A stretch of DNA of 64,000 nt, taken from sequence record PZ386958.1; one strand, written 5' to 3'. Source of the stretch: a phage. The translations under genes were made by a program, and so were the position numbers. Positions 1 through 64,000 of this stretch are shown here, piece after piece; the stretch's first letter is position 1, and each line of letters starts with the position of its first letter. The notes beneath the pieces are model-generated. The model saw nothing but the letters and a program-made list of their open reading frames with translations, was not told the origin of the DNA and did no database searches.

Positions 1-211
1 TCTCACCATTCAGGAACCATAAAGCTTCCCCAATAACTTGCCGTGTAAACACCTGTTTAGATGTTAAGAGCGGGAAACCAGTCCTCATATCAAAACGAAA
101 CTGAGGTGGAGCAAAAGCAGAGATAACATCTCCAGTTCGTGTAGTACGCAGTTCGCCAACTGATAAAACATGGTTCAGGATATTTTTGTAACTTGAATCT
201 GCTTGTGACAT
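1..211 (-). CDS. Thymidylate synthase, N-terminal part (gene continues beyond window edge)
   Basis: Minus-strand translation from ATG (plus 209-211) gives MSQADSSYKNILNHVLSVGELRTTRTGDVISAFAPPQFRFDMRTGFPLLTSKQVFTRQVIGEALWFLNGE, matching the ThyA N-terminal pattern (RTGTGT..FG..RF.L..GFPL.T.K....I..ELLWFL.G). Not in the ORF track because truncated. Confidence 0.6.
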   Translation of the reverse strand, partial: MSQADSSYKNILNHVLSVGELRTTRTGDVISAFAPPQFRFDMRTGFPLLTSKQVFTRQVIGEALWFLNGE

Positions 212-212
212 A

Positions 213-758
213 TCAAAAGTGTCCTTTTACTTGTGGAGCATAAGTTTCAAAAGTTGCTTTACCATCCTCTGATGGTTTTGACTGTACCTTTGTAAATATA
301 CGGTTATCATACAACTTTTCAAAGAAGTTTTCAAAAGGTAAATGAACAGTAGCCTCTTCAGTAACTTTATGGAAAACTGTATGGAACACTACATCAGCAT
401 ACGGTAAAGCATTGACAAGAACACCTGCACCACCAATTACAAAGACATCTTCATCAATAGAGCTATCAAGATACTTCAAAAATGCTCCAAATGACTCTTT
501 AGTGGCCTTAGCATACATTATCTCATCTTTGTCAAATTCTATGCCTAAATACGGTACAGAGTTTGTTAAGATAAGGTTTGCACGTTCTGGTAAAGGTTTA
601 CTACCCAGAGTCTTAAAAGTCTCGTTACCCATCACTACTAAGTTGTTTTTAGTGAGTCTCTTAAACTCTTGCATATCCTGTTTATGTCGAGGCCACGGCA
701 TACCAGTTGGAGTACCAAACTCACCGTTTTCACCACTTGCAAATATTAGCTTAATCAT
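213..758 (-). CDS. Dihydrofolate reductase
   Basis: 181 aa; N-terminus MIKLIFASGENGEFGTPTGMPWPRHKQDMQEFKRLT and VIGGAGV match DHFR hallmark motifs; adjacent to thymidylate synthase as in T4 frd-td. Confidence 0.8.
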   Translation of the reverse strand: MIKLIFASGENGEFGTPTGMPWPRHKQDMQEFKRLTKNNLVVMGNETFKTLGSKPLPERANLILTNSVPYLGIEFDKDEIMYAKATKESFGAFLKYLDSSIDEDVFVIGGAGVLVNALPYADVVFHTVFHKVTEEATVHLPFENFFEKLYDNRIFTKVQSKPSEDGKATFETYAPQVKGHF

Positions 759-1015
759 TTTGTAAACCCTTTCTTAATGAACCAATTGATAACATTCTTC
801 ACAGCTTTATTGCTATGGTAGATTAAGTGTGGTGTGGGTTGATATGAACCATAAGCCCAGAAAGCAATGATTTCACTACACCCTGTGCACCTCGTACTCT
901 CTTCAGCAATATGACCGTTGACTATTTCACTCACCTCACCTTGTAAGTCTGTACACCCACAATGTGGACAACGGATAGGTGTTCCATCAGACTCATAGCA
1001 GTGTTCAATTTTCAT
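755..1015 (-). CDS. Small zinc-ribbon protein (CPHCGC ... CTGCSE)
   Basis: 86-aa ORF with two CxxC pairs; function unknown. Confidence 0.35.
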   Translation of the reverse strand: MKIEHCYESDGTPIRCPHCGCTDLQGEVSEIVNGHIAEESTRCTGCSEIIAFWAYGSYQPTPHLIYHSNKAVKNVINWFIKKGFTK

Positions 1016-1534
1016 CTATTTAACCTCAAAAACTGGCTCAAGAACCAATATAAAGTCTACACAGTCATCTTCTTCATCCAGAATACCATCAAAGTTCTTA
1101 GGAACGAAGTCGAAGAGGCTCATAACAAAGCAGTCAGAAGTAACCCTAATAGTGCCTCCCATATTCTCTACAGTCAACACTGTACGGCTTTCTTTTACCT
1201 CTCTCAGAAGATTACTCACAAAGTCATCTAAGAAGTACTTCATCAGTGACTTAAAACCTTTAGGGTAATCTGTACCAGAGTATGTTTCAATCTGAGGCAC
1301 AAGCTTAACATTTATGCTAGTCTTTGCTAATAAGAATGTGCTAGAGAATATGCTATCAGGTAGCTTGCAAACAATCTTTCCAGTACCTTCATGTTCAATC
1401 TCAACAAAACCAGCTTCATCGCCACATGTAACTATTTTAAAAGATGCTTCATTCTCACACTGTGAAGCCATAAACTTCTTAAGCATCACTTTAAGGAAAT
1501 CTGCATGAGCATCTTGTAAGTAGATATCAATCAT
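1016..1534 (-). CDS. Hypothetical protein
   Basis: 172-aa ORF, tightly packed in minus-strand operon. Confidence 0.4.
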   Translation of the reverse strand: MIDIYLQDAHADFLKVMLKKFMASQCENEASFKIVTCGDEAGFVEIEHEGTGKIVCKLPDSIFSSTFLLAKTSINVKLVPQIETYSGTDYPKGFKSLMKYFLDDFVSNLLREVKESRTVLTVENMGGTIRVTSDCFVMSLFDFVPKNFDGILDEEDDCVDFILVLEPVFEVK

Positions 1535-1547
1535 AGTTAATCACCTA

Positions 1548-1907
1548 TTATGGGAACAGACACTTAATGTCGTCGTTTTTGAAAACGAAACTTGTGTAGT
1601 TGTGACCGTCAACATCCAGCCAAACAGCCTGAACATCTACACCATCAAGATTTTGGTAAAGCTCTTTGATGAAGTGGTCTTTTACAATCTGACTGCTAGT
1701 TGTTTCCAGTTTAATATTCGAGATTGCTGAACCTACAGCCATATAACCCATGACACGTTTCTTCTCAGTATGCTTAATCTTTCCATCTTTGTAAGCCATA
1801 ATGAGATTGGAAAGAATTTTTACACCATAATACTTTTCAAGGTGAGTAGGTACACCATAAAAGCCTAATGCGAAATTTTCAGAGTGGATAATGTTTTCAC
1901 GTTTCAT
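1548..1907 (-). CDS. Hypothetical protein
   Basis: 119-aa ORF in operon context. Confidence 0.4.
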   Translation of the reverse strand: MKRENIIHSENFALGFYGVPTHLEKYYGVKILSNLIMAYKDGKIKHTEKKRVMGYMAVGSAISNIKLETTSSQIVKDHFIKELYQNLDGVDVQAVWLDVDGHNYTSFVFKNDDIKCLFP

Positions 1908-1908
1908 A

Positions 1909-2238
1909 TTAATCTGCCAACCTTAAATTGAAATTAACACCAAATTTTTCACATACTGCCAACATATACTCAAGGGAAACATTCCCAGTAAGGTGGATTA
2001 TGTTGGATACACGAGCCTGAGAGATACCACAAATTTTAGCAACTTGCTCTTGAGAAAGACCTCTGGATTTAATCTCTCTCTTAAAACGATGTGCAACGAA
2101 ATCTCTCATTTCGTCTACATCCATTGGACAAATATAACTCTCCATTTCATCCTCTCTATCAGCCTCCCAATCATCTTGTGGGGCATAAGGGTCAAAAACC
2201 TCATTCATCTTTCTTCTTCCGTTTGCGTGAAGTGTCAA
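1909..2238 (-). CDS. Helix-turn-helix DNA-binding protein (XRE-like)
   Basis: 109 aa; segment LSQEQVAKICGISQARVSNII is a typical HTH motif. Confidence 0.45.
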   Translation of the reverse strand: MTLHANGRRKMNEVFDPYAPQDDWEADREDEMESYICPMDVDEMRDFVAHRFKREIKSRGLSQEQVAKICGISQARVSNIIHLTGNVSLEYMLAVCEKFGVNFNLRLAD

Positions 2239-2413
2239 TCAACGAATCTATGTTTGTAGCCCTAACCTTTTCACGTTCATCGTTAAGATAATCATCAAGA
2301 GCCTTTTCAATCTGTGAATCATCTTGACAGATAACTGTAAAGACTGTAAAGCCATCTGTATCGTCAATTATCTTACCATAACCGCTTCTGGGATGTAACT
2401 TTTTAAGAGCCAT
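2201..2413 (-). CDS. Hypothetical small protein
   Basis: 70-aa ORF, basic C-terminus; overlaps upstream ORF end. Confidence 0.3.
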   Translation of the reverse strand: MALKKLHPRSGYGKIIDDTDGFTVFTVICQDDSQIEKALDDYLNDEREKVRATNIDSLIDTSRKRKKKDE

Positions 2414-2414
2414 A

Positions 2415-2798
2415 TCAAATACCTGTGCAGCTTCTGTTTTCTAAGAAATACTCAACACCATACATAGCTTTTTGCATCAAATCTTCTTTAAACTGGATAC
2501 GGTGGTTGAGCATCGCCTGTACATCAATATCATCATGGTGCTTCTCTTTAATGTTTGCAGATTGCAGGAAATACTCTGCAAGAACACGATACTGATAGTC
2601 AGTTACCTTATCAGTCATCTCTGTTAAAGACTCTTCAGAGATTGGTTTAAGTAACTCACCATTAGTCAAAGCAACACCTTTAACAATCTGGCAAGTGTCT
2701 TTTGGAACACCTGATAAGTCCACATTTGGAAGTTCTGTTGCATTGACTGGTAAATTCATTGCCATAACCATTGCAGCAGCTAATAAAGTCTTTTTCAT
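2415..2798 (-). CDS. Secreted/periplasmic protein with signal peptide
   Basis: 127 aa; N-terminus MKKTLLAAAMVMAMNLPVNATE looks like a Sec signal peptide. Confidence 0.45.
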   Translation of the reverse strand: MKKTLLAAAMVMAMNLPVNATELPNVDLSGVPKDTCQIVKGVALTNGELLKPISEESLTEMTDKVTDYQYRVLAEYFLQSANIKEKHHDDIDVQAMLNHRIQFKEDLMQKAMYGVEYFLENRSCTGI

Positions 2799-3080
2799 AA
2801 TGACCTCAAAGTTATATTAAATTTTGTATTACATTGAGTATAAAAATAAGCTATAACACCTGACTTGTCAACAGATTTTATAGCTTATTTGGCAGATTTT
2901 TTATAAGGCTACTGCCACCCTTCCATACCAGACCACACCATGCAAAACCAGACTTCACATCACCCGACCGTGCAATACATCACTTAAAAACCCTCTTAGA
3001 AGACTCTTAAGTGATGCTGGTGAGTACCCGTTGGTTTATGCTGCTCAGTATACTCACCAAATTTTCTATGTCAACAACTT

Positions 3081-4181
3081 TTATTCATAATCTCGTATAA
3101 CTAACCCAACAGGGAACTGTAAAGACCCCTTACGAGTCATCTTCTGGAACTGAACCGTTAAAGGTTTCCCGATAAACTCTTCAGGATGTTCAGCAAGATA
3201 CTGTTTCTTCTCGTGTGTAGTTTTCCATGAAACATCTACAAAGACGTTAGGAAGAGTCTCTACAACGAACTTACCATGACCACGCTTATCAGTCTTTACA
3301 CCAGTCACTTTAAACTCTTCAGTGTGCATCTTCTTGTGTTTAATCAAGAAGTATGAACGGTGACAACACTCATAGAAGGAGTCTTCAGAGATTGAACGGT
3401 ACATTGCACCTTCAAACTGAGCTTCAACCCACTTATCATGGGCTTCATCAAACTCTTCCCAAGAATTTACACGACGAGACTTAACAGGAACAACTTTACA
3501 GCCGTCTCTGAAGTCATTCAATGGTGAAGTCTCAATAATATCTCTACGCTCAGGCCATGTCTTAGTGCTGTCACAGATATCGTACCAGTAGAACTGGAGT
3601 AGATGTCGGTCTGGATTGTCAGCATTCTTAATCATAGACACAATGTCTTCTAAGTCCCAGCCATGAGCATAAATCTCGCCATCAAAGTCTTCAACTTGTG
3701 GATGTAATTTAAGCAACAAAAGCAAATCTGGGATTAGTTCTGCTGGAACGTTGTAAACAGTATTCTCACGAGAATAAGCCGTGAAACTAACTGTATCAGC
3801 ATCTCTTGAAATTCTACAACGGACACCATCAAGTTTTGGTTGAGCATCAGCAGGAAACTTCAGATACTTTGCATGGCTAACCTTTGCAGCATCATGAGCA
3901 AGCTGTACACCTACCTTCTCAGTATTCTGTGCAGACTCTTTTGTGTAAGCATAGCCTTTGCGGTCAATTTGCTTTTTATACTTAGCAGCAACTTCAAAGA
4001 GAGCTTGCTGTTCAGCATTACGCTCATTCTTTTTACCGATGTTTTTAGGTTCTGCTGTGTACTCTTCAAACATCATCTTGCCATTTTCTTTACCGTAGGT
4101 TGTAATAACTTTGTCACCTACAGCAACGCATGACCAGACGTTAAAAGAACCATCTTTATTTTGTTTGTACAGTGTTGTCAT
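3081..4181 (-). CDS. ATP-dependent DNA ligase
   Basis: 366 aa; nucleotidyltransferase motif I KLDGVR (adenylated lysine), motif III FDGEIY, motif IV EGAMYR, motif V LIKHKK. Confidence 0.75.
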   Translation of the reverse strand: MTTLYKQNKDGSFNVWSCVAVGDKVITTYGKENGKMMFEEYTAEPKNIGKKNERNAEQQALFEVAAKYKKQIDRKGYAYTKESAQNTEKVGVQLAHDAAKVSHAKYLKFPADAQPKLDGVRCRISRDADTVSFTAYSRENTVYNVPAELIPDLLLLLKLHPQVEDFDGEIYAHGWDLEDIVSMIKNADNPDRHLLQFYWYDICDSTKTWPERRDIIETSPLNDFRDGCKVVPVKSRRVNSWEEFDEAHDKWVEAQFEGAMYRSISEDSFYECCHRSYFLIKHKKMHTEEFKVTGVKTDKRGHGKFVVETLPNVFVDVSWKTTHEKKQYLAEHPEEFIGKPLTVQFQKMTRKGSLQFPVGLVIRDYE

Positions 4182-4384
4182 TTTCTCTTACCACCAATCT
4201 CTACGTCGATAACTTGAACATCGCCAGCAACATCAAACTTATGAATGATGCTTTCCACAGTGTAAGTACAACCATCAATGCGAACCAACTCACCTTCTCG
4301 TGGGACGATTGGGTTACGTTGAGCTACGGTTGCAGTGGAGTGAATAACATCATAACAGTAGATATAGTTTACTAGGACTTCCAT
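4178..4384 (-). CDS. Hypothetical small protein
   Basis: 68-aa ORF, translationally coupled in operon. Confidence 0.3.
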   Translation of the reverse strand: MEVLVNYIYCYDVIHSTATVAQRNPIVPREGELVRIDGCTYTVESIIHKFDVAGDVQVIDVEIGGKRK

Positions 4385-4393
4385 AGTTTTCCC

Positions 4394-4627
4394 TTAAAAG
4401 ACTAAGTCAATATCAATACGTTCACCCTTAAGTACTCCAGTACGGTCTTTTGCAATCTTCCCTTCAACAATAAGAATGTGTGCAGACCTTAAAGTGTCGC
4501 TGTTAAAGGCTTTTACGAACTTGCTAGGCATCACTACAATACACATCTCCTGAATCAACTCTGGAGTATAGCAATTGTCGTGAAGTTGCTGAATAACGTC
4601 TGCAAGTGTCATTTTTGATGTCTCCAA
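4394..4627 (-). CDS. Hypothetical small protein
   Basis: 77-aa ORF. Confidence 0.3.
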   Translation of the reverse strand: METSKMTLADVIQQLHDNCYTPELIQEMCIVVMPSKFVKAFNSDTLRSAHILIVEGKIAKDRTGVLKGERIDIDLVF

Positions 4628-4818
4628 TATTCAATATCTACAAGTTCTTGTGCAATGCTTTTTAGATTACCTTTCAAGAAAACCTTCTCAGAACCTGAAA
4701 GAGATGAATTGTCAATTAACCTGTTCATTCTCTCAAACAACTTCTGCTTACGGTTCTTGATAGTTTCCTTTGAAGCACCTTTCATCATCGCTGCATGGGT
4801 TCTTCCACGGTGGCTCAT
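4609..4818 (-). CDS. Hypothetical small basic protein
   Basis: 69-aa ORF. Confidence 0.3.
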   Translation of the reverse strand: MSHRGRTHAAMMKGASKETIKNRKQKLFERMNRLIDNSSLSGSEKVFLKGNLKSIAQELVDIEYWRHQK

Positions 4819-4879
4819 AAGCCCTCCTATACAAGATATAGTATAAGGTACTCTTCCATGAGCACCTTGTCAATACTAA

Positions 4880-5436
4880 TTAGTGTACCTCATACCAGCT
4901 TTTACCAACCTTACCAGTACCTGTAACAAGTGTTTCTTTCTTAAGACCTAAGTTCTTAGAAGCTTGTCCATAATACCAGTCAGTAACTGCTTTCACTTCT
5001 GCCGTCATACTTTCTGGACATTCCCAACTCGTCTCGTCGTGATAGGAGCACAATAAACGAGCACCTATAGCTGGCTTGCGACCGTTCAACTTCATCAAAC
5101 CTTCGTCAATCATACGACGGCAAGCAAGGTTAATTGCTTCATTCTGAACCTGTGCTTCCGAACTCATCAGGAGGTAGTTCAGTAGTTTATGTGGAGATTT
5201 GCACCATATCCATGCTCCAGCGACCCTGATATAACCACCTTTAGCAATTGAAGAGTTCTTCCCGAAAACCTCTTCCAGAGCCTTTTTAGACGCCTTAAAA
5301 TCGGCTTCTAAGCTATCAAGTAACTTCTTAATCTTTGGCAGACGCATATAGTAAGTTTGTTTAGTCAATGCACCTTCTTCCGTAGATGATGCCTTGATAG
5401 TTTTTGCAAACTTCTCGTCACCTGCACCGAACAATA
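4880..5436 (-). CDS. DNA polymerase (family A, T7 gp5-like), exon 2
   Basis: Begins (L)FGAGDEKFA = end of O-helix/motif B (T7: FLYGAGDEK); contains motif C YHDE and C-terminal GKVGKSWYEVH (T7: GKMGPNWAICH). The track's start M is a TTG codon inside the exon. Confidence 0.8.
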
Positions 5437-5704
5437 CATCTGGTCAATACACTCGCAAGGTGTACCAGTTCTCTTATGAACTTCTCCGCATTTCTACGGA
5501 GTGTCGGACTATATCACGTAGTAGTAATACTACCGTTGCACTTGGGAATGGTCATTAGCTTACCACCCTACTCTACTCAGTTCATACATTAAGTATGCTT
5601 TTCGATAGTCTCTGAACGTTTCTCTTAAGAGGCTTCGCTGCTGATTACCATATCTTTACAGACTTAGGCTTCCAGCAATTCACAACGTTTTACATGCGCC
5701 ACTG
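5437..5704 (-). ncRNA. Group I self-splicing intron (ORF-less, 268 nt) interrupting the DNA polymerase gene
   Basis: RNA strand contains group I R element GUUCAGAGACUA (plus 5606-5617) and S element GAUAUAGUCC (plus 5505-5514) that can pair as P7; internal guide GCGCAU pairs with 5' exon end AUGCGU (terminal U.G); intron ends in G; removal fuses ...AKNGIYA to LLFGAGDEK in frame. Confidence 0.75.
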
Positions 5705-7877
5705 ACGCATAAATGCCATTTTTGGCTTTCTTACGACCTTTTGTAATCTCGTGGAGAAGTTCCTCATCCTGTGTCTCCCTACAACGAACAATATCTTCTT
5801 CCTTGTTCAGACCAAAGTAAATACTGTTCAGTGTATGCGCATCAGTCCCTGTGTAGACTTCATAGAGGTCGTTCTCAGCATCATAACGAAGATACTTGTC
5901 AGTTTCTGGATTAAGATACTTATCGAGATGCTTGCAATAGTATCTGCCATCATCCTGTTTAGTGAACTCTACAAACTCTTTACCCTCAGTTACTGCTTTA
6001 GTGAACTCTTTATCACCCATAAAGTTACAAAGGAGAACTAGCTGGGCTGAGTTCATATCAACGGAGACTACGTTGGTTCCCTCCTCACAAATCCAAACCT
6101 CCCTCATCGGTGCTCCATAGACAGCAGCACCAGACGGTACGTTTACAATGCCATATTGTGTCATACGTCCAGTTGAAGTACCAAACACCATTGCACCAGC
6201 ACTAAGGCGACCATCAGGACGAATCTGGTTCAACCAACCTTTTTCATCATCCTTTGAGTTCTCAATAGTTCTGCGTCGGTGCATCAAAGTGTAGTATTTA
6301 GCAATCTTCTGTCCAAGCTCACCTTCAATCGTATCATAAGATGATTCAGTAAGTTTTGGTGAAGTACGGATTAAGCAAGGCTCAAGCAAATCTGTGTATT
6401 TCTTCACAGACCAGTTATGCTCAATGTACTGTACACCTTCATGTTCAACATAACTCAAACCACACCGCTCAACCATTTCCTGCCACTTAGGATGTTTTGT
6501 AATCATCTTTTTATTGTCTTTGAAACGACAAACTTTGACAGGACGACCATCTGAGTCTTTCTTGTAGTTCCAGTCATCTGGAATCCAACCAACTGATTTC
6601 AAGTAGTCTTTAACAACGGCTACCTGAGTCATACGAGAAACTTCAAACTCAATTGGTGTATATGGTGCATCAATCAAACCTGTGTAGCGACTTGACTCAA
6701 GTTCAAAGTGGTTAACAACGTGGCTGTTATAGTACTTCACAGTCTTGACTGTTTTTACTGGTTTCCAGTCTTTGCATTTTTTGCCAATCTTTGCATTCAA
6801 CTCGTTGCAGATTGCACGAGCATCCTTCATTGCTACAAAGCCTTCCTTGTATTCTTCACCAGTTACAGTGTTGGTTGGCGTATAGCAATTCCTTTTTTCA
6901 ATGTTAAAAATCTTTGTAGTTGGCTTACCAAATGGCTTGATTTCATATGTCTGCATCTCACCGTTACGTACCTGCTGACGATACTTTGTCTTAGGGTACT
7001 TGGTAATTCTCTTCAGTCCATCTGCGTGACCAAATGCTTCAACATACTCATTCCAAGCTTTTGCAAACTCTTCTCCAGTAACTTTACCTTTGGTCTTAAT
7101 AGTTGGAGGTAGATGTGGTTCAACCTCTGAAGCAAGCTCATTAGTCAACTTGTCAAGTTCCTTTACATGGAACTCCATAAGCTCTTTATCAGCTTTCCAA
7201 CCATTGATAGCTTGTTGACTCATCCAGAAAGATGTTTCTTTAGCTCGCATGTAGGTTTCATAAGTGTCTATGCCACACTTCTTAAGCTTGAGATACTCGT
7301 TATCAAGTGCCCGTTTAGTTTTGGCGTTAATACGGATATCTTCTACAACACGAGTGAAGATTTCTGCATTCCACACACCCCAATGCTCAATCTCTGGCTT
7401 ACGAACACCAACACGAGCACCCCATGCAGCCAAGCCATGAGCACCTTTATAACCCTTTGGAGTTGGTCTATCCATCCACTGAACACGAGACTGAATAAGA
7501 GAATCCTGAAAGAAATTACTCCACGGCTTACATTTTGGATTATCAAAGTTCCATAAATCAGGTGCAATGTGATTGAAAACCCACCAGTCATAGCCGAGAC
7601 CATTATGGATGCAAAGACGTTTTGCCTTTAACGCAAATTCAACACCTTCACGTAAGCCGCCCTTGATGTACTTGGTATACTTGTGACCGAGGATAGGCTC
7701 GTCTGTAAAGACCCATACAGGCGGCTCTTCATCGTCAGATTTATAATCTGCGAAAGCCATTACGTGCACTTTAGTGAACTCAAGGAGTAAACCATCAGTT
7801 TCTGTATCACCAACCAAATGTAAGTTTTTAAAATCTACGTTTTCCATTTTTACTCCCTCTAAAATCATTAACCACAT
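5705..7877 (-). CDS. DNA polymerase (family A, T7 gp5-like), exon 1 (3'-5' exonuclease plus N-terminal polymerase domain)
   Basis: Exo I motif DTETDGL near N-terminus; ends with O-helix RKKAKNGIY (T7: RDNAKTFIYG). The track ORF reads 13 codons into the intron before a stop. Confidence 0.8.
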
Positions 7878-7907
7878 ACATTACTGCAAAAAATTATAAA
7901 AAGCAAG

Positions 7908-7930
7908 TTGACAATGTACTTGACAAGGTG
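7908..7930. promoter_or_regulatory. Conserved tandem -35-like element TTGACAATGTACTTGACAAGGTG in divergent intergenic region
   Basis: Two overlapping TTGACA hexamers in AT-rich region between divergent operons; near-identical 23-mer recurs at 56503-56528. Confidence 0.4.
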
Positions 7931-8104
7931 TTAATCTTTGCGAAGTGGGTTTTTACTTAAAAGGTTACTTAACAGTTTAACTATACAGATACTTTAAAAC
8001 TCTTAAAAGATTATTTAATAGCTTTTAAAAAGCTTTAAAGTATAACGTATAGAATACGTTAAGATAAAAGATTAAAACTTAATAGTTACTTAAAAGAGGC
8101 TTAC

Positions 8105-8527
8105 ATGCAGAAAATGTTTGTTCACCCAGACATAGCTGACTTTGTTAGAGCTTTGCAGAAGTTGGAAGAACTTGACATTGCTGCTCAACGAGAATATGCT
8201 CACCATCACAGGAGAATGGTTGATATACAACATGAAATAGAGTTGTCTGAAAACTATGAAGATGACTTAAAATGCTCTGTGTTTGAGCATATGAAAGATG
8301 TTGCTACAGCTAGACGTAAAGCTAAAGACACAGTTGCTTTACTAGATTCTCTTAAAAAGAGGTTGCAAAGTGGTACAGACCTGTGTAATCTAGCATCACT
8401 GATTAATGATGTTGAAACTTCTTGGGATAGACACTACTATCCACGTTCTGAAAAGACACTTGACTTTTCTTCATCTGAAAACTTAAAATGTTCTAGAAAG
8501 AAACTTAACCAACTGAGAGAGAAATAA
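8105..8527 (+). CDS. Hypothetical protein
   Basis: 140-aa ORF, first gene of rightward block. Confidence 0.4.
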   Translation: MQKMFVHPDIADFVRALQKLEELDIAAQREYAHHHRRMVDIQHEIELSENYEDDLKCSVFEHMKDVATARRKAKDTVALLDSLKKRLQSGTDLCNLASLINDVETSWDRHYYPRSEKTLDFSSSENLKCSRKKLNQLREK

Positions 8528-8528
8528 T

Positions 8529-9341
8529 ATGAATATCGATGTAGAAAAGATGCTTGAAGAGAAAGGTATTGACGAAGCGTTCTTAATCAATGCCGTAGAA
8601 AGCATGGCTATGATTCTTCGTGGGAACAACTACACAGAACAGTTTATGCCTGCAAGCTATAACTTGCCTGAAGACAAGTCTGATAACGGTGCTTTTGCAG
8701 AACAGGTTAACATGATGTTGTGTGATAAAACACTTGCTTTAGCATCTATCGTTGTAGGTGTTGATGCTCTTGCAGAGTTCATTTTTTATGAGATGCAGAA
8801 AAATGACTATATTGCCATGACCTCTGAAGAAAAAGACTCGCTACTGCTCTTAGGTTATGATGAGCTAGTTAACCTATTAATTTCGTCAACGAGTGCTGTT
8901 ATGGCTGCTCTTGAGAAGCGAATGGAAGAGAAGCTGTCACGATATGAAAAGCTTGATTGGGGTGTAGAAGAGTTAAACCCACGAATCAAAGAGATTATCC
9001 AGCAAACAAAAGATTCTTTGGAAGAAGCTGTGAAAAATGATTCTGTAGCTGACATAGAGCCACTTCAGGTGAAAGTTGCATTGATGATTCCAGCCATCTC
9101 CACGATGATGAATATCGTTGCACTAATCCAGCTTTCACAGATGATGGGCACAAGCATTGAGTTCATTGAGAGTATGACTTGTGGTGTGAGTATGCAAGCA
9201 ATCAATGATGTTCTGGTGAGCATTGGTGCTTCAATCATTGAAGAGAAGCTGCGCATTAACTTTGGTGATGATTTTGTGAAGCAAATCTCAGCTATGGCTG
9301 AAAAAGAGTATTCACAGACTAATACTGACCAACTGCACTAA
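8529..9341 (+). CDS. Hypothetical protein
   Basis: 270-aa ORF, start overlaps upstream stop. Confidence 0.4.
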   Translation: MNIDVEKMLEEKGIDEAFLINAVESMAMILRGNNYTEQFMPASYNLPEDKSDNGAFAEQVNMMLCDKTLALASIVVGVDALAEFIFYEMQKNDYIAMTSEEKDSLLLLGYDELVNLLISSTSAVMAALEKRMEEKLSRYEKLDWGVEELNPRIKEIIQQTKDSLEEAVKNDSVADIEPLQVKVALMIPAISTMMNIVALIQLSQMMGTSIEFIESMTCGVSMQAINDVLVSIGASIIEEKLRINFGDDFVKQISAMAEKEYSQTNTDQLH

Positions 9342-9402
9342 GTCTTTATAAATCTTACAAGCCTCCTTAGTTGGGGGCTTTTTAGTAATTAATGGAGATA
9401 AA

Positions 9403-10146
9403 ATGAGTAATATTATCGCGTTTACTGGAAAGGCACGTTCTGGAAAGGACACCTCTTGTTCTATTGTGAAGAACATCTTAGAAGATGAATACGGCTATAA
9501 TGTTGCTGTAATGGCTTATGCAGACAACCTTAAGCTATCTGCATCAAAGATATTTGACCTGACTTGGAATGACCTGTACGGTGAAACTAAAGAGACTCCA
9601 CAGGTTTTTGATTTAACATACTCTGAACTTATGCCTAAAGTTACGGAGGCTATCGAGTTCACCTTCAGAGATGAACGTTACCATATGGACTTTAAGCTTA
9701 TGTCAGAGTTAACCGGACGATTAGTCATGGAGCTTAAGAAGGTCGCTAAACCGACTCTATTGACACGTCTAGGGTTTAGTAAAAAGTATAAATTCTCATC
9801 AAGGCAAATTCAACAGATTTGGGGTACTGAAGTCATCCGTAAAGTTATGGGTGACAAATTCTGGGCTAAAGACCTTGAAAAACGAATGGCTCGCTTCTTT
9901 GAATCTTGTTCACTTATGAATCAAGAGGGTGTTGTTTTAATCAGTGACTTAAGGTTTGACTCTGAAGCTGAGTGGCTGAGTAGATTTGCACACCAGACTA
10001 TTGAAGTAAAAAGATACAATGTGGACAAAGTTTCATCACATGTTTCAGAAAATGGGATTTCTACAAAATATGAGCGTGACATTATTCATAATAATGGTAC
10101 TCTTGCAGACCTTGAGAGCAAGCTAAGAGCTATCCTTAAAATTTAA
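9403..10146 (+). CDS. P-loop kinase, likely deoxynucleoside monophosphate kinase (T4 gp1-like)
   Basis: N-terminus MSNIIAFTGKARSGKDT resembles T4 gp1 start (LSGVKRSGKDT), Walker A. Confidence 0.5.
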   Translation: MSNIIAFTGKARSGKDTSCSIVKNILEDEYGYNVAVMAYADNLKLSASKIFDLTWNDLYGETKETPQVFDLTYSELMPKVTEAIEFTFRDERYHMDFKLMSELTGRLVMELKKVAKPTLLTRLGFSKKYKFSSRQIQQIWGTEVIRKVMGDKFWAKDLEKRMARFFESCSLMNQEGVVLISDLRFDSEAEWLSRFAHQTIEVKRYNVDKVSSHVSENGISTKYERDIIHNNGTLADLESKLRAILKI

Positions 10147-10154
10147 AAGAGAGA

Positions 10155-10355
10155 ATGAAGATGAGAGTAAAAGACAATTTTAAAGTTATTGACCACCGTT
10201 TAGTGGAACTCTCATCTCTTTCCAATGAGGTAATGATTGAACGTCTTAAGAGAGTTGAATCACGAAGGAAAGAGATTGCAGATGAAATTCATGAACTGGA
10301 CAAGATTGAAAACGGATTGAAGGCAGAACTACAACGAAGAGGTGCTAATGTCTAA
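10155..10355 (+). CDS. Hypothetical small coiled-coil protein
   Basis: 66-aa ORF. Confidence 0.3.
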   Translation: MKMRVKDNFKVIDHRLVELSSLSNEVMIERLKRVESRRKEIADEIHELDKIENGLKAELQRRGANV

Positions 10356-12333
10356 AGGTCGTAAATTGAAAGAGGCTGGTCAGTTTATTGGTCATTGTGC
10401 ATGTCCACGTTGTGGTTCATCAGATGCTGGTTCAATCTACCACCATGACGATGATTCTTATTCGATGACTTGCTTTAGCTGTAACAAAGGTTTCCCAGAG
10501 TGGGATTTTGATAAAGGACAAATCGTGAGCACTTATTCTACTGGTTCAGATAACAAAAGCCGTACTTTCCGTGGAATGGATTTAGACGATGTAAAAGAAA
10601 ACCTAGAAGCAATGGACTTGAAAGATAGGAAGATTCCTGCAAAAGTCCTTGAACGCTTAGGTATCAAGGTTGACATTGACAGTGACGGTGAAATTGATGC
10701 GCACTTCTATCCAACTTACAAACGTAATGAAGATGGTAAGCTAGAACATGTTGGCTACCGTGTTCGTCACCGTTACCCAGAAGACCATCCAAAAGAGCAC
10801 CTACGTGGTAAGCTAAAAGACTTTTCTGGTGGTGTTGGGGACATTAAAGGTGAACTGGCAATGTTCGGTTCATGGATTGCTCCAGAAGGTGGTAACCGTC
10901 TATTCATTTGGGAAGGTGAGATGGAATGTGCGACAGCAATCTATATGACTTCTCTTGCGATTAAGGACAAATCTCGTCGTAAGAATTACTGTCACGTATC
11001 TGTTCCATCAGGTGCAAACATTAAGTCTATCAAAGACAACTATCAGTACATCACATCATTTGACGAGATTTACTTGTGTTTTGATAACGATGAAGCAGGT
11101 GCTAAAGCTACCAAAGAAGCTGCTGGTATCCTACCTATTGAGAAGGTTCGTTTATTCCAGTATCCAGAGGGTGTAAAAGACCTTAACGAATGGTGGACAA
11201 AGTTTTATAAAGAGAAAGATACAGTTCTGGAAGGATTCAAGCAGCGTATCTACAATGCACCTCGTTACTGCCCTGCTGGTATCAAGAACTTTGCAGACGG
11301 TTTTGAGGCAATGAAGAATCGTGGTCAGATTCCATTGATTCCTTTCCCAGAATCTTTCGGGGATTTGAACAGACTGACTTATGGTGGTTACGGTTTAGGC
11401 GAGATTACGACTATTGCAGCACCATCTTCAGTAGGTAAGTCAGCTTACACCCGTGAGATGATTTATTCAGCTTGGAAAGAAACTGATTATAATATTGGTG
11501 TAATTCCTGTAGAAGATACCTATGAAGAGTTGATGGAGATGCTCTGTGCAATCCACCTTAGCAAGCAGATTTCTGAGATTCCTTATGATGAACGTGATTG
11601 GGATGAATTGAAGGTGGCACACGCAGAGCTATCTAAAGGTCGTCGTATCCATATCGTTGACCATCAAGGGGCAATTGACCAAGATAACCTGCTGGAGTTT
11701 GTTGACTATCTTGTTAATAGTTTAGACTGTAAGATTATTATTCTTGACCCTATTACGTTAGCTCTGTCACGTTCTGATACGGATGAAGAGGAAGTATTGT
11801 CTGAACTATTGCGTCGTTGCAAACGCTACCAGTATGCACAGGTAAACGTCTGTCACGTTCGTAAGAGTGCAGGTGGTCAGAAAGCTAACTCTGAAGGTGG
11901 AGATATCTCTGAAGAGGATATTAAGGGTTCTGGTGCGTATTTCCAGATTTCCATGAACAACATTCTGTTAATGCGTAACAAGGTTGACCCAGACCCTGTT
12001 AAGAAAAACTTGACAAAAATCAAGTTAACTAAGTGTCGTCGTCATGGTAAGTCAACAGGTATTGCTGGTCATACTTGGTACAATCCAGACACAGGGCGTC
12101 TTATCAAAGCTTCTGGGTGTGGTGTTGACATTGATGGTGCAGCAGAAAATATCCGTCAACAGTTTGGTATTGGTGAAGCTGAAGACCATTATGACGACTC
12201 TTTACCTCATTATGAGGATGAAGTGTTTGACCGTGAGACTGGTGAAGTCTATACTGAAGAACAGCGTCAAAGCTCAATGATTCCACCTGTATTAAGCGAG
12301 GATGCAGATGACTGCCCATTCGAAACTGAGTGA
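10342..12333 (+). CDS. Bifunctional DNA primase-helicase (T7 gp4-like)
   Basis: N-terminal Cys4 zinc ribbon (CACPRCGSSD ... CFSCNKG), TOPRIM-like middle, C-terminal DnaB-type helicase with Walker A GLGEITTIAAPSSVGKSAYT. Confidence 0.8.
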   Translation: MLMSKGRKLKEAGQFIGHCACPRCGSSDAGSIYHHDDDSYSMTCFSCNKGFPEWDFDKGQIVSTYSTGSDNKSRTFRGMDLDDVKENLEAMDLKDRKIPAKVLERLGIKVDIDSDGEIDAHFYPTYKRNEDGKLEHVGYRVRHRYPEDHPKEHLRGKLKDFSGGVGDIKGELAMFGSWIAPEGGNRLFIWEGEMECATAIYMTSLAIKDKSRRKNYCHVSVPSGANIKSIKDNYQYITSFDEIYLCFDNDEAGAKATKEAAGILPIEKVRLFQYPEGVKDLNEWWTKFYKEKDTVLEGFKQRIYNAPRYCPAGIKNFADGFEAMKNRGQIPLIPFPESFGDLNRLTYGGYGLGEITTIAAPSSVGKSAYTREMIYSAWKETDYNIGVIPVEDTYEELMEMLCAIHLSKQISEIPYDERDWDELKVAHAELSKGRRIHIVDHQGAIDQDNLLEFVDYLVNSLDCKIIILDPITLALSRSDTDEEEVLSELLRRCKRYQYAQVNVCHVRKSAGGQKANSEGGDISEEDIKGSGAYFQISMNNILLMRNKVDPDPVKKNLTKIKLTKCRRHGKSTGIAGHTWYNPDTGRLIKASGCGVDIDGAAENIRQQFGIGEAEDHYDDSLPHYEDEVFDRETGEVYTEEQRQSSMIPPVLSEDADDCPFETE

Positions 12334-12585
12334 TAGTTATAAAAGAGAGGGGTTTATACCCTTCTTTGAAGAAAAAAGTTTAAATAAATTTCAGGAAGAG
12401 TGTTTGACAAAGATTGATAGGTTCTATAGAATGCTCCACATGAAATGCGATGGAGAAGTTGAAATAGAACAACAGTTCCATCAAAGTATAATTACAGTCA
12501 TCATTACACTGCCTCAGCATAATATTGGTTGGCTGTTTATAATGAAAGAAAATGTGTTTGAATATCAAGTATATCGGAGAATATC

Positions 12586-12735
12586 ATGAAACACTCTAAA
12601 GCATTTGAAAAAGTTTTTGGGGATTCCTTAAAAGCCACTGCTGGTAAACCAGCAAAATACTATGAAGAGAAGCGTGTAAGAACTGGAAAAACTGCACGTA
12701 AAGCAGCTTCTAAAGATAAGCACAACTTCCAGTAA
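12586..12735 (+). CDS. Small basic protein (49 aa), not in ORF track
   Basis: ATG preceded by GGAG; MKHSKAFEKVFGDSLKATAGKPAKYYEEKRVRTGKTARKAASKDKHNFQ; fills intergenic gap. Confidence 0.3.
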   Translation: MKHSKAFEKVFGDSLKATAGKPAKYYEEKRVRTGKTARKAASKDKHNFQ

Positions 12736-12807
12736 TTAATGTTTGACAATAGAGTATCAACAAATTAGAATTGGTACTCTTCATAAATTGAGATAGAGGT
12801 TTAAATA

Positions 12808-13665
12808 ATGTCTAAAGTTGTTAAAATGAAAGCTCCGGTAGAGAAGTACAATGGTACTGAACGTCAAACTCTGCGTTACCTTCTGAAAGATGTTTGGTTT
12901 TATTACCTGAACACTTCACCACGTCCGGGAAAAGGTAAATCCATTGACAAGAAATTCCCAGGCAAAGACTGTAACTACAGTGTTTCAATTCTGGCAGAAG
13001 ATGGTAATAAACTATTTAAAGAGTTTACTAAGTCTAAGAAAAACCCAGAAGGTTGGGATAAAGTTACTACTGAAGCAGTTGATGCAGATGACTTCGAAGA
13101 GAAGTTTGGTTGCAAACCACCATTTGAAGCAGACACTTACTACATCTTGAAAGTAAGTCGTGCAGCAGCTTATAAGGATGGTGCTGTGTGGACAGCTAAA
13201 CAGTCATTCCCTGTAATGCTGATTGAAGAAGTAAATGGTAAGCGTGTAGCTGTTAAACAGCCGATGAAGAAAATCAAAGCTCAAGCATCTGATAAACATG
13301 AAGATGACAAGAACTATGATGTAATTCATCCAGATATTGCAGTTGGTAACGGTTCTTTCGGTAGTGTGATTCTCTCTACTCACTTCTACACTTTTGAGAA
13401 CAATGTTCTGACAAAACCTATTCAGGAACAGTTTATCATTGACACTCTTGTACCTTACACTGGTGGTAACGGTGCTAATGGTGAACCTGAACTGGATGAA
13501 GATGAACTGGCTATGCTTGGTCTTGATGGTGTTGAAGATAACGGTGAAATCACTGAAGAAGATGCAAAAGACCACAAACCTTCGAATGATTCTGATGATG
13601 GTGACGATGAAGACTTGCCAGACCCAGACGACGAAGAAGATGAAGACTTCGATACAGAAGACTAA
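12808..13665 (+). CDS. Single-stranded DNA-binding protein-like (T7 gp2.5-like acidic tail)
   Basis: 285 aa; very acidic C-terminus DDGDDEDLPDPDDEEDEDFDTED as in gp2.5-type SSBs; sits between helicase and exonuclease. Confidence 0.45.
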   Translation: MSKVVKMKAPVEKYNGTERQTLRYLLKDVWFYYLNTSPRPGKGKSIDKKFPGKDCNYSVSILAEDGNKLFKEFTKSKKNPEGWDKVTTEAVDADDFEEKFGCKPPFEADTYYILKVSRAAAYKDGAVWTAKQSFPVMLIEEVNGKRVAVKQPMKKIKAQASDKHEDDKNYDVIHPDIAVGNGSFGSVILSTHFYTFENNVLTKPIQEQFIIDTLVPYTGGNGANGEPELDEDELAMLGLDGVEDNGEITEEDAKDHKPSNDSDDGDDEDLPDPDDEEDEDFDTED

Positions 13666-13683
13666 TCTTTAAAAGTTACTTTA

Positions 13684-13712
13684 AAGCCCTGTACTTAGTA
13701 TGGGGCTTTTTC
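13684..13712 (+). terminator. Hairpin plus T-run (aaagccctgtacttagtatggggcttttt)
   Basis: GC stem followed by TTTTT downstream of SSB-like gene. Confidence 0.4.
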
Positions 13713-13727
13713 ATATGGAGAGCCACA

Positions 13728-14774
13728 ATGGAGAAGTACACGCTAACAAAACTTCCCGATTCAGTTACACATGTCTTTATTGACTCTGATAGTATTGCCT
13801 ATAAAGGTGCTTGTGTAGTTGAGAAAGCAAAATATAAGTATGTCAATAAACTCACAGCAGAAGAATCTGAACCATTTGATAATGCAAAAGATGCCGCAAG
13901 ATGGTTAGCAGACCAGAGAATCCTTGTAGAAGAGCTTGGCCTAGCATTTGATGAAGATGAATGGGAAAGACAGACTTGGAAAGAAGCTAAGAGTGAAAAA
14001 GAAGCTATCATGGCTACTCAGCAGGTTCTTCAGGAATGGCTTAAGGTTGTTGGTAAAGAAAGAACTTGGGTAGGTTATTTAACAGAGAAGGGTGTGCATA
14101 AACATAAAGACATTAAAGGTCTTGAGCACCAATATCAAGGTAACCGTAAAGATGCCGTCACACCAACACACTTAGTCGCTTGTCGTGAATACCTTCTGTC
14201 AAGACCAGAGTTTAAGCTGATTCTTGATGGATTTGAAGCTGACTCTATCGTAATTGCTAAAGCTGAAAAGATGGGTAAAAAGGCTGCCTTAATGAGTATT
14301 GATAAAGACCTTCGACAAGCTGAAGGTACTTACTGCATTGATATGACCTATGAAAAATCACCTTTAATTTTTATTGCTGATAACAACGTTGGTGAAATTT
14401 GGGATTGCCCAATAAAATCGACACCAAAAGCTAAGAAGACAGTTGGGGTAGGTTTTAAATTTCTTTGTTATCAAGCTGTGTCTGGTGATAATGCAGATAA
14501 CTATTTTGGTTTAAAGGGCGTTGGTAAGGTTGCTGTAATGAAAGCCCTTGAGGGTAAAACCACTTACAAAGAGTGTCTTGATGCAATTTATGAGCTTTAT
14601 GCTAAGAAAGAGTCATACACTTATGTCTCGTGGGATGGTCAAACAATTACCAGAACACCCTTAGAGCTAATGCAGCAACATTTCTGGATAGCTTATCAGG
14701 AAAGAAATAAGAAAGATGATTTCACTTTTGATAAGTATGGGTGGACACCAAATGTTAACTCAACAAACTCTTAA
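13728..14774 (+). CDS. 5'-3' exonuclease / flap endonuclease (T7 gp6 / T5 D15-like)
   Basis: 348 aa; acidic clusters VFIDSDSIAY, SIDKDL and GDNADNYFGLKGVG resemble FEN-family metal-binding motifs. Confidence 0.55.
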   Translation: MEKYTLTKLPDSVTHVFIDSDSIAYKGACVVEKAKYKYVNKLTAEESEPFDNAKDAARWLADQRILVEELGLAFDEDEWERQTWKEAKSEKEAIMATQQVLQEWLKVVGKERTWVGYLTEKGVHKHKDIKGLEHQYQGNRKDAVTPTHLVACREYLLSRPEFKLILDGFEADSIVIAKAEKMGKKAALMSIDKDLRQAEGTYCIDMTYEKSPLIFIADNNVGEIWDCPIKSTPKAKKTVGVGFKFLCYQAVSGDNADNYFGLKGVGKVAVMKALEGKTTYKECLDAIYELYAKKESYTYVSWDGQTITRTPLELMQQHFWIAYQERNKKDDFTFDKYGWTPNVNSTNS

Positions 14775-15252
14775 AGAGTACCTACACTATGACCCCGAAA
14801 CAGGGGTCTTTACTTGGTTAGTTGATAGAAAAGGTAAGGCCAAAGCTGGTTCAGTGGCAGGTGTTAAACACCATAGTGGTTATATCTATATAAAACTCCT
14901 CGGAAAAAGATATGGAGCACACAGGCTGGCCTTCTTATACATGAAAGGCTACCTCCCAAAATTTGTTGACCATAAGAATTGTATCAGGTATGACAACTGG
15001 TTCGACAATTTGAGAGAATGTAGCAGGTCAGATAATAACTGTAATGCAGTCAAAAGAAGGGATAATAAGTCTGGCGTGAAGGGTGTATACTACCACAAGC
15101 TAACAGGTAGGTGGGCTGCACAAGTTAAGCATAATAAGGTTTGCTATCATCTAGGTCTGTTTGACTCTGTTGCTGATGCTGAATCAGTTGTCAAAAAGAA
15201 AAGAGAAGAACTACATAAAGAGTTTTCAAATCACGGAGAAGCTTATGAATGA
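14752..15252 (+). CDS. HNH homing endonuclease with AP2-type DNA-binding domain
   Basis: Start chosen at MLTQQT (track ORF begins 14716, overlapping exonuclease); LKEYLHYDPETGVFTW ... SGVKGVYYHKLTGRWAAQVKHNKVCYHLGLFDSVADAESV is the HNH_3/AP2 architecture. Confidence 0.6.
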   Translation: MLTQQTLKEYLHYDPETGVFTWLVDRKGKAKAGSVAGVKHHSGYIYIKLLGKRYGAHRLAFLYMKGYLPKFVDHKNCIRYDNWFDNLRECSRSDNNCNAVKRRDNKSGVKGVYYHKLTGRWAAQVKHNKVCYHLGLFDSVADAESVVKKKREELHKEFSNHGEAYE

Positions 15253-15746
15253 AGATTAAAGGATTTGGTAATTGCCCCACCTATGGTCATTGGGTATCTT
15301 TATGTGGGGAAGTTGACCCCACTAAACATTTTGGTTTTGTCTATTTAGTACACTGTAAGAAAACCGGACAATACTATATCGGAAAGAAACAGCTTAATAG
15401 TGTGACCAAAAGAAAAGTTGCTGGCAAGACTCGGAAGAAGGTAGTCACTAAGGAAAGTGATTGGATGACTTATGAGACTTCTTCTGAGTATATTAAAAAA
15501 GATATTGAGAGCTTTGGAAAAGAATTTTTTGACTTTTACATTATTCAGACCTACTACACAAAAGGTGGTCTAGTTTATGGTGAAGCAAACCTTCAACATA
15601 AGTTCGATGTAATGACAAAAAGGATTGACTCGAAGCTCAGACTCTTCTACAATGCCAATATTGCAGCAATTAAGTTTATTACTAAAGAAACTTATGAAGA
15701 TGCTGAAAAAAGAATCCATAAGGTAATGAAAGCAAATTGTACTTGA
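15249..15746 (+). CDS. GIY-YIG-like endonuclease
   Basis: 165 aa; FGFVYLVHCKKTGQYYIGKK resembles GIY-x10-YIG motif. Confidence 0.4.
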   Translation: MKIKGFGNCPTYGHWVSLCGEVDPTKHFGFVYLVHCKKTGQYYIGKKQLNSVTKRKVAGKTRKKVVTKESDWMTYETSSEYIKKDIESFGKEFFDFYIIQTYYTKGGLVYGEANLQHKFDVMTKRIDSKLRLFYNANIAAIKFITKETYEDAEKRIHKVMKANCT

Positions 15747-15752
15747 CAACTA

Positions 15753-16016
15753 TTGAGAGAGAATAAAATGTTTAACAAAAGTAAAGCTGTGAGTCATGTA
15801 GCAAAGGTTGACAGCAAGATTGAAGAACTTGAGCGCATTCTTGCAAATGCCAGAGAGTCAATAATTAAAGAGGTTGAAGCTGTTGAATCTCAAATGCAGC
15901 ACCTAATGCTTAAACGTCAAGAACTACGTGAGCATCTAGAATATATTGAAACACGAGAGCTAAAGGTTAACAAATATTTTAAGGAGTCCGAATGTTTAAC
16001 TCAAGAGAATCAGTAA
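15753..16016 (+). CDS. Hypothetical coiled-coil protein
   Basis: 87-aa ORF. Confidence 0.3.
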   Translation: MRENKMFNKSKAVSHVAKVDSKIEELERILANARESIIKEVEAVESQMQHLMLKRQELREHLEYIETRELKVNKYFKESECLTQENQ

Positions 16017-16747
16017 AAAACTGGAACCTGCGTTGTGGAAACACTCAAAAGCAACCTTACAGTAATGAGTATTGGGAATCTTTAAAATCTCAATCTCTGT
16101 GTATGCTTGAAGAAGCAAAAGAGCTTGTAAAAGCAATTGAAGAGAAAGACCCCATTGAGACACTGGATGCTCAGGCAGATTTGCAATATGTTCTTGACGG
16201 CTTGATTTATCTGTCACAACATGACCATAACGGTGCTATGAAAGCTGTTTGCCATAATAATGACCTGAAGTACACAGATGACTATGAAGAAGCTTTAAAA
16301 CGTCTTGCAGACATTGAAAAGCGTACTGGTCAAGAGTGTATTATCAGGATGTCAGTAGTTGACGGTAAAGAGTGGTATGCGATTGTTCGTGCAGCCGATG
16401 GGAAGACTATGAAGCAATCAAATCTACCTAAAGTACAGCTTGGTGAATACATTGTAGAACTTGAAAGCCAAGAACTTTTTGTGGTAGTATCTGAGACATG
16501 CGTTATCTGCAAAGGTATTGTAGGTAGCTTAAAGGATTTGGGTGTAGATGGTTTTGTAGAAGTTAATCCAATTACCTCTAAAGCAGATAAAGACTTCTGT
16601 AAAGAGAACGGACTATGGATTGCAGATATTGTCTACTATGATGGTGAGCAGTTCCATGTAACCTCATACCCGAAACTGAATTATGATGCTAATAACCTGA
16701 AGTGCTGGTTAAAAGGGGTTGGTTATAATGGATTCACAGAACATTAA
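15992..16747 (+). CDS. Hypothetical protein, possible MazG-like NTP pyrophosphohydrolase
   Basis: 251 aa; LEEAKELVKAIEEKDPIETLDAQADLQYVLDGL resembles MazG EExxE..D motif; weak. Confidence 0.3.
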   Translation: MFNSRESVKNWNLRCGNTQKQPYSNEYWESLKSQSLCMLEEAKELVKAIEEKDPIETLDAQADLQYVLDGLIYLSQHDHNGAMKAVCHNNDLKYTDDYEEALKRLADIEKRTGQECIIRMSVVDGKEWYAIVRAADGKTMKQSNLPKVQLGEYIVELESQELFVVVSETCVICKGIVGSLKDLGVDGFVEVNPITSKADKDFCKENGLWIADIVYYDGEQFHVTSYPKLNYDANNLKCWLKGVGYNGFTEH

Positions 16748-17051
16748 TAAAGAGGGTGTGGCTCAGAAGAGCCACTTCTCAAACTACAATATCTCTATGA
16801 CGGTGTTTATGAATGACCCGTTACTTGAGAAGTATGGTGAGACTCCAGATACACTTCTGGACAATGAACAAGTTTTAAAAGCAGTTCTGTACAAATACGG
16901 GATTGATATTGAGAAAGAGTATTCTTTTGAAATCTGTCAACACAGGAATACTTTTGGTAAAGTTGTGATGGCTCCACTTTTTATGGGTGTAGAAAGGACT
17001 GACTACGGTTGGTTATATCTAAAAAGAAACTTGGAGAAATACCGTGTTTAA
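16719..17051 (+). CDS. Hypothetical protein
   Basis: 110-aa ORF. Confidence 0.3.
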   Translation: MVIMDSQNINKEGVAQKSHFSNYNISMTVFMNDPLLEKYGETPDTLLDNEQVLKAVLYKYGIDIEKEYSFEICQHRNTFGKVVMAPLFMGVERTDYGWLYLKRNLEKYRV

Positions 17052-17379
17052 AGCAAAGAAGTTAGATTACGATGCCATTATCTCTGGTGCTAAATTAGGT
17101 GTTGACAGTCTCGGACGGGACGTTAAACACGGAGACACAGTTATGTACTGTGATGACCGAAGAGGAAGAAGTTCAATCTTGTTTGGAAAAGTTGTATGTA
17201 AAATACGCGGTAATTATGTTGTTTCAGATATGGATGGCAACGTCGCACAAAAGCTCAAAATAATCATGGATAGCAAGACTCCATCATGGCTCTTAAATTG
17301 TATGCACGCTTCGTCTATCACAAAAGTAAGTGATAAGTTTTACGATATGTGGCAGAATGAGCAAATTTTCAAGATTTAA
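17044..17379 (+). CDS. Hypothetical protein
   Basis: 111-aa ORF. Confidence 0.3.
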   Translation: MFKAKKLDYDAIISGAKLGVDSLGRDVKHGDTVMYCDDRRGRSSILFGKVVCKIRGNYVVSDMDGNVAQKLKIIMDSKTPSWLLNCMHASSITKVSDKFYDMWQNEQIFKI

Positions 17380-17383
17380 ACTA

Positions 17384-17409
17384 GGGAGCCTCTTCGGAGG
17401 CTCTTTTCA
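17384..17409 (+). terminator. Intrinsic terminator (gggagcctcttcggaggctcttttc)
   Basis: Perfect stem with TTCG tetraloop and T-run. Confidence 0.6.
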
Positions 17410-17425
17410 TCTGTAGGATTCGAAA

Positions 17426-19660
17426 ATGATTAAGACAATTAAAAAATCAAATGGTACAGTAGTAAGCTTTGACCCAGAAAGACTGAATAAGTGGGCATCA
17501 TGGGCAGATAAACGTGGAATTATCTGGTCAGAAGTCACTATGGAAGCTATGAAACGTGTCTATGAGGGTTGCACTACAAAAGAGATGCACCAAGCCATGA
17601 TTGATGTTTGTGTTGATAAACAAACTCAAGAGTACTCAGATATGGCTGGACGACTGCTTTTGGGTATTATCTACAAAGAAGCCTTTGGAGGCTTTACTAA
17701 GGTTCCTACGCTGATTACCTTCGTTAAAAATATGGAGAGAGCAGGACTTTGGGAGAAGATGGATTATTCACAGGAAGAGCTTGAATACCTGCAAGGTTAC
17801 ATCGTGCACTCAAAAGATATCTCTTACGGTTATGCAGTCCTGAAACAGTTCAGAGACAAGTATGGTATCCGTGATATTAAAACGGGAAGACTTTTTGAGT
17901 CACCACAATTTATGTTTATGGGTATGGCTATGAAAGCCTTTGAGAAGCAACCAAAGCACCGTAGACTGCAAGATGTTATCAAGCTGTACACTTACCTATC
18001 TGACCTGAAGATTAATGCTCCTACGCCTTATCTGAATGGTTTAAGAGCTACTAAATCAGGTTATGCGTCATGCTGTTTGATTAAAGCGAATGATACCGCT
18101 GAATCACTTGGTATTGCTGCAAAGGTTGCTTATGATATGACTACAAAGCAAGCTGGTATTGGTATGCTGATGGAGACTCGTACTATTGGTGATGGTATCC
18201 GTCAAAACACTATTGAGCACATGGGTAAGCTACCTTATTATAAGCTTGTACGTTCATCTGTAGAGGCAAATAAACAGAAGAGTCGTGGTGGTTCAGCTAA
18301 TAACTTCTACACTGCTCTAGACCCGCAGATTGAAGATTTACTGCGTTTGAAGCACCCTACAACGGTTCCTTCTAAACGTATTAACGAGATGGACTACTCA
18401 TTCGGTACAAACGATTATTTCTGGCAGTGTGTTCAGTATGATACAGATTGGTTGCTATTCTCTTACAAAGATGCACCAAAACTTTATGATATGTTCTACA
18501 CCGCATCTGCCGATGAGTTTGCTATGGCAGTTGGTCACGCAGTACATTCTGGTGTTAAACACAGACGAGTAAAGGCTCGTGAAATTGCTAAACTGTTTAT
18601 CCAGCAACGTTATGCAACAGGTCGTGTGTATCCATTCTTCACAAATAATGCAAACACACATACACCATTTAAAGAACCTTTGAAGATGTCAAATCTTTGT
18701 ATGGAAATTGTGTTGCCAGTGTACGGCTTTGAGAAGGAGACAGACCTTTACAGAGATGATGCTGTGAAAGAGGATGGTGAGGTGGCTCTTTGCTTCCTAG
18801 CTAGTTTGGTTGCAGGGAGAATTTCAGAAGATGAATACGCTGACGTTGCTTATTATGCTCTGGCAATGGTTGATTCCGTTATTGACCTTATGGATTATCC
18901 GTATCCGTCGATGCGTAACCATGTTCAGAAGCGTCGCTCTGTTGGCATTGGCCTTACAAATGTGGCTCATTACCTTGCGAAAAACTACGTGAACTATTCT
19001 TCAAGAGCAGGTAAGACAAAGCTTCACGAACTTGCAGAGATGCACTCTTACTATCTGCATGAAGCTTCTTTAAGACTTGCTAAAGAACGTGGTGTACCTG
19101 AGTATATGCAGTTCACTAAGTACCCTGAAGGCTGGGTTCCTCCGAAGACAGCTAACAAGAAGATTGATGAAAAGCATGATGCAAAACTACGATATGATTG
19201 GGATGACTTAGCACAACGTATCAAAGAAAATGGTGGAATCCGAAACTCTGTATTAGAGGCTTACATGCCTAATGAGAGTTCTTCACTAGCAACTAATACG
19301 ACAAATGGCTTGTACCCAATTCGTGACTTTATTTTAACTAAAAAGTCTGCAACTGGTAACGTGCTGTTTATTGTTCCAGATTATGAAGAGTTGAAGTATG
19401 TCTATGAAATTGCTTGGGATATCAACACCTTTGATATGATTGATTGTTATGCAATTGTTCAAAAGTTCACTGGTCAAGCTATCTCTTCGGATTTCTATGT
19501 TGACTATGCAAAGTCTAAGAAGGTATCATTGGCTCAAGCTCTGAAGTACATGATTTATGCCAACTCGGTAGGTATGAAAACCATGTACTACCTTAACAGT
19601 CGCATTGGTGTAGGCAAATCTGCACTGCAAGATGCTTATTGCGAGGGTTGTGGTGTTTAG
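17426..19660 (+). CDS. nrdA: Ribonucleotide reductase class Ia large subunit
   Basis: 744 aa; N-terminal ATP-cone (MIKTIKKSNGTVVSFDPERL), C-terminal cysteine pair CEGCGV. Confidence 0.85.
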   Translation: MIKTIKKSNGTVVSFDPERLNKWASWADKRGIIWSEVTMEAMKRVYEGCTTKEMHQAMIDVCVDKQTQEYSDMAGRLLLGIIYKEAFGGFTKVPTLITFVKNMERAGLWEKMDYSQEELEYLQGYIVHSKDISYGYAVLKQFRDKYGIRDIKTGRLFESPQFMFMGMAMKAFEKQPKHRRLQDVIKLYTYLSDLKINAPTPYLNGLRATKSGYASCCLIKANDTAESLGIAAKVAYDMTTKQAGIGMLMETRTIGDGIRQNTIEHMGKLPYYKLVRSSVEANKQKSRGGSANNFYTALDPQIEDLLRLKHPTTVPSKRINEMDYSFGTNDYFWQCVQYDTDWLLFSYKDAPKLYDMFYTASADEFAMAVGHAVHSGVKHRRVKAREIAKLFIQQRYATGRVYPFFTNNANTHTPFKEPLKMSNLCMEIVLPVYGFEKETDLYRDDAVKEDGEVALCFLASLVAGRISEDEYADVAYYALAMVDSVIDLMDYPYPSMRNHVQKRRSVGIGLTNVAHYLAKNYVNYSSRAGKTKLHELAEMHSYYLHEASLRLAKERGVPEYMQFTKYPEGWVPPKTANKKIDEKHDAKLRYDWDDLAQRIKENGGIRNSVLEAYMPNESSSLATNTTNGLYPIRDFILTKKSATGNVLFIVPDYEELKYVYEIAWDINTFDMIDCYAIVQKFTGQAISSDFYVDYAKSKKVSLAQALKYMIYANSVGMKTMYYLNSRIGVGKSALQDAYCEGCGV

Positions 19661-19716
19661 TTTTAACAACTATGAGGGTCGTAAAAGACCCTCTAAAAAT
19701 AACTTTGGAGAGACCA

Positions 19717-19973
19717 TGAAAGATTTAATAGAAAAACATGAGCGACCTATATACTTGCTCCACAAGCCTCGGAAAACGATGTACTATGTGAGTAGCACAG
19801 ACATGATGATAAAACAAAATGATGACTCATGGGTTGCTGGTATCTCTTACATCTCTACAGCAGATGGTAAAATCTACGCAAGACCTTATGAGATGTTTAA
19901 CAAAGAAAATTGGGAAGTTTTAGACAGAAAACAAGCCTTAGAAATGATAAAGAAAGGAGAAATCACGCTATGA
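19717..19973 (+). CDS. Hypothetical small protein
   Basis: Track ORF 19632-19973 overlaps nrdA; internal start MKDLIEK at about 19717 more plausible. Confidence 0.3.
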
Positions 19974-21043
19974 TTAACCAGCACCCAATCTTTTTAGGTG
20001 GTGAGAGAAAAACTTTTGACTCACTTAATAAGCACTACCCAAAAATCTTTGAACTTTATAAACAACAAAAAGCACAAGATTGGTCAGAAGATGAGTTCCC
20101 TTTTGAACAATCACGTCTTGATTTTGAGAGTGTACCAGCATCAATGTCAGGTGTAATGCTTGAGATTCTTAAGTGGCAGTGGGAAGCAGATACTCAAGTT
20201 GCTAAGAGCTTGGCATTTGCCTTTGCACCATTTATCTCTGATGACATCTATGCAACTGCAATTATGAAGCAGTCTGAGATTGAAAACCTACATGCTCTTA
20301 CTTACTCAGAGATTGTAAGGCAATGTATTAAAAACCCTGAAACAATCTTAGATGAGATTAACCAGAATGTTGCTGTACAAGACCGATTAAAAACTGTGAA
20401 TCGTGTTCTTGAAGAATTACTGGATGAAGGTATAAACTATCGTCTGAGTTATGTGCGTGATTCACTTCTGGACAAAGACCCTTTACACTTCCATAAAGTG
20501 ATTCTGAAAGGGCTATTTGCAGTGACTGCACTTGAAGGTATATCTTTTATGGCATCCTTTGCATGTACTTTTGCACTTGATGCTCAAGATAAATTTCAGG
20601 GTATTGCTCAAGCGGTACAAAAAATTATGCTTGACGAAATCCTTCACACCAAAATTGATATTGAAGTTTTAAAAGAAACTTTAAGAGATGATGAGTGGCA
20701 GAAAGCTTTTCAACAAATTCTTCCAGAGATTAAAGTAATCTTAGATGAAGTAGTTGAAAGTGAAGAGAAATGGTCGTATTATATCTTCTCCGAAGGGCGT
20801 GCTGTAGTTGGCTTAAATACAAAGCTTCTTCATGAGTGGGTTTACTATAATGCTGCCCCACTGTATGATATGTTTGGCATTCAAAGAGATTTTGTAGCTC
20901 CTAAAGAACCACCTTTGAAGTACATGATTAAGAAGATGGAAATTGATAAAGAGCAGAATGCTAATCAGGAGCAGCAGAACGGTGCGTATTTATTGAATAC
21001 TGTTGTAGATGATTTGAATAGTGGATTTTTAGAGGTTCCTTAA
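19970..21043 (+). CDS. nrdB: Ribonucleotide reductase class Ia small subunit
   Basis: Start MINQHPIF after AAAGGAGA RBS; ferritin-like di-iron protein length; follows nrdA. Confidence 0.75.
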   Translation: MINQHPIFLGGERKTFDSLNKHYPKIFELYKQQKAQDWSEDEFPFEQSRLDFESVPASMSGVMLEILKWQWEADTQVAKSLAFAFAPFISDDIYATAIMKQSEIENLHALTYSEIVRQCIKNPETILDEINQNVAVQDRLKTVNRVLEELLDEGINYRLSYVRDSLLDKDPLHFHKVILKGLFAVTALEGISFMASFACTFALDAQDKFQGIAQAVQKIMLDEILHTKIDIEVLKETLRDDEWQKAFQQILPEIKVILDEVVESEEKWSYYIFSEGRAVVGLNTKLLHEWVYYNAAPLYDMFGIQRDFVAPKEPPLKYMIKKMEIDKEQNANQEQQNGAYLLNTVVDDLNSGFLEVP

Positions 21044-21285
21044 TGACTTATGTAATTTACTCCAAAACTGGATGCCCTCAGTGTGAGACTGCAAAGAATT
21101 TTGCAAAGGCTCGTGGTATTGACCATGTTGTGAGAATGTTAGGGCAGGATTATGAGTTATCAGACCTGATGGATATTGCACAGATGCCAGTTCGTCAGAT
21201 GCCATTCATCATGAGAACTGATGGTCAAAATCTAAAACCTGTTGGAACACTACAGAATTTTATGGCAGAGGTGAATAATGCTTAA
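21043..21285 (+). CDS. Glutaredoxin-like redoxin (NrdH/Grx)
   Basis: 80 aa; CPQC active site near N-terminus, coupled to nrdB. Confidence 0.65.
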   Translation: MTYVIYSKTGCPQCETAKNFAKARGIDHVVRMLGQDYELSDLMDIAQMPVRQMPFIMRTDGQNLKPVGTLQNFMAEVNNA

Positions 21286-21484
21286 ACGCCTTTGGGAAGG
21301 TTTGGTTGTTGATGCGCCAGCTATTGTGATTGGTATGCTTGTTGTTAACCTATTTACTGATTTTGAACAAGGTTCATTGTTTGGAGCCATGTTACTATGG
21401 GTTATCTTTGAAATATTAGAGATACAGCTAGGCATTACTGAAAAACTAAGAAAACTCGTTTCAAAGTTTTCTAAAAAGATTTAA
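21278..21484 (+). CDS. Small membrane protein
   Basis: 68 aa with hydrophobic helices. Confidence 0.3.
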   Translation: MLKRLWEGLVVDAPAIVIGMLVVNLFTDFEQGSLFGAMLLWVIFEILEIQLGITEKLRKLVSKFSKKI

Positions 21485-21491
21485 AATGAAA

Positions 21492-21514
21492 GGGTCTCTT
21501 CGGAGACCTTTTTA
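21492..21514 (+). terminator. Intrinsic terminator (gggtctcttcggagacctttt)
   Basis: Stem, TTCG loop, T-run. Confidence 0.6.
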
Positions 21515-21532
21515 GCATGTAAAGGGGCAATA

Positions 21533-23677
21533 ATGAACAAAGTACAGATTATTAAAAAGAATGGCTCACTTGAAGAACCTGATATCAAAAAAGTTTTAGC
21601 AGCAGTAACTAAGTCAGCTAACAGGGTTGGTTATAAAGAACTTCCACCAGATGTTACCCAAGCTCTTGAGTCAGCATTTATGAGGATTCTGGTAAAGTCC
21701 ACTAAGCAGAATAATTTGCTCATCTCGGTAAATGACATTCACAGTATTGTTGAGGGTGCTTTGGCAGAAGTCAACCACGAGATTTACGAGTCTTACTCAA
21801 CATATAGAAATTACCGTAAAGAGGTTGCTCAAAATTGGGATGAGCTTTACCAAAAGACTAGAGATACACTCTTCTTAGGTGACCGTGAAAATGCTAACTT
21901 TGACAGTAGTCTAATTTCTACAAAAGGTTCAATTATTCGTGGTTATCTGACTAAAGAAATCTTTAAGCAGTACCATTTAACACCAGAGGAACTTGAAGCC
22001 ATTGAAAAAGGGTTTATCTATATTCATGATTTAAGAGACCTTATTTTTGGTGGTATCAACTGTTGCCTGTTTGACATTGGTAAAGTACTAAAAGGTGGCT
22101 TTGAGATGTCTGGAATTGAATACTGTGAACCGAAGTCTGTGCTGTCAGCCTTACAGGTTATTGGTGATGTAGTTCTTTCAGCAACTGCACAGCAATTTGG
22201 CGGCTTTACTTTAGCAGAGCTTGATAAGGTACTTGTACCGTATGCTAAGAAGTCTCTACGTTACCATGCTGAGAAAGCAGCATCTTATGGTATTCCTAAA
22301 GAACATTACCATAATTATGTCATGGAGCAGCTACAGCTTGAATTGACTCAAGGTTTTCAATCACTTGAGATGAAACTAAATACTGTACCTTGCAGCCGTG
22401 GTGATTTTGCATTCACAACTTTAACATTTGGTTTACTTGACTCAGACATGTCTAATGAAGACAACCGGCTACAATACATGATTGCAAACACTATTCTTGA
22501 TGTTCGTATGAATGGACAAGGTAAGAGTAAGAAGCCTGTTGTATTCCCTAAACTGGTTTATATTTATGACCAGAAGAGACACGATGAGAATATCTGTCAA
22601 GGCCAACTGTACAGTAAAGCTATTGAGTGTTGCTCTAAAGCAATGTATCCAGATTTCTTAAGTGTATCTGGTCATGGTGCTGTAGCAGAGGCTTTTGAGC
22701 GTTCTGGCAAGGTAATTTCACCGATGGGTTGCAGAGCTTTCTTATCCCCATATCTTAACGAGAATGGAGAAGAGTTCTACGTTGGTCGTGCTAACATTGG
22801 TGCTGTATCTTTGAACTTACCAATGATTTACCAGTATTCTAAAGAGAATGGTTTAGATTTCTGGAAAGAGCTTGATAAGTACCTAGAGATGATTCGCAGC
22901 TTCCACAAGAAACGCTACGAAATGATTGCTAATATGCCAGCAAGTTCTAACCCTCTTGCATTCACACAAGGTGGTCTGTACAAAGGGACTAAGAAACCTA
23001 CTGACAAGGTTGGTTGGGATATCGTGAAGTCCTTCACAGCTTCTTTTGGGGTTACTGCGCTTGATGAGTTATCTGTTCTTGCTGAAGGTAAACGACTTCA
23101 TGAAGTTGGAAGTTCTAGTTTTGCATACGATGTTCTGGCATACATTAACATGAAAACTGAAGAGTTTAAGAATGAAGATGGCTTCCTGTATGCAGTATAT
23201 GGCACTCCAGCAGAGTCATTGTGTGGAACTCAGCTAAAACAGTTCAGAGATATGTTTGGCGTTATCAAAGGTGTTTCTGATAAGGAATACTTTACAAACA
23301 GTTTCCATATGAATGTTGCAGCAGATATCTCACCATTTGAGAAGCAGGACTTAGAAGAACCATTCTTCCATATCTGTAGAGGCGGCAGAATCCAGTATGT
23401 AAGGGTAGCTAACCCAGAAAACTTAACAGCACTTAAAAGTTGTATTACAAGAGGGATGTTGAAAGGTTTCTATCAGGGACTTAACTTTGACTTAGCAATC
23501 TGCGAACATTGTGGCAACAGACCAAAGGCTGATGTTGAAGAATGTGAGGTTTGCCATTCACATGACATCTCTGTGATTAACAGAGTGTGTGGGTATCTTG
23601 GGTGGACTAAGATTAAAGGTGAATCCCGAATGAATGATGCAAAAATTGCTGAGATTCGTGATAGGGTTTCTATGTAA
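21533..23677 (+). CDS. nrdD: Anaerobic ribonucleoside-triphosphate reductase (class III)
   Basis: 714 aa; N-terminal ATP-cone, C-terminal Zn ribbon CEHCGN..CEVCHS and glycyl-radical motif RVCGYLG. Confidence 0.85.
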   Translation: MNKVQIIKKNGSLEEPDIKKVLAAVTKSANRVGYKELPPDVTQALESAFMRILVKSTKQNNLLISVNDIHSIVEGALAEVNHEIYESYSTYRNYRKEVAQNWDELYQKTRDTLFLGDRENANFDSSLISTKGSIIRGYLTKEIFKQYHLTPEELEAIEKGFIYIHDLRDLIFGGINCCLFDIGKVLKGGFEMSGIEYCEPKSVLSALQVIGDVVLSATAQQFGGFTLAELDKVLVPYAKKSLRYHAEKAASYGIPKEHYHNYVMEQLQLELTQGFQSLEMKLNTVPCSRGDFAFTTLTFGLLDSDMSNEDNRLQYMIANTILDVRMNGQGKSKKPVVFPKLVYIYDQKRHDENICQGQLYSKAIECCSKAMYPDFLSVSGHGAVAEAFERSGKVISPMGCRAFLSPYLNENGEEFYVGRANIGAVSLNLPMIYQYSKENGLDFWKELDKYLEMIRSFHKKRYEMIANMPASSNPLAFTQGGLYKGTKKPTDKVGWDIVKSFTASFGVTALDELSVLAEGKRLHEVGSSSFAYDVLAYINMKTEEFKNEDGFLYAVYGTPAESLCGTQLKQFRDMFGVIKGVSDKEYFTNSFHMNVAADISPFEKQDLEEPFFHICRGGRIQYVRVANPENLTALKSCITRGMLKGFYQGLNFDLAICEHCGNRPKADVEECEVCHSHDISVINRVCGYLGWTKIKGESRMNDAKIAEIRDRVSM

Positions 23678-23688
23678 AACTTGACAAG

Positions 23689-23701
23689 GTGGTGTGAGTC
23701 T
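23689..23701 (+). promoter_or_regulatory. CTTGACAAGGTGG promoter-like element
   Basis: Same TTGACAAGGTG core as at 7918 and 56517. Confidence 0.3.
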
Positions 23702-23830
23702 TGATAGGCTTACATCACCTTTTTATTGGATGTTAGATATGGCAGAGAGCATCATTGGCCTGTTCATAGGTTCTGTCTTACTGGGGTTCTTTTTAGGACT
23801 CTCTTATTGTGAGTTGAGAGATAAGTTAAA

Positions 23831-24031
23831 ATGTTTAAAATATCAAAAACGTTGATATACATACTTCACATTCTAATCTTCTTCTTTGGAGTTAGTGTTA
23901 TGGTATGGGGTTTTTCAGACCCACAATGGAGTTTCACATATCATGGTCAGATGGATTTATGGTCATGCTTCAAACCATTTTTAGGGTTAGCTATAGCATT
24001 CAGTGTATTGCCAACTAAGGTGAAATTATGA
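23831..24031 (+). CDS. Small membrane protein
   Basis: 66 aa, hydrophobic N-terminal half. Confidence 0.3.
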   Translation: MFKISKTLIYILHILIFFFGVSVMVWGFSDPQWSFTYHGQMDLWSCFKPFLGLAIAFSVLPTKVKL

Positions 24032-24423
24032 TTAAGTTGAACAAAAAACAGTTAGAGTGGATTAAAGATTACGCCTCAGAGTGTGACTCTTGCGAAAAGA
24101 ATCACGTAAGATACTCAACATTCCATACGGTCTTCACATTGTACATAGGTGACAACGTTCTAAGTGATTCCGTAGAAGATGGTGTAGCGTTGCCTAATGA
24201 ATTGCTTGACAAATTAGCTATAGTCACTGGAACTTGGTCTGAAGAAGACGGTCATGAATTATTTGACAATGTTGTCTTCTACACCATTGAAAATATTATG
24301 AATCCAGAGTACATTATGCTAATGACGTGTGCACAAGACTGTGTGCCATTACAAAACTTCATTAAAGAACACTGTGAAGAATTTATTACTAAACAAGTTC
24401 CTTGTCAGGTAGTGTTTGAATGA
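24028..24423 (+). CDS. Hypothetical protein
   Basis: 131-aa ORF. Confidence 0.35.
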   Translation: MIKLNKKQLEWIKDYASECDSCEKNHVRYSTFHTVFTLYIGDNVLSDSVEDGVALPNELLDKLAIVTGTWSEEDGHELFDNVVFYTIENIMNPEYIMLMTCAQDCVPLQNFIKEHCEEFITKQVPCQVVFE

Positions 24424-24458
24424 GTAAAACAATTAAATAATATTGGTGAGGTAACGAG

Positions 24459-24944
24459 ATGAATTACATGGAGATTCGACCATTTGACACAGCTAATGGT
24501 GAAGGGGTTCGGATAAGCCTCTTCGTAGCTGGCTGTAAACATCACTGTGAAGGCTGCTTTAACAGGGAGTCTTGGAAGTTTAATGCTGGTAAAGGGTTTA
24601 CTTATGCAAACCTCTACGGCATCATTAAGTTAATGGATGATGAGGCCATAAGTGGGTTGTCAATACTCGGTGGAGAACCTCTGGATGATAGAAATATTCG
24701 AGAGGTCACCAACATTTGTAAACGTATTAAAACTGTTTACCCAGAAAAGTCTATCTGGCTCTGGACAGGTTTCCAGTTACACGAAAAAATCCACCTAGAT
24801 GTGATGAAATATGTTGACGTGGTGATTGATGGTAAGTATGATTCATCTAAACCAACAGTTAAACCATATCGTGGTTCAGACAACCAAAACTTGTGGAGAA
24901 AAGAGTATGGATGGCAAGGTGATTGTCAATGGCGAGCAGAATAA
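24459..24944 (+). CDS. nrdG: Anaerobic RNR activating protein (radical SAM)
   Basis: 161 aa; CKHHCEGC cysteine cluster; downstream of nrdD. Confidence 0.75.
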   Translation: MNYMEIRPFDTANGEGVRISLFVAGCKHHCEGCFNRESWKFNAGKGFTYANLYGIIKLMDDEAISGLSILGGEPLDDRNIREVTNICKRIKTVYPEKSIWLWTGFQLHEKIHLDVMKYVDVVIDGKYDSSKPTVKPYRGSDNQNLWRKEYGWQGDCQWRAE

Positions 24945-25284
24945 ATCTCGTCGTAAAATTGGCTACGGTAAAGGTGAGATAATGATTATCTCTTTTAATA
25001 GTGCTTTATTAGGCACTTATAAGGTCAAGACCGAACTCCTTGATGAGTGGAAAAAGTATACAAACTCACTGTTCGGTAATGTTGGAATGGAAGCTTTAGC
25101 AGAGATTGAGAAGGCGGGAACATTCGAAGTTGTTGGTAAAGGCCACTTTACAATGTTCTACAGAACAAACCTAAACGTTGGTGACAGTATTGTTGGTGTC
25201 ACTGAAGAAGAACTTAAAACATTTTGTGAAAAGATTGAGAGAGATACGAAATGGGAATCTGGAACAGTTTTAAATCAAAAATAA
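24826..25284 (+). CDS. Hypothetical protein (true start probably internal)
   Basis: 152-aa ORF overlapping nrdG 3' end. Confidence 0.3.
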   Translation: MMVSMIHLNQQLNHIVVQTTKTCGEKSMDGKVIVNGEQNKSRRKIGYGKGEIMIISFNSALLGTYKVKTELLDEWKKYTNSLFGNVGMEALAEIEKAGTFEVVGKGHFTMFYRTNLNVGDSIVGVTEEELKTFCEKIERDTKWESGTVLNQK

Positions 25285-25499
25285 AAGCAGCACTGGCATC
25301 ACTAGGTATGCTCACTGGTGTTGACGTTACTCATCTCATGCAGAACTTCAAGATGGATGAGAAACTAGCTAATGAGATTATGGAAAGCATCTACGTAGGT
25401 CGTGGAAAAGGTGGTAAAAAACAAGCACATCGACCAACTGGTGCAGCAGCAATTAAACGTGCAGCTAAGAAAGCTCGTAACCGTAAACGTAACAAATAA
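25251..25499 (+). CDS. Small protein with highly basic C-terminus
   Basis: 82 aa; C-terminus GRGKGGKKQAHRPTGAAAIKRAAKKARNRKRNK. Confidence 0.3.
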   Translation: MGIWNSFKSKIKAALASLGMLTGVDVTHLMQNFKMDEKLANEIMESIYVGRGKGGKKQAHRPTGAAAIKRAAKKARNRKRNK

Positions 25500-25510
25500 G
25501 GGTAGCTAAC

Positions 25511-25822
25511 ATGAAAAAGATTTATAACACTCGTAAGATTCAGATTGCAGTTCTGTGTCAGTTTATGGTTGAGCAACATAACGCACATTATTGTGGTACG
25601 GGATTTCTAACCTTTGGTGGTGAACACATCCCATTTAAGAAAGCTGTGAAGATGTACAATGAATCTCTTGATGGTAGTAAAGAGCTAGAACAGCTTAAAC
25701 TAACTTACAACAAGAAAGACAAGAAGATTGTATGTCTAAACCATTCTATTAAACCTACAAATTACATTATAAGCAACATTGGTGAAGAAGGATTCCTCAA
25801 AGTGTTGAAAATCTCACAGTAA
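25511..25822 (+). CDS. Hypothetical protein
   Basis: 103-aa ORF. Confidence 0.35.
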   Translation: MKKIYNTRKIQIAVLCQFMVEQHNAHYCGTGFLTFGGEHIPFKKAVKMYNESLDGSKELEQLKLTYNKKDKKIVCLNHSIKPTNYIISNIGEEGFLKVLKISQ

Positions 25823-25834
25823 GACTATATGATT

Positions 25835-25862
25835 AGGGAACTGTAAAGGTTCCCTTTTTATT
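25835..25862 (+). terminator. Intrinsic terminator (gggaactgtaaaggttcccttttt)
   Basis: Stem-loop plus T-run. Confidence 0.5.
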
Positions 25863-25876
25863 TTTATGGAGGCACT

Positions 25877-26392
25877 ATGTATCTGTCAAACCTGAAACGT
25901 TCGGCTGCAATGTCAGTTCTAAGACTCAGTTTTGAGGAACGTCAAGAGTTCATTGACTCCCACCAATACGACCCTTCTAACTCAAATCACATGATTCTTT
26001 GGAATCGTGATAACTTCCGTGAAAGAGCACTTGTCCGTTATTACCCACACTACACAATAGACAACCTGTATGAATGGTGTGTCGTGAAGAACACTATTGC
26101 AACACTGAACAATCTTTGCAGGTATACAGGTAAGCAAACATTCACACTAGGCCATCATAAACCTGTTACAAAAGGTGGTGAGCATCACTGTGCGAACTGG
26201 TTTATCCAAACTAAAGCTGATAACCAGAAGCAAGGAGATAACCTCCTAAGCACTCCTAAGATGACCTATGAAGAGCAAGAGAAATATATCAAAAATAATA
26301 TGCCAGATGTGCTTGACAACAACTATACAGATTTGGCAATATCTCTCCTGTTGAAGTTCGAGACAGTTTATAGGGCAACTTACAATGGCTAA
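25877..26392 (+). CDS. HNH endonuclease
   Basis: 171 aa; LGHHKPVTKGGEHHCANW resembles HNH motif. Confidence 0.45.
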   Translation: MYLSNLKRSAAMSVLRLSFEERQEFIDSHQYDPSNSNHMILWNRDNFRERALVRYYPHYTIDNLYEWCVVKNTIATLNNLCRYTGKQTFTLGHHKPVTKGGEHHCANWFIQTKADNQKQGDNLLSTPKMTYEEQEKYIKNNMPDVLDNNYTDLAISLLLKFETVYRATYNG

Positions 26393-26663
26393 AGAGAAGT
26401 GGGAGATTTTACCACTAGTCAGTGAGGGTGGGAATGGTTGTGAAATGTACATAATACGTGGTCATGTTCCAGAACCAATTGCACTTGAGATGATAAACAA
26501 TTTTACAGATGGTTCTTACAAAGATTTAGGAGAGCCAACTATAAAGCATCAATGGGTCAAACCTGTACCAGACAGCACAGGTAACTGTAGTGTACTTTAT
26601 CACGTTGTAGACCCTGCAAAATGCAAATCTGCAATGGCAGTAACAAACATAACCTTTGATTGA
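26385..26663 (+). CDS. Hypothetical protein
   Basis: 92-aa ORF. Confidence 0.3.
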   Translation: MAKEKWEILPLVSEGGNGCEMYIIRGHVPEPIALEMINNFTDGSYKDLGEPTIKHQWVKPVPDSTGNCSVLYHVVDPAKCKSAMAVTNITFD

Positions 26664-27556
26664 GAGAGAAAACTATGAAAACTGTTATTGAAGTCGTTGT
26701 CACCGCACAAGAGAAATTCTTCCACACAGAAAAATTTAATATCATCCAATTCCCATCTGGAGAAATTGGTGGAAACTTCTCTGAAGATTTTGTTAAGTTT
26801 ACTGAGCGTAATGCTGGTAAGGTTGACAATGTTATACTTACTGTGCAGGGATATGATAAAGATACACTGTTTGCATTAGCTTTGGCTAAGGATGCCGTTG
26901 ACAGTCTTGTCCCACATAAATCAGCGATGAAAACCGTTGTTTTCGGGTTCTTACCGAATGCTCGATATGACCGACATATGTTCAAAGGTGATTCAGCAGC
27001 ACTGAAAGCTTTTGCCAACCTCGTTAATGCAATGGGCTTTGATGCAGTATGTGCTCTTGACCCTCACAGTAATGTTGCAGAAAACTTATTTAAGTGCTTT
27101 CAGAGCATGAAGCAAAAAGATGTGGCAGTACACTTTGCAAGTGACCCGCGCATTGATTTCTTGGTAGCCCCAGATGCAGGTGCAGCTAAGAAGACTGAAG
27201 AGACTGCTAAAGAGGTGGATAAACCATACATCACAATGACTAAAATGCGTAACCTTAAGACTGGTGAAATTACTGGTATGCGAATCCTTGATGATGTTGA
27301 TTTGACCGATAAAACTGTTATGATTCTCGACGATATCTGTGATGGTGGTCGAACCTTCATAGAAGCAGCTAAACATCTTCGTGAAGCAGGTGCAAAACGT
27401 GTGGAACTCTATGTAACTCATGGCATTTTCTCTAAAGGTGTTGAAAGCTTACTTGACAATGGCATTGACCATATCTACACTACAAACACTTTAGGTGAAG
27501 CTAAAGACCGTGGCTTAACACATTATGGCCAAGTTACTGTAGCAACCATTGATTAG
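26660..27556 (+). CDS. Ribose-phosphate pyrophosphokinase (PRPP synthetase)-family protein; candidate ADPR-pyrophosphate synthetase
   Basis: 298 aa; PRPP-binding loop VMILDDICDGGRTF and RVELYVTHGIFS resemble Prs (VDDMIDTGGT ... RVFAYATHPIFS). Confidence 0.7.
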   Translation: MREKTMKTVIEVVVTAQEKFFHTEKFNIIQFPSGEIGGNFSEDFVKFTERNAGKVDNVILTVQGYDKDTLFALALAKDAVDSLVPHKSAMKTVVFGFLPNARYDRHMFKGDSAALKAFANLVNAMGFDAVCALDPHSNVAENLFKCFQSMKQKDVAVHFASDPRIDFLVAPDAGAAKKTEETAKEVDKPYITMTKMRNLKTGEITGMRILDDVDLTDKTVMILDDICDGGRTFIEAAKHLREAGAKRVELYVTHGIFSKGVESLLDNGIDHIYTTNTLGEAKDRGLTHYGQVTVATID

Positions 27557-27564
27557 GTAACAGT

Positions 27565-28056
27565 ATGAATAAGGGTTATTTTGAAAAATACCTAATATAT
27601 GAACCAGATACAGGTTTATTAATTTGGAGAGTAACCCTTTGCAGTACCGCTATTGCTGGTAATGTGGCTGGCACAAGGTCTAAGAAGGGTTATATCCAAG
27701 TCCAGATAAATAAGAAGAGGTACTATGCACATAATATTGCATGGATTATGTCTGGAGGTGAGATACCAAGTGGATATGAGGTAGACCACATAGACCTTGA
27801 TAAAGCTAATAATAAGTTGGAGAACTTAAGACTTAGCACAAAGTCACAAAATCAGAGGAATAGAGGTATATACAAGAATAATAAAACTGGTGTGAAGGGT
27901 GTAAGTTTTTGTAAACAAACAGGTCTTTACAAAGCAAGAGTCATGCTTTACCATAAAGAATACTTTTGTGGAAGATTTAAAACGGTAGAAGAAGCAAAAG
28001 AAGCTGTAATTAAAAAGCGAATAGAACTTCATGGTGAGTTTGCAAGACATAACTAA
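27565..28056 (+). CDS. HNH homing endonuclease with AP2-type domain
   Basis: 163 aa; paralog of 14752-15252 (YEPDTGLLIWRV ... TGVKGVSFCKQTGLYKARV); inserted between Prs-like and NAMPT-like genes. Confidence 0.6.
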   Translation: MNKGYFEKYLIYEPDTGLLIWRVTLCSTAIAGNVAGTRSKKGYIQVQINKKRYYAHNIAWIMSGGEIPSGYEVDHIDLDKANNKLENLRLSTKSQNQRNRGIYKNNKTGVKGVSFCKQTGLYKARVMLYHKEYFCGRFKTVEEAKEAVIKKRIELHGEFARHN

Positions 28057-28070
28057 GAGAGAGATAAAAT

Positions 28071-29852
28071 ATGAGTAAGTCACTTTACGCAGTACCAGCA
28101 GGTCTTAATGCAGATGCTTACAAGGCATCACATATATATCAGTATCCAGATGCTACGCAATATCTTATGTTGAACCTGACACCACGTAGTGACAAATGGT
28201 TTAACAGTCCCTTAGCAATTGATGGTGTAGTGGCTTTTGGTATTCAACGTTTTGTTAAAGATTACTTGATAGACCACTGGAATACCACCTTCTTTGAACG
28301 TGACAAAAAAGAAGCAATTGACGAAATCTTAGAAGTCATGAATGGTGTTCTGGGTAAAGATGCTATTGGTCGAGAACATTGGGAAGCACTTCACGACTTA
28401 GGTTATCTACCAGTTGAAGTATACGCTGTAGAAGAAGGCACAGTTGTCCCTATGCGTGTACCAATGATTGTCTTCCAGAACACTGTTTCGGGTTTCCATT
28501 GGGTAGCGGGGTATCTGGAAGATGCTTTCTCTGCTGAGATTTGGAAGGCTTGTACCATTGCAACTATTGCATTGCACTACAAACGTATCTGTAAGAAGTG
28601 GGCTGACCTTACTTGTGACAACGCCTTACATTTACCTTACCAGTGCCATGACTTTGCCATGCGTGGTATGTCTGGCTTTACTGATGACGCATTTAACGCT
28701 GTAGGTCACTTAACCAGCTTTAAAGGGACTGATAGCTTCCCTGCTGTGTATACAGCTAAACGCATCTATGGACAGTCCTACCCAATCTCTGATATTGGTA
28801 GTTCTGTACCAGCCACTGAACACTCTGTAATGTGTGCAAACATTGCTTGGGAAGGTGGTAACGAGTTGATTGAAGAAGAAAGACGCTTTAAAGGTGAGTT
28901 ACAAACCTTCCGTCGTTTCTTAACAGAGACTTACCCGACTGGTATTGCAAGTGTTGTTTCAGACACTTATAACTTCTGGAGAACTGTATCAGTCATATTA
29001 CCAGAACTCCGTAAAGAGATTATGGAACGTGATGGAAAACTGGTAATTCGTCCTGACTCTGGAGACCCTGTACATATTGTCACAGGCTATAAAGCAATCC
29101 ACTTAGAGTGTGCTAAAAAGGCTTATTACGAACACCTAAGCAAGCTGGAAGCCAGCGACACAATGTTGAATGCTGTTCTGAACATGAAGCTTGAAAACAT
29201 CAATTATGGTATTGCTGGATGGCTATTGTCAGAAGGCTACGAAATGGTTGTTGACAGAGAAGACTTTGAAGTTGCTGATACAGTGCTGTTGAAAAATGCT
29301 TATATGGTTGGTTCTGCAAACGTTGTAACACGTCCTGTAGCGGAGATTGATGGAGCTATCAAGACACTGTATAACATCTTTGGAGGAACTATCAACGCTA
29401 AAGGTTTTAAAGTACTGGATGAGCATATCGGACTTATTTATGGTGACTCTATCACGTTGGAACGTGCAAACGAAATCCTGAAGCGTTTGTATGAAATGGG
29501 TTTTGCAAGCTCTAACGTAGTGTTTGGTGTAGGTTCTTACACTTACCAGTACATGACTCGTGACACCTTTGCATTTGCTGTCAAAGCAACTCTTGCAAGC
29601 ATTGGTGGTAAAGAGATTATGCTTGCAAAAGACCCTAAAACAGATAGCGGTGTTAAGAAGTCTGCTTTTGGTGGTGTAGCACCTATGTGGGATGGTGATA
29701 AACTGAAAGCTGTAGATGGCTATGGATTCCAGAGCTTTGCAGATGTGCTTGAACATCCAGCTTGTGCTTTACGTTTAGTCTTTAGCGACTCTGAGCAGTT
29801 CGGTTACACAACTCTTGGTGATATTCGAAATAATATTGACAAGCAACTTTAA
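28071..29852 (+). CDS. Nicotinamide phosphoribosyltransferase (NAMPT)-family protein
   Basis: 593 aa; N-terminal YKASHIYQYPD..T and overall architecture resemble NAMPT/NadV; longer than typical. Confidence 0.65.
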   Translation: MSKSLYAVPAGLNADAYKASHIYQYPDATQYLMLNLTPRSDKWFNSPLAIDGVVAFGIQRFVKDYLIDHWNTTFFERDKKEAIDEILEVMNGVLGKDAIGREHWEALHDLGYLPVEVYAVEEGTVVPMRVPMIVFQNTVSGFHWVAGYLEDAFSAEIWKACTIATIALHYKRICKKWADLTCDNALHLPYQCHDFAMRGMSGFTDDAFNAVGHLTSFKGTDSFPAVYTAKRIYGQSYPISDIGSSVPATEHSVMCANIAWEGGNELIEEERRFKGELQTFRRFLTETYPTGIASVVSDTYNFWRTVSVILPELRKEIMERDGKLVIRPDSGDPVHIVTGYKAIHLECAKKAYYEHLSKLEASDTMLNAVLNMKLENINYGIAGWLLSEGYEMVVDREDFEVADTVLLKNAYMVGSANVVTRPVAEIDGAIKTLYNIFGGTINAKGFKVLDEHIGLIYGDSITLERANEILKRLYEMGFASSNVVFGVGSYTYQYMTRDTFAFAVKATLASIGGKEIMLAKDPKTDSGVKKSAFGGVAPMWDGDKLKAVDGYGFQSFADVLEHPACALRLVFSDSEQFGYTTLGDIRNNIDKQL

Positions 29853-29865
29853 AAGTATATGATAA

Positions 29866-29889
29866 GAGGCTCCTACGGGAGCCTTTTTA
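29866..29889 (+). terminator. Intrinsic terminator (gaggctcctacgggagccttttt)
   Basis: Stem-loop plus T-run. Confidence 0.6.
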
Positions 29890-29905
29890 ATTTCTGGAGA
29901 AGATT

Positions 29906-30241
29906 ATGAAAATCAAAGAGATGAACATCAACATTGTCTTAGAAGAACGTTGGGAGAACATCAAGAAGCCTGAAGATGGTCATAAGTTCCTTAACAAAAT
30001 CTTGGTAGCAGCTAAAGAAGAACTGACTGGCAAGGTCTCAGCAGCAATCACAATAAAGGTCTGCGTAAAAGGTCTTCCGCAACATCACCAATTTGCACTT
30101 GACGAGTTTAAAGAGAGCTTCTATAATCCAAACAAACAGATGCTTGAAAGTAACTTTGCAGTGTCTACAAGTATCGTCCATGACAGAAGCTTTATCCTTT
30201 ACAAAAATATGAGAGGTGAGTCATGCAAGCATATTGGATAG
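29906..30241 (+). CDS. Hypothetical protein
   Basis: 111-aa ORF. Confidence 0.35.
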   Translation: MKIKEMNINIVLEERWENIKKPEDGHKFLNKILVAAKEELTGKVSAAITIKVCVKGLPQHHQFALDEFKESFYNPNKQMLESNFAVSTSIVHDRSFILYKNMRGESCKHIG

Positions 30242-30399
30242 AAATTTTACTGTCACTTGGTAGTGTAGCAGTATTTGTTTACCTTCTTTGCAAGTACTAT
30301 GCAGAACACAAAAAATGTGACTTCTGTAATGGGGAAGGTTATACAAGAGCAGGTTGCTGCCCTATGTGTGGTGGTTCTGGTAAAATGTTTAATAAGTAA
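30223..30399 (+). CDS. Small membrane-anchored zinc-finger protein (58 aa), not in ORF track
   Basis: MQAYWIEILLSLGSVAVFVYLLCKYY then CDFCNGEGY...CCPMCGGSG (DnaJ-type CxxCxGxG repeats). Confidence 0.3.
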   Translation: MQAYWIEILLSLGSVAVFVYLLCKYYAEHKKCDFCNGEGYTRAGCCPMCGGSGKMFNK

Positions 30400-30427
30400 T
30401 TTAACAGTAAACTAAGAGGAAAGTATT

Positions 30428-32794
30428 ATGCGCATGGTAAACGACCACGCAGAAGTGATTAAGAGTTCAACTTCTTTAGAGACGTCTCAAGCACAGATTA
30501 CAATGACACCTGAAATGTTCAGCCTTTTGAGTTCTGGTGTATATACCTTTAAAGAAAGGGCAGTGATTCGTGAACTGTCATGTAACGCAGTAGATGCTCA
30601 GAAAGAAGCTGGAAAAGAGAATATTCCGTTCCATGTGCATTTACCTACTCGTTTTGAACCTTACTTTGAAGTCCGTGATTTTGGAACTGGATTGACTCAT
30701 GATAAAGTTATGAGTTTGTACCTAAACTACGGGGCTTCTACGAAGAATGACTCTAATGACTACATTGGTGCAATGGGTATCGGCTCAAAATCACCATTTG
30801 CAATTGCTCAGTCATTCACAGTGTCTAGCTATGTTGACGGTGTTGTTAATAAGTACTCTGTTTATCTTGAGAATGGTATCCCTCAAGTAACTAAACTGAC
30901 CACTAACCCAACAAAAGAACCTAATGGTTTAGCTGTACGTGTAGCAGTTGCTGACCACCGTATCTCAAAGTTCTTTGAAGAAGCTGGTCATGTATACTCA
31001 TACTTTGCTGTAAAACCAGAAAGTAATATCGAGTATGATGATGTATTAGCAGATATGAATGTCATTGCCCGTGAAGAAGGTGTTTATGATGCCATGATTC
31101 ATAAGCAAAGCTGGCGTTCTAGTGGTAACAGGACAGAGTTTAACGTGGTAATGGGTAACATTGCCTATCCAGTGAATATGGAAGCATTACTTGGTGATGA
31201 TTTCTTCAAAGTATTGCCAGAATTTTTCCGTAGGAGCGTAGACCTTGTAAACATATACATGCCTATTGGTTCAGTTGCTATCGCAGCTTCTCGTGAAGCA
31301 TTGCAGATGAATGACACGACAAAAAATGTTATCATCGAGGCTACTAAAAAGATAACTGAAGCAATTACAAAGGATGTTATCAAGAAAGTTAACAGTCAAC
31401 CTACACTCATGGATGCTGCACAGGCTTATGCTGAGTTACGTTTGAACTCACGAGAGATGTTTAATGCTGTGTGTCCAAAGCTAGAGTGGGGAGGCGTTAA
31501 GCTTGATTCTCTGGAAGAAGAATTGCTAAACATTCGTCGTGGAATTATCTACGCAGAAGACGGCTCAGTCATCTATGAACGTGATGGTAAGGGTAATATT
31601 AAGGTTGACAGCAAAGGAAACAATATCCCTAAAGTTGACTACCTATACAATCCAGTTGCTTATGTTAAGTTTAACTCTTTAGAGAGTAAGATTCGTGCAA
31701 CAGCACTTTCCTACACTCAAGAGGCGAGCATGTTCAATATCTTTGGTGCAATGCGTAAAAGCCAAATTGAACAGTTTTTGTTCGTGATTAATGACCGTCG
31801 CAATAAAAACGGTACTGAGAAGACTGTAGGCCGCAATCAGATTCTGCGTGGTGCATGTCGAGACTACGCCAGTGAGTCCAGTCTGTTTCACAGATATAAT
31901 GGTATTGTGTTTGTATTCTCGACTGAAAAAGAGTTAGATGATTTAATCAATCTACACAAACTTGATAAAAGCTTGCTAAAGATTGTGAAAATGTCTGATA
32001 AGGAACACCATTACCAGCGTAAAGAAGCTGTAAGAGGTGTTGTAAAACTCTGGAAAGCTGTTCCAGCAGAAGGTGTAGCCTCCTACAAAGAGGTGTCAGA
32101 GGACTTAGACACAATTGAAGAACCTCAGCTTTACATTAAGGCAATTGGTGACACAGTTGATGGTGAATGTTTTTGCTCATCCCCAGAAGATGTAGCTAAG
32201 TCAGTTGCTAATGTTATTGGAAAGACAGTCTATGTTTTCCGAAAAGCAAATTGGAAAAAGATACCAGAAGACTGGATTGAAGTAGATGAGAAGCTCTTGA
32301 ACGACAGCTTAACTGATGTTCATTGGATTAATCATAACAGGTATATGACACGCATCTACATGAATGGTGTTCTTGACCTTACAAGTAGCTGGATTATTGC
32401 CAGAAACTTTACATTCAATAATAGGAAGATTTCTCGTGGTTATTGCTATTCACGGGATACAAACAAAACTATCTTCCTAGAAGGTAATGAAGAGGCTGTA
32501 GAGGCAATGTTCGGTAAAATCCAATACGTTGCTGCACCGTTTGCATACACTTACACTGTTAGTAGATTGCAAACTTTGAAAGAATGCCTTGACAATGATA
32601 CAAAGCTGTACAAGAAAATTAAGAAAGCTGGTGACCGTATGGTCATTAAGGTGACAAACTATCTTTCAAAAAGAAAACAAGAAAACTTCTTGCTTTCTCA
32701 TTTAGATTGGAATAAAGTGTCACCCATCGAAGTGAGTAAGTTCTTAGGTTTTGATGTGAAGTGTGTTCCAGAGGGGACTACAATTTACGATTAA
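30428..32794 (+). CDS. rIIA-like protein (GHKL ATPase-fold N-terminus)
   Basis: 788 aa; PEMFSLLSSGVYTFKERAVIRELSCNAVDAQ, RDFGTGL and SNDYIGAMGIGSKSPF parallel T4 rIIA N-terminal motifs as recalled. Confidence 0.65.
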   Translation: MRMVNDHAEVIKSSTSLETSQAQITMTPEMFSLLSSGVYTFKERAVIRELSCNAVDAQKEAGKENIPFHVHLPTRFEPYFEVRDFGTGLTHDKVMSLYLNYGASTKNDSNDYIGAMGIGSKSPFAIAQSFTVSSYVDGVVNKYSVYLENGIPQVTKLTTNPTKEPNGLAVRVAVADHRISKFFEEAGHVYSYFAVKPESNIEYDDVLADMNVIAREEGVYDAMIHKQSWRSSGNRTEFNVVMGNIAYPVNMEALLGDDFFKVLPEFFRRSVDLVNIYMPIGSVAIAASREALQMNDTTKNVIIEATKKITEAITKDVIKKVNSQPTLMDAAQAYAELRLNSREMFNAVCPKLEWGGVKLDSLEEELLNIRRGIIYAEDGSVIYERDGKGNIKVDSKGNNIPKVDYLYNPVAYVKFNSLESKIRATALSYTQEASMFNIFGAMRKSQIEQFLFVINDRRNKNGTEKTVGRNQILRGACRDYASESSLFHRYNGIVFVFSTEKELDDLINLHKLDKSLLKIVKMSDKEHHYQRKEAVRGVVKLWKAVPAEGVASYKEVSEDLDTIEEPQLYIKAIGDTVDGECFCSSPEDVAKSVANVIGKTVYVFRKANWKKIPEDWIEVDEKLLNDSLTDVHWINHNRYMTRIYMNGVLDLTSSWIIARNFTFNNRKISRGYCYSRDTNKTIFLEGNEEAVEAMFGKIQYVAAPFAYTYTVSRLQTLKECLDNDTKLYKKIKKAGDRMVIKVTNYLSKRKQENFLLSHLDWNKVSPIEVSKFLGFDVKCVPEGTTIYD

Positions 32795-32876
32795 AAATGT
32801 TTGACAAGGGGCTTCAAAGCCCCTTAGAATAACCTCACAAAATGATTTATTAACTAACAAAAGAGAGAGTAACAAG

Positions 32877-33986
32877 ATGACTACTAAAACTAAAGCACAG
32901 ATTGACGCAGAAATTTACAAACTGGTTAAAGAAGGCAAGCTGACTAAAACAGCTATTGCACAGAAGTTCAATACTTCAACCCGTTCAGTTGGTCGTGCTG
33001 TAGAGCGTCATGAAGCAACCTTAAAGGGTAAGAAAAAGGCAACTTCTACACCAGCTACGAAGACTTTGAAACAAGTTGCTAAGACTTTTAAAAAGAAAGC
33101 TGGCAAACCAGTTGAAAAGGTTGTTAAAGATGCTGTACAGAAAGCTCCAGTAAATAAACTGCATGAAGCTATGCAGAATGGCGACCAGATTGAGTACATG
33201 ATTACTGGTGACTCTGTTATCATGACTTTCGGTGCAGATTCTGAAATTGTTGAATCTACCCATCCGAACTACAAAGAAATCGTGATGGCTGTTGTATCCG
33301 GTGAGTATAAGAAAGCTTTCGAACTGATGAACATTCGTAAGTCTATCGAAAACTTCACTCAGGGTGCTATCACCATCAAAGGTGACAAGTTATTCTACGG
33401 TGCTGTTGAGATGCGTTCTACTCTGGTTGACCGTATTCTTCACATGATGAAGACTGGAGATAAAGGTTTTGAACGCCTTGTGATGTTCTTCGAAAAACTG
33501 ATGGAAAACCCATCTAAAGATTCTGTAGAACAACTTTGGGGATTCGTATCTCACCTTGATGTTGAAATTGATGAAGAAGGTTACATCATTGGTTGGAAGA
33601 AAGTCTCTACTCATGAAGGCAAGCTGGTTGACTCCCACACCTACAGAGTACCTAATGATTTGGGTAACATTGTAGAAATGCCACGTTGGATGGTTGATAA
33701 TAACCGTAACGTGACTTGCTCTCAGGGTCTTCACGTTGGTGCTTGGGATTATGTTCGTTGCTTCTCAGGTGATACAATCCTGAAGGTTCGTGTCCATCCA
33801 CGAGATGTTGTATCTGTTCCAACTGATTACAACGATATGAAGATGCGTTCGTCTCGTTATGAAGTTGCAGCAATCGTTGATAATCAACGTAAAGTGCTGA
33901 AAGAATGGGATGGCAAGACTGAAGCTTTGCATGTCATCGTTGGCACTGCTGGTGAACTAATCTCCCAACGTAAACGTGAAATCTAA
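32877..33986 (+). CDS. rIIB-like protein (by position after rIIA; lysine-rich N-terminus)
   Basis: 369 aa; assignment mainly by synteny. Confidence 0.35.
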   Translation: MTTKTKAQIDAEIYKLVKEGKLTKTAIAQKFNTSTRSVGRAVERHEATLKGKKKATSTPATKTLKQVAKTFKKKAGKPVEKVVKDAVQKAPVNKLHEAMQNGDQIEYMITGDSVIMTFGADSEIVESTHPNYKEIVMAVVSGEYKKAFELMNIRKSIENFTQGAITIKGDKLFYGAVEMRSTLVDRILHMMKTGDKGFERLVMFFEKLMENPSKDSVEQLWGFVSHLDVEIDEEGYIIGWKKVSTHEGKLVDSHTYRVPNDLGNIVEMPRWMVDNNRNVTCSQGLHVGAWDYVRCFSGDTILKVRVHPRDVVSVPTDYNDMKMRSSRYEVAAIVDNQRKVLKEWDGKTEALHVIVGTAGELISQRKREI

Positions 33987-34002
33987 TAAGTAATTTCTTA
34001 AA

Positions 34003-34027
34003 AGGCTGCTTCGGCGGCCTTTTTTAT
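34003..34027 (+). terminator. Intrinsic terminator (aaaggctgcttcggcggccttttttat)
   Basis: Stem, TTCG loop, T-run. Confidence 0.6.
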
Positions 34028-34086
34028 TTGTATTTTGTGCAGAGTGCTGTATAATTGTTGTCACGATAAACTAAACAGGAGAACCA

Positions 34087-34635
34087 ATGAAGAAATTGAT
34101 TCTAGGTTTGTGCTTAATGTTTACAGCACACTTATCTTATGCAGTTGACTGCCCAGAGCTATCAATTAGTCAAAAAGTAAACATGTTAAAAGCTTACCAG
34201 TATGGTGAGAATAACATGGGCAAAGGTTGGGGTATCACTCTAGCTGCTATAGCCTTACAAGAGTCAGAGTTAGGTCTGAAGGTAGAGAATAAAAAGACAC
34301 ATGATTATGGTATTTTCCAGAATCACTTGAAGACTGTTGTAAAGCGTAACAAAATTAGTCCTAATGTGGCTAAAAAGAAACTTTTAAAAGACTTTGACTA
34401 TGCTGCGAAGGAAACCCACAAAGAACTTGAGTTTTGGACAAAGGTGCATGGTCAGCCAAAGTCAAAGAAAACTTTACAAAAAGTTTTAGCATCATATAAT
34501 GCTGGGTATTCGTACAGAATCCCTAAAGCTAAGAAATATTCTCAAGATGTTTATAACAACATGAAAGTTATTGCCCAATGTGAATTTGCAACAAACATTT
34601 CTAAGGTAAACCATGAAAAAATTAAGAAAGTCTGA
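34087..34635 (+). CDS. Secreted protein, possible lytic transglycosylase-like
   Basis: 182 aa; signal peptide MKKLILGLCLMFTAHLSYA; ALQESELG...YGIFQ resembles SLT catalytic region; weak. Confidence 0.35.
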   Translation: MKKLILGLCLMFTAHLSYAVDCPELSISQKVNMLKAYQYGENNMGKGWGITLAAIALQESELGLKVENKKTHDYGIFQNHLKTVVKRNKISPNVAKKKLLKDFDYAAKETHKELEFWTKVHGQPKSKKTLQKVLASYNAGYSYRIPKAKKYSQDVYNNMKVIAQCEFATNISKVNHEKIKKV

Positions 34636-35308
34636 TGAAGTATTGTGCCATGCTTATGACTTGCATCCTCATGAGTTAGGTCTTGATTCCTGTGTATGGA
34701 CTCCAGAACAGTGTAGGGATTTTGAAGACACCGCAAGAGAAGTTGTATGCTCACTTGAAGAGTTCCACACATCAGAACCAATTGTGAACGTTGTGGACAA
34801 AGAGACTGGACAATCCATAGGTGTAAAACGTGACAGTTTAGTCATAGTCAATAAAGACCTTGTAGAAAAAGGGAATCTTATCTTAGCAGATATTGATGGT
34901 GTTCTTACAAATTTTAATCACGAAGATTGTTCAACAGAATTGACTGATGGTTCATTTTCACAGTACACTAATCTTCTTGACTCTGTAAGAGCAAAACCAA
35001 CGTATGTTTTCAATATCATTGATGCAATTGCTAATCATGCTGCTGTTGGACTCTTGACAGCCAGAGGTGATTCTCAGAGAATACCTACTGAGATGTTCTT
35101 GAGGCACAATATAGAGCATGATTACATGCTTTTTATGCGTGGTTTTGGAACTAACTCTCTAAGTGCAGAAAGTTTAAAAGTGAGGATGATTCAGTCTTGC
35201 ATTCTTCCTTACTTTAATATAGTATGTTTTATAGAAGATACAGAGAAGAATGTTCAGAAGGTAAACAGAATCCTTCCACACATCAAAACCATGTTAGTTA
35301 AACATTGA
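34613..35308 (+). CDS. HAD-superfamily hydrolase-like protein (possible nucleotidase)
   Basis: 231 aa; LADIDGVLTNFN resembles HAD motif I DxDGxL. Confidence 0.35.
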   Translation: MKKLRKSDEVLCHAYDLHPHELGLDSCVWTPEQCRDFEDTAREVVCSLEEFHTSEPIVNVVDKETGQSIGVKRDSLVIVNKDLVEKGNLILADIDGVLTNFNHEDCSTELTDGSFSQYTNLLDSVRAKPTYVFNIIDAIANHAAVGLLTARGDSQRIPTEMFLRHNIEHDYMLFMRGFGTNSLSAESLKVRMIQSCILPYFNIVCFIEDTEKNVQKVNRILPHIKTMLVKH

Positions 35309-35318
35309 GAGAAAACTT

Positions 35319-35783
35319 ATGAACAATATCATTACGGTAGCACTGGACGTTACGGAAAACAAATCTGAAGTAGTTCGTAACATTATCAAGAGCAACTTTG
35401 AGGGTAAAATCTTCCGCGCTGTCAATGTAAAAGCAGACGGCAATATCCGAGAGTATCGTGCTCTTCTGAATGTTAAGAAACACGTCAAAGGTGCTGGTTC
35501 AACGACAGCACACAAAGAAAATTTGATGACAATCTATGATATGGGTATGGCTTCAGAGTTAGGTGCTGAAGGTATCGTTAAAGAAGGTGCTCCGTATCGC
35601 TCTTTCAATCTGGAAACTGCTCTTATGCTTTCCTTTACAAGTGGTTCTAAAACAACTACTTATCTCTTTACTGATGCTGCAACGGTATCTGCTATTAAGG
35701 ATAGCACTGTCAAAGCTGGGGTAGCTGCTGCTGCAAAAGCTTCTTCGATGGCTGCAAATGTCCTTGCTAAAGTCCTCAGTTAA
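35319..35783 (+). CDS. Hypothetical protein
   Basis: 154-aa ORF. Confidence 0.35.
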   Translation: MNNIITVALDVTENKSEVVRNIIKSNFEGKIFRAVNVKADGNIREYRALLNVKKHVKGAGSTTAHKENLMTIYDMGMASELGAEGIVKEGAPYRSFNLETALMLSFTSGSKTTTYLFTDAATVSAIKDSTVKAGVAAAAKASSMAANVLAKVLS

Positions 35784-35794
35784 GGTTAAGATAC

Positions 35795-35817
35795 AGGCTC
35801 CTTCGGGAGCCTTTTTA
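35795..35817 (+). terminator. Intrinsic terminator (caggctccttcgggagccttttt)
   Basis: Stem, TTCG loop, T-run; same hairpin recurs at 37549. Confidence 0.6.
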
Positions 35818-35834
35818 AATTTCAAGGAGTATTA

Positions 35835-36719
35835 ATGAAACCAATGTTCAAATATCTTGGTGGTAAAACAAGAATATTAAAAGAGTATGAGCGTTTAGGT
35901 GTCTTTCCAGACAACTGTAAAAACTTCTATGACCTGTTTTCAGGTGGTGGTTCAGTAGCTATCTGGGCTTATAACAGATACCCAGAGGCAAAAGTGTTTA
36001 TTAATGAGATAAATAAACATATTATAGGTCTTTACACAACTTTCAGAGATGACTATGAAAACTTCATGGAAGAATTTGAGTACTTGTCAAAGAGGTACTT
36101 AGCCTTACCTATGCAGGAAGAGTATGCCGTGAAAGGCCAGCGTCATAACCGTCTACGCTATAAAATGTATTACAGTGTAAGAGAAGAACTTCTTTTGCTT
36201 GGTGAAGAAGGAACATATGACTACAGGTACTATGCCAGACAGTTTTTCCTTCAAAAACTAAGTTTTGGTGGAGTATGGCAGACTACTAAAGAGATGAGAG
36301 GTCACTATGCAACACCTTGTGGGTATTTACTGGAAGAAGAGATTTTCTTCACAAAAACTAAAAAATCACTATCCGAGTTTTACAGTTTTATCACCGATGA
36401 AAGGGTAATACTTAGCAGTGAACCTTATGACAGGGTTGACATAAAACATGGAGAAGACACAGTTATTTACTGTGACCCTCCATATATCAACACCAACCAG
36501 AAATATGGTGTAAAGTTTGACATTGAGATGTCTGTAAAATTATGCGAAGATATGGTTTCTTGGGGGGAGTTAGGCTCTAAAGTTTTGATGTCAAACTCTC
36601 AGTGGGATGGATGGGCAAACCTAATTCCTGAAAATTTTAACTTGACAGAGGTTAGTCATTCATACACAATACATGCACAGAGAAGCAAAGATATTAGCGA
36701 AGTAATTATTCACAACTAA
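35835..36719 (+). CDS. DNA N6-adenine methyltransferase (Dam-like)
   Basis: 294 aa; N-terminal FKYLGGK and catalytic DPPY (VIYCDPPYINT). Confidence 0.65.
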   Translation: MKPMFKYLGGKTRILKEYERLGVFPDNCKNFYDLFSGGGSVAIWAYNRYPEAKVFINEINKHIIGLYTTFRDDYENFMEEFEYLSKRYLALPMQEEYAVKGQRHNRLRYKMYYSVREELLLLGEEGTYDYRYYARQFFLQKLSFGGVWQTTKEMRGHYATPCGYLLEEEIFFTKTKKSLSEFYSFITDERVILSSEPYDRVDIKHGEDTVIYCDPPYINTNQKYGVKFDIEMSVKLCEDMVSWGELGSKVLMSNSQWDGWANLIPENFNLTEVSHSYTIHAQRSKDISEVIIHN

Positions 36720-36730
36720 GGTATCAAGTT

Positions 36731-37543
36731 ATGGCAAACAGCATCAATGTAGCACTGAATGGCAAGGTTGTTAAAATTCACACTAAGATTATCAGTGTCG
36801 AGGATTTTCTTAATGAAAAACGTTACAAAGAAAACCCTCGTCAACGAAATACACTTAAGCGTCTGAAAAGCAAACACCTTAATGGTGACGTATCACCAGA
36901 CCAAACAGTAGTTCATGTGGCTAAGTTCGGTAGTTCACTGTTCATCATTGATGGGCACTCACGTCGAGAGGCATGGAAAGTTGGTAACCTGACACGACCA
37001 GAAAACTTGATTGCAGTTATATACCATGTGAACTCCATATTGGATGTCACAGATTTGTACACTCATTTTGACTCTGAGTTAGCAAGAGAAAAACCTTCAG
37101 AAGTTTATTACGGAAATATGAAGATGATTTCTTTCAACCCAGAGTCAGAACTGATGAAAGCATCTTGGGCAACTGCTATTAAGTATGTTGCTGCATATTA
37201 CGGTGTGCAACAAGTCTCTAACACTGAAACAGTTAAATACCTTAATGACTTTAAAAATGAGCTGGAACAAATTGATTCTCTTGAAGTACAGCTTAAAGGT
37301 GTAGTAAACGCAAAACGGAAGTATTCTTCTGGGATTCGTGCAGCAATGTTAATTACACTACGCCTATATGGTGATGCTGCATTTTCCTTTTGGGAAGACT
37401 ATAATGACTACTGTGAAGGTATGTCTAACAAATATGTTACAGAGGCATACCAACTTGCATTACAAGCTGGTCGCGGAGCACAGGCTGATAAGTTGTTGAT
37501 GAATCAAGCGATTTCACTTGTCAACTATTACAGTCAAGAATAA
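36731..37543 (+). CDS. ParB/Srx-like nuclease domain protein
   Basis: 270 aa; FIIDGHSRREAW resembles ParB-type DGxHR motif. Confidence 0.4.
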   Translation: MANSINVALNGKVVKIHTKIISVEDFLNEKRYKENPRQRNTLKRLKSKHLNGDVSPDQTVVHVAKFGSSLFIIDGHSRREAWKVGNLTRPENLIAVIYHVNSILDVTDLYTHFDSELAREKPSEVYYGNMKMISFNPESELMKASWATAIKYVAAYYGVQQVSNTETVKYLNDFKNELEQIDSLEVQLKGVVNAKRKYSSGIRAAMLITLRLYGDAAFSFWEDYNDYCEGMSNKYVTEAYQLALQAGRGAQADKLLMNQAISLVNYYSQE

Positions 37544-37548
37544 TACAC

Positions 37549-37571
37549 AGGCTCCTTCGGGAGCCTTTTTC
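37549..37571 (+). terminator. Intrinsic terminator (caggctccttcgggagcctttttc)
   Basis: Stem, TTCG loop, T-run. Confidence 0.6.
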
Positions 37572-37589
37572 ATTTCAGGAGATTGTTAA

Positions 37590-37937
37590 ATGACATTTAA
37601 AGAGTTCTGTCAAGCTACTTTCATAATTGTTTTCTTAGTTGGTGCAGGTGTCTGGGGAGGATACTCTTACAGAGACTATCAAGTTGCTGAAACTGAGCTA
37701 AACAATCAAAAGCTCATAAGTGTTGCTAAAGATGCTTATCAGGAAGGATTAGTTACACTGAGCACCAATTACAAAAATGATTTGAAAGATGTGCTTGCTA
37801 AGAATAAGCATACAAAAGAGGTACTAACATATGAAAAAACTAAGCCAGAGTTTTATAATGTTTGTGTTACTGATAACTATGTCAGGGTGTTCAACGAACA
37901 AAGTGAGCAGTACATTCAAAAACTCCCAAGTAAGTGA
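37590..37937 (+). CDS. Membrane-anchored protein (N-terminal TM helix)
   Basis: 115 aa; FIIVFLVGAGVWGG hydrophobic segment. Confidence 0.35.
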   Translation: MTFKEFCQATFIIVFLVGAGVWGGYSYRDYQVAETELNNQKLISVAKDAYQEGLVTLSTNYKNDLKDVLAKNKHTKEVLTYEKTKPEFYNVCVTDNYVRVFNEQSEQYIQKLPSK

Positions 37938-38100
37938 GAGCGATAAGTACACTCAAGAAGAATCACGGTATATCATCAAAGGCAACACAGGCAGCGATGT
38001 AGCAGCAGCCCTTGAGTTCTATCGTGACGGCTTTTACCAGTGCACAATCAAAGCTAATAACCTTATTGATATGATTTTATTAGGAAACAAACAGCAATGA
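37831..38100 (+). CDS. Putative lipoprotein (overlaps preceding gene in another frame)
   Basis: 89 aa; signal and lipobox-like LITMSGCS. Confidence 0.35.
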   Translation: MKKLSQSFIMFVLLITMSGCSTNKVSSTFKNSQVSESDKYTQEESRYIIKGNTGSDVAAALEFYRDGFYQCTIKANNLIDMILLGNKQQ

Positions 38101-38366
38101 CAGAGAATGAAGACACTTTCTATGTAGAAGGGTACTTACTGCTACCACGACCAAAAGAAACTTATATGCGGTTTGATTTCTCACCAACCATTATGGATAA
38201 TGTGATGTGTCATATCTTTATGCAAGGTGTCACAGCACAGCTTAAGCATGTTGGTAAAGAGTGCAAAATAAAGGTTGACACTCATCCAGAAATCAAAGAG
38301 AATCACTACACATGGTTCTTACCAGACTCTAAAGAAATCTTAGCAGTTCTAAAAACGAGGAAGTAA
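38097..38366 (+). CDS. Hypothetical small protein
   Basis: 89-aa ORF. Confidence 0.3.
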   Translation: MTENEDTFYVEGYLLLPRPKETYMRFDFSPTIMDNVMCHIFMQGVTAQLKHVGKECKIKVDTHPEIKENHYTWFLPDSKEILAVLKTRK

Positions 38367-38368
38367 CT

Positions 38369-38692
38369 ATGCAGATTAATGGAAGAGACTTTGTAGCCGT
38401 TTACTATGAGAACGATAAAGAAGTTGGTGTAGCACAGGTAACCTATGGCAATGGTAAGTGGCTATATGGAACAATCGCAGTAGTTGGAACAAGAAGTGAT
38501 ACAAAAACTTTTAAAGATTGTGTTGACCTTCTTGAAGAATCCATCCACAATCATTGGTGTCTGATATGGATGACTGATAACGAAGTGATAGAACGCTTCA
38601 AAAAGATTGGTATCAACATTGATAGCATTGAGCATGTTGATTTGTATGAGCTAACTGAGAAGGTAAGCTATGAAAGCTCTAGAGGTAATTGA
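38369..38692 (+). CDS. Hypothetical small protein
   Basis: 107-aa ORF. Confidence 0.3.
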   Translation: MQINGRDFVAVYYENDKEVGVAQVTYGNGKWLYGTIAVVGTRSDTKTFKDCVDLLEESIHNHWCLIWMTDNEVIERFKKIGINIDSIEHVDLYELTEKVSYESSRGN

Positions 38693-38897
38693 CAAAGATA
38701 CTGGAGAAGTCACGTCAGCATGTGTTTTCGTGAGTCACGACACAGTGATACCATTTTACAGCCTCGACAGTTTTAGTTTTACAGGGACAACTCCAGAGGA
38801 ATACTTTGAAGACCTCACCTTTGCCAGAATCTCTATAGACACATTCTATAAATGCTTCTATGATGAAGGTAAAGAATTACGAGAAACTGAACTATAA
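38670..38897 (+). CDS. Hypothetical small protein
   Basis: 75-aa ORF. Confidence 0.3.
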   Translation: MKALEVIDKDTGEVTSACVFVSHDTVIPFYSLDSFSFTGTTPEEYFEDLTFARISIDTFYKCFYDEGKELRETEL

Positions 38898-38909
38898 GGT
38901 GTATATTAT

Positions 38910-39110
38910 ATGGCTGACTTCTGCAAAGACTGTTCTATCGAAATGTTCGGACGTGATACAGGTGACTTAAAAGGTCTCATCACTGAAGATGACTTTAAAG
39001 CTGGTTATGCAATGCCAGTAATCTGTGAAGGTTGCGGGTGTATCTGGGTAGACCACGAAGGACAACGTGTAAAACCTTCAGAAGATAAAGAATCTTGGGA
39101 GAGATGTTAA
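38910..39110 (+). CDS. Small cysteine-containing protein
   Basis: 66 aa; CKDC ... CEGCGC. Confidence 0.3.
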   Translation: MADFCKDCSIEMFGRDTGDLKGLITEDDFKAGYAMPVICEGCGCIWVDHEGQRVKPSEDKESWERC

Positions 39111-39896
39111 ATGGGTATTGTAAAAATCATCAATGGGGATATCTTCTCCGCATTTGATAAAGGTAAGTTTGATATCATTGGTCACGGTTGCAACTGTATG
39201 AACTTAATGGGTTCAGGTATCGCTGACAAGATTTCTAAACTTTACCCAAAAGTGTATGATACTGACACAGAAGTTTACCTGTTTGCAGGCGGCATTCGTC
39301 ACAAACCCTGTGAAAATTTACTAGGTAATTTATCTGTAGCACGTTTAAAACAAGGTCGTATAGCTAACCTTTACACCCAACTTCATACTGGTAAAGATGC
39401 CCGATATAGTGCTTTAGAGTCATCTTTGAAACAGCTTAACAGATACTGTGAAGTCAATCAGTTGAAGAAAGTCGGGTTACCTATGATTGGTGCAGGCATC
39501 GGTGGGCTAGACCCTCAAGCCGTCACAGTTATCATTAATCAAGTGATGAAGAGTGTAGATGTGTATCTGTATGTCTATGAAGGAGAGATGTACCACAAGT
39601 TACGCTCAGGTTGGAAGAACTACTGTGAACCAGAATACTTTGCAGGTGTAGTAACGTTCACAGACAATACAGTTACCCTCTTCAGACGAAGAAAAGGTAA
39701 GATACATCAAAGTAACCCTCCGGTTGAAAAGATGTCTCTTAGTAACGCTCTAGTTACCCACCTGTCGAAGAGCAATCACAGGATTGCAGTAACATTTGGT
39801 AGTGATGCAGACACTTATATCTATGCAAGAACTGATGAGGATATCGAGACAGTTTTCTCTTCGCCAGAAGTTACCTTCTTAGACGCAAAGAACTAA
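39111..39896 (+). CDS. Macrodomain protein (TARG1/OARD1-like ADP-ribose hydrolase fold) with C-terminal extension
   Basis: 261 aa; GDIFSAFDKGKFDIIGHGCNCMNLMGSGIADKI parallels the TARG1-type segment (EGDLF...LAHCIS.DC.MGAGIA). Confidence 0.5.
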   Translation: MGIVKIINGDIFSAFDKGKFDIIGHGCNCMNLMGSGIADKISKLYPKVYDTDTEVYLFAGGIRHKPCENLLGNLSVARLKQGRIANLYTQLHTGKDARYSALESSLKQLNRYCEVNQLKKVGLPMIGAGIGGLDPQAVTVIINQVMKSVDVYLYVYEGEMYHKLRSGWKNYCEPEYFAGVVTFTDNTVTLFRRRKGKIHQSNPPVEKMSLSNALVTHLSKSNHRIAVTFGSDADTYIYARTDEDIETVFSSPEVTFLDAKN

Positions 39897-39974
39897 GAAA
39901 CTCTGTAGAGTATTCACAATAGACTAAGCCTTTCTTATCTGGTAAATTTTTCAGGTAAGGAGGGCTTTTTCATT

Positions 39975-40180
39975 TCAGGATTGTGCAGGTAGAGTTCTGT
40001 AGAGAAATCTGTAGAGAGAATTTTGAACTCCAAAGAGAAAATTCATTTTCAAACTGTGCAGGTAATCTCCAAAGAGCTTTTTCATTTTCAAAACGTGCAG
40101 ACCCCGCTCAGGTCGGGCAAGAAAAATCATTTTAGAATTGTGCAGGTAGGTGGGTGCAGGTGGGGATGTCGCCATTTCTC
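39975..40180. repeat. Direct-repeat (iteron-like) cluster: about 4 copies of TCATTTTCA(A/G)(A/G)N(T/C)GTGCAGGTA plus TCTGTAGAG triplet
   Basis: Visible at about 39962-39995, 40043-40075, 40080-40105, 40125-40170 inside a 508-bp gene-free region. Confidence 0.5.
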
Positions 40181-40379
40181 ACAAGGCTACCACATCTGGA
40201 AATAAAAGTCAACAGAAAAATTTGTAGTGGATTGAAAAATAATTCTTGATTGTAGTTCTGTTTTGTGGTAGTCGCGCGCACCCGTTTCATTACAATCTTT
40301 GCAAAAAATATTTTTAAAATTCCTATTGACTCTTTGAGTATGGTTATCTAATATTTGCATCAGACGGGCAATCAAGCCC

Positions 40380-40404
40380 ACTTCCTAAACTGGAGAATCT
40401 AAAA
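40380..40404 (+). promoter_or_regulatory. Conserved translation-initiation module CCTAAACTGGAGAATCTAAAAATG (first copy)
   Basis: Same 3' module as the cassette-array repeat units. Confidence 0.4.
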
Positions 40405-40611
40405 ATGCTTTACAGTCGCGAATTGATGGTTACAACTAACGTTAACACAAAGGCAAAACGTTTTTACATGCAAATCTGTGGCGTATGGTCCAGAATATCA
40501 GAAGCTGACTATTGCAACTATGTAGAAACGGCTATTAATTCTAATTGCTATCTGACAAGAAATACAAGAAAGTACATAAGACAGACAGCAATTTACTACT
40601 ACGATAAATAA
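40405..40611 (+). CDS. Cassette-array small protein
   Basis: 68 aa; followed immediately by repeat unit. Confidence 0.4.
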   Translation: MLYSRELMVTTNVNTKAKRFYMQICGVWSRISEADYCNYVETAINSNCYLTRNTRKYIRQTAIYYYDK

Positions 40612-40697
40612 AGTACTTTACAATGGGCTTATAGTTCGATAAAGTAAGCCCCAGATAAAGAGCTTTACCACTCAATCCTAAATTGGAGAACTAAAAA
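40609..40697 (+). repeat. Cassette repeat unit, class A (hairpin GGGCTTAT..ATAAGCCCC plus RBS)
   Basis: TAAAGTACTTTACAATGGGCTTATAGTTCGATAAAGTAAGCCCCAGATAAAGAGCTTTACCACTCAATCCTAAATTGGAGAACTAAAAA; begins at stop codon of upstream gene. Confidence 0.7.
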
Positions 40698-41078
40698 ATG
40701 GCATATCGTGCACCTAAATTCATCAACAAAGACAACTTTCGCAACGCACTGGAGAAGTCACTTGATGAAAATTTTAAAGGTAACATTATTGTTGTTCACT
40801 CGTTTAATTTCAAGTATGATATCAACGGGAATAGAATCAACCATTACACGGCAACCATGTTAGATGGCACACTATCAAGTGAAAAAGCCGTACTGAATGC
40901 ACTTGCTGGACGTGGTAAAAACCTGATAAAATGCGATAAGAGACGTTATCAGGGTGGCGCATATGGTTATGATGATGCTGTTTATCATCTTGAAAATATG
41001 GGCTATCAAGTAGAAAAAGCTGGAGTGTCTCAAATAATCGGTAGTGATGGTTATGTAACAATCTTCAAAATTAAATAA
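40698..41078 (+). CDS. Cassette-array small protein
   Basis: 126 aa. Confidence 0.4.
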   Translation: MAYRAPKFINKDNFRNALEKSLDENFKGNIIVVHSFNFKYDINGNRINHYTATMLDGTLSSEKAVLNALAGRGKNLIKCDKRRYQGGAYGYDDAVYHLENMGYQVEKAGVSQIIGSDGYVTIFKIK

Positions 41079-41164
41079 AGTACTTTACAAGGGGCTTATA
41101 GTTCGATAAAGTAAGCCCCAGATAAAGAGCTTTACCACTCAATCCTAAATTGGAGAACTAAAAA
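41076..41164 (+). repeat. Cassette repeat unit, class A
   Basis: Near-identical to 40609-40697. Confidence 0.7.
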
Positions 41165-41422
41165 ATGGCTATTATCAAAAACGTTGTAATTGCTGCAAAA
41201 ACTCGTGATGACGCTCGCGTTATGGCTAAAAAGTTATGCGGAAAAGTGGTTGACAACGGAAAACAATCTGCTGTAAGGTGGGGCGTGAAGGCTGATAAAC
41301 AGTTAACTTTAAAACGCAGTTCAAACAACCTTTTTAAAGGTGTAAAATCACTCGGTAAAGTGAACGTTTTTACCAAAAAAGGCTATAAAATGCACTTATC
41401 ATTAACTGGCAATTTAATCTGA
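41165..41422 (+). CDS. Cassette-array small basic protein
   Basis: 85 aa. Confidence 0.4.
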   Translation: MAIIKNVVIAAKTRDDARVMAKKLCGKVVDNGKQSAVRWGVKADKQLTLKRSSNNLFKGVKSLGKVNVFTKKGYKMHLSLTGNLI

Positions 41423-41510
41423 TAAAGTACTTTACAAGGGGCTTAAAAGTTGATATCTTAAGCCCCAGATAAAGAGCTTTACCACTAAATCCTAAACTGG
41501 AGATTCAAAA
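41420..41510 (+). repeat. Cassette repeat unit, class A variant
   Basis: Hairpin GGGGCTTAAAAGTTGATATCTTAAGCCCC then CAGATAAAGAGCTTTACCACTAAATCCTAAACTGGAGATTCAAAA. Confidence 0.65.
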
Positions 41511-42023
41511 ATGAAAACTGTAGACGCTACCTTTGAAGTTGTAAAAGAAAAATTCACCATTATTTATGAAGCTGTCAATTGCTTTGAAGCAAGCCATAAT
41601 CTTGATAATTGGAAGTTTACAGATGACCATCAAGGCGGTGTGACGATTAAAAATCCTAACTGTCAGCGTAATGATTTTAAATATGCAATTCCTTTAAATT
41701 ATAGCCTTAAGCAGCTTTCTAGTGACTATGCAAAACAAGGCCGGGAAAACCCATCAAAAGAGGCTTATATCAGCTTACAGAAAGAACTAGAAAGAGATTT
41801 AGAGGCTTCAGAGTACAACCTTGCCGCGAAAGTTGTGGATGCAAACGGTAACACGGTTTTAGAAAGTTTTTATCTTGGTTATGCTTTCGATTGGTGCTAT
41901 CGTGACGGCGATGATTTAGAGGATAGACTAAAAGAAGAGGTGAGCAATTCAGACGCAGAAACTGAAGTATTAGAACGTTTGGAATCGTTGAAAGACTCAG
42001 TGATGAATATCTTTAAGAACTAA
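41511..42023 (+). CDS. Cassette-array protein (acidic)
   Basis: 170 aa. Confidence 0.4.
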   Translation: MKTVDATFEVVKEKFTIIYEAVNCFEASHNLDNWKFTDDHQGGVTIKNPNCQRNDFKYAIPLNYSLKQLSSDYAKQGRENPSKEAYISLQKELERDLEASEYNLAAKVVDANGNTVLESFYLGYAFDWCYRDGDDLEDRLKEEVSNSDAETEVLERLESLKDSVMNIFKN

Positions 42024-42115
42024 ATAGATTTCTTTACACGGGGCTAACAAGCTGATATAATAGCCCCAGATAAAGAGATTTATCAAATAAAACCCTTAAA
42101 CTAGGAGATTCTAAA
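42021..42115 (+). repeat. Cassette repeat unit, class A variant
   Basis: Hairpin GGGGCTAACAAGCTGATATAATAGCCCC then CAGATAAAGAG...CTTAAACTAGGAGATTCTAAA. Confidence 0.6.
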
Positions 42116-42412
42116 ATGAAATTATCAAATCAAGTGCGTGAAAATCTGAGCAAATTACTCAACAAAATTGATTTCATTGAAACATCAAGAAATAGTCATG
42201 ATGTTATGGAATGGTTACACGGCAAAATAAAAGGCCGTCGTGTAGTGATTTGTTTATGGAATAGTTGCAGGGAGTATAAAAAACCTGTATTGCAAGTAAA
42301 TATTTATGATGATACTTTTAAAAGTCCAGTAAAGTCTAAAAGCGATTTATTAGAATCCTATGAGATAACTTTAAATGGCAAAGTATCACGTAAAGAGGAA
42401 ACACCATGTTAA
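42116..42412 (+). CDS. Cassette-array small protein
   Basis: 98 aa. Confidence 0.4.
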   Translation: MKLSNQVRENLSKLLNKIDFIETSRNSHDVMEWLHGKIKGRRVVICLWNSCREYKKPVLQVNIYDDTFKSPVKSKSDLLESYEITLNGKVSRKEETPC

Positions 42413-42738
42413 TGACTGGTATCACTGCAATCATTGCCATTTTCGCGCTATATAAGGCATATAAAGCCTATAATCTAGCAAATAAGGCAATCACACAGCA
42501 GGTTAGCAATAACCTTGTAGAAAGCTTTCTAGGGCGCCTCAGTGATGAGCAAATAAAGCGGCTAGAGATGAGCTTTAGATTTAAAGCGAAAACCTATCAG
42601 ATTAGTGACATTTTCAAAGATGACTATCAACTTATTGATGATTATAATTCACTGATAAACGCTTTAAATATCAGTGACTTAAAAGACTACTACGCTGTAA
42701 TTGTTCAAGAATTGAGCAAACGAAAACAAAGTGTTTGA
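42406..42738 (+). CDS. Cassette-array small membrane protein
   Basis: 110 aa; N-terminal hydrophobic helix; overlaps previous stop. Confidence 0.4.
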   Translation: MLMTGITAIIAIFALYKAYKAYNLANKAITQQVSNNLVESFLGRLSDEQIKRLEMSFRFKAKTYQISDIFKDDYQLIDDYNSLINALNISDLKDYYAVIVQELSKRKQSV

Positions 42739-42827
42739 CACTGATTTTTAGATAGGCTAAATTACACATCAACGGGGAGGGAATGACCTTCCCCACTAAA
42801 TAAAGTCCTAAACTGGAGATTCTGAAA
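42736..42827 (+). repeat. Cassette repeat unit, class B (TTGACA box plus GGGGAGGGAATGACCTTCCCC hairpin plus RBS)
   Basis: TGACACTGATTTTTAGATAGGCTAAATTACACATCAACGGGGAGGGAATGACCTTCCCCACTAAATAAAGTCCTAAACTGGAGATTCTGAAA. Confidence 0.7.
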
Positions 42828-43100
42828 ATGTATACTACTAACAACGGTCGCACCTTAAATGTCACCTTGCGTCACTATGTAGACGGTGTGATGTGCTTTG
42901 AAGATTTACGGGCTGAGCAACACATCTTAAATTGGCAAGTTGCAGGACTCCAAAAAACTGCTACAGGATACGGGAAAAAGATTCCAACCAGTTGGAAAGT
43001 ATACTACGAAGGACGTTTGCGCAGAATTTATCAGGATGTGCAAAGCAATAGTGCATCTAGTTACATCATAGTAAAAGGTAAAAAGCTGCATTTAGTATAA
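42828..43100 (+). CDS. Cassette-array small protein
   Basis: 90 aa. Confidence 0.4.
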   Translation: MYTTNNGRTLNVTLRHYVDGVMCFEDLRAEQHILNWQVAGLQKTATGYGKKIPTSWKVYYEGRLRRIYQDVQSNSASSYIIVKGKKLHLV

Positions 43101-43186
43101 AGTACTTTACAAGGGGCTTATAGTTCGATAAAGTAAGCCCCAGATAAAGAGCTTTACCACTCAATCCTAAATTGGAGAACTAAAAA
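43098..43186 (+). repeat. Cassette repeat unit, class A
   Basis: Near-identical to 40609-40697. Confidence 0.7.
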
Positions 43187-43591
43187 ATGGCTATTAATAA
43201 CCGTGAATTATCAATTTTAAAAGCACGTTTGACCGTTAACCGGATTAATGTTATCACATCATCAGCACCAGATAAAACACTGCAAAACATTATTGGGAAG
43301 ATTCAAAGTGTTATCTTAGACGTTGAAAGCGTAAAAAATTCATTGGCTGACGTTGCAGCAGGTATCACACTAGACGGTGCGCAATATGAAATGTCCGACA
43401 TGTTAGGCAAATCTAAGGTAATGAATATAGAGTTAGATTTGAAAATGTTCCGATTTGCTGTTAAAGTGTGGCTATCTGTCGAGTATGATGCTAACTTTGC
43501 AATCGCTGACTTTTTCGCCACTTGGTTGCAGCGTAATTTGACTAATCATGACTTCCGCGATATCTGTGATGCAATTTATGCAGAACTCTAA
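43187..43591 (+). CDS. Cassette-array protein
   Basis: 134 aa. Confidence 0.4.
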   Translation: MAINNRELSILKARLTVNRINVITSSAPDKTLQNIIGKIQSVILDVESVKNSLADVAAGITLDGAQYEMSDMLGKSKVMNIELDLKMFRFAVKVWLSVEYDANFAIADFFATWLQRNLTNHDFRDICDAIYAEL

Positions 43592-43699
43592 AAAAAAAAA
43601 AATTTTGTTGACACTGATTTTTAGATAGGCTAAATTACACATCAACGGGGAGGGAATGACCTTCCCCACTAAATAAAGTCCTAAACTGGAGATTCAAAA
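43589..43699 (+). repeat. Cassette repeat unit, class B (preceded by A13 run)
   Basis: Identical core to 42736-42827. Confidence 0.7.
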
Positions 43700-43903
43700 A
43701 TGGCTATTATTAATGGTTTAACCATTGAAACTACACACATCAAAGATGTCAAAGTTGGTGATATAGTCCTTTCCCACGGCGTAGAAAAAACTGTCACTGC
43801 AAAGGATATCAAAGAGGATTCTTTCATGGGTAGGACTCTCTTCGGTGATTCTTATTGCTTAGGCTATCTTGCAGTTTTAAAAGTTGTCAAAAATAACAAA
43901 TAA
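43700..43903 (+). CDS. Cassette-array small protein
   Basis: 67 aa. Confidence 0.4.
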   Translation: MAIINGLTIETTHIKDVKVGDIVLSHGVEKTVTAKDIKEDSFMGRTLFGDSYCLGYLAVLKVVKNNK

Positions 43904-43990
43904 AGTACTTTACAAGGGGCTTATAGTTCGATAAAGTAAGCCCCAGATAAAGAGCTTTACCACTCAATCCTTAAACTAGGAGATTCAAAA
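43901..43990 (+). repeat. Cassette repeat unit, class A
   Basis: Near-identical to 40609-40697 (3' part CCTTAAACTAGGAGATTCAAAA). Confidence 0.7.
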
Positions 43991-44239
43991 ATGATGAACT
44001 ATTTCAATATCCCTGATACCTGCCGACTGTTGACACAAGAAGAAAATTTGGGTAAACCTTTTCTTTACCACATGCCAGATAGCACACCAAAAACTTATAG
44101 TTACAATGTTAACCGTTTTACCGCATACGCTGCAAAGAACGGTTATAAGTTGGTTACTCAAAAAGTAATGCTGGTTACAAGCGCTGACGAGATTCCTACG
44201 GTTGCAGTTAAACTAATTTTCTCAAAGAAAGTTAAATAA
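43991..44239 (+). CDS. Cassette-array small protein
   Basis: 82 aa. Confidence 0.4.
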   Translation: MMNYFNIPDTCRLLTQEENLGKPFLYHMPDSTPKTYSYNVNRFTAYAAKNGYKLVTQKVMLVTSADEIPTVAVKLIFSKKVK

Positions 44240-44326
44240 AGTACTTTACAGGGGGCTTATAGTTCGATAAAGTAAGCCCCAGATAAAGAGCTTTACCACT
44301 CAATCCTTAAACTAGGAGATTCAAAA
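44237..44326 (+). repeat. Cassette repeat unit, class A
   Basis: Near-identical to 43901-43990. Confidence 0.7.
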
Positions 44327-44868
44327 ATGAAATGTTTTCACGGTACTACTCAAGAAAATTTCCTCAACCTTATTAATAACGGTGATAAACCATCAGGCGC
44401 ATGGAATTGTTCTGATATGGATGGGAATTTTTACGTTTACCAGAGAATAAAATCTATGGCGACGATGAGGAAGAAATAATCTTTGAAGGTATCCAGCAAG
44501 CTCTGGGCAATGCCACTATCACCGCAGCTTTTCAGATGAAAACTCAAAACATTGTTATCTTGGAACTTGAGATTCCAGAAGATGAGCTAAACGATGATTA
44601 TTCTTGTGATAATATGTCGAGCGTGGCAAGTTTTACAGAATATTTCGATTTAAATTGGATTAAAAAGGTTTACATCACTGAATTTAATGCTATGTATTCG
44701 CCTTTTTGTCTTCCTTCACTGGATAACCCAAATATGAATTATCTTGATGAGACATTAGAACTACTTGCTAAAAGTGTTCAACAATCGGACAGTATTCAGG
44801 TTTTTTGTGACATCATGGACACACTAACGGAAAACATCGCAGAAGAGGATTTAAAGAGCTTTTTCTAA
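44327..44868 (+). pseudogene. Cassette gene split across two frames (frameshifted gene or programmed -1 frameshift candidate)
   Basis: ATG at 44327 opens a 50-codon frame (MKCFHGTTQENFLNLINNGDKPSGAWNCSDMDGNFYVYQRIKSMATMRKK) that stops at 44479; the -1 frame is open from about 44393 to the stop of the track ORF 44536-44868; no repeat unit between the parts. Confidence 0.4.
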
Positions 44869-44899
44869 AAACCTATGCAATCACCTTATAAACACTATT

Positions 44900-44920
44900 C
44901 AGCCCCTTGTAGGGGCTTTT
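44900..44920 (+). terminator. Hairpin (cagccccttgtaggggctttt)
   Basis: GC stem followed by T-run. Confidence 0.45.
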
Positions 44921-44934
44921 AAGAGGCTTAAATC

Positions 44935-45168
44935 ATGCTTACAACCGTTTATCTTATCCTTTCTATATGTAATGGTCATTCATGCGATTTTAAAGGGCTT
45001 GAAGAGTTTACAGGAAGTAAAGAAAATGCTATTCAAGTTTGCCAGATAGCGAGACAAGACTACCCCGCCAGTGATGACATACAATGCTACTTTAAGACAG
45101 AAGATGAAGACGGTATCTATTTCGATAGTGTAGATGGTCAATATGAAATAATTATAGAAAAAGACTAG
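44935..45168 (+). CDS. Cassette-array small protein
   Basis: 77 aa. Confidence 0.4.
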   Translation: MLTTVYLILSICNGHSCDFKGLEEFTGSKENAIQVCQIARQDYPASDDIQCYFKTEDEDGIYFDSVDGQYEIIIEKD

Positions 45169-45257
45169 ACAAGCCTGATAAAAATCTGTAAATTATCAAT
45201 CAACGGGGAGGGGATGACCTTCCCCACTAAATAAAATCCTAAACTGGAGATTCTAAA
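45166..45257 (+). repeat. Cassette repeat unit, class B variant
   Basis: ...ATCAATCAACGGGGAGGGGATGACCTTCCCCACTAAATAAAATCCTAAACTGGAGATTCTAAA. Confidence 0.65.
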
Positions 45258-45599
45258 ATGGCTTATGTAACTGTAATTACCAATAAAGAAAATTCATCTT
45301 GGTCAACTCAAGTCAGTGATAAGATGTCACCTATGCAGTGCCTAAAATACTTTGAGCAGTGGAACAAAGGCGAGGATGTCAGCCCCTTTCAAGTAATGCA
45401 GATTATCCATACAGATAACGAAGGAAACAAAACGACACTTAATAGCGAGTATTACGCAAATCGTTTTGAGAGTCGAGTTGAAACGATGAAGGGGCTGCGT
45501 GAGGCCGGATATGGGCACATTGCCGCCTTGTTATGGGATAGCCTGCTAAAAAATCAGCGTATCAGCTATGTAAAACCTGAAAAAATATTCATCAGTTAA
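45258..45599 (+). CDS. Cassette-array protein
   Basis: 113 aa. Confidence 0.4.
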   Translation: MAYVTVITNKENSSWSTQVSDKMSPMQCLKYFEQWNKGEDVSPFQVMQIIHTDNEGNKTTLNSEYYANRFESRVETMKGLREAGYGHIAALLWDSLLKNQRISYVKPEKIFIS

Positions 45600-45628
45600 T
45601 CAACAACTTACAAAAAACTTTTAAAAAA

Positions 45629-45665
45629 GTGTTGACAATACCCCTTGACATTGGTAACTTTGTTC
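45629..45665 (+). promoter_or_regulatory. Promoter-like tandem TTGACA boxes (gtgttgacaataccccttgacattggtaact)
   Basis: Two -35-like hexamers in intergenic region. Confidence 0.35.
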
Positions 45666-45749
45666 GAGGGGGTTTATCTAAAAGGGATTCACTTAAAAGA
45701 TTCTTTATAGATAAGCTCAAAAAATTACTTGCAATCAACTATCAAAACA

Positions 45750-45819
45750 AGTAAATTACTAATCAACGGGGAGGGATAACCTCCCTACTAAGTAAAGTCC
45801 TTAAACTAGGAGATTCAAA
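45750..45819 (+). repeat. Cassette repeat unit, class C (GGGGAGGGATAACCTCCC hairpin plus RBS)
   Basis: GTAAATTACTAATCAACGGGGAGGGATAACCTCCCTACTAAGTAAAGTCCTTAAACTAGGAGATTCAAA. Confidence 0.65.
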
Positions 45820-46350
45820 ATGAACAAGTTCAAAGCTATCAACTTCATTCGTTCAAATGCTGTAATGTCAAAGCCTGTTAAAGATACCTATGAATTTCGT
45901 TGCAATGGTGTACACTTTGCAACCATCACTAAATCAGAAAACGGGGCTTATTACGTCCATCGTCGTAATGTTTCTACTGTTGTAGTTTCTCATTTTATGC
46001 AAGCTGTCGCGGAACTTCTCCCGATGTTTTTAGGTCTTTACTTAGATGAGTGTAAAAACGTTCACAACCACGTTAAAAACCTTTTAAACGGTTATAAAAT
46101 GGCTTATGAACGTTCTATCAAGTCACTAAACAAGTTTTACAATGCACCTGAAAATACTGTATCAATAGCCTATGCTGCAAATGGTGAGATGGTAAACTTA
46201 TCCAATGTGGAAGAAATCAAGCTGCATGATTTACGCCCTAGCGGTTACTCTAAGACTCTCGGTGAAGGTTTAACGTTCAATATCAAGAACTTAGAGAAAA
46301 CTTTAAAAGATATTGAAAAAGATATTGACGAGACAACCAAAAATCTGTAA
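45820..46350 (+). CDS. Cassette-array protein
   Basis: 176 aa. Confidence 0.4.
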   Translation: MNKFKAINFIRSNAVMSKPVKDTYEFRCNGVHFATITKSENGAYYVHRRNVSTVVVSHFMQAVAELLPMFLGLYLDECKNVHNHVKNLLNGYKMAYERSIKSLNKFYNAPENTVSIAYAANGEMVNLSNVEEIKLHDLRPSGYSKTLGEGLTFNIKNLEKTLKDIEKDIDETTKNL

Positions 46351-46416
46351 ATTGTCAATCAACGGGGAGGGAATGACCTTCCCCACTAAATAAAGTCCTA
46401 AACTGGAGTTATCAAG
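46346..46416 (+). repeat. Cassette repeat unit, class B
   Basis: CTGTAAATTGTCAATCAACGGGGAGGGAATGACCTTCCCCACTAAATAAAGTCCTAAACTGGAGTTATCAAG. Confidence 0.65.
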
Positions 46417-46680
46417 ATGGAAAACGTAGAATTAACCACACTTTTACAAATTGCAACCGATAAAGAAGACGTAGCTTTATTTCACCGCATCGAAAGTGAT
46501 TTGTTCAATGGTGAAATCATCAAAGAATCTTACGAAGTTGTCGGATTCAAAGACGGTAAAGCGTTTGGCTTTTTTGACCTCGACAAAGGCAAAGCGGTTA
46601 CAAAATATGATGTTTTATCTTGTGAAATTCTGACAAAATACAACGAAAAAAGGCTTGCAACATACGCCAATATGCAGTAA
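46417..46680 (+). CDS. Cassette-array small protein
   Basis: 87 aa. Confidence 0.4.
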   Translation: MENVELTTLLQIATDKEDVALFHRIESDLFNGEIIKESYEVVGFKDGKAFGFFDLDKGKAVTKYDVLSCEILTKYNEKRLATYANMQ

Positions 46681-46746
46681 ATTACTAATCAACGGAGAGG
46701 GATAACCTCCCTACTAAGTAAAGTCCTTAAACTAGGAGATTCAAAA
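46678..46746 (+). repeat. Cassette repeat unit, class C
   Basis: Near-identical to 45750-45819. Confidence 0.65.
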
Positions 46747-46995
46747 ATGGCAACTATCCGCGCAACTGTCAATGCTTATGGCTGTTATACTCTGGATGTT
46801 AAATTCGATATTGGTGGGACTGACGAGTGTTTTTCATTAGTGAAGACAGTTATCAAGCAAGTTATCCCAGATTATAACCCTACTGATGACTTCTGGAAAG
46901 ACGCCGTAAAAGAGGCATTAAACGACGAGCATCACTATCATTACTGGGGTGACTTGATTATCTCACTGTACTACAATAAACAAGGTTACAACTAA
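46747..46995 (+). CDS. Cassette-array small protein (last gene of rightward block)
   Basis: 82 aa. Confidence 0.4.
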   Translation: MATIRATVNAYGCYTLDVKFDIGGTDECFSLVKTVIKQVIPDYNPTDDFWKDAVKEALNDEHHYHYWGDLIISLYYNKQGYN

Positions 46996-47002
46996 TCGAC
47001 GC

Positions 47003-47060
47003 AGCGGGGCTAAATAGCCCCAGATACCTGAACAGCCCCTATTTAAAGGGGCTTTTTTAC
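47003..47060 (+). terminator. Tandem hairpins ending in T-run (cggggctaaatagccccag ... cagcccctatttaaaggggctttttt)
   Basis: Two GC-rich stem-loops, second followed by TTTTTT. Confidence 0.55.
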
Positions 47061-48720
47061 GTCTATGTAATAACCTCTATACAATCCCTTTCCTTTCCTT
47101 TCCAGAATCTATCCCACTAATTCGATAGAATCTATCTCGTACCTTAAAAAGCAATAACTCTATAGTCTACTCTATAACCTTTTATCAAATCAACTTAAAT
47201 ATAAGCCCATAACCCGAAAGGGAAGGGCAACCGTTTAAACGCTCTATAAAGCCCTATAACAGCCTTATCAACCTAACTTAAGGGATTGCATTAACTCACC
47301 CTTAAAAGCTCTTTACAGGGCTTTATAGAGGCTTAAAAGAATCTTATAAGGTTATAAGCTTTATTATCTCGTTAGTATCTTGTGAATATCTAAAAAGGGC
47401 TTGTTAGTGTCTTAAAAGTATGTTATAGGGGCTTAAAAGTTACTTTGAAGTAGCTTAAAAGTTACGTAAAAGGGGCTATAAAGTTACGTAAATACTAGCC
47501 CCCTTAACATTTTCTTAACAATTTCTTAACAAACCCTACATAGTTATACTTTTAAGGCACTTGTTAGCAACTTGTTAGCCCCTTGTTAAATCTCTGTTAA
47601 GACCACGTAAAAGCCTTGTAAGAGTCTTTGACATAGCCTTTAAAGCTCCTGTAAAGCCCTATAAAGAGCTTTCTTCATAGTTGGGGTGTAATTACTAGGA
47701 AGAGGCTTAAAAGAGCTTACAAAGAGCTATAGAGAGCTTTTAAGAGGTATGTTTAGAGAATCACTAAGAGGGAAAGGGAACGATAAGAAAAGAGATAGTG
47801 ACCATGTTAACAGCTTGTTAAAAAGATTAAACACTTGTTAGAAACTTGTTAATTATCTTAATTGGTATTGTTACCAATCCCTACAAAATAACTCTTAAAA
47901 ATTAACTTGTTAGCTCTTGTTAGTCATCTGTTAAGATTCTGTAAAGACTATGTATCAACTGTTAAGAAACTGTTACACCCTTGTTAGTTCTGTTAAGAAT
48001 CTGTTAAGACCTTTGAAGAGTTGTTAAGAAGGTGTGAGAACTGTTAAGAGATTGTTAATGATATTTTAAAATTTTGCAAAGGGGGTGTTAAGGAGCTGTT
48101 AAGGGCTACCAAGCAGATATACATCTTCTACAGATATTTTTCAGTTCCTTCAAAGACCATAAAAAATGACTTGACAGTCTTATTTTATAAAAATTTTAAG
48201 ATTCTGAATAATTACCTATACAGTCTTTCAAAAATACAGGTAGGAACAGGCTTATAAGATACCTTGTTAGTACCGTGTTAGACCTTGTGAGATAAGGTCT
48301 GTAAAGATATTCCTGTTAAGTTTATTAAAACAGTCTATATAGAGGCTTAGTAATACCTAGTGAACAACTATAGAGAGTCACATAGCTAACCTAATGGGTT
48401 ACTGTTAAGTAACACAGGTAACCTAGAGATTAAGAGGTGTATAGGAGCTTCTAAGAGGCTATAGAGAGATGGTTAAGGTGATTGTATAGGTTGTTAAGAA
48501 GGCTTGTTAGAGGGCTTGTTAGAAGGGTTATACAGAGGGCTATTAAGACCACTAGATAGCTACTAAGATACTATATAGTACTATATAACTATATAGAGAG
48601 TAAGATTAAGAAGGTTGTTAAGAAGGATAGATATTTTGTTCACATATGATGGTGACCCAGAGGTTGGGACAACCGATAAAATTTTATAAAAAATATAAAT
48701 TTCGTAAATTTTACTCAATA
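47061..48720. repeat. Non-coding repeat-dense region: 30 or more degenerate copies of (C/T)TGTTA(A/G) plus purine-rich AGAG/TAAGAG and TATATAG runs
   Basis: No ORF of 60 aa or more on either strand; motifs CTTGTTAG, CTGTTAAGA, GGGCTTAAAAGTTAC recur throughout, often in tandem. Confidence 0.6.
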
Positions 48721-48754
48721 AAAAGCCCCCAATTAAGGAGGCTCTTAAGATATT

Positions 48755-49348
48755 TTAAATCAGTGTTTCCAGAACTGTTTTTAGGGATGACTTAGTTGTC
48801 TGATAAAAATGAGTAAAGCCATTGTTGTTATCAAATACCTGCATCATGATATCATCTCCCTTGATTGGGTACACTCGGATATCATAGTGAAAACCACTAA
48901 AGACAGTAGAACCATTACAGAACACACTAAAATCACTTGCTGAGATATACTCTTCATGACCTGTGATTTTTATACAGACACCTTTACTCGGTCTCTTAGG
49001 GTTGATATCTTCCATAATAGACATACTCTGTCCACCAAGAGATACCATAGTGACCACTTTACGGTTCTTCTGTTTAAAGTACATTTTAACTTTCTGTAAA
49101 GTACCTTCATAGAACGGATAAGACTTCTCTACAAAGATTCCTTCAAGTGGCTCTTTACCATTTTTAACTTCTCTGATATGTCTTACTGAGAAGACAAGCT
49201 GCTCTAGTATGTCAAGGCTTTCTTTGGATAATGCTTCTCGAACATCACTCCAGTCAAGGACTAGGTAGTTACCTTCAACTTCTTTTAAGTTATCTTTTTC
49301 CATATCTATCACACCATTATCGTAAAACTTGGTAAGCTGGTACTGCAA
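48755..49348 (-). CDS. Hypothetical protein
   Basis: 197-aa ORF; last gene of leftward block. Confidence 0.4.
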   Translation of the reverse strand: MQYQLTKFYDNGVIDMEKDNLKEVEGNYLVLDWSDVREALSKESLDILEQLVFSVRHIREVKNGKEPLEGIFVEKSYPFYEGTLQKVKMYFKQKNRKVVTMVSLGGQSMSIMEDINPKRPSKGVCIKITGHEEYISASDFSVFCNGSTVFSGFHYDIRVYPIKGDDIMMQVFDNNNGFTHFYQTTKSSLKTVLETLI

Positions 49349-49781
49349 ACTTGTTGCTATTGTTCCTAATAAGGTCTTCTTCTGTTACTAAGAATGTAAT
49401 CCCACATAAGTGCGTATAGTGGCTGTCATACTCGAATATTTTAAGTAAGTATTTACCATCATGATAAACAGATTCTACTACACCTTTTGCAACAATCTTT
49501 CCAGTCTTGAAGTCTTTAAGAGGGTATGTATTACCAATTTTAGGGACTGTTTTCATCTCAGGTTCTTTTAGTTTCTCACCAGCTTCTACATCACCTAGTA
49601 AGTGAGAACTTTCAAATGCTACATATTGCATATAAGCTTCTGAGCATTCCCAAATAAAGCAATGTACAAGAACCTTAGCAGCATGTCTTGAACAGTTCAA
49701 CTTATCACAAATTTCTGTGTACATTTCATCTTTAGTTGAGTTGTCAAGCATTGCTTTTTGGACTACTTCTTTAATTTTCAT
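49317..49781 (-). CDS. Hypothetical protein
   Basis: 154-aa ORF. Confidence 0.4.
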   Translation of the reverse strand: MKIKEVVQKAMLDNSTKDEMYTEICDKLNCSRHAAKVLVHCFIWECSEAYMQYVAFESSHLLGDVEAGEKLKEPEMKTVPKIGNTYPLKDFKTGKIVAKGVVESVYHDGKYLLKIFEYDSHYTHLCGITFLVTEEDLIRNNSNKFAVPAYQVLR

Positions 49782-50199
49782 AAGCTCTCCGAATAACCCT
49801 ATTAAGCATCTCTAAAGTCAGCTTTCCAGACTCTAAATGTGGCATAACAAGCTTTAAAGCTTTTTCAACATCATGCACAACATCTATTATACCTTCTTCA
49901 TAGGCTTCTACAAGGATATCTTTTACGTTTTGTGGATTACCTTTTTGTGGTATCACTAGGCACATATCAAACTCATTTGCTTGAGGATGGTTCTTACCTT
50001 GCCAATAACCGTCTTTGTTAAAGCTGATGTAGTCACCGTGGTAAAAGTGTACACCATTAGCTTTAAACTTCTCCAGCACAAGGCATTGAATTGGGTATTC
50101 AGTATTCCACTCCCTGACTCCTATAACCTTCACTGTTGCGATGTACTCCTGTGTTTTTGCATCTATGATGTCAAGTTCTTGACCAGCTATGATTTGCAT
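49771..50199 (-). CDS. Hypothetical protein
   Basis: 142-aa ORF. Confidence 0.4.
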   Translation of the reverse strand: MQIIAGQELDIIDAKTQEYIATVKVIGVREWNTEYPIQCLVLEKFKANGVHFYHGDYISFNKDGYWQGKNHPQANEFDMCLVIPQKGNPQNVKDILVEAYEEGIIDVVHDVEKALKLVMPHLESGKLTLEMLNRVIRRAYEN

Positions 50200-50253
50200 A
50201 TTCGCTACCTTCTAAGTTTCTACAAAGGGGCTATCAAGTAACCCCTCAAGTTA

Positions 50254-50478
50254 TTACTCAGACTTTTCAGTCTTCTTATCGGATTTCTTACTAGTCTTCT
50301 TCTCAGCTTTCTGCTCAGGTTCCTTCTCAGAAGTTGCCTTGATAACCATATCAAGAAGTTCTGATAAGTCACTCTTCAGTAAAGTAACAGGCTGCTCATT
50401 ATAGAAGTTTTTGTCAAGATAATCTTTGAACTCTTCTATAGAAGGAAATCCAAAAATTGGTACAGGTGTCTTAATCAT
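50254..50478 (-). CDS. Hypothetical small protein with lysine-rich C-terminus
   Basis: 74-aa ORF. Confidence 0.3.
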   Translation of the reverse strand: MIKTPVPIFGFPSIEEFKDYLDKNFYNEQPVTLLKSDLSELLDMVIKATSEKEPEQKAEKKTSKKSDKKTEKSE

Positions 50479-50554
50479 TACTTAGTCTCTCCATAGGCAT
50501 CTTTTAAGATTGCCTTGTTAATCATTTCAGCTATTGCAAAACGAACACATACAG

Positions 50555-51088
50555 CTATAATTGTAGGTTGCATTCTTTACTTACCTCTTCAAGTTTAACC
50601 TCAGAATCCTTAAGTCGTTTCTTATGAACTCTGAACCTTATTAGTGAGATGATGATAACAGCTAAAGGAACAGCATACAAGTACCAAACATCATATACCT
50701 TTGCAGTAATCTGTGTAATTGTCAAATCTTGAGCTATGCAGCTAATTGCTGATACTGCCAGTAGCATTGCTAAGAAGAACGCCAGTACCATAACAATACT
50801 TAGGCATCCTCTAGTATGGTGTTCATGCTTAATGCACTTATTCTTTTCGTCAACAACCCTGTTGTAGTCGTTTGTAAAGTCTCTGTAGAAAGCTTTCAAG
50901 TATTCTTTATTGTAGCCTTCAAAGCAACCTGTACCGTACCAATAATCACCACCAAAATGTGCTATGATACCGGTATCTCCATTTGGTTTAGTTACTCTCA
51001 AAGATGTGTGATGACGAGTATCTTGATAGTCTATTTTGTATCTTTCTTCGTAAATCATTTCCCAACCCCTCTCAATCGTTTGTTCCAT
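50555..51088 (-). CDS. Membrane protein (two predicted TM helices)
   Basis: 177 aa; hydrophobic stretches LSIVMVLAFFLAMLLAVSAISCIA and VWYLYAVPLAVIIISLI. Confidence 0.4.
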   Translation of the reverse strand: MEQTIERGWEMIYEERYKIDYQDTRHHTSLRVTKPNGDTGIIAHFGGDYWYGTGCFEGYNKEYLKAFYRDFTNDYNRVVDEKNKCIKHEHHTRGCLSIVMVLAFFLAMLLAVSAISCIAQDLTITQITAKVYDVWYLYAVPLAVIIISLIRFRVHKKRLKDSEVKLEEVSKECNLQL

Positions 51089-51273
51089 TCAAGGTCAACA
51101 AATCTTTGCAGGACTTTCCCTCTAGGTGTTACACCTTTTAAATCTGCATCGTAACAATGGTAAAAATCACCTTCAGCGTGCTTACCATAGCATTTTCTGA
51201 TGTTCTGACTCCTACGATACTGCTCTAATAGGGAGAGTCTGTAGTAATCTTCAACTGTAGTTAACTTTTTCAT
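51055..51273 (-). CDS. Hypothetical small protein
   Basis: 72-aa ORF. Confidence 0.3.
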   Translation of the reverse strand: MKKLTTVEDYYRLSLLEQYRRSQNIRKCYGKHAEGDFYHCYDADLKGVTPRGKVLQRFVDLEWNKRLRGVGK

Positions 51274-51935
51274 TCTTTCACCGTAGCATTTCTGAACTGA
51301 CGTTGAGTTTCTCTTGTAATTTCGTCTGGAGTAAACCCTGCTTTCAGCATATCTCTGAAAAGAACTTCTAAATGGTTCCTCTCAATGATGTAAATGGCAT
51401 TCTGAATAGCTGTTTTGCGCTCCTTCAGGTCACTACTAATCTCTTCGCACTTACTGGTAAGTTCTGTGTCAGTTTTCTTATAGACTGGCATAACATGTGC
51501 GTAGCAACCTTTATTAGTCTCCATGAAAAATTTAAAAGATTCCTCAGAGTCCTTTAAAGCAATACCTATAAAGTTCTTGTAAGCACCTGTGAAAGATAAG
51601 GACTCAATCTCAGCAGTCGAGTATACAGTTCCAGCACACAGTCTTGCAGAAGTACTAAATGTGTGGTTTGGTGTTGTGTCAAAGTCTAAGTTCTTCAGTG
51701 GCCTGAAATAAACAATACCGTTGTGTGAGATATGTGTTACAACAGCCTCAACACTCTTTGACGGATTCTGTTTAACGTACAAAATTATTTTATCTTTTTC
51801 TTTCACTGTAGCCATATATTCTCCAGAAACTAAAAAGGGAACTACCTCTCGATAGCTCCCATCATAATCAATATTGTATACTCGGTCAAGAGTATTTTTT
51901 AGGCAGTAATGCGCTACGCTTGTTACTCTCTTCAC
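51270..51935 (-). CDS. Hypothetical protein
   Basis: 221-aa ORF. Confidence 0.4.
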   Translation of the reverse strand: MKRVTSVAHYCLKNTLDRVYNIDYDGSYREVVPFLVSGEYMATVKEKDKIILYVKQNPSKSVEAVVTHISHNGIVYFRPLKNLDFDTTPNHTFSTSARLCAGTVYSTAEIESLSFTGAYKNFIGIALKDSEESFKFFMETNKGCYAHVMPVYKKTDTELTSKCEEISSDLKERKTAIQNAIYIIERNHLEVLFRDMLKAGFTPDEITRETQRQFRNATVKE

Positions 51936-52467
51936 TCAATAGTGCGATAAATTCATCACCTTTCCCTTTCCACGGACTGAATGTAGGGATGTGCTCTCTG
52001 ATAGCCTCAATCACTGTTTTCAGGGCATTGTTCTTTAACCACCAATCAGACACTGCCGAAGCTACGATGTAGTAAGCACCGTCATCTGTGAAGATTGGCT
52101 CAGAGATACATGGTGAAATCATAGTGGTGATGATAGAGCCATTATTCATGTAATATGTTCTTTTTTCAACCTTATCAAGAAGCTTGTGAAGGTCTGCAAA
52201 GAGACTTACCACCTCTTTATGGTCAATATCTTTTTCAAGATTTGCTCTATACTTTAATAGTGCAGCATCAACCTCTTTATCATTAAATTTGAAGTACTGG
52301 ACTTCTTCATTCACACATACACTGATGTTGTTGGTGTTTATCGTCAATTTGCACAGTTTGACTGGAGAGTTAATGTTGGTCTGAAAAAGTGCTACACAGC
52401 CTTCTACATTCCCGAAATGTTTGACTAATGTAACTTCTGGTTGGATGTGCTCATGTTCTTCTGACAT
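51886..52467 (-). CDS. Hypothetical protein
   Basis: 193-aa ORF. Confidence 0.4.
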   Translation of the reverse strand: MSEEHEHIQPEVTLVKHFGNVEGCVALFQTNINSPVKLCKLTINTNNISVCVNEEVQYFKFNDKEVDAALLKYRANLEKDIDHKEVVSLFADLHKLLDKVEKRTYYMNNGSIITTMISPCISEPIFTDDGAYYIVASAVSDWWLKNNALKTVIEAIREHIPTFSPWKGKGDEFIALLSEESNKRSALLPKKYS

Positions 52468-52811
52468 TATAGTTTCCTCATTAAATACTTTTTAAGTTGT
52501 GTGTTAGGTTTCTCAAAAACTTCTATAGAAGATATCTTGACAGATTCACCACGCATACCTGTATGTTTGAATATATAGTACTCTAACATCCCTATGGACT
52601 TTGCTGGTAAGTCATGCTTGACATACACCGTTACAGAATCTTCAAATTCAACAACTTTTGTACCATCTTTGTAGTTGAACTCTTTAGGATGGTCGTAGTT
52701 GTCGATATCGTACATTAAAAAGAGTCTTTTCCGTTGCATGTCAAGCTTATTGGTTAAAGACTCTTTGATGTCTGAGAAGTTTTTGTACACTGTGACATGG
52801 AGCTTACTCAT
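52467..52811 (-). CDS. Hypothetical protein
   Basis: 114-aa ORF. Confidence 0.35.
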   Translation of the reverse strand: MSKLHVTVYKNFSDIKESLTNKLDMQRKRLFLMYDIDNYDHPKEFNYKDGTKVVEFEDSVTVYVKHDLPAKSIGMLEYYIFKHTGMRGESVKISSIEVFEKPNTQLKKYLMRKL

Positions 52812-53097
52812 CGTTAAACTCTCTGACGAAGAAATAGTTGACTTTGTTATTACCTACCATAAGGTCAAAGCAGGTATTCTCAAAAGGCTTGTTGTAGGCA
52901 TCGTATGAAGTGTACGTATCAGCTACTTGTTTAGTGTTGAGCTTTTTACTTGATGGATTTAAGAGGCCACCATACAGTTTCTTGATAGCCTCTTCTACAA
53001 CAGACCAGATAATTTCGTCAGTAATTTCTTCGTACAGGTCAAGTTCACGCTCTAGTGAGAAGTCACAAATAGGGAATACAACCTGTACTTTGCTCAT
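52804..53097 (-). CDS. Hypothetical protein
   Basis: 97-aa ORF. Confidence 0.35.
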   Translation of the reverse strand: MSKVQVVFPICDFSLERELDLYEEITDEIIWSVVEEAIKKLYGGLLNPSSKKLNTKQVADTYTSYDAYNKPFENTCFDLMVGNNKVNYFFVREFNDE

Positions 53098-53492
53098 TAA
53101 CGAATAACCTGTGAGACTTGAATTGCTTCGGTTACTGACAAGTCACCTACTTTCTCTTCTTTGATAAAAGTGAAGGTAAGTTCAACAGGTTCTTGCTCTT
53201 CTTGCTCAACCGGAAGAGCATTAAGCTCATCAAAGATTGCTTGGGTAGTCCAGTCTTCCCCACCATCTGGATAATGGATTGCGTAAAGTGGAAACTCTAA
53301 ATTATACCAAGCAAAAACAGGGCAACCATCTGCATCATCTCGACATCTGTGGAGATATGTGTTTGTACCTTCAAAATGCAAATGGAGGTTACCATTCTTC
53401 TCAAAGAGAAGAGCATCTTTCAGGTCTAGTTCCTCATTTTTGCTGTAACGGCTGACATCAACTTTAACGTGAATATGACTGTTATTATTCAT
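53097..53492 (-). CDS. Hypothetical protein
   Basis: 131-aa ORF. Confidence 0.35.
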   Translation of the reverse strand: MNNNSHIHVKVDVSRYSKNEELDLKDALLFEKNGNLHLHFEGTNTYLHRCRDDADGCPVFAWYNLEFPLYAIHYPDGGEDWTTQAIFDELNALPVEQEEQEPVELTFTFIKEEKVGDLSVTEAIQVSQVIR

Positions 53493-53883
53493 AAAAACCT
53501 CTCTCTGCTTGTTCGATTTTCGCTTTTAGAACTTCACACCGTTCAATGTGATATCTGGCTTCATGTTCATGTGTCGCCAAAGTTCTTTCAAGAATGGTTT
53601 TATAGTAACCTGCAAGTTGCTCTCTTGTCAATGGGTTCTCTGAAATAATATCAAGACCACTTTCACCTAGAGTATTAAATTGCCCATGCTCATTTACATG
53701 ATAAGTCTCAAACTTGAATAAACCGTTATTAGCAGATTCAATAGATGATAGTTCAACCAACTCAACAGTGAACATTGTATGCACCCTATCACCAACTGTA
53801 ACAATGTTACTTCCAATGATGCGTACAAGCGAACCATTACGAGTGTACTTAAAAGTTCCAAAGTCACTAGCCCAAAGTTTCAT
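53485..53883 (-). CDS. Hypothetical protein
   Basis: 132-aa ORF. Confidence 0.35.
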   Translation of the reverse strand: MKLWASDFGTFKYTRNGSLVRIIGSNIVTVGDRVHTMFTVELVELSSIESANNGLFKFETYHVNEHGQFNTLGESGLDIISENPLTREQLAGYYKTILERTLATHEHEARYHIERCEVLKAKIEQAERGFYE

Positions 53884-53896
53884 AGTTTTCTCCTTA

Positions 53897-53925
53897 GAAA
53901 ATAAAAAGGCTCCCGAAGGAGCCTA
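53897..53925 (-). terminator. Intrinsic terminator on minus strand (ggctccttcgggagcctttttatttt)
   Basis: Reverse complement of plus 53897-53925 gives stem, TTCG loop, T-run. Confidence 0.55.
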
Positions 53926-53933
53926 TGAAGATA

Positions 53934-54398
53934 TTACTTTGGGTATACACTGTCAAGATAAATGTCAGCTTCCATTCTACGTCTGTTTTTCAGTCCGTTT
54001 GAAGTGACCTTCTGACCTTTGACTGTAACCTTGTTCCACCACTGCATAGCTTCTGCACAACCTACCTTATTACCAGCGTTGTGGCGCTTGATAAATGTAG
54101 AGTCCTGCATAGCTGTGATACCAATGTTGTATGTTTCACTTACAAGTGCATCAAACTCGTTCTGAGAAGTTGGAACCTTGATGGCTTTGTTCACTGCTGC
54201 AACGAACTTTTCAACATCTGCGAGAAGATACTGTTCAGCTTGTTCAGCCGTGATTCTCATACCCATCTTAACAGGTTTACCAGCAATACGGATTGTTCCA
54301 TACCCAATTGTAGGGATTCCAGCAGAATCTTCGTAAGCCTCTAGCTTAAGACCTTCAAAGAACTTAATAGCTTCTAAACCTTTTCTTGAGAGTTGCAT
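53934..54398 (-). CDS. Lysozyme (T4 e-type, glycoside hydrolase family 24)
   Basis: 154 aa; FEGLKLEAYEDSAGIPTIGYGT matches catalytic E..D..T region of T4 lysozyme. Confidence 0.75.
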   Translation of the reverse strand: MQLSRKGLEAIKFFEGLKLEAYEDSAGIPTIGYGTIRIAGKPVKMGMRITAEQAEQYLLADVEKFVAAVNKAIKVPTSQNEFDALVSETYNIGITAMQDSTFIKRHNAGNKVGCAEAMQWWNKVTVKGQKVTSNGLKNRRRMEADIYLDSVYPK

Positions 54399-55030
54399 TA
54401 TGCCCCTCCTACTGGACTAACTGTAACTGTTGCTGCATTGGATGTTACAGAGCCACCTGCACCAGTAACTACACAGGTGTAGCTTCCTGAATCAGCAGCA
54501 GTTGCACCTTCTTTGGTGTAAGTTGCAGTAGTTGCATCGAGGATGTCTTCCTCACCTTTCTTCCATTGGTAACCTGTCGCACCTGTTGCAGCCACTACCA
54601 AGTTGATGTTTCCACCCTCATTGACTGTTTGACCTGTTGGTTGCTGAGTAATTGCTGGTGGCTTAATAGCATCCTTCAACTTAGCATTCAACATTGAGAA
54701 CGGCTTAACTCTTGCCAACCATTCACAGTAAATTGTGTCAACATCTTTACCATTGATGATTGCATACTGCAAATCCATGAAGAAATCAGCAGTTCTCATC
54801 TGTGCACCAACACTGTAAAGCAATTCATCACTAAATGGAACTTTGTAGTCTGGTTTGTAGTCAAACTTCTCAACTTCTGCAATATCAGCTTCAGGCCAAT
54901 ACGAACTATAGGTGAGTGGTAAAATAATCTCTTGATATGTTCTAAAATCATATCTCTTACCAGCTTTTACGTTTGCAATGAAGCCCTTCACAAACTCTTT
55001 GAAGTCTGGGTAAGTCTTTGCTTTAATCAT
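54398..55030 (-). CDS. Hypothetical protein with C-terminal Ig-like domain; paralog of next gene
   Basis: 210 aa; N-terminal 120 aa alignable to 55027-55398 product; C-terminus PPAITQQPTGQTVNEGGNINLVVAATGATGYQWKKGEEDILDATTATYTKEGATAADSGSYTCVVTGAGGSVTSNAATVTVSP is Ig-like. Confidence 0.4.
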   Translation of the reverse strand: MIKAKTYPDFKEFVKGFIANVKAGKRYDFRTYQEIILPLTYSSYWPEADIAEVEKFDYKPDYKVPFSDELLYSVGAQMRTADFFMDLQYAIINGKDVDTIYCEWLARVKPFSMLNAKLKDAIKPPAITQQPTGQTVNEGGNINLVVAATGATGYQWKKGEEDILDATTATYTKEGATAADSGSYTCVVTGAGGSVTSNAATVTVSPVGGA

Positions 55031-55398
55031 TTCTTTTTAGCCTCTAAATGTGCGTTTAGTCTAAAATAACCTTTGTGGTGTGGAGATACATCACCAACAA
55101 CAACACCTTTAACCTTATAACCTTTACCAATTACATACTGGATATCCATAAGGAATCTACCAAGACCAACAATATGGAACATTGGATATAATAGATTCTC
55201 AGAGTCTGGAATATTGATTTCAGGTTTGTAGGTGCGTTGTTCGATTGTTGGTGTAATATCTTCTTCAGGCCATTTACTGAGTCTCCATGTCAAAGGTGTT
55301 GGGATAACATCATTAAGGTTGTACCTTTCACCATTTTTCACGGAATTGATATAGGATTGTAGGAAGCAATAAAAGTCTTTTGCACTCTTAGCTTTCAT
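55027..55398 (-). CDS. Hypothetical protein (paralog of 54398-55030 N-terminal domain)
   Basis: 123 aa; shared pattern KxKxxxDFxxFxxxxIxxVKxGxRY ... WPEEDI ... YKP. Confidence 0.4.
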   Translation of the reverse strand: MKAKSAKDFYCFLQSYINSVKNGERYNLNDVIPTPLTWRLSKWPEEDITPTIEQRTYKPEINIPDSENLLYPMFHIVGLGRFLMDIQYVIGKGYKVKGVVVGDVSPHHKGYFRLNAHLEAKKK

Positions 55399-55445
55399 TA
55401 AATATCCTTATAAATAGTTAAAGGGGCATCAGCCCCTATTCACAC

Positions 55446-56036
55446 TTAAGCTTTTGTCTTAAGTAGGTTCTTAAGTTTTTTAAGATTCATACTCTCATCA
55501 AACTTAAAACCAAATCCATTGACATAATCAATGAACTCGGATTTCTTACTTAGTGACAATGCGTAACTCATATCAAAGTTCTTACTTGTTTCTGCGTCTG
55601 GACTAGAGTTCACATCAAATGAAATTTCTGTAGGCTCTTGCTTGCTGCTTCTCATATTATCAATTAATAGGCATGTATAGTTCGCTGGATAGAAGTTTGC
55701 ACTGCCATCAACATACCCATACTTATTGTTGTGAATAAGGTTTGAAAATACCTTAAGAAATGTTTCTGAGTCGTGGCATACAAGTTTGAATTGACTGCAC
55801 TCTCCAAGAGCCACTAAAGAGTAAGGACTTTCACTATCAAAGTCATAATTTGGATTCGATGACGTCACTGTTACACGCATCAAGTTATTAGCAATAGTCT
55901 TCTGTTTAAAAGAATTTGAAACATAGTGAAGACCTCTATTGCACTGATTGACTAGCTCTTTAAGTAGGTCATTTGCATATGGTGAGTTAATTGATACAGA
56001 GCCATCACTATTGTAATTAAAACTTACTGTTAACAT
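55446..56036 (-). CDS. Hypothetical protein
   Basis: 196-aa ORF. Confidence 0.4.
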   Translation of the reverse strand: MLTVSFNYNSDGSVSINSPYANDLLKELVNQCNRGLHYVSNSFKQKTIANNLMRVTVTSSNPNYDFDSESPYSLVALGECSQFKLVCHDSETFLKVFSNLIHNNKYGYVDGSANFYPANYTCLLIDNMRSSKQEPTEISFDVNSSPDAETSKNFDMSYALSLSKKSEFIDYVNGFGFKFDESMNLKKLKNLLKTKA

Positions 56037-56263
56037 TTTTCAGTTCTCCTGCGATTTATAATTTTGCTGCAATAGAGAAACGAAGTAAACTCACTGGAAG
56101 AAACCATTAAGTGTTGTTCACTAGATTGAGCCATTGCCCTGAAATACATTCCAGTCAAAGCATCATAGTGACTATTCTTTCCAATTGAGGTTATATAGCC
56201 ATGACTCTTTGCAGTTTGATATAAATCTATAATATCTGCGATTTCTAATTGGGAACTACACAT
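56030..56263 (-). CDS. Hypothetical small protein
   Basis: 77-aa ORF. Confidence 0.3.
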   Translation of the reverse strand: MCSSQLEIADIIDLYQTAKSHGYITSIGKNSHYDALTGMYFRAMAQSSEQHLMVSSSEFTSFLYCSKIINRRRTEKC

Positions 56264-56502
56264 AGATAATCCTCTTGTCTTCTGTAATTTTGAAAGAACA
56301 GGTACAGACCAATTTCAGAGGATGAATAGTAGATTAACTCTACCCTTTTTGATTCCTTACAGTGATTGGTATTCTTACCTTTCTTCGGTTTATTTGATTT
56401 TCTCATTAAGTCTCCTTTGTAGAACAAGGCAGACCTACAGCTTTAAGTAAGATGGTACAGTAATCCATACAACAAGTCAAGAACTATTGCAAGTTAAAAA
56501 AG

Positions 56503-56528
56503 TTGTTGACAAAGTACTTGACAAGGTG
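56503..56528. promoter_or_regulatory. Conserved tandem -35-like element TTGTTGACAAAGTACTTGACAAGGTG in divergent intergenic region
   Basis: Near-identical to 7908-7930. Confidence 0.4.
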
Positions 56529-56655
56529 TAGGCTTATAAATACTTAGAAGATAACTTAAAAGGTTCCTCTAAAAAGGCTATTTAAACAGATATCTTTCTG
56601 GATATCTATCTTTTATCTTAAAAGCCTTTTAAGAGGTCTTATAAGAGGCATACCA

Positions 56656-57027
56656 ATGAAAAACAGAACAAACAAAGGCCAGTTTAAAAAAGGCCAGTCT
56701 GGAAACCCATCTGGAAGACCAAAAGGCTCTCGTAACAAAAGCTCACTCGTAAAAGCTCAACTGACCATTGATAATTCTGCTGAGTTTGCTGCAAAGTTGT
56801 TTGAAGCGATTGTTACAAGGGACGCTGCTAAGCTTGCAGAGTTCGGTTTGACGACTGACGATGTAAACCTGAAGTCGATGATGGAAGCTGGTAAAACTAT
56901 CATGACCCACTCAGCAGGTGAGATGAAAGCAATTGCAGCAGACACTAAGAAGACCCCTGATAATGGTGGTCAGTCTCAGACAGATAACAAACCAACGTTC
57001 TCTGCTGTAGCGACTCTCAAAAAATAA
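56656..57027 (+). CDS. Small protein with AT-hook-like motif (KGQSGNPSGRPKGSRNK)
   Basis: 123 aa; GRP core in basic, glycine-rich N-terminus. Confidence 0.4.
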   Translation: MKNRTNKGQFKKGQSGNPSGRPKGSRNKSSLVKAQLTIDNSAEFAAKLFEAIVTRDAAKLAEFGLTTDDVNLKSMMEAGKTIMTHSAGEMKAIAADTKKTPDNGGQSQTDNKPTFSAVATLKK

Positions 57028-57109
57028 TTTTAAAAGGTGTTGACAGACTCTACAAAGTTGCTCTAAAGTCTGTCACATCAACAAACAAAATGAGAGAAGA
57101 GAGTAAAAT

Positions 57110-58486
57110 ATGAGCGAATTATTTAAACATGCGCACCTTCATGCAGGTCGAACTGAAAATGGTGCTGTAAACCATACTTCATCAATGTCTGCTCTTGTAG
57201 ACTTTTACAAAGCTGCTGGTTCAAGCCGTAGCAACGTAGAAATCTTACCAGACCTGTTCTACAAAGCTTTGCGTGAGGATGTTGATGTTGCAGTTCGTAT
57301 TTTGCTTCATATGCGAGATGTGCGAGAAGGTATGGGTGAGCGTAAAGCCTTCAGAACTGTTTTGCTTCAAGCAATTGAAGATAAAGTTTTAGAGCCTACA
57401 CAGGTTCTTCGCATTATGGATAAGATTGCAGAACTTGGTCGTTTTGATGACTTCAAAATCTTCGTAGGTACTCGTTTCGAGACGGATGCCTTCAAACATT
57501 TAGAAGCAGCATTACTAGACCCTGCAACAGCAGGTTTGGCAGCTAAGTGGTTACCACGAGTCAAACCACGTCATAAGCAGTTTGTAAAACGTTTCTGCAA
57601 GTTTGCCAACTTGAGTGAGAAAGAGTACCGCACACTGTTATCTGCACTGTCTGATACAGTTGAGCAAAAAATCTCTGCTAATGAGTTTGGTAAGATTGAC
57701 TACAGCAAGATTCCTTCACTTGCTGCTGCACGTTACCAAAAACTGTTTAACCGTAAAGATGGAGAACGCTACAAAGCTTATATTGAGTCTTTATCAAAAG
57801 GTGAGGCTAAGATTAACGCTGGTGCTGTTTACCCATACGATGTGATTAAGTCTATCAAGCATGGTAATGCAGATGTTGCCAATGAGCAGTGGAAAGCACT
57901 ACCAAACTGGATGGCAGAAGGTGAGAACATCTTGTGTATGACTGATGTTTCAAGCTCAATGTCTTGGGTGAATCTTGGCTCAATCACCGCCCTTGATATT
58001 GGTGTATCACTTGCCTTGTATGTAGCAGAACGCAATACAGGCTGCTTTAAGAATGAGTTAATGGTTTACTCAACAAACCCTCACTTCATCGAACTGAGTG
58101 GTGATTTACGAAATCGTCATCGTCAGGTGATGCGACACGTTGAATATGGTTCAACTAACTTACAAGCAGCTTTTGACCGCATTCTTGAGGTAGGTAAGAG
58201 AAACAACTTGACTCAGAAAGATATGCCAAGTAAGCTTATTATCTTCTCTGATATGGAGTTCAATCAGGTTGATGGTGCAAATGGTCGTACAAACTTTGAA
58301 GCAATTCAGAGTAAGTACAAAAAAGCTGGATACGAAATGCCTCAACTGGTATTCTGGTACTTAGCAAACCGTAATGGTACTTGCGAAGTGTCTGTTAAGG
58401 ATAACGGTGTAGCAATGGTATCAGGGTTCTCTCCAGCCACTTTAAAAGCTCTGCTTGGTGGTGAGAAGTTTGACCAATCAGCGTAA
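57110..58486 (+). CDS. von Willebrand factor A (vWA) domain protein with N-terminal helical domain (possible TROVE/Ro60-like or DUF2828-like)
   Basis: 458 aa; MIDAS motif DVSSS in LCMTDVSSSMSW; N-terminal 270 aa helical; directly upstream of tRNA cluster. Confidence 0.45.
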   Translation: MSELFKHAHLHAGRTENGAVNHTSSMSALVDFYKAAGSSRSNVEILPDLFYKALREDVDVAVRILLHMRDVREGMGERKAFRTVLLQAIEDKVLEPTQVLRIMDKIAELGRFDDFKIFVGTRFETDAFKHLEAALLDPATAGLAAKWLPRVKPRHKQFVKRFCKFANLSEKEYRTLLSALSDTVEQKISANEFGKIDYSKIPSLAAARYQKLFNRKDGERYKAYIESLSKGEAKINAGAVYPYDVIKSIKHGNADVANEQWKALPNWMAEGENILCMTDVSSSMSWVNLGSITALDIGVSLALYVAERNTGCFKNELMVYSTNPHFIELSGDLRNRHRQVMRHVEYGSTNLQAAFDRILEVGKRNNLTQKDMPSKLIIFSDMEFNQVDGANGRTNFEAIQSKYKKAGYEMPQLVFWYLANRNGTCEVSVKDNGVAMVSGFSPATLKALLGGEKFDQSA

Positions 58487-58540
58487 TGCTCAAAGCAGTA
58501 ATGATTGACCGTTATATCTGGTAAAAAGTTTTAAAAAGGG

Positions 58541-58575
58541 TATTGACAATGTGTTTAATACCCTTTAATATGTTC
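58541..58575 (+). promoter_or_regulatory. Promoter-like element (gggtattgacaatgtgtttaataccctttaatatg)
   Basis: TTGACA then TAATAT-like box at appropriate spacing upstream of tRNA cluster. Confidence 0.35.
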
Positions 58576-58689
58576 TACATAGAAACGAAATGAGAGCTTT
58601 TCTAAGATACTGAAAAATATTTTAAAAAAGTTCTTGACAACCACTAAAAAATAATGTTAAAGTGGTTACATAGAGTTTGAAAAGTTTAT

Positions 58690-58766
58690 CTCTGTTTAGC
58701 TCAGCTTGGTAGAGCGTTCCGTTTGGGGCGGTAAGGCCGGAGGTTCAAGTCCTCCAACAGAGACCA
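58690..58766 (+). tRNA. tRNA-Pro (anticodon TGG)
   Basis: Acceptor CTCTGTT/AACAGAG, T-arm GGAGG-TTCAAGT-CCTCC, loop TTTGGGG, 3' CCA encoded. Confidence 0.6.
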
Positions 58767-58773
58767 AATTAAT

Positions 58774-58851
58774 GTTCCAGTAGACAAAATGGTATAGTCA
58801 CCACTCTTTCAAAGTGGATATCTGAGGGTTCAAATCCCTTCTGGAACGCCA
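58774..58851 (+). tRNA. tRNA-Glu (anticodon TTC)
   Basis: Acceptor GTTCCAG/CTGGAAC, anticodon stem CCACT/AGTGG loop CTTTCAA, T-loop TTCAAAT, CCA encoded. Confidence 0.6.
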
Positions 58852-58857
58852 GTTTTG

Positions 58858-58931
58858 ACAGAAGACCAATTACAGCAAACTTAATCTTATTCATCTGAAG
58901 GTAAATCGGACAAAGAAGAGATTTGGTCTGG
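58858..58931 (+). ncRNA. Bracket stem-loop element a (ACAGAAGACCaatTACAGCAA ... tTTGGTCTGG)
   Basis: 5' AGACCAA pairs with 3' TTGGTCT; conserved TACAGCAA; one of four copies with compensatory changes. Confidence 0.45.
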
Positions 58932-58942
58932 TCATTAAGAAT

Positions 58943-59019
58943 TGCGGGTATAGAGAAAGGGCGTCTCACATGTCTCATTAGCATGGTATCGGCAGGTTCG
59001 ACTCCTGCACCCGCCTCCA
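58943..59019 (+). tRNA. tRNA with CAT anticodon (Met or Ile-lysidine)
   Basis: Anticodon stem CATGT/GCATG loop CTCATTA; T-arm GCAGG-TTCGACT-CCTGC; 1-72 mismatch; CCA encoded. Confidence 0.5.
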
Positions 59020-59024
59020 AATTT

Positions 59025-59090
59025 ACAGAAGACCGTTTACAGCAATATTTATTAAATTTTTAGCGGAAAAATTGAAAGATACGGTCTGGT
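59025..59090 (+). ncRNA. Bracket stem-loop element b
   Basis: ACAGAAGACCGTTTACAGCAA ... ACGGTCTGG; AGACCGT pairs with ACGGTCT. Confidence 0.45.
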
Positions 59091-59102
59091 AATACTAAAC
59101 AT

Positions 59103-59179
59103 GGTTAGGAAGCACATAAGGTATGTGCGGTCGCCTGTTAAGCGAATGGCACAGGGTTCGAATCCCTGACTAACCGCCA
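59103..59179 (+). tRNA. tRNA-Asn (anticodon GTT)
   Basis: Loop CTGTTAA; T-arm CAGGG-TTCGAAT-CCCTG; acceptor 3' ACTAACC-G-CCA. Confidence 0.55.
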
Positions 59180-59248
59180 AATTTAGGAGAGAAGCGATTG
59201 CTCACCGATTTGTAAGGTGCAAGTCCTTAGCCTGAATAGAAATTAAAT

Positions 59249-59336
59249 GTGTCGTTATCCCGTAGATGGTAGCGGTGGGGACTGTAAATCCCTTGTCATT
59301 GAGACTCGGTAGGTTCTACTCCTACACGGCACACCA
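59249..59336 (+). tRNA. tRNA-Tyr (anticodon GTA), long variable arm
   Basis: 88 nt; anticodon stem GGGGA/TCCCT loop CTGTAAA; acceptor GTGTCGT/ACGGCAC; CCA encoded. Confidence 0.55.
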
Positions 59337-59341
59337 ATAAA

Positions 59342-59419
59342 GGTTATGTAGTTTAATTTGGTTAAAATACTCCCCTGTCACGGGAGATGATGAGGGTTCA
59401 AATCCCTTCGTAACCGCCA
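59342..59419 (+). tRNA. tRNA-Asp (anticodon GTC)
   Basis: Anticodon stem CTCCC/GGGAG loop CTGTCAC; T-arm GAGGG-TTCAAAT-CCCTT; CCA encoded. Confidence 0.6.
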
Positions 59420-59450
59420 ATTTTGAGAGGGCTATTTAGCCCCTCCCTTA

Positions 59451-59478
59451 AATGGTTCTTACGAGTATCCTTTAAAGG
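59451..59478 (+). ncRNA. Conserved small hairpin GGTTCTTACGAG(T/A)(A/G)TCCTT(T)AAA (copy 1)
   Basis: Second copy at 62447-62474. Confidence 0.3.
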
Positions 59479-59480
59479 AG

Positions 59481-59553
59481 CAGAAGACCAAATACAGCAA
59501 GAACGTATGAAATTTCAAGCCAATTTAATTTTGAAAATTTAAACTTGGTCTGG
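59481..59553 (+). ncRNA. Bracket stem-loop element c
   Basis: CAGAAGACCAAATACAGCAA ... CTTGGTCTGG. Confidence 0.45.
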
Positions 59554-59565
59554 CTCAACAAATTT

Positions 59566-59698
59566 ACAGAAGACCGTCTACAGCAAAACTTAAACAATCT
59601 ATTTCTCCGGTAAAGAAAAGGCGAAGGTTCGATTCCTTCACTCGGCAGATGTCGAGTTGGTGTAATGGTAGCACTTAAGATGATAAACAACGGTCTGG
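59566..59698 (+). ncRNA. Bracket element d enclosing a permuted tRNA-like module (T-arm, acceptor-like hairpin, D-arm); candidate Y-RNA-like ncRNA
   Basis: Closing stem AGACCGT(C)/ACGGTCT; inside: GAAGG-TTCGATT-CCTTC, hairpin ACTCGGC-AGAT-GTCGAGT, then TGGTGTAATGGTAGCAC; no anticodon arm. Confidence 0.45.
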
Positions 59699-59701
59699 TA
59701 A

Positions 59702-59841
59702 TTATCTTTGTAGATAAGTTATTAAGCTTACCTGTGAGTATGCGACCACAAAGGGTGAAAGGGTAAATTCTAGATTTAAACCCAAAAAGGCACATCGCTA
59801 CAGACCTTAAGCAAGTCTGGGTAGCTTATCTACAAAGATAA
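59702..59841 (+). ncRNA. Structured element closed by a perfect 17-bp inverted repeat (TTATCTTTGTAGATAAG / CTTATCTACAAAGATAA)
   Basis: Enclosed ~106 nt has internal hairpins (CAGACCTTAAGCAAGTCTG; AGCTTACC...GGTAGCTT); no ORF. Confidence 0.4.
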
Positions 59842-59847
59842 TTTAAT

Positions 59848-59923
59848 GGAAGTGTAGCAGAATGGTGATGCGGCAGACTTTTAATCTGACAGGCGATGGG
59901 TTCGAATCCCTCCACTTCTACCA
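59848..59923 (+). tRNA. tRNA-Lys (anticodon TTT)
   Basis: Acceptor GGAAGTG/CACTTCT; D-loop AGCAGAATGGTGATGC; loop CTTTTAA; T-loop TTCGAAT; CCA encoded. Confidence 0.55.
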
Positions 59924-59927
59924 AAAT

Positions 59928-60004
59928 GGTTCAGTCGCAGATAAGGTAATGCAGGGGTCTCATAAGCCCTATGAATGTGGGTTCGATTCCCATCTGAACC
60001 TCCA
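59928..60004 (+). tRNA. tRNA with CAT anticodon (second copy; Met or Ile-lysidine)
   Basis: Acceptor GGTTCAG/CTGAACC; anticodon stem GGGGT/GCCCT loop CTCATAA; T-loop TTCGATT; CCA encoded. Confidence 0.5.
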
Positions 60005-60006
60005 AT

Positions 60007-60081
60007 TGTGGGTTAGCATAAATGGTAATGCAAACGGCTGATAACCGTTAGAAGAGGGTTCGATACCCTCACCTACAACCA
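60007..60081 (+). tRNA. tRNA-Ile (anticodon GAT)
   Basis: Anticodon stem AACGG/CCGTT loop CTGATAA; T-arm GAGGG-TTCGATA-CCCTC; CCA encoded. Confidence 0.6.
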
Positions 60082-60095
60082 ATTTCAATAAAGTT

Positions 60096-60130
60096 GTTGA
60101 CATTAAGATGTGACTACTTTATAGTAACCT
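60096..60130 (+). promoter_or_regulatory. Sigma70-like promoter inside tRNA cluster (gttgacattaagatgtgactactttatagtaacc)
   Basis: TTGACA - 17 nt - TATAGT. Confidence 0.5.
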
Positions 60131-60328
60131 TAGTTTTCGTTGCGTAGCGTCTATTTTGCAAATTTAAAATAAATGCAAACGACAATGTTTTTCTGGCAGT
60201 AGCTTGATAGGCTAAACACCAGTGAGGTCTTCCAATCCCTCATCAAAGAATTTGGCGTACTCGCCCACGGTATGATTAATAAGGTGGGCATCTTTAAGGG
60301 CTTTCTAAGAGAGTCTTTAAAGATTAAT

Positions 60329-60403
60329 GCTCCGTTAGTCTAAAGGATAGGCATCTGTCTTCTAAACAGATTGATATAGGTTCGAGTCCTATACGGAGTG
60401 CCA
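60329..60403 (+). tRNA. tRNA-Arg (anticodon TCT)
   Basis: Acceptor GCTCCGT/ACGGAGT; anticodon stem TCTGT/ACAGA loop CTTCTAA; T-loop TTCGAGT; CCA encoded. Confidence 0.6.
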
Positions 60404-60519
60404 TATTTAGAGTGTCTCCAAATGGAGGTGGTCTGTATCTCATGTTTTCCAGAACATGTAAATAATCTGAGAAGGGGCTTTACAGTGTTGAGATAATACG
60501 GTAAGCTTCGAATTATAAT

Positions 60520-60602
60520 ATGGGACGATGTTAAGACTCTAAGGCATGAGCAACGGCTTCCAACACCGTTTCAAAGGGGTTCAACTCCTCCGTCCCATGC
60601 CA
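60520..60602 (+). tRNA. Atypical 83-nt tRNA (possible anticodon CCA, Trp) or tRNA-like gene
   Basis: Acceptor ATGGGAC/GTCCCAT and T-arm AGGGG-TTCAACT-CCTCC clear, CCA encoded; D/anticodon region too long and folds ambiguously. Confidence 0.35.
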
Positions 60603-60615
60603 AAGTCTTATTAGG

Positions 60616-60703
60616 GGTAGGTAGCGGCTAATGGTAGCCAAACTGTCTTGAAAACAGTTGCCACTGTAGAGATACGGTGAGGGTTCGACTCCTTTACTTA
60701 CCG
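60616..60703 (+). tRNA. tRNA-Ser (anticodon TGA), long variable arm; CCA apparently not encoded
   Basis: Anticodon stem ACTGT/ACAGT loop CTTGAAA; long extra arm; T-arm GAGGG-TTCGACT-CCTTT; acceptor 3' ACTTACC-G then CCT. Confidence 0.45.
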
Positions 60704-60859
60704 CCTAATAAGATTTTAAAGCCAAGCTTCATTCGGATGTTGCTTTGGCATCCCTCGTGTTGTCGTACACACTAATAAAGCACCTAGTAGGTGTCATGGA
60801 GAAGAGATAATATCAAGCTCTCCAAAGGTTCTAGTCACCGGATTAAACAAGACTATGCA

Positions 60860-60880
60860 AAGACCAATTTAGGTCTTTTT
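60860..60880 (+). terminator. Hairpin plus T-run (aagaccaatttaggtcttttt)
   Basis: Stem AGACC/GGTCT followed by TTTTT within tRNA cluster. Confidence 0.45.
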
Positions 60881-60959
60881 AGAGGGCTTCTAAGGTTATT
60901 ACAGCTTGTTGTGGAACCTTGTTGCTTAGGTTCTTAGAAGTTCTCTAAAAAGATTTAAT

Positions 60960-61036
60960 GCACCTATAGCCCAACTGGTAGAGGCAGCAGACTTAGAATC
61001 TGCTCAGTGTGAGTTCGAATCTCTCTAGGTGTACCA
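60960..61036 (+). tRNA. tRNA with anticodon TAG (Leu-decoding), short variable arm
   Basis: Acceptor GCACCTA/TAGGTGT; anticodon stem GCAGA/TCTGC loop CTTAGAA; T-loop TTCGAAT; CCA encoded. Confidence 0.45.
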
Positions 61037-61043
61037 AATTAAT

Positions 61044-61119
61044 GCAGGTGTAGCAGAATGGTGATGCGGCTGACTCTTAATCAGTAAGACGATGGGTTCA
61101 ATTCCCTCCACCTGTACCA
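61044..61119 (+). tRNA. tRNA-Lys (anticodon CTT)
   Basis: Paralog of 59848-59923; loop CTCTTAA; acceptor GCAGGTG/CACCTGT; CCA encoded. Confidence 0.55.
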
Positions 61120-61125
61120 AACATT

Positions 61126-61201
61126 GGGGATGTAGTTTACATGGTTAAAACATAAGTTTTGCAAACTTAAGTACAGGGTTCAATTCCCTGCTTCTCCACC
61201 A
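61126..61201 (+). tRNA. tRNA-Ala (anticodon TGC)
   Basis: Anticodon stem TAAGT/ACTTA loop TTTGCAA; G3:U70 wobble in acceptor; T-arm CAGGG-TTCAATT-CCCTG; CCA encoded. Confidence 0.55.
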
Positions 61202-61207
61202 ATTAGT

Positions 61208-61282
61208 GCATCCATAGTTTAAACGGGAAAATTACAGTCTTCCAAACTGAGGTTGAGGGTTCGATTCCCTCTGGATGCTCCA
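61208..61282 (+). tRNA. tRNA-Gly (anticodon TCC)
   Basis: Acceptor GCATCCA/TGGATGC; loop CTTCCAA; T-loop TTCGATT; CCA encoded. Confidence 0.6.
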
Positions 61283-61288
61283 AATAAA

Positions 61289-61365
61289 GCTGCTTTCGTA
61301 TAATTGGCTATTACACATCCCTTGTAAGGATGGAAATGCAGGTTCGAGTCCTGTGAGCAGCACCA
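61289..61365 (+). tRNA. tRNA-Thr (anticodon TGT)
   Basis: Acceptor GCTGCTT/GAGCAGC; anticodon stem CATCC/GGATG loop CTTGTAA; T-loop TTCGAGT; CCA encoded. Confidence 0.6.
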
Positions 61366-61367
61366 AT

Positions 61368-61455
61368 TCAGAGGTCAAGTGAAAGACCGCTGGTGTCAAC
61401 TGAAGACCGTAACAAATTCCACGGAGTTGAGTTAGCGGCACAACTTCAGACCTCT
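61368..61455 (+). ncRNA. Structured non-tRNA element with nested stems (CAGAGGTC...GACCTCT outer stem)
   Basis: Inner pairs TCAACT/AGTTGA and CCGCTG/AGCGG; contains bracket-like GAAGACCG; no ORF. Confidence 0.35.
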
Positions 61456-61460
61456 TTCAC

Positions 61461-61541
61461 ACTCGCTTAGTTTATATGGTAAAACATCACCCTTACAAGA
61501 TGAAGATGAAGAAAAAGGTTCAAGTCCTTTAGTGAGTACCA
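61461..61541 (+). tRNA. tRNA-like gene, atypical (possible anticodon TAC, Val) with enlarged variable region
   Basis: Acceptor ACTCGCT/AGTGAGT, T-arm AAAGG-TTCAAGT-CCTTT, CCA encoded; anticodon stem has a C-A mismatch. Confidence 0.35.
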
Positions 61542-61542
61542 T

Positions 61543-61620
61543 GTTCCAGTATCCCAATTGGCAGAGGATGCAAGCTCAAACCTTGTATTAGTGACGGTTC
61601 GAATCCGTCTTGGAACACCA
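61543..61620 (+). tRNA. tRNA with anticodon CAA (Leu-decoding), short variable arm
   Basis: Acceptor GTTCCAG/TTGGAAC; anticodon stem GCAAG/CTTGT loop CTCAAAC; T-loop TTCGAAT; CCA encoded. Confidence 0.45.
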
Positions 61621-61638
61621 ATTTAAAGAGGCTATTTA

Positions 61639-62196
61639 ATGAGATATTTGAAGTACGCTTCATGGATTTTCTTAGCTTTACTAGACCCAATTGCAGCAAC
61701 CCTAGCAGTTATCTTAGCACCTTTCGTAGTTCCATTCTACAGTGAAAAGAAAGGACACTTACCTTTTGGATTCAGATGGATGGAGACTTATGACAACCCG
61801 ATTGATGGTGATGAAGGCCACGTTAAAAGATGGGCTAAGATTAGAAAGATTGGTAAGCTTGGTGTCTACATGCAGAGAGTTGGATGGCTCTGGAGAAACA
61901 AAGCTTATAACTTCTCTTACCATGTATTAGGAAGAGATGTAAAAGATGTTACTAAGTGGAAAGGTAATATCAACGTAAGTTCTAACCCTGAAGATAATCA
62001 GACTGGTTATCTCCTAATGTGGAACAGTAATGCTTGGGGATTATTCGCTTTTATCCCATCAATTAAAGTCTTTGGTAAACAGTTTTACTGGAGAATTTAT
62101 ATTGGATGGAAACTAAAAAGTGTTGTCCCAGAAGAAAGAGCATTCTCAAGGGAAAGAGTTATGTTGGCATTCTTTATTCATCCACTGAGAAAGTAA
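61639..62196 (+). CDS. Membrane protein embedded in tRNA cluster
   Basis: 185 aa; hydrophobic N-terminus WIFLALLDPIAATLAVILAPFVVPF; flanked by tRNA genes. Confidence 0.45.
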   Translation: MRYLKYASWIFLALLDPIAATLAVILAPFVVPFYSEKKGHLPFGFRWMETYDNPIDGDEGHVKRWAKIRKIGKLGVYMQRVGWLWRNKAYNFSYHVLGRDVKDVTKWKGNINVSSNPEDNQTGYLLMWNSNAWGLFAFIPSIKVFGKQFYWRIYIGWKLKSVVPEERAFSRERVMLAFFIHPLRK

Positions 62197-62204
62197 AGAT
62201 TTAA

Positions 62205-62280
62205 AGGGGATTAGTTTACAAGGTTAAAACCTCGGTCTTTGAAATCGAAGAAGTTGGTTCAATTCCAACATCCCCCGCCA
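62205..62280 (+). tRNA. tRNA-Gln (anticodon TTG)
   Basis: Anticodon stem TCGGT/ATCGA loop CTTTGAA; T-arm GTTGG-TTCAATT-CCAAC; 1-72 mismatch; CCA encoded. Confidence 0.5.
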
Positions 62281-62282
62281 AT

Positions 62283-62361
62283 GCTCCATTACTCCAATTG
62301 GCAGAGAGGCCAGACTTAAAATCTGTGTTATGTATCGGTTCGAATCCGATATGGAGTACCA
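62283..62361 (+). tRNA. tRNA with anticodon TAA (Leu-decoding), short variable arm
   Basis: Acceptor GCTCCAT/ATGGAGT; loop CTTAAAA; T-arm ATCGG-TTCGAAT-CCGAT; CCA encoded. Confidence 0.45.
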
Positions 62362-62366
62362 AATTT

Positions 62367-62442
62367 AGCGGTATAGCATAACTGGCAATGCAGCAGTCTC
62401 TGAAGCTGTCTTATTAAGGTTCAAATCCTTATGCCGCTGCCA
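62367..62442 (+). tRNA. tRNA-Gln (anticodon CTG)
   Basis: Acceptor AGCGGTA/TGCCGCT; loop CTCTGAA; T-arm TAAGG-TTCAAAT-CCTTA; CCA encoded. Confidence 0.5.
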
Positions 62443-62446
62443 CTTC

Positions 62447-62474
62447 TAAGGGTTCTTACGAGAGTCCTTAAATG
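62447..62474 (+). ncRNA. Conserved small hairpin TAAGGGTTCTTACGAGAGTCCTTAAATG (copy 2)
   Basis: Stem TAAGG/CCTTA; same loop as 59451-59478. Confidence 0.3.
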
Positions 62475-62549
62475 TGGCCTTATCATAAATGGTAATGACC
62501 CATGCTGTGAACATGGTCTATACGGGTTCAAATCCCGTAGGTCACCCCA
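62474..62549 (+). tRNA. tRNA-His (anticodon GTG)
   Basis: Acceptor GTGGCCT/AGGTCAC; anticodon stem CCATG/CATGG loop CTGTGAA; T-arm ACGGG-TTCAAAT-CCCGT; CCA encoded. Confidence 0.6.
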
Positions 62550-62554
62550 ATTTA

Positions 62555-62631
62555 TAGTCCAAGTAGCTTATATGGTTAAAGCGCGTGTCTGAAAAACATG
62601 AGAAGAGGGTTCAAATCCCACTGGACTACCA
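62555..62631 (+). tRNA. tRNA-Phe (anticodon GAA)
   Basis: Anticodon stem CGTGT/ACATG loop CTGAAAA; T-loop TTCAAAT; acceptor AGTCCAA/CTGGACT (one mismatch); CCA encoded. Confidence 0.5.
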
Positions 62632-62647
62632 ATTTCAAAGGTGCTTA

Positions 62648-63382
62648 ATGAAAGAGATGACAGAACAAGGTAAGGAGATTTTTAATCTCTTAAAAACCGG
62701 TAGAGGGTTTTCTAATCCCCTTATTACTGGTGCAGCAGTTCTAGGTGGAACCGTGGCTGCCTCTACATCACTTGTAAGCTCTATTAGCTCTGTAACAGAC
62801 CCTACAATAAAGGATAAACTTATTGCTGCTGGACTTACAACAGTTCTGCTTAATAGCTTTACAACGAGTCTGACAAGCACTACATCAACTACTAAGACCC
62901 TAACAGACTATGGTCAAAAGTCTATTGATGAGTTTTCATCACGTATGCAGGTAGCAAAGGGATACTCCAATGTTATGGGTGCAGCAGGAGAACAAGTCGG
63001 TTGTACACCATTCAGTGGTATTATGGGTGTTGCTACAGAGTATGGTCAAAAAGCTATTGATATGATTAACAGTGCACTAGACGGTGTTAATGATGTATTA
63101 AGTGACTTACAAGACGCTATTGACAAAGGTCTTGATACTATTTCTGATTTAGCTAACCAAGCTGTTAGTAAGATTAATGAAGGTATCTCGAAGATTACAG
63201 CTTATGCAGATGAAGTTGTGCAGATGATTGAAGAAGAAGCTGCCCTTATTGCAGAGTACCTTAAAACGAATATCAATGGGTTCTTAGCAGGTATCTTACC
63301 AGACTGGTTTGATGATGCTTGTAAAACTGGTGTAATTGATACTATTGCAACACCAGAAATGAAGAACGCATTACAGAAATAA
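62648..63382 (+). CDS. Hypothetical protein embedded in tRNA cluster (Ser/Thr-rich N-terminal region)
   Basis: Start MKEMTEQGKE chosen downstream of tRNA-Phe (track ORF 62585 would overlap the tRNA); about 244 aa. Confidence 0.45.
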   Translation: MKEMTEQGKEIFNLLKTGRGFSNPLITGAAVLGGTVAASTSLVSSISSVTDPTIKDKLIAAGLTTVLLNSFTTSLTSTTSTTKTLTDYGQKSIDEFSSRMQVAKGYSNVMGAAGEQVGCTPFSGIMGVATEYGQKAIDMINSALDGVNDVLSDLQDAIDKGLDTISDLANQAVSKINEGISKITAYADEVVQMIEEEAALIAEYLKTNINGFLAGILPDWFDDACKTGVIDTIATPEMKNALQK

Positions 63383-63383
63383 T

Positions 63384-63476
63384 GGAAGATTAACCCTAAA
63401 AGGTAAGGGAGCAGTTTGCTAAACTGCCAGTAGCTGAGAAATCGGTGTACCAGTTCAAGTCTGGTATCTTCCTCCA
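63384..63476 (+). tRNA. tRNA-Ser (anticodon GCT), long variable arm
   Basis: Acceptor GGAAGAT/ATCTTCC; anticodon stem GCAGT/ACTGC loop TTGCTAA; long extra arm; T-arm ACCAG-TTCAAGT-CTGGT; CCA encoded. Confidence 0.55.
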
Positions 63477-63480
63477 ATTT

Positions 63481-63556
63481 GAATCCGTGACAGAAATGGC
63501 TATGTGCCTGTCTGCAAAACAGGTTTATAAGGGTTCGAGTCCCTTCGGATTCTCCA
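63481..63556 (+). tRNA. tRNA-Cys (anticodon GCA)
   Basis: Acceptor GAATCCG/CGGATTC (perfect); anticodon stem CCTGT/ACAGG loop CTGCAAA; T-arm AAGGG-TTCGAGT-CCCTT; CCA encoded. Confidence 0.6.
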
Positions 63557-63593
63557 ATTTATTTTACTCTCTCTCAATTAAAATAATAATAAT

Positions 63594-63653
63594 GCCCTGC
63601 TATAAGTATTCTTCCTTTCGCTACCGAAGAGTATTTTTAGACAGGGCTTTTTT
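63594..63653 (+). terminator. Long hairpin terminator (GCCCTG ... CAGGGC + TTTTTT) ending the tRNA cluster
   Basis: Outer stem GCCCTG/CAGGGC followed by TTTTTT. Confidence 0.5.
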
Positions 63654-63778
63654 ACAGAGTTATACTTTATAGGAAGACTTATACAGTATGTCTCTGACGT
63701 ACATTGTGGTTTCTCCTTGACGGTCTCTGTGCCGTCTTTTTTAAGGGGAAACAATATTAATTATTTGGAGAAAACATA

Positions 63779-63979
63779 ATGAGCGAGAACGTTTATAAAG
63801 AACTTTATGAAGCTAACAAGAAGCTAGAGTTTATGCAGAATACTATCATGGCAATTGCAGACAGACTATCTGTAGCAACAGGTATTGATATTAAAGAAGC
63901 ATCTATGGATGCACTTCTTGATGCTGTTGATGCAAAGTTCGAAGTTAAGAAAGAAGAGACTGCTACAGACTCTGAATAA
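63779..63979 (+). CDS. Hypothetical small acidic protein
   Basis: 66-aa ORF preceded by GGAG. Confidence 0.4.
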   Translation: MSENVYKELYEANKKLEFMQNTIMAIADRLSVATGIDIKEASMDALLDAVDAKFEVKKEETATDSE

Positions 63980-64000
63980 TTCTATTTGCGGAGGTGCTTA

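What the first reader, a model, noticed from the sequence alone, without database searches (positions are those of the whole stretch)
57110..59698. vWA-domain protein next to a stem-enclosed, permuted tRNA-like module: possible Ro60/Y-RNA-like ribonucleoprotein
Bracket element d (59566-59698) encloses, between its stem strands, a T-arm-like hairpin (GAAGG-TTCGATT-CCTTC), an acceptor-like hairpin (ACTCGGC-AGAT-GTCGAGT) and a D-arm-like segment (TGGTGTAATGGTAGCAC), with no anticodon arm. This is a 3'-half-then-5'-half permuted layout. A tRNA-mimicking module closed by a long stem is the architecture reported for bacterial and phage Y RNAs that bind Ro60/Rsr. About 1.1 kb upstream is a 458-aa protein with a C-terminal vWA domain (MIDAS DVSSS) and an N-terminal helical domain of unknown fold; Ro60 is a TROVE plus vWA protein. 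The link is speculative.
Basis: inference. Interest (0 to 1): 0.65.

Follow-up and report, generated by a model that had tools for sequence, protein, structure and literature searches.

The report
Phage Ro60-like protein with Y-like RNAs
A Felix O1-type phage encodes a ring-shaped Ro60-like protein and, just downstream among its tRNA genes, four small RNAs that share one conserved "closing stem plus CAGCAA" box (one carries a rearranged tRNA-like body); the same protein–RNA pairing recurs in hundreds of unrelated phages, pointing to a widespread, so far undescribed relative of the Ro60/Y-RNA particle.

The parts
57040..57069 (+). sigma-70-like promoter upstream of the Ro60-like gene (TTGACA-18-TAAAGT), embedded in an inverted repeat
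   Evidence: consensus match only
57110..58486 (+). Ro60-like protein gene (DUF2828 + DUF7788/vWA with MIDAS D279/S281/S283/T349/D381); 458 aa here, 471 aa in relatives (1-nt shorter C run near 58475)
58543..58663 (+). two sigma-70-like promoters (58543-58571, 58634-58663) ahead of the tRNA / box-RNA cluster
   Evidence: consensus match only
58858..58932 (+). box RNA a (short type): helix 58863-58869 / 58923-58929, CAGCAA 58873-58878; lies between tRNA-Glu and a tRNA-Met-like gene
59025..59090 (+). box RNA b (short type): helix 59030-59036 / 59081-59087, CAGCAA 59040-59045, internal hairpin AAUUUUU-AGCGG-AAAAAUU
59480..59554 (+). box RNA c (short type): helix 59485-59491 / 59545-59551, CAGCAA 59495-59500
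59566..59699 (+). box RNA d (long, tRNA-like type; the finding): helix 59571-59577 / 59690-59696, CAGCAA 59581-59586, V-like hairpin 59602-59618, T arm 59623-59639, acceptor-like hairpin 59640-59657, D arm 59660-59674
59700..59843 (+). element e (tentative fifth member): 19-bp terminal stem 59700-59718 / 59825-59843 enclosing three hairpins, one of them CAGAC-CUUAAGCAA-GUCUG (59801-59819), a box-like hairpin
   Evidence: MFE -49.4 kcal/mol, z -5.2; compensatory changes in SUSP2, Sf13, Moogle, L126
58690..60081 (+). first block of the tRNA cluster (9 ARAGORN tRNAs) in which a-e are interspersed; no terminator-like site on the + strand inside it

Best explanation
The locus encodes a Ro60/Y-RNA-type ribonucleoprotein built from a divergent protein family and a matching, previously undescribed RNA family. 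Steps: (1) the tRNA cluster downstream of the gene is transcribed from the promoters at 58543/58634 as a precursor, and processing of the flanking tRNAs (RNase P at 5' ends, 3' trimming) releases RNAs a-d (inferred). (2) In each RNA the 5' and 3' ends pair into a 7-bp helix whose outer three pairs are conserved (AGA/UCU) and inner four vary with compensation; it is flanked by a conserved A.G juxtaposition and followed on the 5' strand by nUW-CAGCAA (shown by comparison). (3) The ring-shaped Ro60-like protein binds this box, as Ro60 binds the conserved stem/CGAA region of Y RNAs (inferred from strand-specific adjacency in very different phages). (4) The variable insert is an adaptor: in d a tRNA-like body lacking a decoding anticodon arm, in a-c simple AU-rich hairpins; these would recruit or decoy tRNA-recognising or RNA-decay/repair enzymes (speculative). 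(5) Where a minimal box abuts the gene's own Shine-Dalgarno (other lineages), the protein would repress its own translation (inferred). Net role: control, repair or protection of RNA during infection, including counter-defence, as suggested by the reported need for the Bas63 orthologue on hosts carrying the Ppl system.
Against: No binding, expression or end-mapping data for these RNAs. No TROVE Pfam hit in any of 75 relatives and no sequence-level PDB hit. The canonical Ro-binding motif (GNCGAAN0-1G / CGAA / GGUCCGA) is absent and no Rfam Y RNA model matches. My element finder requires a 6-bp complement, so pairing of those six pairs is by construction; only the strand asymmetry, the enrichment and the 7th pair are independent. 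Loci were hand-picked. 11-20 of 80 loci show no box within 3 kb. Only 15/75 and 27/80 loci have a T-loop-bearing element, so the tRNA-like body is optional. The window's own gene copy lacks the conserved C-terminal tail. The one highly transcribed region given with coordinates in Listeria phage CKA15 maps ~0.7-1.2 kb upstream of the boxes, not onto them.
Confidence: 0.65

Rival explanations
1. The boxes are cis-acting processing or stability signals (punctuation) of the tRNA operon and of the DUF2828 mRNA, recognised by host RNases, and are not partners of the phage protein.
For: In the window they sit between tRNAs with 5-12-nt spacers; in many other loci they lie in the 5' leader of the gene.
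Against: In LeBron and Listeria WIL-1 the boxes are next to the DUF2828 gene with no tRNA between or beside them; the common denominator over Gram-negative, Gram-positive and actinobacterial phages is the gene, not tRNAs or a shared host RNase; an invariant 6-nt single-stranded motif plus conserved A.G flank is more than RNase E/III sites usually need.
Confidence: 0.13
2. The box RNAs are real trans-acting RNAs but are bound by another factor (a host RNA chaperone or nuclease, or the small DUF5681 protein encoded just upstream), and merely share an operon with the Ro60-like gene.
For: DUF5681 precedes the gene in all Ounavirinae-like contigs.
Against: DUF5681 is absent from L129, L130, L132, LeBron and WIL-1 loci, which still have boxes; box variants track protein clades (UCUGG in Felix-like, UCCAG in P778/LeBron, CUUG in Clostridia contigs).
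Confidence: 0.12
3. Element d is a decayed or rearranged tRNA pseudogene and the bracket is a chance inverted repeat.
For: It lies in a tRNA cluster; Rfam tRNA model gives a partial sub-threshold hit (22 bits); single-sequence folding z only -1.5.
Against: Architecture and pairing conserved with compensatory changes across distant phages; four paralogous boxes in the window; same order as YrlA.
Confidence: 0.03
4. The bracketed units are miniature mobile elements with terminal inverted repeats that spread among tRNA genes.
For: Multiple copies with similar ends in one region; arrays in some contigs.
Against: Strictly one strand and one neighbourhood; 7-bp 'repeats' that differ between copies yet stay complementary; no copies elsewhere in the 64-kb window; no target duplications seen.
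Confidence: 0.02

Closest known systems
Bacterial Ro60 (Rsr) with YrlA/YrlB Y RNAs (Salmonella rsr-yrlBA-rtcBA; Chen et al. 2014, PMC4201824)
   Same: Ring + vWA protein fold; RNAs encoded within ~1 kb on the same strand; 5'/3' terminal stem with a conserved motif on the 5' strand just inside it; one long RNA with a tRNA-like domain in the order V, T, acceptor-like stem-loop, D, plus shorter RNA(s) without it; RNA-repair gene neighbours in some loci.
   Different: Protein is DUF2828/DUF7788, no TROVE match by sequence, ~60 aa shorter; box is A-AGA-N4-nUW-CAGCAA...N4-UCU-G instead of GNCGAAN0-1G; up to 8 RNAs per locus; RNAs embedded in a phage tRNA cluster; no Rfam match.
Thermus phage phiLo Ro60 with Yrl1/Yrl2 (PMC12135203; PDB 9KOP, 9L5Y)
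   Different: phiLo protein is a recognised TROVE protein; its RNAs carry the CGAA motif and no tRNA-like body is described; binding there is shown experimentally, here it is not.
Bas63 gp130 (Felixounavirus; PhageMaP preprint PMC11482910) and 'Ro-like RNA-binding protein' of cluster L mycobacteriophages
   Same: Same protein family (orthologue by position directly upstream of the tRNA block; LeBron gp53 32% identical over 97%); Ro60-like structure already noted; authors guessed that Y RNAs hide among the tRNA genes.
   Different: Those reports did not identify the RNAs; here the candidates are the non-tRNA spacers a-d (and LeBron's three elements after gp53), defined by a shared box.
Circularly permuted tRNA genes and permuted tmRNA
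   Same: 3' half precedes 5' half; acceptor-stem equivalents joined.
   Different: Here the acceptor is closed by a 4-nt loop, there is no decoding anticodon arm and the ends form a protein-box helix; no evidence of circularisation; the non-permuted counterpart exists in another phage (S13).

Membership tests
Ro60 / TROVE protein family | TROVE domain detectable by sequence (Pfam PF05731) or sequence similarity to solved Ro60/Rsr | tested here: not met
   Pfam gives only DUF2828 + DUF7788 for the protein and for all 75 relatives; phmmer and profile search of PDB sequences find no Ro60
Ro60 / TROVE protein family | Fold: alpha-helical HEAT-like repeat domain plus C-terminal vWA domain, superposable on Ro60 | tested here: met
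Ro60 / TROVE protein family | MIDAS motif (DxSxS...T...D) in the vWA domain | tested here: met
   D279, S281, S283, T349, D381 invariant in 75 sequences
Ro60 / TROVE protein family | Binds Y RNA stem on the outer ring surface and misfolded RNA ends in the central hole | not testable with these tools
   needs biochemistry or a complex structure
Y RNA, YrlA subfamily | Encoded within ~4 kb of the Ro60 gene on the same strand | tested here: met
   a-d lie 0.37-1.2 kb downstream, + strand; strand-specific adjacency in 60/80 and 69/80 unselected loci
Y RNA, YrlA subfamily | 5' and 3' regions pair into a terminal stem | tested here: met
   7-bp helix, four inner pairs covary; true RNA ends not mapped
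Y RNA, YrlA subfamily | Ro-binding motif GNCGAAN0-1G (bacteria) / CGAA / GGUCCGA bulged helix (animals) | tested here: not met
   Not present in a-d; position is occupied by nUW-CAGCAA; motif definitions
Y RNA, YrlA subfamily | tRNA-like domain: V, T, acceptor-like stem-loop, D in this order, with T-loop and D-loop consensus bases | tested here: met
   Element d and 12 counterparts; UUCGAUU T loop, GG in D loop, U at position 8
Y RNA, YrlA subfamily | Match to a curated RNA family model | tested here: not met
   No Y RNA or other non-tRNA family at E <= 10 in 58850-59850, nor in 9 related loci
Y RNA, YrlA subfamily | tRNA-type modifications, RNase P cleavage, CCA addition | not testable with these tools
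   experimental
Functional tRNA / permuted tRNA gene | Complete cloverleaf with anticodon arm and free acceptor end, detected by tRNA finders | tested here: not met
   ARAGORN tRNAs, none at 59566-59699; Rfam tRNA 22 bits < 29 threshold, partial
DUF2828/DUF7788 phage proteins (PHROG 850) | Significant match to the family profiles over the full length | tested here: met
   PHROG 850 E 4e-177, residues 1-454; Pfam above cut-offs; 2834 homologues at E <= 1e-5; 710 phage records

The most novel reading that the evidence does not exclude
The 'CAGCAA-box' RNAs are a large, unrecognised class of modular adaptor RNAs that are the obligate partners of DUF2828 Ro60-like proteins in phages of many bacterial phyla: one protein-binding box, exchangeable payloads (tRNA-like bodies in permuted or non-permuted form, plain hairpins, arrays of up to eight), plus box copies in the gene's own leader for feedback control. 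The particle acts on tRNA or RNA repair/decay to defeat host defence. Because DUF2828 also occurs in plants and other eukaryotes, the same logic may extend to an unexplored eukaryotic RNP.
Probability: 0.45. Interest if true: 0.8.

Novelty: new variant of a known kind. Interest (0 to 1): 0.72.

Why it matters
Ro60/Y-RNA particles are known from animals, about 5% of bacteria and a few phages, and their function is still debated. Here a second, sequence-unrelated-looking branch of the same protein fold turns out to have its own RNA partners with a different recognition box, present in hundreds of phage genomes including model phages (Felix O1 group, BASEL Bas63, Listeria P100/A511 group, mycobacteriophage cluster L). 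This (i) explains unannotated spacers and odd 'tRNA-OTHER' calls in phage tRNA clusters, (ii) gives a precise, mutable RNA target for testing how the Bas63 gene counters the Ppl defence, (iii) offers natural experiments on Y-RNA design (permuted versus non-permuted tRNA mimic, minimal 30-nt box), and (iv) suggests a function for the DUF2828 family at large.

Tried and rejected
Single-sequence AlphaFold gave an unusable model (pLDDT 45); repeated with a 75-sequence alignment. phmmer and profile hmmsearch against PDB sequences found nothing relevant. Rfam at permissive thresholds gave only tRNA and noise. An exact-pattern scan of IMG/VR with CAGAAGACCnnnnnCAGCAA returned mostly single chance hits and only a few true Ounavirinae loci, so I switched to protein-anchored loci. 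blastn 'distant' with the RNA region only picked up tRNAs outside the genus. MAFFT misaligned the acceptor hairpins, so they were left out of the formal pair count and parsed per sequence instead; I did not build a covariance model. Covariation counts on the six selected helix pairs would be circular and were not used as evidence. I tried to equate the box RNAs of Listeria phages with the 'highly transcribed regions' of phage CKA15; the only region with published coordinates maps elsewhere, so no expression evidence is claimed. Supplementary tables of Chen et al. 2014 (list of 22 phages) are not held, so I could not check whether any DUF2828 phage was in their set. With G-U pairs allowed, the fixed-geometry test loses specificity (9 and 11 hits on the two strands of the window).
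Full report
WHAT THE WINDOW IS. The 3.2 kb around the finding is 97-98% identical to Felixounavirus genomes (LF82P3, adrianh, Si3, FM4b) and matches 341 phage records. ARAGORN finds 25 tRNA genes at 58690-63556, all on the + strand. In annotated relatives the ORF is called 'RNA-binding protein', 'vWFA protein' or 'hypothetical protein', and nothing is annotated in the spacers that hold the bracket elements.

THE OBSERVATION. ORF 57110-58486 (458 aa) is real. Pfam gives DUF2828 (residues 172-264) and DUF7788 (275-456); PHROGs gives phrog_850 'RNA-binding protein', E 4e-177. The DVSSS motif is D279/S281/S283, invariant in a 75-sequence alignment together with T349 and D381, i.e. a complete MIDAS. 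The exact 5' box AGAAGACCnnnTACAGCAA occurs four times, at 58860, 59027, 59482 and 59568, more than in any of 100 shuffles. Each has a 7-bp complement followed by GG 55-125 nt downstream. The paralogues already covary: ACCAA/UUGGU in a and c, ACCGU/ACGGU in b and d.

THE PROTEIN. Sequence searches against solved structures find nothing relevant, either with the single sequence or with a profile. None of 75 family members hits Pfam TROVE; 15 hit vWA_Ro60 weakly. A single-sequence AlphaFold model was useless (pLDDT 45). With the alignment the model reached pLDDT 90.2 and pTM 0.88.

This likeness is not new. Mycobacteriophage homologues (32-35% identical over 97%) are annotated 'Ro-like RNA binding protein'. 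The PhageMaP preprint states that Bas63 gp130, directly upstream of the tRNA genes of this Felixounavirus, resembles Ro60, is needed on hosts with the Ppl defence, and that 'some tRNA genes are possibly Y RNAs' (PMC11482910). A Listeria phage study reports an HHpred match of CKA15_055 to Rsr (PMC12282133).

THE RNAS: A SHARED BOX. Looking downstream of the homologous gene in phages of decreasing relatedness, I found the same arrangement with different helix sequences. The loci were SUSP2, Sf13 and Moogle (84-88% protein identity), Yersinia phage P778 (53%), and seven metagenomic contigs (47-63%, some about 150 kb with unrelated gene neighbourhoods). Examples:
- Window: ACAGAAGACCGUuuaCAGCAA...ACGGUCUGG.
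- P778: CACAGGACUGUuuaCAGCAA...ACAGUCCAG.
- L127: CAAAAGUGUCuuuaCAGCAA...GACACUGG.
- L131: UAAAGAGCACauuCAGCAA...GUGCUCUG.

It also appears:
- directly after gp53 of mycobacteriophage LeBron (three elements, the middle one tRNA-like);
- directly before the gene in Listeria phage WIL-1 (three), Enterococcus phage EF5 (one) and Campylobacter phage F352 (two);
- 1.3-2 kb upstream in Sinorhizobium phage phiM7 (two);
- after the gene in the T4-like Cronobacter phage S13.

From 51 non-identical elements the consensus is 5' C-A-n-A | A-G-A-N4 | n-U-W | C-A-G-C-A-A ... N4-U-C-U | G 3'. That is a 7-bp helix with three conserved outer pairs and four free inner pairs. It is flanked by a conserved A opposite G that almost never forms a pair (8/51), and followed by an invariant single-stranded hexamer.

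IS THE BOX-GENE LINK MORE THAN CHANCE? My finder demands a 6-nt exact complement at a fixed offset, so pairing of those positions is by construction and is not counted as evidence. The independent measures are these.
- In 18 loci, 51 of 67 C[AC]GCAA sites in the non-coding stretch beside the gene pass, against 24 of 271 elsewhere in the same loci on both strands. The latter is about the 6-9% expected by chance (Fisher p 6e-28).
- The seventh pair, not used for selection, is formed in 43/51 against 8/24 in background hits, and the eighth is at background, so the helix has a defined length.
- In 80 IMG/VR contigs chosen only by protein similarity (38-99% identity), 131 of 380 sites pass on the gene's strand against 20 of 256 on the other strand (p 3e-16). 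60 of 80 loci have at least one. Outside the five Felixounavirus loci, 80 of 110 hits lie within 700 nt of the gene.
- In 80 contigs from the species-representative genome set, mostly MAGs of Clostridia, Chloroflexota, Gammaproteobacteria and even a Pacearchaeota bin (34-42% identity), 189 of 553 pass against 25 of 338 (p 5e-22). 69 of 80 loci are positive, with arrays of up to eight elements.

THE tRNA-LIKE BODY. Thirteen long elements from phages as far apart as Felixounavirus, LeBron, phiM7 and S13 were examined.
- All have a 5-bp T stem with a UUCRANY loop.
- Most have a 5-7-bp hairpin immediately after it (7/7 in eight of them).
- Two nucleotides follow, usually U plus a purine.
- Then comes a 4-bp D stem with a GG-containing loop.
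The stems are entirely different in sequence, e.g. acceptor-like stems ACUCGGC, UUCCCCG, UCAGGUC, CGCCACC, CGCUCCC.

On the MAFFT alignment, a structure of closing helix, V hairpin, T arm and D arm gives 89% paired cells against 39-51% when partners are slid. The covariation score is 0.615 against 0.10-0.16, with 0 of 500 shuffles as high. RNAalifold on an unguided alignment independently finds the closing helix, T arm and acceptor hairpin, with 14 of 17 pairs compensated.

The order V, T, acceptor-like stem-loop, D between the strands of a terminal stem is exactly that published for YrlA (PMC4201824). Cronobacter S13 carries a natural circular permutation of it. Two RNAs annotated as 121-nt 'tRNA-Ser' and 113-nt 'tRNA-OTHER' have an open acceptor stem with CCA, normal D and T arms (Rfam tRNA 56.9 and 40.9 bits), and, in place of the anticodon arm, the box closed as a hairpin: CAAACU-GACA-AGUUUG followed by UAUUCAGCA. 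The loop is made of the conserved 3' G and 5' A plus two nucleotides. The tRNA-like body is optional: T-loop-bearing elements occur in 15/75 and 27/80 of the unselected loci. The box is the universal feature.

LEADER BOXES. In seven IMG/VR loci a 30-37-nt minimal box (helix, CAGCAA, about 14-nt loop) ends 0-3 nt before the Shine-Dalgarno of the DUF2828 gene, e.g. UAAAGAAUUugaaCAGCAAucacguaaauuaacAAUUCUGAAGGAGaaaguaaaAUG. In Vibrio phage XZ1 the 3' strand of a box overlaps the start codon. This is the classical layout for translational autoregulation, and it is the most direct hint that the protein recognises the box. It is inference.

EXPRESSION CONTEXT IN THE WINDOW. Sigma-70-like promoters lie at 57040 (before the gene), 58543 and 58634 (before the cluster) and 60097. 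No terminator-like site on the + strand interrupts 58690-60081. The elements start 6-12 nt after a tRNA 3' end or after one another, and end about 10 nt before the next tRNA. Release by tRNA processing is therefore plausible but not shown.

WHAT IT IS NOT. It is not a canonical Y RNA: the GNCGAAN0-1G / CGAA motif is absent, and no Rfam family other than tRNA matches here or in nine related loci. It is not a tRNA. It is not a pseudogene or a mobile element (see the rival explanations).

LITERATURE STATUS. Full-text searches for DUF2828, Ro-like, Felixounavirus with Ro60, and Y RNA-like found no paper that defines RNA partners for this protein family.
- The two closest statements are guesses.
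- The single highly transcribed CKA15 region with coordinates (26,236-26,727) corresponds to WIL-1 locus positions about 2948-3439, not to the three boxes at 4123-4384. I therefore claim no expression evidence.
- The same paper detected CKA15_055 in purified virions.
- LeBron gp53 is moderately toxic when overexpressed alone, and LeBron also encodes an RNA ligase and a polynucleotide kinase (PMC13148394).
- RtcB, RNA ligase and CCA-adding enzyme genes lie near the gene in Listeria WIL-1 and Pectobacterium CBB, echoing the bacterial rsr-yrlBA-rtcBA operon (from Chen et al. 2014 and my own knowledge).

VERDICT. The locus is best read as a Ro60/Y-RNA-type particle in which both partners have diverged beyond sequence recognition: the protein keeps the fold and the RNA keeps the architecture, but the recognition box differs. 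The protein part was already suspected in the literature. As far as the tools can tell, the following are new: the RNA family, its box, its breadth, the leader boxes and the permuted/non-permuted pair. Binding and function remain to be shown.

Noticed in passing
window 58470-58486: The window has GACCAATC where close relatives have GACCCAATC; the 1-nt shorter C run shifts the frame so the protein ends ...EKFDQSA (458 aa) instead of ...EKFDPISVMLKAVMIDRYIW (471 aa), losing a tail with nearly invariant P, R and Y. Sequencing error in a homopolymer or a real truncation.
   Followed up: partly
window 59700-59843: A further structured RNA right after element d: 19-bp terminal stem, MFE -49.4 kcal/mol, z -5.2; stem and an inner hairpin CAGAC-CUUAAGCAA-GUCUG (59801-59819) change with compensation in SUSP2, Sf13, Moogle and L126 (CAGUC/GACUG, CAAACC/GGUUUG). 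The loop UUWAGCAA resembles the box; no Rfam match.
   Followed up: partly
window 58943-59019: ARAGORN calls tRNA-Met (CAT) but the Rfam tRNA model does not match (only 15.9 bits to tRNA-Sec); unusual D arm without GG. The same odd gene is in Yersinia phage P778 (L005 7015-7091) and is 'tRNA-OTHER' or missing in some records.
   Followed up: no
window 57040-57078, 58535-58566, 58634-58670: The sigma-70-like promoters sit inside inverted repeats (e.g. TTGACAGACT...AGTCTGTCA; AAAGGGTATTGACA...TAATACCCTTT), with the -35 in the left arm. Possible operator or a promoter class of this phage group.
   Followed up: no
window 56656-57027: A 123-aa DUF5681 protein gene always precedes the Ro60-like gene in Ounavirinae-like genomes and contigs (Si3, L126, L127, L128, L131), but is absent from other lineages that have the box RNAs.
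   Followed up: partly
window 60024-60328: Weak, sub-threshold Rfam hits to permuted tmRNA (33.3 bits, threshold 47) and tmRNA (15.9 bits) in a ~250-nt gap that starts with the best promoter match of the region (60097). Probably noise; the gap is otherwise unexplained.
   Followed up: no
L134 5896-6016 and 6026-6138 (Cronobacter phage S13): Two over-long 'tRNAs' (121 and 113 nt, annotated tRNA-Ser and tRNA-OTHER) are non-permuted tRNA-like RNAs carrying the box as a capped hairpin in place of the anticodon arm; a third, permuted element follows at 6154-6288.
   Followed up: yes
L152 2950-2985, L150, L158, L159, L166, L184, L200; L133 3965-4005: Minimal 30-37-nt boxes ending at the Shine-Dalgarno (or overlapping the start codon in Vibrio phage XZ1) of the DUF2828 gene: likely autoregulatory operators.
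   Followed up: partly
L285, L289, L292, L297 (Clostridia MAG contigs): Tandem arrays of 6-8 box elements upstream of the DUF2828 gene, with a clade-specific box variant (AAAG-N4...CAGCAA...N4-CUUG).
   Followed up: partly
L137 2948-3439 (Listeria phage WIL-1): Counterpart of the ~490-nt region reported as very highly transcribed and probably non-coding in phage CKA15; has its own TTGACA promoter, carries three tiny annotated ORFs, no box and no Rfam match.
   Followed up: partly
L137 7308-8519 and 10079-10407; L139 2440-3696 and 9414-10395: RtcB-type 'tRNA splicing ligase', RNA ligase, HD and NADAR genes near the DUF2828 gene in Listeria WIL-1; RNA ligase and tRNA nucleotidyltransferase in Pectobacterium CBB: an RNA-repair neighbourhood.
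   Followed up: no

What the first reader, a model, noticed from the sequence alone, without database searches (positions are those of the whole stretch)
58690..63556. Near-complete tRNA gene cluster (about 26 genes) interleaved with two protein genes and several non-tRNA structured elements
About 26 tRNA-like genes in 4.9 kb cover at least 18 amino acids, with duplicated Lys, Gln, Ser and CAT-anticodon species and three Leu-decoding anticodons. Almost all encode the 3' CCA. Two protein genes (61639-62196, membrane protein; 62648-63382) and an internal sigma70-like promoter (60096-60130) are embedded. The set likely compensates for codon-usage mismatch with the host or counters tRNA-targeting host defences.
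Basis: partly seen in the sequence, partly recalled or inferred. Interest (0 to 1): 0.45.

Follow-up and report, generated by a model that had tools for sequence, protein, structure and literature searches.

The report
tRNA island with hidden regulatory RNAs
This is the already known tRNA gene cluster of a Felix O1-like phage, but its unannotated spacers hold four Y-RNA-like RNAs that probably partner the Ro60-like protein encoded just upstream, plus a tmRNA-like "tag template" RNA found in hundreds of phages.

Summary
ARAGORN finds 25 tRNA genes at 58690-63556, all on the + strand. They cover 19 amino acids, and 24 of 25 encode CCA. A 26th, non-canonical tRNA-Trp-like gene lies at 60520-60602. 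The window is a Felixounavirus (95-97% identical to many annotated phages), so the cluster itself is already known.

The new content is in the spacers.

1. Four elements (58856-58936, 59023-59094, 59478-59558, 59564-59703) share a covarying basal helix followed by U[A/U]CAGCAA. The fourth carries a permuted tRNA-like module (T arm, acceptor-like hairpin, D arm), which is the architecture of bacterial YrlA Y RNAs. The gene just upstream (57110-58486, DUF2828/DUF7788) has a Ro60 fold. The same RNA motif sits beside DUF2828 genes in very distant phages: 87 hits against 6.7 expected. Covariance models trained only on those distant phages recover all four window elements (E 8.6e-11 to 8.7e-4).

2. 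Downstream of the internal promoter lies a tmRNA-like RNA (60131-60289). It has a start-codon-less 10-codon frame, ANDNVFLAVA*. That frame is conserved with a coding-type substitution pattern across phages of unrelated families (659 records match by blastn). It has no tRNA-like domain. Its 5' box is complementary to the host ssrA tag codons.

Binding, processing and translation are all inferred, not shown.

The parts
57110..58486 (+). Ro60-like protein gene (DUF2828 + DUF7788; phrog_850 'RNA-binding protein'; ortholog of Bas63 gp130)
   Evidence: Pfam hits and PHROGs hit. AlphaFold model with pLDDT 85.5. The top 11 Foldseek PDB hits are all Ro60/Rsr, E 1e-8 to 3.5e-7. The MIDAS residues D279, S281 and S283 are invariant.
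58543..58571 (+). sigma70-like promoter candidate (TTGACA-17-TAATAT) upstream of the cluster
   Evidence: consensus match only
58634..58663 (+). sigma70-like promoter candidate (TTGACA-18-TAAAGT, with TG) 27 nt upstream of tRNA-Pro
   Evidence: consensus match only
58690..58766 (+). tRNA-Pro(UGG)
58774..58851 (+). tRNA-Glu(UUC)
58856..58936 (+). E1: short Y-RNA-like element. Outer helix UGAC/GUCA, 5' bulge AGA and 3' bulge G, helix AGACCAA/UUGGUCU, then UUACAGCAA.
   Evidence: Covariance model R1, trained on distant phages only, scores it 33.1 bits, E 1.8e-5.
58943..59019 (+). tRNA-Met(CAU) with a U1-C72 mismatch
   Evidence: Below the Rfam threshold. Annotated as tRNA-Met in relatives.
59023..59094 (+). 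E2: short Y-RNA-like element (UUAC/GUAA; AGACCGU/ACGGUCU; UUACAGCAA)
   Evidence: R1 scores it 40.0 bits, E 3.6e-7.
59103..59179 (+). tRNA-Asn(GUU)
59249..59336 (+). tRNA-Tyr(GUA); flagged as a pseudogene in some public records
59342..59419 (+). tRNA-Asp(GUC)
59478..59558 (+). E3: short Y-RNA-like element (GAGC/GCUC; AGACCAA/UUGGUCU; AUACAGCAA)
   Evidence: R1 scores it 26.2 bits, E 8.7e-4.
59564..59703 (+). E4: YrlA-like element. Basal helix plus CUACAGCAA, T arm 59623-59639, acceptor-like hairpin 59640-59657, D arm 59660-59674.
   Evidence: Model R2, trained on distant phages only, scores it 62.9 bits, E 8.6e-11, full length. Covariation in the family alignment.
59700..59843 (+). Long hairpin with 22-nt arms, 95% complementary. 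Function unknown; absent from some relatives.
   Evidence: I2; z = -6.3; matches in some relatives stop before it
59848..59923 (+). tRNA-Lys(UUU)
59928..60004 (+). tRNA-Met/CAU no. 2 (GGG/CCC in the anticodon stem)
60007..60081 (+). tRNA-Ile(GAU)
60097..60125 (+). Internal sigma70-like promoter TTGACA-17-TATAGT
   Evidence: 11/12 match. Invariant across Felixounavirus, Suspvirus and Mooglevirus. A promoter-like site sits at the same distance in Erwinia phage Pistou.
60131..60289 (+). tmRNA-like RNA without a tRNA-like domain. 5' box UAGUUUUCGUUG 60131-60142; tag frame GCA..UGA 60175-60207 (ANDNVFLAVA*); hairpin carrying the stop codon 60193-60222; hairpin 60222-60243; box AAUUUGGCGUA 60249-60259; hairpin with conserved loop 60263-60289.
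   Evidence: Sub-threshold Rfam tmRNA hits. 659 phage records match. The frame is conserved. The 5' box is complementary to the host ssrA tag.
60290..60324 (+). Hairpin between the tmRNA-like RNA and tRNA-Arg
   Evidence: (I21)
60329..60403 (+). tRNA-Arg(UCU)
60520..60602 (+). Non-canonical tRNA-Trp-like gene. Acceptor AUGGGAC/GUCCCAU followed by G-CCA; anticodon loop UUCCAAC; conserved GAUGUUAAGA insertion before the D stem.
   Evidence: Not called by ARAGORN or Rfam. Conserved with compensatory changes in Mooglevirus and a Yersinia phage.
60616..60705 (+). tRNA-Ser(UGA), the only tRNA gene here without a full encoded CCA
60869..60958 (+). Long hairpin (26-nt arms) directly before tRNA-Leu; function unknown
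   Evidence: I1; z = -6.1
60960..61036 (+). tRNA-Leu(UAG)
61044..61119 (+). tRNA-Lys(CUU)
61126..61201 (+). tRNA-Ala(UGC)
61208..61282 (+). tRNA-Gly(UCC)
61289..61365 (+). tRNA-Thr(UGU)
61366..61460 (+). Structured spacer containing CUGAAGACCGUAACAAAU. Possibly a decayed fifth copy of the E motif; unexplained.
   Evidence: z = -3.0. No hit with model R1.
61461..61541 (+). tRNA-Val(UAC)
61543..61620 (+). tRNA-Leu(CAA)
61639..62196 (+). Protein gene, DUF7338 / phrog_2143, with a hydrophobic N-terminus. Named 'holin' or 'membrane protein' in some records.
62205..62280 (+). tRNA-Gln(UUG)
62283..62361 (+). tRNA-Leu(UAA)
62367..62442 (+). tRNA-Gln(CUG)
62474..62549 (+). tRNA-His(GUG)
62556..62631 (+). 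tRNA-Phe(GAA)
62648..63382 (+). Protein gene, DUF7217 / phrog_2114, function unknown
63384..63476 (+). tRNA-Ser(GCU)
63481..63556 (+). tRNA-Cys(GCA)
63719..63742 (+). Intrinsic-terminator-like hairpin plus T run, ending the cluster

Best explanation
The region is the conserved tRNA island of a Felix O1-like (Felixounavirus) phage. It holds 25 canonical tRNA genes and one non-canonical tRNA-Trp-like gene. It is read rightward from sigma70-type promoters (58543/58634 and 60097) to a terminator at 63719. The tRNAs decode the A-ending codons that this AT-rich phage prefers.

The island starts directly after a gene for a Ro60-like ring protein (57110-58486). Four of its spacers are not junk; they are members of a widespread RNA family that travels with this protein family in phages. 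Each element has a basal helix formed by its two ends, an asymmetric 3x1 internal loop, and the conserved single-stranded sequence U(A/U)CAGCAA just inside the 5' strand. E1-E3 are short (about 70-80 nt, like YrlB). E4 adds a permuted tRNA-like module (T arm, acceptor-like hairpin, D arm), as in bacterial YrlA Y RNAs.

Inferred mechanism: the elements are transcribed together with the tRNAs and released when RNase P and the 3' processing enzymes excise the flanking tRNAs. The Ro60-like protein then binds them through the helix-plus-CAGCAA module. The resulting particles act in RNA or tRNA surveillance and in countering host defence; the Bas63 ortholog gp130 counters the Ppl system.

What is shown: the sequence family, its structure, and its linkage to the gene. 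What is inferred: processing, binding and function.
For: tRNAs and phage identity:
- ARAGORN tRNA genes and Rfam 23. 24 of 25 encode CCA.
- The region is 95-97% identical to annotated Felixounavirus tRNA clusters. Codon usage fits the anticodon set.

Ro60-like protein:
- All of the top 11 PDB fold matches are Ro60/Rsr.
- Homologs are annotated 'Ro-like RNA binding protein' in mycobacteriophages.
- PMC11482910 reports independently that Bas63 gp130 is structurally similar to Ro60 and counters Ppl.

Elements in the window:
- The motif occurs 4 times, against 0.04 expected by chance.
- All four fold the same way, and both the outer and inner helices covary.

The family across phages:
- In 71 distinct loci whose Ro-like protein is less than 60% identical, helix+CAGCAA occurs 87 times within 1 kb of the gene on its strand. 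Shuffles give 6.7 +/- 2.1. 49 of the 71 loci have at least one.
- A T loop is present in 32 of 63 long elements and 0 of 64 short ones.
- RNAalifold predicts the basal helix, the T arm and the AS helix on its own. 89.8% of cells are paired against 58.4% in shuffles (0 of 500 reach it). The covariation score is 0.69, against 0.21 in shuffles and at most 0.17 for slid registers.
- Covariance models trained only on non-Ounavirinae phages find E2, E1 and E3 as the three best hits in the whole 64-kb window (40, 33 and 26 bits). They find E4 at 62.9 bits, E 8.6e-11.
- Model R1 gives 57 hits in 1.0 Mb of DUF2828 loci, all on the gene's strand. In 0.82 Mb of other viral contigs every one of its 6 hits falls in two Felixounavirus contigs.
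- The arrangement also occurs in Listeria phage LMTA-57 (with an RtcB ligase gene nearby) and in mycobacteriophage LeBron.
Against: - No experiment shows that these RNAs accumulate, where their ends are, or that the protein binds them.
- The motif differs from the Ro-binding motifs described so far: GNCGAAN0-1G in YrlA and GGUCCGA in animal Y RNAs. Binding is therefore argued from linkage and architecture only.
- The protein has no sequence-level match to TROVE or to any PDB chain. It is Ro60-like by predicted fold only (TM 0.5-0.67).
- My first motif scan required a helix, so helix statistics from that set are partly circular. The shuffle controls, the AS-helix covariation and the cross-trained models address this.
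- 22 of 71 distant loci show no element within 1 kb.
- Rfam has no matching family, so membership in 'Y RNA' cannot be confirmed with a curated model.
Confidence: 0.72

Rival explanations
1. The spacers are only processing or termination hairpins and decayed tRNA remnants left by duplication and loss in a tRNA array. They have no function beyond spacing the tRNAs.
For: Spacers contain tRNA-like debris, such as a T-arm-like sequence at 59215-59244 (D8). There are also long hairpins of unknown role. Spacer content varies between relatives, with insertions including homing endonuclease genes.
Against: The E motif is found next to DUF2828 genes in phages that have no tRNA genes in the locus, for example L010, L013-L015, L019 and L022. 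It is enriched 13-fold over shuffles and is strand-specific. Its helices covary. Models trained on Listeria, Mycobacterium and metagenomic phages retrieve the window copies.
Confidence: 0.08
2. The helix+CAGCAA elements are cis-acting sites in the mRNA of the Ro60-like gene, for example autoregulatory operators or stabilisers bound by the protein. They are not free-standing Y-RNA-like partners.
For: In distant phages they lie immediately upstream or downstream of the gene, on the same strand, often within 80-500 nt. This is compatible with a location in the 5' or 3' UTR.
Against: In this window they are separated from the gene and from one another by tRNAs that will be cut out of the transcript. 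One copy per phage typically carries a complete tRNA-like module, as YrlA does. Several tandem copies per locus resemble the yrlB-yrlA and Yrn1/2 arrangements. The two readings are not mutually exclusive.
Confidence: 0.15
3. The tmRNA-like segment (60131-60289) is a non-functional relic of a captured ssrA fragment, or an ordinary structured leader of tRNA-Arg. It is not a template that gets translated.
For: It has no tRNA-like domain, no encoded CCA and no G3-U70 acceptor. Its Rfam scores are below gathering: 33.3 and 15.9 bits against 47. In the predicted fold the 5' box pairs with the start of the frame.
Against: 22 distinct DNA variants from unrelated phage families all keep exactly 10 codons plus a stop. 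Third codon positions vary about twice as much as first or second positions (9.6 against 5.4 and 4.1 bits). Synonymous changes occur within lineages and the stop codon swaps between TAA, TGA and TAG. A relic would not keep this pattern.
Confidence: 0.3

Closest known systems
tRNA gene cluster of Salmonella phage Felix O1 and other Felixounavirus/Ounavirinae phages
   Same: Same genes in the same order at 95-97% nucleotide identity. The same two embedded ORFs and the same upstream 'RNA-binding protein' gene are present.
   Different: Nothing of substance differs; this window is a member. None of the seven public records inspected annotates the spacer RNAs or the Trp-like gene. Some place small, probably spurious ORFs over them.
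Bacterial Y RNAs YrlA/YrlB with Rsr (Ro60): Salmonella, Deinococcus Yrn1, mycobacteriophages (Chen et al. 2014, PMC4201824)
   Same: Encoded next to a Ro60-type protein gene and on its strand, in several tandem copies. The 5' and 3' ends form a basal helix with a conserved motif on the 5' side. One copy has a tRNA-like domain in the order (V)-T arm-acceptor-like stem-loop-D arm, and the others are short.
   Different: The conserved motif is U(A/U)CAGCAA, not GNCGAAN0-1G. The partner protein is the DUF2828/DUF7788 family, not a sequence-recognisable TROVE protein. In this phage the RNAs are interleaved with real tRNA genes. No binding or modification data exist.
Thermus phage phiLo Ro60 with Yrl1/Yrl2 (PMC12135203; PDB 9KOP, 9L5Y)
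   Same: A phage-encoded Ro60-fold protein with two Y-RNA-like genes beside it. phiLo Ro60 is among the best fold matches of the window protein.
   Different: The phiLo Yrls were recognised by a CGAA motif in a large internal bulge. Here the motif and the protein sequence family both differ.
tmRNA (ssrA), including two-piece (permuted) tmRNA
   Same: The resume-codon context AAAAUAAAU-GCA-AAC-GA. A roughly 10-codon tag frame without a start codon, ending in hydrophobic-Ala residues (ANDNVFLAVA against E. coli ANDENYALAA). The stop codon lies in a hairpin, and structured hairpins follow.
   Different: No tRNA-like domain, acceptor stem, T loop or CCA is present. The RNA is about 160 nt, against 363 nt for E. 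coli ssrA. It is below the Rfam thresholds and is not called by ARAGORN. It carries a 5' box antisense to the host tmRNA tag codons.
Small stable RNAs embedded in the phage T4 tRNA cluster (species 1 and 2 / band C and D RNAs); recalled from my own knowledge, not checked here
   Same: Non-tRNA structured RNAs are co-transcribed and co-processed with phage tRNAs.
   Different: No sequence relation was tested. No link to a Ro60-like protein is known for T4.

Membership tests
tRNA genes | Cloverleaf with anticodon, found by a dedicated tRNA finder | tested here: met
   ARAGORN finds 25 genes. The structures were inspected.
tRNA genes | Score at or above the Rfam RF00005 gathering threshold | tested here: met
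   23 of 25 pass. tRNA-Met 58943 and tRNA-Tyr 59249 do not. The Trp-like gene 60520-60602 gives no hit even at E<=5.
Felixounavirus tRNA island | Nucleotide identity and synteny with annotated Felix O1-like phages | tested here: met
   242 records cover at least 80% of the region, and the best-matching records are 95-97% identical. The gene order is the same.
Ro60 / TROVE proteins | HEAT-repeat ring plus von Willebrand A domain fold | tested here: met
   The top 11 Foldseek hits are Ro60/Rsr chains, E 1e-8 to 3.5e-7, TM 0.50-0.67. The model has pLDDT 85.5.
Ro60 / TROVE proteins | Sequence-level match to the TROVE domain or to solved Ro60 chains | tested here: not met
   Pfam gives only DUF2828 and DUF7788. 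phmmer and a profile search against PDB find no Ro60.
Ro60 / TROVE proteins | MIDAS motif (DxSxS) in the vWA domain | tested here: met
   D279, S281 and S283 are invariant in 35 homologs.
Ro60 / TROVE proteins | Binds Y RNA or misfolded RNA | not testable with these tools
   Needs biochemistry.
Y RNA / YrlA-YrlB | Encoded within a few kb of the Ro60 gene, on the same strand | tested here: met
   E1-E4 lie 370-1220 nt downstream on the same strand. The family-wide linkage is shown.
Y RNA / YrlA-YrlB | Basal helix formed by the 5' and 3' ends | tested here: met
   Folds. All 7 basal pairs show changes on both sides.
Y RNA / YrlA-YrlB | Ro-binding motif GNCGAAN0-1G (bacteria) or GGUCCGA (animals) on the 5' strand | tested here: not met
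   The invariant motif here is CAGCAA. The published motifs are quoted.
Y RNA / YrlA-YrlB | tRNA-like domain ordered T arm, acceptor-like stem-loop, D arm (YrlA only) | tested here: met
   E4 has the T arm at 59623-59639, the AS hairpin at 59640-59657 and the D arm at 59660-59674. E1-E3 lack it, as YrlB does.
Y RNA / YrlA-YrlB | Match to a curated Y RNA model | tested here: not met
   No Rfam family other than a weak tRNA hit (22 bits) matches 58852-59710 at E<=5.
Y RNA / YrlA-YrlB | Physical association with the Ro60 protein | not testable with these tools
   Needs RIP or EMSA.
tmRNA | Tag reading frame without a start codon, beginning at a resume codon in the conserved A-rich context and ending at a stop | tested here: met
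   The frame GCA...UGA at 60175-60207. 22 DNA variants encode 12 tags, all with 10 codons plus a stop. Third codon positions are the most variable.
tmRNA | tRNA-like domain: acceptor stem with G3-U70, T arm, 3' CCA | tested here: not met
   ARAGORN finds no tmRNA in the window or in five other phages. The only T loops outside tRNA genes are in E4 and the Trp-like gene.
tmRNA | Rfam gathering score | tested here: not met
   33.3 bits (tmRNA_permuted) and 15.9 bits (tmRNA) against a threshold of 47.

The most novel reading that the evidence does not exclude
The RNA made from the internal promoter (60131-60289) is a new kind of phage tool that takes over host trans-translation. It is a tmRNA-like message without a tRNA-like domain. 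It uses its conserved 5' box (UAGUUUUCGU, a perfect complement of the ssrA codons ...ACGAAAACUA...) to pair with the host tmRNA. This would block the host tag template or replace it with the phage's own, so that rescued proteins receive the phage tag ANDNVFLAVA instead of ANDENYALAA. Homologs occur in Ounavirinae, Ackermannviridae, N4-like phages and Klebsiella and Escherichia siphoviruses (659 records).
Probability: 0.3. Interest if true: 0.9.

Novelty: new variant of a known kind. Interest (0 to 1): 0.66.

Why it matters
The tRNA cluster itself is textbook material for Felix O1-like phages.

The Y-RNA-like elements matter for two reasons. First, the Ro60-like protein of the close relative Bas63 (gp130) was recently shown to counter the Ppl defence system, and the authors could only guess that 'some tRNA genes are possibly Y RNAs' (PMC11482910). 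The four elements defined here are concrete, testable candidates for its RNA partners, and they lie in the spacers rather than in the annotated tRNAs. Second, they define an RNA family that I found neither in Rfam 15 nor in the literature I searched. It has a new conserved motif (helix plus CAGCAA) and accompanies the DUF2828 Ro60-like protein across phages of Enterobacteria, Vibrio-type marine hosts, Listeria and Mycobacterium. That extends the Ro60-Y RNA partnership to a second, sequence-unrecognisable protein family.

The tmRNA-like RNA, if it is translated, would be the first tag template without its own tRNA-like domain. It would point to phage manipulation of ribosome rescue.

Tried and rejected
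- Sequence searches of the Ro-like protein and of its family profile against PDB chains found nothing relevant. Only the fold search worked.
- The exact Felix-type motif (CAGAAGACC / GGTCTGG) is absent outside close relatives. The family became visible only after I relaxed the search to 'any helix + CAGCAA'.
- I first considered that GGUCUGG...tRNA-Met...CAGAAGACC might enclose the tRNA, giving a Y stem around a tRNA. I rejected this because the variable triplets covary within each element (CAA/UUG, CGU/ACG) and not between neighbouring elements.
- The supplementary phage list of Chen et al. 2014 and two Wolin reviews were not held. I therefore could not check whether any DUF2828-linked element was already in their YrlA set.
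- For the tmRNA-like RNA I looked for a tRNA-like domain in several ways:
  - ARAGORN's tmRNA mode on six phages found nothing.
  - A scan for T loops outside tRNA genes found only E4 and the Trp-like gene.
  - Erwinia phage Pistou has a 170-nt RNA with tmRNA-like ends (L095 394-560). The window has no homolog of it.
  - In other phages I considered a closing helix between AGUGCUCUUUCC and GGUAAGAGCAYUG. I rejected it because in phage Carvaje the 3' strand matches the downstream copy of the box better than the upstream one.
- RNAduplex energies of the 5' region against ssrA are only modestly better than shuffles: 50 of 500 and 6 of 500 shuffles do as well. The antisense idea therefore rests on the exact 10-nt match and on its consistent position, not on energy.
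- The promoter scan as a whole shows no enrichment over shuffles, 14 sites against 12.2. Only the 60097 site gains support from conservation.

Full report
**Observation**

ARAGORN finds 25 tRNA genes between 58690 and 63556, all on the + strand. Rfam's tRNA model passes its gathering score for 23 of them. tRNA-Met 58943-59019 and tRNA-Tyr 59249-59336 fall below it, although both are annotated as tRNAs in relatives.

The set covers 19 amino acids. 24 of 25 genes encode the 3' CCA.

The two embedded ORFs are conserved phage families of unknown function: DUF7338/phrog_2143 and DUF7217/phrog_2114.

The internal promoter-like site is TTGACA-17-TATAGT at 60097-60125.

**What the window is**

The 5-kb region is 95-97% identical to many Felixounavirus genomes (Felix O1, Bas63/JohannRWettstein, finno, Mushroom and others). 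These have the same tRNA order and the same two ORFs. The tRNA cluster as such is therefore already known and annotated.

The window has 38.5% G+C. Its ORFs favour A-ending codons (AGA 28% of Arg, UUA 24% and CUA 11% of Leu, CCA 53%, ACA 38%, GCA 43%). These are the codons read by the encoded U34 anticodons. This fits the codon-compensation idea. The anti-defence idea for the tRNAs could not be tested.

**Layout**

Two promoter-like sites (58543-58571 and 58634-58663) precede tRNA-Pro. The third (60097-60125) lies after tRNA-Ile. A hairpin followed by a T run at 63719-63742 follows tRNA-Cys.

Most tRNAs are 1-7 nt apart. Nine spacers are 69-428 nt long. These spacers are where the 'non-tRNA structured elements' are.

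**The four repeated elements**

A 20-nt sequence, CAGAAGACC-NNN-UACAGCAA, occurs four times (58859, 59026, 59481, 59567) and nowhere else in 64 kb. Chance predicts 0.04 occurrences. Each copy is matched 40-110 nt downstream by NNN'-GGUCUGG.

All four elements fold the same way:
- a 4-bp outer helix that differs between copies but stays paired (UGAC/GUCA, UUAC/GUAA, GAGC/GCUC);
- a 3-nt bulge (AGA) opposite a single G;
- a 7-bp helix whose inner triplet covaries (CAA/UUG or CGU/ACG);
- then the unpaired UACAGCAA.

E1-E3 are 72-81 nt. E4 (59564-59703) encloses a canonical T arm (GAAGGUUCGAUUCCUUC), then a hairpin (ACUCG...CGAGU), then a D arm (GUGUAAUGGUAGCAC). That order is T arm, acceptor-like stem-loop, D arm, closed by a long basal stem. 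It is the architecture reported for bacterial YrlA Y RNAs (PMC4201824).

**The neighbouring protein**

The gene ending 370 nt upstream of E1 (57110-58486) matches only DUF2828 and DUF7788 in Pfam and phrog_850 'RNA-binding protein' in PHROGs. Sequence searches against PDB find nothing.

An AlphaFold model built on 35 homologs (pLDDT 85.5) gives Ro60 proteins as its 11 best PDB matches. These include Xenopus Ro60, Deinococcus Rsr and Thermus phage phiLo Ro60 (E 1e-8 to 3.5e-7, TM 0.50-0.67). The vWA MIDAS residues are invariant.

Homologs occur in 710 phage records. In mycobacteriophages they are called 'Ro-like RNA binding protein'.

The PhageMaP preprint on Bas63 independently reports that the ortholog gp130 resembles Ro60 and counters the Ppl defence system. 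[quoted passage not shown]

**Family-level evidence**

I fetched 80 loci around distant relatives of the protein, mostly 38-48% identical. The exact Felix sequence is absent there. The architecture is present with different helix sequences. Examples are GGACUGU-UUACAGCAA...ACAGUCC in a Yersinia phage and AGGAUGC-AUACAGCAA...GCAUCCU in metagenomic phages.

In 71 distinct loci with less than 60% protein identity:
- a helix of at least 6 bp followed by [A/U]CAGCAA occurs 87 times within 1 kb of the gene on its strand;
- dinucleotide shuffles give 6.7 +/- 2.1;
- the density is 0.64 per kb there, against 0.13 on the opposite strand and 0.07-0.10 further away;
- 49 of the 71 loci have at least one copy.

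Elements come in tandem sets of short and long forms. 32 of 63 long forms and 0 of 64 short forms contain a T loop.

Three tandem copies also lie after the Ro-like gene of mycobacteriophage LeBron, the middle one tRNA-like. Three lie before the DUF2828 gene of Listeria phage LMTA-57, which also has an RtcB ligase gene 1.3 kb downstream.

On an alignment of 21 tRNA-like members, RNAalifold predicts the basal helix, the T arm and the acceptor-like helix on its own.
- 89.8% of cells are paired, against 58.4% in shuffles (0 of 500 reach it).
- The covariation score is 0.69, against 0.21 in shuffles and at most 0.17 for slid registers.
- All seven acceptor-like pairs show changes on both sides, although that helix played no part in selecting the sequences.

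**Cross-trained models**

To avoid circularity I built covariance models only from non-Ounavirinae phages.

Model R1 was built from 26 short elements. Searched with filters off over the whole window on both strands, its three best hits are E2 (40.0 bits, E 3.6e-7), E1 (33.1 bits, 1.8e-5) and E3 (26.2 bits, 8.7e-4). The next hit has E 0.3.

Model R2 was built from 14 tRNA-like elements. It finds E4 full-length at 62.9 bits (E 8.6e-11). No hit over genuine tRNA genes exceeds 21.3 bits.

R1 finds 57 hits in 1.0 Mb of DUF2828 loci, all on the strand of the gene. In 0.82 Mb of unrelated viral contigs it finds six hits, all in two contigs that turn out to be Felixounavirus.

Rfam 15 has no family matching these elements. 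My literature searches found no description of them.

**Mechanism**

What is shown: the RNA family, its structure, and its tight strand-specific linkage to a Ro60-fold protein gene.

What is inferred:
- The elements are co-transcribed with the tRNAs.
- Excision of the flanking tRNAs sets their ends. For example, E1 would run from the 3' end of tRNA-Glu to the RNase P site of tRNA-Met, about 91 nt.
- The protein binds the bulged helix plus CAGCAA, by analogy with Ro60 recognising a bulged helix and its 5' strand.
- The tRNA-like module of E4 recruits tRNA-handling enzymes or serves as a decoy.

The biological output is probably RNA or tRNA surveillance linked to defence evasion. This is suggested by the Ppl phenotype of gp130, the frequent tRNA arrays downstream of DUF2828 genes (about 30 of 80 loci) and the RtcB neighbour in Listeria phage.

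The elements meet the architectural features of YrlA/YrlB but not the published Ro-binding motif. The protein is not a sequence-level TROVE member. I therefore file this as a new variant that works like Ro60-Y RNA, not as a proven member.

**The tmRNA-like RNA**

The internal promoter is followed, 6 nt after its -10 box, by a conserved RNA (60131-60289). It draws sub-threshold Rfam hits to tmRNA: 33.3 bits to the permuted model and 15.9 bits to the standard model, against a gathering score of 47.

The matched core is AAAAUAAAU-GCA-AAC-GAC-AAU-GUU-UUU-CUG-GCA-GUA-GCU-UGA. This is a frame with no start codon, reading ANDNVFLAVA*. For comparison, E. coli ssrA has AAAAAUAGUC-GCA-AAC-GAC-GAA-AAC-UAC-GCU-UUA-GCA-GCU-UAA, reading ANDENYALAA. 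I verified that sequence in 5426 of 5426 E. coli genomes.

blastn finds this element in 659 phage records. They include unrelated families: Klebsiella siphoviruses, N4-like St11Ph5, Ackermannviridae and Erwinia Kolesnikvirus. It is never annotated in the 30 records listed.

Across 41 copies (22 distinct DNA variants, 12 tags) the frame is always 10 codons plus a stop. The tags include ANDNVFLAVA, ANDEQFLAVA, ANEEMYLAVA, ANDDVVLMAA and ANDDLMLMAA. Summed entropy is 5.4, 4.1 and 9.6 bits for codon positions 1, 2 and 3. Synonymous changes and swaps of the stop codon occur within lineages, while the other two frames are not kept. Downstream hairpins covary. This is the signature of a translated tag.

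Yet there is no tRNA-like domain. ARAGORN finds no tmRNA in six phages. The only T loops outside tRNA genes in the cluster belong to E4 and the Trp-like gene.

The conserved 5' end, UAGUUUUCGU, is the exact reverse complement of ssrA nt 96-105 (ACGAAAACUA, within codons GAC-GAA-AAC-UAC). RNAduplex places the 5' 26 nt of 20 of 24 phage variants on ssrA nt 74-110, although the energies are only modestly better than shuffles.

I cannot say how the frame would be read. Pairing with the host tmRNA, to block or replace its template, is the most interesting reading the data allow. A decaying relic is the sober alternative, but it fits the substitution pattern poorly.

**Other items**

A conserved tRNA-Trp-like gene lies at 60520-60602. 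Its acceptor is AUGGGAC/GUCCCAU followed by G-CCA, and its anticodon is CCA. It has a C31-A39 mismatch and a conserved GAUGUUAAGA insertion before a short D stem. Both tRNA tools miss it. It is conserved with compensatory changes as far as a Yersinia phage. If it is functional, the island covers all 20 amino acids.

Two long near-perfect hairpins (59700-59843 and 60869-60958, z about -6) and the structured spacer 61366-61460 remain unexplained.

**Verdict**

The finding as written is correct but ordinary: it describes a known phage tRNA island.

The value lies in its spacers. They hold a well-supported, previously undescribed Ro60-associated RNA family and a puzzling tmRNA-like tag template. 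Both are unannotated in the public records I inspected, and both can be tested directly.

Noticed in passing
window 60131-60289 (+), tag frame 60175-60207: A tmRNA-like RNA without a tRNA-like domain. It has a start-codon-less 10-codon frame, ANDNVFLAVA*, conserved with a coding-type substitution pattern across phages of unrelated families (659 records match by blastn). Its 5' box UAGUUUUCGU is the exact complement of the host ssrA tag codons.
   Followed up: partly
window 60520-60602 (+): An unannotated tRNA-Trp-like gene (anticodon CCA) with a C31-A39 mismatch and a conserved roughly 8-nt insertion (GAUGUUAAGA) between the acceptor stem and the D stem. ARAGORN and Rfam both miss it. It is conserved in Suspvirus, Mooglevirus and Yersinia phage P778.
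   Followed up: partly
window 59700-59843 and 60869-60958 (+): Two long near-perfect hairpins (22- and 26-nt arms; folding z-scores -6.3 and -6.1), each directly upstream of a tRNA. Matches in some relatives stop before the first one, so it may be a separable, possibly mobile, module or an RNase III site.
   Followed up: no
window 59459-59480 and 62447-62470 (+): A repeated small hairpin, GGUUCU-UACG-AG(U/A)(A/G)UCC, with a UACG tetraloop, in two spacers. A similar hairpin occurs in Erwinia and Yersinia phage spacers. Possibly a processing signal.
   Followed up: no
window 5484-5767 (-): A group I catalytic intron. Rfam RF00028 scores 63.3 bits, above the gathering score of 50.
   Followed up: no
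L095 (Erwinia phage Pistou) 394-560: A roughly 170-nt unannotated RNA whose ends resemble a tmRNA tRNA-like domain. It starts 5' GGGUGAUUCUG... (E. coli ssrA starts GGGGCUGAUUCUG) and ends with a T arm followed by AAUCACUC-G-CCA. It lies directly upstream of the promoter of the tmRNA-like element. The window has no homolog.
   Followed up: partly
L091, L092 and about 15 IMG/VR loci (e.g. L119, L121, L132, L155): In siphoviruses and N4-like phages the tmRNA-like element sits in an array of unannotated RNAs. Each begins with the box AGUGCUCUUUCC and is separated from the next by a tRNA-like structure, GGUAAGAGCAYUG...T arm...CAGUGCUCUUUCC.
   Followed up: no
L009, L010, L013-L015, L019, L022, L057 (distant DUF2828 loci), about 140-530 nt downstream of the gene: A third, long (230-260 nt) class of helix+CAGCAA element. 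It has no T loop but has a conserved ...ACGAA(C/A)A... just before the 3' strand of the basal helix. This recalls the CGAA motif of canonical Y RNAs.
   Followed up: no
window 57071-57112: Relatives annotate the Ro60-like protein as 471 aa, starting 39 nt upstream. In this window that extension contains an in-frame TAA, so the ORF starts at 57110 and is 458 aa.
   Followed up: partly
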